The position numbers were made by a program, and so were the translations under genes. The notes below the pieces were generated by a model, which was not told the origin of the DNA, ran no database searches, and saw only the letters and a program-made list of their open reading frames with translations. From Candidatus Heimdallarchaeota archaeon (GTDB lineage: Archaea; Asgardarchaeota; Heimdallarchaeia; Heimdallarchaeales; Kariarchaeaceae), in the NCBI GenBank assembly GCA_015523565.1, contig WAKA01000118.1, forward strand, positions 1 through 10,371: a DNA stretch of 10,371 nucleotides. The letters run 5' to 3'. This document shows, piece by piece, positions 1 to 10,371 of this stretch (positions are counted from its first letter, which is position 1; every line of letters begins with the position of its first letter).

Positions 1-297
1 ATATGATTCAACCCTAATGTAAATGCCAACATTCAAAAAAATAACAATGATAATGAATTTAAATGACAACATCATAATTTATGGAAGCACAATCGAAAAT
101 AAATAAAGAATTGAGAATACATTAATTGAATAGATAATTAAAATAAATAACAAGCAACAATACAATATTTAAGACAACCATTCGTATTTTTGTAAATCAA
201 TATCCAGTAAAATAATCGACACCCCATAGATCACCAGATTGTTTTAATATTGGCACAACCATTTTGTATAGTGAGGCAAAAGCCTAGTGATCTGGAA

Positions 298-480
298 ATG
301 GTCGATCTGGTAATTCACTAATTATACTTCACGCCTTTAAGGGCGTTGCTGCTGCCCTGTTGTCATTTTGGCTCGGCATTGAGTTGAGATACCTTTCGGA
401 GTCGAATTACAGCAGGGTGTTGAAAATCAATTGGGCCACGATAATTATGACTTGGCTCACATACATATTCGCGGTATGGT
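298..480 (+). pseudogene. 5' half of disrupted membrane-protein gene A (first two TM helices)
   Basis: SD-like GTGAT (287-291) precedes ATG298. As written the frame is MVDLVIH-stop (TAA 319-321). Adding one T at 313-315 gives MVDLVISLIILHAFKGVAAALLSFWLGIELRYLSESNYSRVLKINWATIIMTWLTYIFAVW, two hydrophobic helices. The hydrophobic, protein-like character ends at about 480, the inversion junction. Confidence 0.75.
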
Positions 481-616
481 ATAGAGGGGGAATTGATTTC
501 ATAAATTCAAAAAGTCCATGGAATTCCTCCTTCAAAACCACTAAAATTCCGCTCAAGACAGCGGCAACAGAATAAGCCAAAATCGAGACTACAACTGTAC
601 TGTTTGTTTCTTCCAT
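481..616 (-). pseudogene. 5' half of small membrane-protein gene B (inside the inverted segment)
   Basis: GGAGG (626-622) lies 5 nt before ATG616, next to the gene A stop (629-627). Translates MEETNSTVVVSILAYSVAAVLSGILVVLKEEFHGLFEFMKSIPPLY. In the present orientation it runs on into the antisense of gene A and stops at 407 (the 407..643 ORF). Confidence 0.75.
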
Positions 617-621
617 ATATT

Positions 622-626
622 CCTCC
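622..626 (-). promoter_or_regulatory. Shine-Dalgarno GGAGG for gene B
   Basis: Minus strand reads TGA-GGAGG-AATAT-ATG, directly after the gene A stop codon; typical of an operon-internal gene. Confidence 0.7.
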
Positions 627-913
627 TCAAATTCCTTTCGCAAGTCGGACTGTCATTGAGATGATCGCTCCAAACCCTTCCATCAAAACTGCAATTGCAA
701 ACATTGTAAATGCAATGGTCATTGCAATTTTCTTTGCTCCAGTGTCTTTGGTGAGATCCACATTCCTGACAAGGATAAAGAGCACAATTGTCAAGAGGGG
801 CATCAAAAACCAATGTTCCTTGACCTCTGTGAAAAACGCATGTCCCCAATAGTAATCGCTTCCTTTGATGATGGATTTGCTTCCCCCCTCACGTCCATAA
901 TAGGGAACATAGC
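627..913 (-). pseudogene. 3' half of membrane-protein gene A (inside the inverted segment)
   Basis: Open minus frame 917-627, absent from the ORF track: WCYVPYYGREGGSKSIIKGSDYYWGHAFFTEVKEHWFLMPLLTIVLFILVRNVDLTKDTGAKKIAMTIAFTMFAIAVLMEGFGAIISMTVRLAKGI*. It has two TM helices and an H-x4-E-x-K-E-H motif, with an in-frame TGA (920-918) immediately upstream and no start before 806. Confidence 0.8.
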
Positions 914-1105
914 ACCATCATTGGATCACCCACACGTATTTCTTGTTGATTATTTTTGCGATCATCTATTTTGTTTTCAAGTCAAGAGATGACACAATTA
1001 TGCAATCCGTCAAAAAGAACCAAACAGGATGGAATATGATCCACAGTTGTGGGTGCGGCCATTATTGCCCTTTGCATGCACCACCATGGAATAATCCTGC
1101 ATTGA
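914..1105 (+). pseudogene. 3' half of small membrane-protein gene B
   Basis: Plus frame from 916 reads HHWITHTYFLLIIFAIIYFVFKSRDD..., preceded by TAG (910-912). A further hydrophobic segment STVVGAAIIAL (1040-1072) is in another frame after TGA 1037-1039, implying a frameshift plus a nonsense lesion. That frame ends at TGA 1103-1105. Confidence 0.65.
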
Positions 1106-1162
1106 TGCTGAACAGGATGGATCATAGCCAAAAGAAGTAAAGTTCGCTGGAATTCAAGGAAG

Positions 1163-1627
1163 CTATTCCACACCCCTTTTCATAAGAATCACATCCCTTA
1201 TTTGAAGTGGCAACATTACAAGAAGTGAAAGGACAGTAAACATTTGCAAAAGGAATATTCTATTCATTGCAATGAAGACAAGGTCAAAAATGAGGGTGAC
1301 CAGTAGGAAAGTCGCATAAAAAGCCTGTTTTGGCCATAGGGAACCATTGATCAGGAAATAGTCCACCATGGCATTCAATCTCAGCGACCTTACATTGTAT
1401 TCGGGTCTTATGACATAGGTGTTGTTAGTATTCTTCATGACATAGCCATCCTCGACCAATTTTGAGAGATGATAACTAGCATGAGATGCTGTTTTCAAAC
1501 CGAGCCCATGCCGCACTTCTGTGGGACCGACCTCCCTGCCAACTTTCAGCAGGTAAACAAACACCTGAAGCCTCATCCCCGTAAGGTTGGAAAAGGACCC
1601 GTTCCCCCCATCAATTCCCTTTATCAT
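1163..1627 (-). CDS. Membrane-anchored winged-helix (ArsR-like) transcriptional regulator, 154 aa
   Basis: N-terminal wHTH pattern LQVFVYLLKVGREVGPTEVRHGLGLKTASHASYHLSKLVEDGYVMK, followed by two C-terminal hydrophobic helices (AFYATFLLVTLIFDLVFIAM; IFLLQMFTVLSLLVMLPL). Starts 6 bp after the upstream stop (TGA-TCGAGG-ATG). Confidence 0.85.
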   Translation of the reverse strand: MIKGIDGGNGSFSNLTGMRLQVFVYLLKVGREVGPTEVRHGLGLKTASHASYHLSKLVEDGYVMKNTNNTYVIRPEYNVRSLRLNAMVDYFLINGSLWPKQAFYATFLLVTLIFDLVFIAMNRIFLLQMFTVLSLLVMLPLQIRDVILMKRGVE

Positions 1628-1633
1628 CCTCGA

Positions 1634-2500
1634 TCATCCAGAACGAGTATTTGAAAAAAGTTCATGTACCTTTGCTACTGCATTGTCAAATGCAGTTATT
1701 GGTGAAAGGTACAAGGGGTCAAAAGGATACGGGATCACAGGCAACGGGAATTCACCCCAAGAATAAGATACCAAGGCATCCCAAAGGAATTCAATATAAA
1801 CAACAACACCTTCGCCAAGCAAATTTGAATCAATTCGGAGTTCAATTCCAGTGCCGTTTTCATAATAGATGTCAAAAGAATAGCCAAAGTTTCCGCCGCC
1901 TGCCAATGGATCAAACGAGGACCAATCCCAATCGACTTCTCCTGTTTCATTCACACCATCGGTAATTAACCAATTGATCTGTTGAATGTCTGAATCAGCA
2001 TAGGAAGCAGTGTAATTGGATATACGGAGATCATCAGGGTATCCTCCAGAAAAGTTGGCAAACCAGACATAGGCAGACCATGAAGAGGAATTAATGCGAG
2101 TCAAGTGTATATCCTTGTTCCATCCACCGAAATCAGTTTCATTGATGATAATGGTGTAGTTGAAATTAACTCGCATATACACAGCTGTTTCATAATTTTT
2201 TTGGATTTGAGCAGCCAGCAAAGAAACCCGATCCAACGGGTTGTCGGTTTGGTTATCATTGTCATTTTTTGTCTTATTGCCAGTCCAGTTATTGGAAGGA
2301 ATTTGACCGTCATCTGATGGTAAGGTGGGCAGAGTAGGTTCTGTGGTCAAATCCCCTTTGTTTTCGGGGGTGTTCATATAATTATCCACTGTGAAAGCAG
2401 TGCCTATAAGGATTAAGGTCATCCCAAGACCAAGCAGGATGCCTTTAAGGTACTGCATTCTTCGCGTCTTCAAAATTTGGAGCTCAATTTGGCGTTCCAT
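1634..2500 (-). CDS. Single-pass membrane-anchored extracellular glycoprotein of unknown function, 288 aa
   Basis: Basic N-terminus, one TM (GILLGLGMTLILIGTAFTV), a Pro/Thr/Asn/Asp-rich linker, then an aromatic-rich acidic domain. I count 10 N-x-S/T sequons (NWT, NKT, NQT, NYT, NET, NSS, NFS, NYT, NET, NGT). Confidence 0.85.
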   Translation of the reverse strand: MERQIELQILKTRRMQYLKGILLGLGMTLILIGTAFTVDNYMNTPENKGDLTTEPTLPTLPSDDGQIPSNNWTGNKTKNDNDNQTDNPLDRVSLLAAQIQKNYETAVYMRVNFNYTIIINETDFGGWNKDIHLTRINSSSWSAYVWFANFSGGYPDDLRISNYTASYADSDIQQINWLITDGVNETGEVDWDWSSFDPLAGGGNFGYSFDIYYENGTGIELRIDSNLLGEGVVVYIEFLWDALVSYSWGEFPLPVIPYPFDPLYLSPITAFDNAVAKVHELFSNTRSG

Positions 2501-2522
2501 GTCCTATAATTTTTCGGCGGTC

Positions 2523-2530
2523 TATTTATA
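2523..2530 (-). promoter_or_regulatory. Archaeal TATA box of the glycoprotein/wHTH operon
   Basis: Minus strand TATAAATA lies 23-30 nt upstream of ATG2500, consistent with a leaderless or near-leaderless transcript. Confidence 0.65.
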
Positions 2531-2537
2531 TTATGGC

Positions 2538-2577
2538 TTTGAATGTCGTATTCAAAGGTTTGAAAGTGCAATTCAAA
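2538..2577. promoter_or_regulatory. Tandem palindromic operator, TTTGAA-N7-TTCAAA x2
   Basis: TTTGAA-TGTCGTA-TTCAAA (2538-2556) and TTTGAA-AGTGCAA-TTCAAA (2559-2577), 21-bp period, starting 7 bp upstream of the TATA box. Confidence 0.75.
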
Positions 2578-2834
2578 GGCTTGACAATTGGTTTTACCTT
2601 CAACAAGAGCCAATAATTCATGAGAGGGATATCAAATGCATTCATCAGGAGTTAAAACAACAGAATAGGGAAATTAAAATAGCAGAATGGAGGAAGTCGT
2701 AGAATGAGAAGATCGAGTCAATTGCAGTCGTGGGCACTAGTTCATTCAAGATAGCCCCACATAATAAGAATCCCCTTTTCCTCATATTTCTCAATACCGG
2801 TAAGTCCGTATGAAAGCAAATCCTGTTTTAATTC

Positions 2835-3038
2835 ATGATGATTGCTTTTGGAGGACTGATGTTTTCAACATCCTATATCCTCATGCAGTTTGGATTTGTC
2901 CTAAGTCTTTCTGTGTTCATTGACACGTTTTTTGTCAGGTCAATCCTTGTTCCAGCCATCATGTCCATCAGTGAAAAATGGAACTGGTGGCCCACTTCTT
3001 TTGAGCATCCATTACAACTTCAAGAAGAAGCTAGATAA
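2835..3038 (+). pseudogene. C-terminal remnant of an MMPL/RND family transporter
   Basis: MIAFGGLMFS...QFGFVLSLSVFIDTFFVRSILVPAIMSISEKWNWWP matches the last two TM helices of MMPL proteins (GF-x-L...D-x-F-x-VR-x-x-LVPA...WNWWP). An in-frame TAA at 2829-2831 and the lack of an upstream ORF mean only about 65 aa of a normally much longer protein remain. Confidence 0.8.
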
Positions 3039-3355
3039 GAAATTAAAATTAAATTTAAGGTTAATATAGCGATGCGTGATAGTTAGTAATTTTGCTTCTC
3101 ATAAGATTAATATAGACGAAAGATGATCGGTCATTTGTCTGTAGAAAACGGGCAGAATATCGTAATTGACTAGAAGGTCCTTGGAACATCACGGTAACAT
3201 TCTTTTTGAGCGGAGAGTAGTCCACGTCAACCGCAATATCGGTTTTCGTACAGTACACAAAGCAATTTTACGATTTTTTCAGTGGATTCTGGGGGAAACA
3301 GTAAGTTTATCTTGTCAAGAGGTATTTTTCCTTCTGATCCATATTATAAGCGAAG

Positions 3356-4651
3356 ATGTCTTACAGACCAAAGGTTGTAATATTGGGTGCAGGGTTTGCA
3401 GGGATATGGGCTGCCAAGAAACTGAACAACAAGCCAGTTGATGTCTTGGTGATTGACCGGAACAATTTCCATACATTCCTGCCTCTTCTTTACCAAGTTG
3501 CCGCGGCAGAAATAGAAATTGAGCAGATTGCGTATCCGGTTCGGCAAATGTTCAGGAAAAGCAAGAATGTGGGATTTATCAAGGCCGAGGTTCAAAGGGT
3601 TGTACCTAAGGAAAACTTGGTCATTACAGATGTGGGGGCAATCCCCTATGACTTCCTCATTATTGCATTAGGCAGTCAAACGGCATATTTTGGGGTGCCG
3701 GGAGCCCAAGAATTTGCATTTCCGCTAAAGGCAATCCCCCATGCCATTGAATTGAGAAATCACATACTTTCGATGTTTGAAAAAGCGAGTTTTGAGATTG
3801 AGCCAAAATCTAGGGAACCCATGCTCAATTTTGTAATTGTCGGCGGTGGTCCAACTGGGGTTGAATTTGCGGCATCCTTGCAGGAACTCATAGATGGTCC
3901 CTTGAAAAAGGACTTTAAGGAGCTTCGTCCATGGACACCCCAAGTTCATTTGATAGAGGCCAATCCGAAAATTCTCAAAGGATATCCAGAAAAGCAAAGG
4001 TACTATGCAATGAGGGAACTGAAGAAGAAAGGAATTGTTCTCCATACAGGAGTCAGTGTTACAGAGGTGACCCCATCTGAGGTAAAATTATCCGATGGAA
4101 GCAAAATAAGGACAGAGACGGTTGTTTGGGCGGCAGGCATCCAAGGACCTGAAACATTGGGTGATTGGAACCTTCCCCTGAACTCAAGGAAACAAATTTT
4201 GGTGGATGAAACATTGAAAGCAGTCGGTTATGACAATATATTTGCGGTAGGAGATATTGCCTCAATTCAGGATCAGTTTGTTCCACAAGTCGCCCCTGCG
4301 GCCATCCAAATGGGAAGCCTAGCCGCGAGCAATATTCTCAATTCACTAAAGGGGAAACCACAAAGGAAGTTCAAATACAAGGACAAGGGGTCAATGACAA
4401 TATTGGGCAGAAACAAGGCCATTGTCAGGACAAAACACCTGAAATTCAAAGGGTTTATTGCTTGGCTTTCATGGTTGTTCCTTCATCTGATGAAATTGGT
4501 GGGATACAGGAACAGGGCGATGGTTCTCCTGAATTGGGCATGGTCATACATTTTTTATGAGAGAGCCGCCAGGATTGTCTTGCCTTTGCATTCAGATGAG
4601 AAACCCGTTGCAGACAAGACAGTAAACGTTCAAATGGCAAAACCATTGTAA
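3356..4651 (+). CDS. ndh: Type II NADH:quinone oxidoreductase (NDH-2), 431 aa
   Basis: FAD Rossmann motif VVILGAGFAG, FLPLLYQVA, YDFLIIALGS, second Rossmann motif IVGGGPTGVEFA followed by LIEA (acidic residue favouring NADH), WAAG, IFAVGDIA, APAAIQMG, FKYKDKGSM, and C-terminal membrane-anchor GFIAWLSWLFLHL. Confidence 0.95.
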   Translation: MSYRPKVVILGAGFAGIWAAKKLNNKPVDVLVIDRNNFHTFLPLLYQVAAAEIEIEQIAYPVRQMFRKSKNVGFIKAEVQRVVPKENLVITDVGAIPYDFLIIALGSQTAYFGVPGAQEFAFPLKAIPHAIELRNHILSMFEKASFEIEPKSREPMLNFVIVGGGPTGVEFAASLQELIDGPLKKDFKELRPWTPQVHLIEANPKILKGYPEKQRYYAMRELKKKGIVLHTGVSVTEVTPSEVKLSDGSKIRTETVVWAAGIQGPETLGDWNLPLNSRKQILVDETLKAVGYDNIFAVGDIASIQDQFVPQVAPAAIQMGSLAASNILNSLKGKPQRKFKYKDKGSMTILGRNKAIVRTKHLKFKGFIAWLSWLFLHLMKLVGYRNRAMVLLNWAWSYIFYERAARIVLPLHSDEKPVADKTVNVQMAKPL

Positions 4652-4711
4652 CTGCCACGAAAGATGCAATTATGAATGAATAATTTACTTTCAAAACAAT
4701 TTACATTAAAC

Positions 4712-4718
4712 TTTAAAA
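4712..4718 (+). promoter_or_regulatory. Probable TATA box of the NnrS-like gene
   Basis: TTTAAAA preceded by AAAC, 24-30 nt upstream of ATG4742. Confidence 0.5.
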
Positions 4719-4741
4719 CAATACAAAGCTAACTAAAATTG

Positions 4742-6010
4742 ATGTTCAAAGGAGAACCCATTGCCATATGGTCAATGGTTGCCGCATTCCTGTCATTTTT
4801 GGCATTGCAATTATATGGAATTCTGTTTGGATTGGGGATAATCACGGGGTTTTATCCAATCCACCTTCATCTTGCCTTTTTCGGATGGATATCCTTTCTC
4901 ATATTGGGGGCGGAGCTCCAGTTCTTCAGGGCAATTCTTGCAATCAGGAAATTTGAACCGGAATGGCTACGATGGGTCTTCTTGGTTTCAATGTATCTTT
5001 CATTGTTCTTCACCATTTTGAGTGGTTGGATAGATTTACTTGCAGAGGCCTATATCCTTCTCATTTTGGTCACTATTGTCCACACCTATTGGCTTGCCAA
5101 ATATTCCCGATCCCGATTTTTCAAGTTCCCCCTTCAGTTCTATCTTGCAGGTCAAGGGTTTTTCATTCTTGGCTTGGCACTCTATGCAAAATATGTCCCT
5201 GGTCTGAACATTGACTTTCATGGCCTTGCCAGATGGCAGGTGATCCATATCTTTGCAGTGGGTTGGATCAGCTTGGTGTTGCAGGGGGCAGTTACAAGGA
5301 TACTTCCGATGTTTCTGAATAGGGCGATCGATCGTTCCTATAGACCAAAGGTTGACCAACACTTTTGGTTTTCATTTATTTCCTCTTCCCTTTTTATTGC
5401 AGGGGTTATCACAAAATCCCTGCCCCTGACCTCAATAGGAGGTACACTTTGGTTCGTGAACTGGATATTGGTAGGGTATTTCATGTTCAAAAGCCTTCGG
5501 ACAACAAATCGCGGGAAAGAAATCACATATCCCATTACAGGCCTTTTCTTCTTGTGGGGTTTCATATGGTTGGCAATTGGGGCGACGTTGGGCTTCATCT
5601 CCGCTTTCGTTGAATTCGGCGTCCTACAAAACCCCCCACCACGTGCCTTTCATATTCATACATCACTCCTCTTAGGCCTTTCCTTCATCATGATGGGAGC
5701 CTACCACAGAATATCGGTTTTTCAGGTCTATACGATACTATATAGCGGAAAAAGAGGAGAAAGCAGTCTCGGAAAAATGCTCCACGAAAAGCTAATGATC
5801 ATTGTTTTTGCCCTTTGTACAGTCGGTGCCCTGATTGCAGTAACGGGGTTTTACCAATCCAGCTATGCACTAGTTGCCCAAGGGGGCATATTCTATTTTT
5901 TAGGGACTCTTGTATTATTTGGTCAGATTCTTTGGGTTATGAAGCAATATGTTTCCAAAAAAGGAAATGCCATTCCCTTCTACCTTAAGTCAACAGAGAA
6001 AAAGGGTTAG
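4742..6010 (+). CDS. Polytopic (about 12 TM) His-motif membrane protein, NnrS-like / heme-copper oxidase subunit I fold
   Basis: Three internal repeats: HLHLAFFGWISFLILGA, VIHIFAVGWISLVLQGA, HIHTSLLLGLSFIMMGA (His near residues 44, 170, 307). The HPxVY and HH CuB motifs of true oxidases are absent. ATG4742 is preferred over TTG4739. Confidence 0.75.
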   Translation: MFKGEPIAIWSMVAAFLSFLALQLYGILFGLGIITGFYPIHLHLAFFGWISFLILGAELQFFRAILAIRKFEPEWLRWVFLVSMYLSLFFTILSGWIDLLAEAYILLILVTIVHTYWLAKYSRSRFFKFPLQFYLAGQGFFILGLALYAKYVPGLNIDFHGLARWQVIHIFAVGWISLVLQGAVTRILPMFLNRAIDRSYRPKVDQHFWFSFISSSLFIAGVITKSLPLTSIGGTLWFVNWILVGYFMFKSLRTTNRGKEITYPITGLFFLWGFIWLAIGATLGFISAFVEFGVLQNPPPRAFHIHTSLLLGLSFIMMGAYHRISVFQVYTILYSGKRGESSLGKMLHEKLMIIVFALCTVGALIAVTGFYQSSYALVAQGGIFYFLGTLVLFGQILWVMKQYVSKKGNAIPFYLKSTEKKG

Positions 6011-6106
6011 CAGATATTGAACCCTTACGTCCCCATCCATTAAAATTCCCCATTGCAAGGGGATCCTCTTTTGGGACACTATACAGACATTGGATGCAAC
6101 ATTATT

Positions 6107-6136
6107 TTTTGCGTATAAGTCCTCCTAAACGCAAAA
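6107..6136. terminator. Possible terminator hairpin between convergent genes
   Basis: TTTTGCGT-N14-ACGCAAAA, an 8-bp inverted repeat with T/A tracts, in the 6011-6264 convergent intergenic region. Confidence 0.35.
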
Positions 6137-6264
6137 GTACAGGTGGTCTGTAATGTAATTTGAATATGCATAGAATTAAGATCACTAGTCAACAAATCTT
6201 CAATTTGATCAACCCATTTCTTTGATCGAATGTGGCCTCCTTTTTTATCTTTAAAGTTTAGTAT

Positions 6265-7353
6265 CTAGACAAGATCCAATATCTTCTGCCAGACAGTGTG
6301 GCTTGTCCCAAATATCTCTGCCGCATCAATATCACTGACTTTTTCATTATGGTATGCATTTGCCACAGTACTGACAAATGTGTCACCGAATTCTGAAATT
6401 ATTACTTTACTTCTTTGTGGACCACCCTTTCGATTGTTTCTTTGTTTTTTGAACCGATCATTATATCTTTCCAAGAATTGATTATAAATTTCCCAATCGA
6501 TAATTTTTTTCTTTAATAAAGCTACAGCAGTGGCATGTTTGCTAATTTTGAGTTGGTTTGACAGGGTTCGGATTTCCTTGAAAATGTCATTTGTGCCCGT
6601 ATTTATAGTTATATTTTCAGGGATTAATACACAAGCGGCAAATTCTTCACACCAATATTCAACTGCATTTTCCTCCGATGTAAAATCATCAAGAATCGAC
6701 TCACCAATCAATAAATGACCCAATTCATGAAACAGAGTAAATGTCCTGGATCCCTCACTTTCATTCTTGTTGACAACAATGACATAAGGTGTTCCCATTG
6801 AAATTGTAAATCCGCGAAGTTCTTCCAAGGAGAATTGTAAAACCAATATCCCGAATTCCTCAAATTTTTGCCTTAACTTCTTGAAAAATTCGTTTCTGTC
6901 TTTAGTTTCTCTTCGTATTTTTGGGATATCCATTTGCCCTATAATTTTTTTTGCGGCTTCTTTTGGGGAAATCTTCCGAGGGATTTTTGGAAATTCAAAT
7001 TTTGTAACACCCCCCAACTCTTGGAAAACTTCTTGTACATGGTATGCTTCCCTTATTGCATCCTTCAACTTTCTTGAAAGTTTACCTGTGAATTTCCTAG
7101 ATCTAGGTCGTGGTGGGAATTCAGGAGGGGATGAAAGGAAAAACACAGAGATGGGGATTGCAAACCTATTTGAAATTTTTCTAAGTTTAGATATGGTTAC
7201 GTTGATTTCCTCATCATTTAAGTTAATATTTAATTGGCTGACTTCTTCGTCTGACAGTCCAATGTATTCCTTGATTTTTAGGAACACATCTTTTTTAACA
7301 GTAACTTGGATAGAAGTCACATCAATATGATTCTCATGAGCATATTTGAACAT
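6265..7353 (-). CDS. ImmA/IrrE (COG2856) Zn-metallopeptidase with degenerate N-terminal XRE-type HTH, 362 aa
   Basis: RTFTLFHELGHLL (HExxH), downstream EYWCEEFAACVLIP, GFTI...PYVIVVN; N-terminal T-x-x-KLRKISNRFAIPISVFFLSSPP resembles the end of an XRE HTH. Confidence 0.92.
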   Translation of the reverse strand: MFKYAHENHIDVTSIQVTVKKDVFLKIKEYIGLSDEEVSQLNINLNDEEINVTISKLRKISNRFAIPISVFFLSSPPEFPPRPRSRKFTGKLSRKLKDAIREAYHVQEVFQELGGVTKFEFPKIPRKISPKEAAKKIIGQMDIPKIRRETKDRNEFFKKLRQKFEEFGILVLQFSLEELRGFTISMGTPYVIVVNKNESEGSRTFTLFHELGHLLIGESILDDFTSEENAVEYWCEEFAACVLIPENITINTGTNDIFKEIRTLSNQLKISKHATAVALLKKKIIDWEIYNQFLERYNDRFKKQRNNRKGGPQRSKVIISEFGDTFVSTVANAYHNEKVSDIDAAEIFGTSHTVWQKILDLV

Positions 7354-7355
7354 AT

Positions 7356-7847
7356 TTAGAACACCACACCAATCTCAACTAAATAATCCAGCAATTTTAA
7401 TGAGGGAATGCCATACTTTGCCGCAATCCAAGGGATTTTTTCAGGAGCATTCTTTTCTTCAGTTATTATTTTAACAGTTGGTTTTTCCAGAAAAATGTTA
7501 ATGTTATTAGAATAGGCAATAGCCAAAGAAATAATATGGGGGTCTGCATGATATTTTACCTTTTTATTCCCTTTTGAGGCCAGCTTAGGGAATTCATTAA
7601 GGAGATCTTTCATTGTGGCATACATCTCAACATTTTCTACGATTGCATTTGGAAATTTTGAGACCCAATCATAAATCAATGGATTTCCCAACGTCAACTC
7701 AAAATATACTTCTTTTGGCAGTACCAATCTCTTTGTAATGAATTCCTTTTCCATAGCCTTCCAAAATTTGTCGAATTTAAAATATCCTTGGGGATAATGC
7801 TTTAGTGCAGACAGGCTATTTGTATCAATGATATAGATTTTTCTCAG
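7356..7847 (-). CDS. DUF4411-type PIN-domain ribonuclease (putative toxin), about 163 aa; the start is upstream of the ORF-track call
   Basis: The frame is open upstream of ATG7754: LRKIYIIDTNSLSALKHYPQGYFKFDKFWKAMEK...EVYFEL...HADPHIISLA...IITEE...KIPWIA, giving the full PIN acidic set (DTN, E, ADP, TEE). The best start candidate is CTG7847 after AAGGGGGA. The stop is 2 bp before the ImmA/IrrE start. Confidence 0.85.
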   Translation of the reverse strand: MRKIYIIDTNSLSALKHYPQGYFKFDKFWKAMEKEFITKRLVLPKEVYFELTLGNPLIYDWVSKFPNAIVENVEMYATMKDLLNEFPKLASKGNKKVKYHADPHIISLAIAYSNNINIFLEKPTVKIITEEKNAPEKIPWIAAKYGIPSLKLLDYLVEIGVVF

Positions 7848-8146
7848 GAAAATCCCCCTTTTACTTGTAAGATATTATTCTCCTCCATAAGCAAATCATA
7901 AATAAATGTTTTGTAGGAAATGATACAAAATCCCAACAAATATAGAGAAATGCTCCATTTTTAAGGAAGCAATATAGTTAATTGGGTTATAAAAGACAAA
8001 TCAGTATCGAATGGTGATGAATTTTTTATGATGATTTATTCATGCCTGTTATAATGTGGCAAATCCATACGTCACTTATGAATCTTAAAAGATATGAAAA
8101 GTTCACCTGACCAATCCTTAAAAGGAAATTCATTCCAGCCAAAGAT

Positions 8147-8533
8147 ATGGAGGAATATGTACAGAAAGTCAAAGCTGAAATTGAGGGATTGCATCAGTTT
8201 TTCACGGAGTGGTTCAATGGAAAACTTGAGGAAAGCAGTTTTGCAAGGGTGGAAAACGCTTTGCATAGGGATTTTGAATTGGTTACACCAAGGGGAGAAC
8301 ATTTCAATCGGGATGAGATACTGACCCTTATCAGAAATGCGAAGGGGACAGATCCCCAGAGGAAGATTTGGACAGAATTCGTTTCCTGCAAGAGGGTTGA
8401 CAATATTGCAATTGCCCTTTATTATGAGATGCAGGAGCAAGGAGATAAGCAAACGAGGAGACTGAGCACGGCAGTCTTCACTATTGGCACCAGTCTGAAG
8501 TGGCTACATGTACACGAGACATGGGCAGATTGA
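8147..8533 (+). CDS. NTF2/SnoaL-like fold protein (DUF4440-like), 128 aa
   Basis: EIEGLHQFFTEWFNG...LHRDFELVTPRG...YYEMQ...RLSTAVF...LKWLHVHETW pattern. TTAAAA at 8118-8123 sits at TATA distance. Confidence 0.85.
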   Translation: MEEYVQKVKAEIEGLHQFFTEWFNGKLEESSFARVENALHRDFELVTPRGEHFNRDEILTLIRNAKGTDPQRKIWTEFVSCKRVDNIAIALYYEMQEQGDKQTRRLSTAVFTIGTSLKWLHVHETWAD

Positions 8534-8846
8534 GTTTCAGAATTGCATATATTGGACACGGATTTCAATGATTTTGTCAGGCCAATAGACCTGTGGATTG
8601 CCTCAAACATTTGATCCCATCCCCTTACTACATTTTTGATTGCATGATGAAGCAGATTTTCGACTTTGCTTAAACAGACATAGTTGGATACGGCATCATT
8701 GTTGATTAGTTTAATACCAACACAAAAAATGTTCAAATTTATCCTAAAAACAATTTGACACGAGCAACGTAGACATGTTGATTTTGACAAATCCAATGCA
8801 CTTTCCGTATATTTAAAAACAAACCTGTTTTAAAGGGGTGTGAAAA

Positions 8847-10371
8847 ATGATTTCATATTTGGAACTAAAAATGTGGGGATTGAAAAAAATTACCATATCC
8901 TTGTTTCTTATTTTTGTTATGATTTTCAGCTATTCAATGTTTGTCCAAAAGCAAATTGATGGTCACATAAATGCAATCAACACAGGGGATGAGGCCATCG
9001 ATTTGTCAGCATCATTTTCATTCCCATACAACTCAGATAAATTTGAGGGATTTAAGGCAAGAATTTCAAAAATAAGAGACATTGATCGATGGGACTACTA
9101 TTTTTCAAATGTTGATGAGGTCGAGATCAATGTGTCAGGAACTGTAAAAACATTTCGAGCGGTCACGTTTTACTTGTCGGACAATCTGTGGGATTATTTT
9201 GGCGTCAATGGGGACATTGTTTTCTATAATTCGATTGGGTTGACCTTGCCCGACAGCAATACCAGTGCATTTTTCAAGGCAAGGAATGAAAGTTTTGCAC
9301 TCAGTTCCACATATTATTCATCACCCATTTCACAAAAATCGGAATTTCGGGCAGAATACACACATGCCATTTTTTTCATGAATTATAAAAAAATGCCAGC
9401 AGACGTTGTTGAGGACGCCATCCAAATTTATGAGATGAATGCAAGAAAACCATCCATTACATTCAGGCTTTTTGGTTATCTTGATGCATCCATCCCGTCA
9501 AATCAAATAAGGGGGACAATTCAGGAAATTAAGGATGAAATTACCACAATAATTGATGAAACGGGAATATTTCCTGATTTTGAGTTTAGGACATCTAGAC
9601 TTGAGAATTCAGTATATTCCATGGAACTGGGGGTAATTTTAGACTTAGTTGAAAAGCAGTTGGGATTTTTCATTGTCGCATATCTTGTTATAGAGTTTGG
9701 ATTTGCCGTTTATGTTTGGTCTCTCATAGATCAGTTGAAACATGAAATTTCACTTTTGATTGATCGGGGCATTCCTCCGAACAGGTTGATATTAAGTATA
9801 TTTATAGGTTATTCATTCCCTGCAATTTTAGGGTATGTAATTGTAAGGGTCATATCAATTGTAATTTCCATGTCGGAAATTGTAATCAGCAATGTCATTG
9901 ATGCCCTTATCCTGCCATTTCTTTTATCGTATTTGACATTAGTCAATGCCATATTGGCAGTCAATCTCAACAGGATTAAGGCAATACATCTGCCACCAAG
10001 GCTAAAATCAGGGAAATTCAAGATGAAATACCTGATATATGTTTTTGTTGGTAGTTTTATCATAACTGCCACCCTCATTTCTACATTTGTGATCTTGGGG
10101 GTAATGTCCAACACTTTATCAGAGGAAACCCTGTCAATACCAATTTCAATCTTCACGTTTACATTTTTCACAGTGGTTGCGTATAAATATCCCTCAATTT
10201 TCCTTTTTCAGAAAAACCCATATCGTAGGGGAATGATGTTGCAGGTGTTTCATCGGAAACGTTTAGCCTTATTCATTTTGACATTTCTCGTCTTTTTCCA
10301 AATGTTTAGTGTGGCAGAGCTATACGGACCTTATGTAACTACAGGCAGATCAAGCCCAATACCTTTTGGGG
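8847..10371 (+). CDS. FtsX/MacB-like ABC transporter permease, 5' part (at least 508 aa, runs off the window)
   Basis: Manual translation from ATG8847 (after GGGGTGTGA) found no stop: MISYLELKMWGLKKITISLFLIFVMIFSYSMFVQK, then a soluble domain of about 230 aa, a TM helix, the coupling-helix-like KHEISLLIDRGIPPNRLILSIF, and several more TM helices. The ORF track omits it because it has no stop in the window. Confidence 0.8.
   Translation, partial: MISYLELKMWGLKKITISLFLIFVMIFSYSMFVQKQIDGHINAINTGDEAIDLSASFSFPYNSDKFEGFKARISKIRDIDRWDYYFSNVDEVEINVSGTVKTFRAVTFYLSDNLWDYFGVNGDIVFYNSIGLTLPDSNTSAFFKARNESFALSSTYYSSPISQKSEFRAEYTHAIFFMNYKKMPADVVEDAIQIYEMNARKPSITFRLFGYLDASIPSNQIRGTIQEIKDEITTIIDETGIFPDFEFRTSRLENSVYSMELGVILDLVEKQLGFFIVAYLVIEFGFAVYVWSLIDQLKHEISLLIDRGIPPNRLILSIFIGYSFPAILGYVIVRVISIVISMSEIVISNVIDALILPFLLSYLTLVNAILAVNLNRIKAIHLPPRLKSGKFKMKYLIYVFVGSFIITATLISTFVILGVMSNTLSEETLSIPISIFTFTFFTVVAYKYPSIFLFQKNPYRRGMMLQVFHRKRLALFILTFLVFFQMFSVAELYGPYVTTGRSSPIPFG

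Follow-up and report, generated by a model that had tools for sequence, protein, structure and literature searches.

A reciprocal 433-bp inversion at a 5-bp inverted repeat divides both genes of an apparently decaying membrane-protein operon in a Heimdall-type archaeon

The window, i.e., the whole stretch of DNA analyzed here, is an entire contig (C118) of 10,371 bp from a MAG (G000) that comprises 233 contigs and 3.57 Mb and is about 90% complete. This genome encodes a full-length eukaryote-type actin (456 bits), which was taken as an indicator of Asgard affiliation. Near the left end of the window lie four half-genes, namely the 5′ and 3′ parts of two genes, A and B, distributed over both strands (Table 1). 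The first-pass annotation of this DNA, made from its letters alone, had predicted that gene callers would find only short spurious open reading frames at this locus, and the public records do indeed contain such ORFs, of 35, 58 and 69 aa. A RuBisCO large-subunit gene (433 aa; L010, 5674-6975) ends about 47 bp upstream of the window start, on the same strand as the former A-B operon.

Table 1. Positions of the half-genes, the inverted segment, the short repeats and the annotated ORFs in the window.
Feature	Position	Strand	Remarks
AT-rich region upstream of the former operon	1-297	+	91-319 is a strain-variable stretch, common to the end of contig C5
A, 5′ half (residues ~1-62)	298-480	+	Ancestral ATG at 298; conserved frame 318-479; T480 opens the junction codon
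69-aa annotated ORF	410-616	-	Chimeric: B 5′ half joined to antisense A 5′ sequence
Left microhomology copy, ATGGT	476-480	strandless
Inverted segment, 433 bp	481-913	strandless	Orientation opposite to both flanks in G001
B, 5′ half (MEETNS...SIPPL)	481-616	-	ATG 616-614; 45 codons, then the base that opens the Tyr junction codon
GGAGG ribosome-binding site between A and B	622-626	-	5 nt ahead of the B ATG; arrangement matched in G001
A, 3′ half (YVPYYGREGG...RLAKGI)	627-913	-	Whole codons 911-630; stop TGA 629-627; 913-912 complete the junction codon
58-aa annotated ORF	630-803	-	Fragment in public records
35-aa annotated ORF	803-910	-	Fragment in public records
B, 3′ half (HHWITHTYFLL...)	914-1104	+	2-nt deletion after 1032; TGG to TGA at 1037-1039; ancestral stop TGA 1102-1104
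Right microhomology copy, ACCAT	914-918	strandless

When positions 481-913 were reverse-complemented in silico, two open frames resulted, and the four half-genes became a colinear operon, A followed by B. The re-inverted gene A reads ...TYIFAVW-C-YVPYYGREGG...RLAKGI up to its stop and encodes about 157 aa; the re-inverted gene B reads MEETNS...SIPPLY-HHWITHTYFLL... and encodes about 109 aa. Each junction falls inside a codon that is completed from the opposite side, and no base is gained or lost. That is, in A, the T at 480 and the GC from the reverse complement of 913-912 form TGC, which encodes Cys; in B, the T from the reverse complement of 481 and the AC at 914-915 form TAC, which encodes Tyr.

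An un-inverted counterpart of the locus was found by a DNA search of 40 relatives, in a genome of the same genus (G001). Contig C44 of that genome matches window positions 288-482 and 916-1106 on the same strand as each other, but 481-917 on the opposite strand, and both its genes are intact, A with 157 aa and B with 109 aa. The nucleotide alignment of the re-inverted window with this contig, at 75-83% identity, has no gaps at the junctions, and in multiple protein alignments the half-genes of the window abut exactly, with one junction residue between them. Both the re-inversion into a colinear operon and the claim that the junctions are in frame, with nothing gained or lost, are thus borne out. 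Protein searches located A followed by B on one strand also in G003, G002 (contig C393), G013 and G016, where B is shortened by a contig end; in G014 the tblastn match was to A only, yet a B-like ORF lies downstream of it. All these relatives are colinear. A search of 1.84 billion representative proteins with a profile of A recovered 300 clusters at E ≤ 1e-3, mostly of about 150-160 aa and matched end to end, over profile positions 1-151; i.e., full-length homologues do continue across the reconstructed junction. The colinear arrangement is therefore the ancestral state. The first-pass annotation had proposed both of these comparisons, with homologues and with related genomes, and both came out in its favor. 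A single-protein scan of genome contigs returned G001 alone. JGI metagenome contigs, scanned with the 3′ part of A, yielded no relative, and hence offer no view of orientation polymorphism in JGI samples.

The intact A-B pair in G002 (L017, contig C393) has an A that is 79% identical to the A of G014 (L018, contig C170), a member of a different family, and just ~38-40% identical to the A of its congener G001. This pattern points to gene transfer, to an old paralogue or to a binning error.

Neither the halves of A and B nor their intact homologues have a significant match in Pfam. Gene A encodes a membrane protein of four helices, in which the His/Glu motifs HAFxG, WxHAFFTExKEH and EGxGA are conserved. 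In some of its relatives (P0052, P0085, P0090, P0106 and P0142), the A domain forms the C-terminal half of a protein of ~300-330 aa, the N-terminal half of which matches DUF4079 / cytochrome b561, and the ESM Atlas model resembles the Urate_ox_N membrane domain, with a TM score of 0.73. These fusions, the structural resemblance and the His/Glu motifs weakly hint at a haem- or metal-binding redox module; from the fusions, the A-B pair may act in transmembrane electron transfer or in haem binding.

The inverted arrangement is present in several public assemblies. The 69-aa chimeric ORF, which starts with ATG and crosses the left junction, is on record in five contigs; an exact look-up of the two junction-spanning ORFs that start with TTG gave no record, probably because the reference translation has L, not M, as its first residue. 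An orientation-neutral look-up, by way of the neighboring intact gene (1163-1627, minus strand), gave six contigs; the 35/58/69-aa fragment pattern is seen in the four of these that were listed, and the other two are reported to be similar. Four contigs were fetched, from two ENA assemblies (BioSamples SAMN12239301 and SAMN12239307) and two NCBI MAG assemblies (GCA_027076585.1 and GCA_027071915.1). They are 99.5-99.96% identical to the window over 2.4-5.6 kb, without rearrangement, and one of them, a scaffold of 33.7 kb, has the locus in its interior. Because these contigs differ by SNPs, they are not copies of one assembly. The public contigs seem to stem from one study and may sample one population.

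Two haplotypes can be distinguished upstream of the inversion. The terminal 452 bp of another contig in the same bin (C5, L008) match window positions 1-450 at 97%, and all 13 differences lie within 91-319 (229 bp, 5.7%), in the promoter and the 5′ end of the disrupted gene A; in the 5 kb that follow, each fetched contig shows at most four differences from the window, except L011, which shows nine. The stretch 91-319 has the look of a tract imported by recombination or of a relaxed region. In L012, the C5-type haplotype is contiguous with the inverted segment, and thus the inversion and every small lesion are common to both haplotypes. L011 is a mosaic of the two. The contig ends of four assemblies cluster in or just past 91-319, namely at window positions 1, 67, 152 and 412 and, for C5, at 450. 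Two of these, the end of C5 at 450 and the start of L013 at 412, fall 30-69 bp short of the left junction, and none lies at the right junction. We provisionally attribute the contig breaks to a strain bubble at 91-319 rather than to orientation heterogeneity.

The sole inverted homology at the breakpoints is the 5-bp pair ATGGT/ACCAT that had been noted at first reading; a repeat search with 6-nt seeds revealed no inverted-repeat pair spanning both breakpoints. Among 200,000 random breakpoint pairs of equal span in this genome, microhomology of at least 5 bp occurred in 0.7% (P = 0.007); that is, the microhomology at the breakpoints exceeds chance. Known invertases would require a much longer repeat, however, and the one seen here is particular to this lineage, given that G001 has TTGGT and ATCAT at the two sites. 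We infer that the segment was inverted by recombinase-independent recombination between short inverted repeats. As to the junction codon of A, now TGC, the first-pass annotation had suggested that it may once have been TAC, which would have made the homology 6 bp. A Tyr ancestor is plausible because G001 carries TAT at the matching codon; the ancestral codon could, however, have been TAT, which would not extend the homology beyond 5 bp.

Relative to G001, both genes carry lesions in addition to the inversion. In A, a single nucleotide is deleted directly after ATGGTCGATCTGG (298-310), i.e., after codon 4, and as a result the frame that opens at the ATG runs into TAA at 319-321. Beyond this lesion, the conserved frame has its first canonical start at TTG 360, downstream of the HAFxG motif in helix 1; if a non-canonical start were used, this deletion might not inactivate the gene. 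In B, two nucleotides are deleted after GGATGG (1027-1032), and a TGG codon has become TGA at 1037-1039. The inverted segment also contains an in-frame 3-nt difference. The comparison with G001 thus confirms the extra lesions that had been claimed from the letters alone; the deletion in A had been placed at 313-315, which is within alignment ambiguity of the position given here. This deletion may predate the other lesions, because it is common to two haplotypes that differ by 5.7% in that stretch.

When the frames are read as repaired, dN/dS relative to G001 amounts to 0.055 in A and 0.086 in B; dS is saturated. Derived amino-acid changes on the G000 branch and the G001 branch number 4:4 in A and 5:7 in B, i.e., there is no excess, in a polarization test that is weak owing to its 8 and 12 informative sites. 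The low dN/dS and the lack of an excess of derived replacements on the G000 branch indicate that inactivation was recent; A and B appear to have been under constraint, through purifying selection, until recently. No second copy of A or B was found in this 90%-complete genome. Judging from the sequence, with an inversion, two frameshifts, a nonsense codon and prior constraint, both genes appear to be pseudogenes.

The operon appears to be dispensable in this genus and to be decaying in congeners too. In G003 (L016, contig C7, about 1850-1940), A changes frame near codon 22, while the remainder of A and all of B are intact; this may reflect independent pseudogenization or an indel error in assembly or sequencing. 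All that remains of B on contig C339 of G002 (L025, 100-520) is a frameshifted 3′ relic, which begins at about residue 52 and extends to the stop. The 1-nt frameshift in this relic is a few bases from the site of the 2-nt deletion in the window. The relic stands head to head with a 5′-truncated ABC-ATPase gene that starts at the GEKQR signature, and the bases ACCAT are also found at the junction. We considered whether G002 shares the right breakpoint of the window and rejected this, as HMMER starts the B homology at residue 52, about five codons from the breakpoint in G000. A weak lead, weaker than the improbable inverton reading considered below, is that the ACCAT/His-His site in B may be a rearrangement hotspot, given that B of G002 is broken about five codons away and joined to the truncated ABC-ATPase gene.

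We conclude that the locus very probably represents a decaying operon in which a one-off inversion at short inverted repeats has become fixed, and neither a switch nor an assembly error. This is the reading that the first-pass annotation had favored, and it is supported by the colinear relatives, the 5-bp repeat, the absence of a nearby recombinase gene, the further lesions and the single orientation of all contigs on record. Specifically, a single reciprocal inversion of 433 bp would have arisen by illegitimate recombination at ATGGT/ACCAT, either through a template switch during replication or through breakage and rejoining, and would since have become fixed. One copy of the repeat lay within A and its partner within B, the two genes of a conserved membrane-protein operon; the inversion cut both genes mid-way and so produced the four half-genes. 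The inversion with its exact ends, the colinear ancestor, the recurrence across assemblies and haplotypes, the additional lesions and the former purifying selection are shown by the data presented here; the molecular route and the order in which the lesions arose are inferred. The dispensable operon, also disabled by the 1-nt deletion in A and by the 2-nt deletion and nonsense codon in B, would now be a young pseudogene pair.

An alternative is that one complex, error-prone repair event, e.g., microhomology-mediated break-induced replication with template switching, made the inversion and the small lesions together. The microhomology at the junctions is in line with such an event, and all three small disabling lesions lie outside the inverted segment, no more than about 170 bp from a breakpoint (at about 311, 1032/1033 and 1037-1039, relative to 480 and 913). 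Moreover, the low dN/dS and the lack of a derived-change excess seem to leave little neutral time for four lesions to accumulate, which is somewhat unexpected under slow stepwise decay. However, the counts are tiny, and the polarization test, with its 8 and 12 sites, has low power. The occurrence of the 1-nt deletion in two haplotypes that differ at 13 of 229 bp suggests an older, separate origin for that lesion, and the independent small frameshifts of the congeners, which occur without an inversion, indicate that stepwise decay is evidently common. We therefore regard a single complex event as unlikely.

Another alternative is that the inversion is an invertible element. A decayed intragenic inverton, or one that still flips on rare occasions, which once switched a two-subunit membrane module on and off by means of a segment across the gene boundary, seems highly improbable to us; that such an inverton is still active, or was only recently locked, and switches both genes together is scarcely credible. 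The exchange is, admittedly, perfectly reciprocal and in frame at both junctions, intragenic invertons do exist, including one reported archaeal case (PMC10028968), and two contig ends lie near the left junction. Nonetheless, the inverted repeat is just 5 bp long and is lacking in relatives, as the TTGGT and ATCAT of G001 illustrate. No recombinase gene was found among the ORFs of the window, in agreement with the first-pass annotation, or in the ~2.8 kb further upstream on the 33.7-kb scaffold. The genes screened for recombinase domains encode a wHTH membrane protein, an NDH2-like oxidoreductase, an IrrE/M78 peptidase, a DUF4411 protein, an FtsX-like protein, the RuBisCO large subunit, an HTH_34 protein and a 201-aa protein without an assigned family; genome-wide, where the search covered serine recombinases, the one found is on another contig, C52. 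All contigs on record show one orientation, although a minority of un-flipped cells could go unseen in assembled contigs, and neither they nor the proteins on record include the un-flipped state in this species. Likewise, no intact A protein of the same species is on record; a word-based protein search gave the G001 protein alone. Lastly, flipping the segment back would not restore A or B, because both carry further frame-breaking lesions, and the colinear state would still be interrupted by frameshifts and a stop. Thus, of the four features sought in an inverton, namely a repeat of ~10 bp or more, mixed orientation on record, a recombinase and a functional state, none was found at this locus. 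The ON/OFF switch that had been put forward as an alternative at first reading is therefore unsupported, with both orientations broken.

Finally, misassembly, which had also been considered at the outset, is effectively excluded: an assembly or amplification chimera of a truly colinear genome might be suspected from the position of the locus, less than 500 bp from a contig start in a 233-contig MAG, and from the 97% overlap of another contig of the bin with window positions 1-450, but both junctions are found in four other contigs from different assemblies, samples and SNP haplotypes, one of them with the locus well inside a scaffold, exact reciprocity at both junctions is not what a chimera would produce, and, because any assembler k-mer is far longer than 5 bp, the repeat could not have led a k-mer graph along a false path, and both junctions must exist in the reads.

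A fixed one-off inversion of this kind can be compared with three known classes of event. Illegitimate inversions at short inverted repeats, through template switching or U-turn-like processes, have been described (PMC4417113, PMC10766183); the likeness to the present case lies in a few bases of inverted homology at both breakpoints, the lack of a recombinase and a one-off, disruptive event. The cases in those reports are from organelle and eukaryotic genomes and are often non-reciprocal (U-turns, inverted duplications), whereas the inversion described here lies in the chromosome of an archaeon, is clean and reciprocal and has become fixed in a natural population. Intragenic invertons (Chanin et al., 'Intragenic DNA inversions expand bacterial coding capacity', PMC10028968) likewise have both ends in coding sequence and change or truncate the products, and those seen 100% in one orientation are regarded as possibly locked. 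They are defined, however, by repeats detectable with einverted (11 bp in the tested example), by both orientations within a sample and by presumed invertases. Here, in contrast, the repeat is 5 bp, one orientation is seen and no invertase is nearby; in addition, two genes are cut rather than one, and neither orientation yields intact genes. Lastly, the locus resembles ordinary multi-lesion prokaryotic pseudogenes in its independent disabling lesions, the absence of a back-up copy, the recent constraint and the decay in sister species, but differs from them in that one lesion is a small inversion across a gene boundary, instead of the usual indel, stop codon or IS insertion.

In itself, the locus is the outcome of an ordinary mutational event and raises no new question. 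It does call for caution in annotation: because a small inversion crosses the gene boundary, gene callers emit chimeric short ORFs, the resulting 'genes' of 35, 58 and 69 aa are already public, and both pseudogenes are hidden from homology-based annotation. The locus also provides a clean example of what we take to be an inversion that proceeded without a recombinase, at inverted repeats of 5 bp, in an Asgard archaeon of the Heimdall type, and it points to the repeated loss, within one genus, of a small, uncharacterized two-gene membrane module.

Follow-up and report, generated by a model that had tools for sequence, protein, structure and literature searches.

We identified a two-gene unit in which the gene for an N-terminally anchored, sequon-rich surface protein (A) directly precedes the gene for a small winged-helix protein with two predicted membrane helices (B), in a 10,371-bp stretch of DNA (the window) from an uncultured Asgard archaeon of Candidatus Heimdallarchaeota. 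The A-B pairing is real and conserved among related genomes, and the palindromes ahead of gene A are a conserved, locus-specific element. The pair and its palindromes most likely form a kinase-free loop linking surface-protein expression to the membrane, and on balance we lean towards B being a membrane-tethered regulator that controls the A-B operon. Among known prokaryotes, Asgard archaea are the nearest relatives of eukaryotes; to our knowledge, their signal transduction is almost unexplored, and experimental knowledge of archaeal membrane-bound regulators comes mainly from ArnR. We found no publication on a module of this kind. If true, this would be a major unrecognised route from the cell surface to gene expression, with the B family present in roughly two of every three Asgard genomes sampled and its genes nearly always adjoining both a gene for a membrane-anchored protein and a candidate phased operator. 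The reading is directly testable, as the soluble winged-helix fragment, the short partner tail and the predicted operator are each small enough to synthesise with ease.

The two genes and their predicted proteins

All features described in an initial annotation of the window were found again at the same positions, among them the two-gene unit with its 6-bp gap:

Gene A: 2500..1634, minus strand; ORF call, N-anchored sequon-rich surface protein of 288 aa (end coordinate includes the stop codon)
A cytoplasmic tail: 2444..2500, minus strand; aa 1-19, MERQIELQILKTRRMQYLK
A membrane helix: 2381..2443, minus strand; aa 20-40, glycine-rich
A stalk: 2234..2380, minus strand; aa 41-89, disordered, Asn/Thr/Pro/Asp-rich, three sequons
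A folded ectodomain: 1637..2233, minus strand; aa 90-288, two-lobed alpha/beta, seven sequons
Spacer: 1628..1633, minus strand; TCGAGG, 6 bp from the stop of A to the ATG of B
Gene B: 1163..1627, minus strand; predicted membrane-tethered winged-helix protein of 154 aa (start coordinate includes the stop codon)
B winged helix-turn-helix (wHTH): 1409..1579, minus strand; aa 17-73, recognition helix TASHASYHLSKLVEDGYV with an ArsR/SmtB-like signature
B juxtamembrane linker and beta hairpin: 1331..1402, minus strand; aa 76-99
B transmembrane hairpin: 1169..1330, minus strand; aa 100-120 and 124-153, outer loop of 3 residues (aa 121-123)

The spacer is too short for a promoter, and its GAGG, directly ahead of the B start codon, resembles a Shine-Dalgarno sequence. 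Four DNA runs, all from one hydrothermal-vent metagenome study and with no RNA run listed beside them, carry the stretch wholly or partly, two of them in full.

The proposed single-pass topology of A, with a sequon-rich external domain, was borne out by prediction. A basic N-terminal tail precedes a single hydrophobic helix (peak at aa 20-38 by hydropathy, helix at 2-43 in the predicted model) and, being basic, should face the cytoplasm under the positive-inside rule. The 248 residues past the helix contain 10 N-X-S/T sequons, compared with 3.5 ± 1.6 in shuffled sequences (5000 shuffles; P about 6e-4). The resulting density is 4.0 per 100 aa, while four other window-encoded proteins reach 0-0.8. 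Three sequons (N114xT, N184xT and N215) are conserved in the A family. Protein A received no Pfam or NCBIfam family assignment and has four close homologues; an order-wide A-family profile (A3) was built from 17 sequences. Among close orthologues the cytoplasmic tail is the most conserved segment of A (79-95% identity), compared with the ectodomain (62-75%) and the linker (20-35%). In the model, pLDDT falls below 50 at aa 23-89, which includes the weakly conserved stalk, and rises to about 80-96 in the ectodomain, where a SPxSAFD motif near the C-terminus is conserved. We considered a type IV pilin-like signal peptide for A, with K-G ahead of the hydrophobic stretch, and rejected it because the motif is lost in orthologues.

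The structural search on the external domain suggested in the initial annotation yielded no confident fold match. Foldseek returned nothing from the PDB at E <= 1e-3, with LolA-like chains matching only above that value. In the wide VIA search the best matches were a putative lipoprotein (4r7r, Z 7.5, a value inside the background range) and Mago (Z 6.5), and hits in the ESM Atlas were unnamed clusters (0.90-0.91) with few common features. We make no claim that the ectodomain is a new fold.

The architecture of B was likewise as first described, a wHTH followed by two transmembrane helices with a minimal external loop and no sensor domain. Its model has a mean pLDDT of 87.5, with both membrane helices above 90 in agreement with the hydropathy segments (103-121 and 131-149), and places a beta hairpin at aa 90-99, between the wHTH and the membrane. 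By Pfam, fold match and ArsR profile alike, B is a predicted winged-helix protein. Sixty members of the B family matched LexA_DNA_bind (34), HTH_20 (29, best 3.6e-10) and HTH_5 (16); the window's own B falls under every Pfam cut-off, so the assignment stands on its relatives and on the model. Foldseek aligned the modelled wHTH with those of IclR, DtxR, MarR and Zur proteins at probability 1.0 (rmsd 1.2-2.8 Å over about 60 aa), and the B-family profile matched the ArsR structure 6j0e (E 1.4e-3), while B relatives matched NF033788 under its cut-off (E 2e-5 to 2e-3). The recognition-helix signature S-x-S-x-x-x-x-H-L-x-K-L is kept across the family, with H53 invariant. G95 and P99 are also kept family-wide and appear as GxxxP in the 60-sequence consensus, and between close orthologues the linker (71-100% identity) and hairpin (90%) are conserved at least as well as the wHTH. 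B contains no cysteine and, by sequence, no C-terminal dimerisation helix, and only aa 74-99 separate the wing from the first membrane helix. When longer forms of B were sought, none fused to a sensor or ectodomain turned up, which is weak evidence; the longer relatives have extra membrane helices and a proline-rich loop, again with no sensor domain.

Operator-like DNA at the promoter

Three elements lie upstream of gene A:

TATA-like box: 2534-2523, minus strand; ATAATATAAATA, about 28 bp ahead of the A start codon, partly conserved in the G001/L034 relative
Proximal palindrome: 2538..2556, no strand; TTTGAA-N7-TTCAAA, right arm abutting or overlapping the BRE position
Distal palindrome: 2559..2577, no strand; TTTGAA-N7-TTCAAA, 21 bp (two helical turns) upstream of the proximal one

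The position of the TATA-like box suggests a leaderless or near-leaderless mRNA. The 3.57-Mb genome contains only six TTTGAA-N7-TTCAAA sites (three for a reversed-pattern control), so that two side by side are not a matter of chance; of the four elsewhere, only one is in a promoter-like place. A candidate second target site is at G000:C9, 24284-24302. The upstream palindromes of the initial annotation thus proved locus-specific, and they are also conserved. The G001/L034 relative matches the window exactly over a 30-bp block that contains the proximal palindrome, whereas its A and B proteins are only 59% and 74% identical to those of the window and its flanking DNA has diverged; of the distal palindrome only the promoter-proximal arm is kept. 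As loci L005 and L034 have the same sequence, this footprint amounts to effectively one independent relative, and the search for related loci with close sequences gave a single locus, a duplicate of G001.

Phased repeats were also observed beside B genes of other lineages. Genus g11 has three copies of TGTWCAA, with spacings of about 11 and 22 bp, immediately ahead of the TATA box; the copies are invariant in 11 genomes whereas the spacers drift. In family f10, where the genes for B and a DUF3160 protein are divergent, 8 of 12 intergenic regions have two or more copies of TGTTCTA and 9 of 12 have GTTC[AT]A, the latter motif being about 5- to 12-fold enriched relative to the rest of the loci. 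Recognition helices of the form ASHAQYHL accompany GTTCAA-type sites and those of the form PSVASHHL accompany GTTCTA-type sites. Because many of these loci are orthologues within one genus, both the enrichment and the covariation of helix and motif are confounded by ancestry, and the window's half-site TTCAAA matches the GTTCAA, TGTACAA and GTTCTA of the other lineages only in part.

Dimeric binding to inverted repeats is typical of ArsR/SmtB repressors. B probably binds DNA and regulates its own operon. Winged helices have non-DNA roles in some proteins, and B could instead use its wHTH for protein-protein or RNA contacts within a structural membrane complex with A, leaving the palindromes to another factor. 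The sub-threshold Pfam scores of the window's B would suit this alternative, but the ArsR/SmtB-type signature with its invariant histidine is family-wide and helically phased repeats stand beside B genes in three divergent lineages, and we regard it as very improbable.

Pairing of B with membrane-protein genes

Within the order, B relatives were found in 36 of 41 genomes, and at 25 of 31 related loci the end of a gene on the same strand falls between -14 and +24 bp from the B start. Among the 28 A-family genes in the 41 related genomes, 22 immediately precede a B gene, one is a tandem copy (A-A-B) and five are orphans; linkage among homologues, on which the initial annotation had staked its proposal, is therefore kept. 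The genome of the window encodes two further B paralogues, each overlapping the end of a different gene by 4 bp; one of these partner genes encodes an N-terminal transmembrane helix and the other is truncated at its 5' end. Two of the relatives in the order, G015 and G020, are single-contig assemblies.

Across the phylum, 135 of 201 genomes encode B relatives, up to 11 of them in a single genome. The survey of their neighborhoods confirmed the proposed association in one respect, a membrane-protein gene adjoining 36 of 40 sampled copies, and not in another, as neither the type nor the orientation of the partner is constant. Membrane proteins are encoded by 61% of adjacent genes versus 31% of the other genes in the same loci. 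Partners may be divergent or downstream and include DUF3160 proteins, annotated elsewhere as 'secreted enzyme' (PMC4158269), and two-helix membrane proteins of about 100 aa. In a comparison of six DUF3160 proteins for a RAxDxxTKRKM tail, one copy unlinked to B has a similar tail and one does not.

One explanation is that A and B form a co-component sensor, in which A would use its glycosylated ectodomain to bind a ligand or surface outside the cell and would either signal through its membrane helix or tail or shield B from regulated proteolysis, so that B switches the operon without a kinase. The tight operon and conserved pairing, the absence of a sensor in B and the strong conservation of the A tail are all in line with this. 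So is the persistence of tail, helix and ectodomain as an intact module even behind a NosD-like beta-helix domain in a fusion protein. Furthermore, what the partners share across the phylum, the roughly 100-aa two-helix proteins included, is membrane anchorage rather than one ectodomain, which points to contacts in the membrane or at its cytoplasmic face. However, the A ectodomain matches no known sensor fold, and partner genes at some loci are divergent or downstream, unlike the overlapping, regulator-first cassettes of ToxRS and VtrAC (PMC9214523). The window has no protease gene next to the pair and encodes neither a site-2 protease nor a rhomboid, and the missing one-polypeptide fusion also counts weakly against this explanation, which we consider rather unlikely as a whole.

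Alternatively, B may answer to the state of the membrane or envelope, as proposed for ArnR, with A merely a co-transcribed target that makes no contact with B. The diversity of partners (A family, DUF3160, NosD-like fusions, small membrane proteins) would be expected if they were cargo; the divergent genes of f10, with repeats in their common intergenic region, are typical of regulator-target pairs, and one more palindrome sits about 60 bp ahead of a different secreted-protein gene. This leaves unexplained the high conservation of the A tail and of the B linker and hairpin, as well as the membrane-anchored neighbors in 36 of 40 loci, among them tiny two-helix proteins with no obvious role as cargo, and we judge it less probable still. 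The variety of partners suits a regulator with its membrane-protein target or partner no less than it suits a sensor with its transducer.

Under the favored reading, B as a tethered regulator of its own operon, A and B would be co-transcribed as one operon, and the cytoplasmic ArsR-like winged helix of B would be attached through the linker and beta hairpin to the membrane hairpin, a tether that would hold B at the membrane. B would most likely occupy both TTTGAA-N7-TTCAAA palindromes at the BRE/TATA region as dimers lined up along one face of the double helix, and binding would set the output of the glycosylated surface protein and of B itself, through activation or repression. The activity of B would probably depend either on its membrane-anchored partner, acting via the partner's conserved tail or its helix, or on the condition of the membrane itself. 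Since partners vary in family and orientation and no fusion of B to an ectodomain was found, the data do not require a direct signalling contact between A and B. Physical coupling of the two proteins is conceivable at somewhat less than an even chance, and it is doubtful that the A ectodomain senses an external ligand. The predicted A-B complex scored 0.07, with a mark of 0.32, and counts neither for nor against contact. At its broadest, the module could be an outside-to-gene pathway of Asgard archaea in which interchangeable N-anchored proteins (A family, DUF3160, beta-helix fusions) signal via tail or helix, with no kinase, to a dedicated tethered ArsR-like regulator reading a TGTWCAA/TTCAAA-type operator, an independently arisen archaeal counterpart of bacterial co-component systems; we consider this generalisation rather unlikely.

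Comparison with known regulators

In the definition of Demey et al. (2023, PMC10269533), transmembrane transcription regulators (TTRs) combine a predicted DNA-binding domain with at least one transmembrane region and act from the membrane; the same survey reported TTRs for 367 of 404 archaeal species. By prediction B has both elements, although the class definition includes no consistent membrane-anchored partner gene. The text of the TTR survey makes no mention of Asgard archaea (PMC10269533), and a domain-based census would probably miss the window's B, which scores under the Pfam cut-offs. In Sulfolobus acidocaldarius, ArnR, correctly described in the initial annotation as membrane-bound, and ArnR1 carry an N-terminal HTH and two C-terminal transmembrane helices (PMC6396743). 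B shares this predicted layout, its archaeal origin and, as predicted, cis boxes at the target promoter. In contrast, ArnR has a HAMP-like and sensing domain before its membrane helices where B has only about 25 residues, and it targets archaellum and pilus genes, with no pairing to a surface-protein gene described.

The bacterial co-component systems VtrA/VtrC, ToxR/ToxS and TcpP/TcpH are co-encoded pairs (Kinch et al., 2022, PMC9214523; PMC11323476), the last two rightly cited as such in the initial annotation. They resemble A-B in having two adjacent genes, no kinase and a membrane-bound DNA-binding protein (predicted for B) with a single-pass partner bearing an outer domain. Their regulator, however, has a periplasmic domain that heterodimerises with a lipocalin-like partner, whereas B exposes a 3-residue loop; their wHTH is of the ToxR/OmpR type, whereas that of B is ArsR-like and followed by two membrane helices; and their cassettes begin with the regulator gene, whereas A-B begins with the partner gene. 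Membership of A-B in the ToxRS/VtrAC group was rejected on these three grounds (no outer domain in B, another wHTH class, reversed gene order), and the relationship is one of analogy. Of the earlier interpretation, the conserved pair, the wHTH without a sensor and the palindromes stood, whereas B lacks defining features of the ToxRS/VtrAC superfamily.

B shares its predicted fold and recognition-helix signature with ArsR/SmtB proteins, which also supply its best sequence matches (HTH_20, HTH_5, NF033788, 6j0e). The metal or metalloid Cys/His site is absent from the cysteine-free B, and a predicted membrane hairpin replaces the soluble, metal-sensing dimeric core. In the kinase-free SdpR/SdpI system of Bacillus subtilis, the activity of an ArsR-family autorepressor is set through its capture at the membrane, where the capturing membrane protein responds to a signal from outside. 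The weak SdpR-family match of one B relative (E 0.0078), lying far under the family cut-off, supports analogy only; SdpR is soluble and reversibly sequestered, whereas B would be permanently tethered.

Conservation of the A-B pair within the order

The initial annotation proposed a two-gene unit of a surface protein (gene A) and a membrane-tethered winged-helix protein (gene B). The analysis gave the following features.

Genes A and B of the window and fused relatives of A
2500..1634, minus strand: gene A, 288 aa
A, N-terminal 19 residues: basic tail
A, about aa 20-40: single membrane helix, hydrophobic, glycine-rich
A, aa 41-89: stalk, Asn/Thr/Pro-rich, disordered (pLDDT below 50)
A, aa 90-285: alpha/beta ectodomain, confident model (pLDDT about 80-96)
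1627..1163, minus strand: gene B, 154 aa, starting 6 bp (TCGAGG) after A
B, aa 17-73: winged helix in the structure model (mean pLDDT 87.5 for B)
B, aa 90-99: modelled beta hairpin, after a short linker
B, 100-120 and 124-153: modelled membrane helices, three residues between them
G012:C9, G015:C1:632242, G020:C1:721956, G032:C211 (loci L023, L024, L027, L033): NosD-A fusions, open frames of 576-859 aa with a NosD-like right-handed beta-helix

Relatives of B were found in 36 of the 41 genomes of the order, at one to four copies per genome, and in 25 of the 31 loci fetched an upstream same-strand gene ended between -14 and +24 bp from the B start. The upstream neighbors were mostly proteins of 229-290 aa with one N-terminal helix, and otherwise longer; 21 of those at the 25 linked loci belonged to the A family. 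In the reverse search, 22 of 28 A-family matches lay directly upstream of B, one was part of a tandem A-A-B arrangement and five were orphans (one with a stop, two partial). The proposed pairing is thus borne out by both search directions within the order. In four genomes a NosD/beta-helix domain and an extra membrane helix precede the whole A module (tail, helix and ectodomain), and B is still the next gene. Gene A itself matched no Pfam or NCBIfam family; past its helix it carries 10 N-X-S/T sequons vs. 3.5 expected by shuffling (P about 6e-4), three of which are conserved in the A family.

The window's genome (3.57 Mb, 233 contigs, completeness about 90%) encodes two further B paralogs. Each overlaps an unrelated neighbor by 4 bp at that neighbor's end; one of these neighbors carries an N-terminal TM helix and the second lacks its 5' end. 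Beside one paralogous pair lies a gene for a 318-aa protein (L002:373-1329, plus strand, on G000:C153) with a gelsolin-like stretch recognized by eye. The gene content of this genome, with a eukaryote-type actin (456 bits) and a Vps25 domain of ESCRT-II (76 bits; present in 0 of 14 control genomes), agrees with its Asgard assignment, and the window's DNA occurs in hydrothermal-vent metagenomes.

Several other genes of the window were observed. A 423-aa multi-pass membrane protein (4739-6010, plus strand) has a 74%-identical ortholog upstream of A-B in a close relative (L034:2011-3396); the relative strand of that ortholog differs, which indicates local rearrangement around the pair. At 6265-7754 (minus strand), an IrrE/ImmA-type M78 peptidase (362 aa, E 2e-14) directly follows a DUF4411 protein (132 aa counted from the first ATG), and the two look like a toxin-antitoxin or defense-type pair unrelated to A-B. 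A lone 67-aa ORF with two hydrophobic stretches (2835-3038, plus strand) separates the A promoter from the NDH-2 gene; on reading its sequence, it looks like what is left of the C-terminus of a larger membrane transporter.

B as a predicted membrane-tethered regulator

The DUF7347 and HTH_34 matches of the window's B (E about 0.005-0.009) fell short of the Pfam cut-offs. With a profile built from B and its relatives, 688 clusters (50% identity) were retrieved, of which 269 had E <= 1e-10; almost all were of 135-175 aa and matched over their full length. Among 60 aligned members, Pfam matches were to LexA_DNA_bind (34), HTH_20 (29; best 3.6e-10) and HTH_5 (ArsR; 16), and the consensus recognition helix, S-x-S-x-x-x-x-H-L-x-K-L with H53 invariant, is ArsR/SmtB-like. 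The profile's sole match among solved structures was the ArsR 6j0e (E 1.4e-3), and Foldseek superposed the B domain onto winged-helix domains of IclR, DtxR, MarR and Zur at rmsd 1.2-2.8 A. The winged helix is therefore predicted to be of the DNA-binding type; together with the modeled two-helix membrane hairpin, these matches uphold the proposed membrane-tethered winged helix. Because only three residues join the two membrane helices of the model, B has no external domain.

A transmembrane transcription regulator (TTR) is defined by a DNA-binding domain and a transmembrane region (PMC10269533), both of which are predicted in B. B resembles ArnR/ArnR1 in its N-terminal HTH and its pair of C-terminal helices; the HAMP and sensor region of ArnR/ArnR1 is missing from B (PMC6396743). 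Compared with VtrA/VtrC-ToxR/ToxS, B has no outer domain, a different winged-helix class and two membrane helices, and its partner gene comes first; these differences place it outside that co-component superfamily (PMC9214523), and the resemblance is one of functional analogy only. Our literature search found no paper on the Asgard B family or its pairing. The A-B unit is classed as a predicted transmembrane transcription regulator whose membrane partner is co-encoded.

Candidate operator DNA upstream of gene A

Promoter features of the window's A-B operon
2538-2556: palindrome TTTGAA-N7-TTCAAA, proximal to gene A
2559-2577: palindrome TTTGAA-N7-TTCAAA, distal, 21 bp from the proximal copy
2534-2523: TATA-like box directly downstream of the palindromes, about 28 bp from the ATG of A

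The palindrome occurs six times in the whole genome, compared with three for a reversed-pattern control. The only close relative that is independent is G001, whose sequence is the same as that of L034; its A and B share 59% and 74% identity with those of the window. It has the same 30-bp block, CTTTCAAACCTTTGAATACGACATTCAAAG, as the window, and DNA farther upstream is unalignable. Both results support the operator-like character first ascribed to these sites. Just before the TATA, eleven genomes of the g11 genus carry TGTTCAAA-N3-TTGTACAA-N14-TGTACAAA, with three invariant TGTWCAA units about 11 and 22 bp apart and drifting spacers. Locus L006 contains TTGAAC-N6-GTTCAA and L007 three GTTCAAA units, and TGTTCTA is present in at least two copies in 8 of 12 intergenic regions between B and a DUF3160 gene in the f10 family. 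GTTC[AT]A is enriched 5- to 12-fold in these regions relative to the rest of the loci, with P values that are too strong because the loci share ancestry. Where the sites are of GTTCAA type the recognition helix reads ASHAQYHL, and where they are of GTTCTA type it reads PSVASHHL, a covariation that direct readout would predict, yet one confounded by phylogeny.

Autoregulation of the A-B operon through the predicted operator is likely. Another palindrome (G000:C9:24284-24302; L076:1201-1219) precedes, by about 60 bp, a gene whose 379-aa secreted product has an N-terminal signal-like helix, and B may have its second target here; the remaining three fall within coding regions or at their ends. Separately, a hairpin in the 5' leader, GAAGT-N5-7-ACTTC, is conserved among the g11 A-B loci (L010-L022); it falls within the 25 bp that precede the A start (columns 128-150 of alignment A6), directly ahead of a GGTG Shine-Dalgarno-like motif. 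Its stem varies on both sides (CGAAGT/ACTTCG, TGAAGT/ACTTCA, GAAGTT/AACTTC). The window's operon has no such hairpin and looks leaderless.

Partners of B across the phylum and the A-to-B link

Of 201 genomes sampled across the phylum, 135 contained relatives of B, at up to 11 copies. A membrane-protein gene adjoined B (within 350 bp) in 36 of 40 loci fetched from outside the order, and such genes made up 61% of B-adjacent genes vs. 31% of the remaining genes at those loci (odds ratio 3.4, from related genomes that are not independent). The f10 partner is an N-anchored DUF3160 protein of roughly 750 aa (Pfam E 1e-166 to 1e-205), usually divergent from B, and DUF3160 partners in families f10 and f9 (L036-L050, L059, L062, L074) share a conserved cytoplasmic tail, RAxDxxTKRKMxAGG; most of their genes diverge from B, and the intergenic region between the two carries two TGTTCTA repeats. 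Other partners are a two-helix protein of roughly 100 aa, up- or downstream of B, or an N-anchored protein of 174-750 aa upstream. Since the partner varies, the conserved trait is B beside a gene for a membrane-anchored protein rather than B after A.

The conserved pair, the tethered winged helix and the candidate operator of the initial annotation are upheld, and its interpretation is supported in part: the reading of glycoprotein A as a putative sensor acting through B is one of two live possibilities. Among close orthologs the cytoplasmic tail is the most conserved part of A (79-95% vs. 62-75% for the ectodomain), the linker and hairpin of B are conserved to the same degree as its winged helix, and the membrane helix of A is glycine-rich, all of which would suit contact between the two proteins; membrane anchorage, and no single ectodomain, is likewise what B partners have in common. 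However, the diversity and variable orientation of these partners also fit a regulator-target relation, a search for a fused sensor-B protein found none, and structure searches returned no recognizable sensor fold for the A ectodomain; these points count against signaling from A to B or are neutral to it.

Four B relatives (P0072, P0103, P0149 and P0150) are longer, at 284-314 aa, with two added membrane helices and, between them, a presumably external, proline-rich loop of ~70 aa. One cluster of long relatives is labeled Nitrosomirales by its source, and the B family thus appears to reach beyond Asgard archaea.
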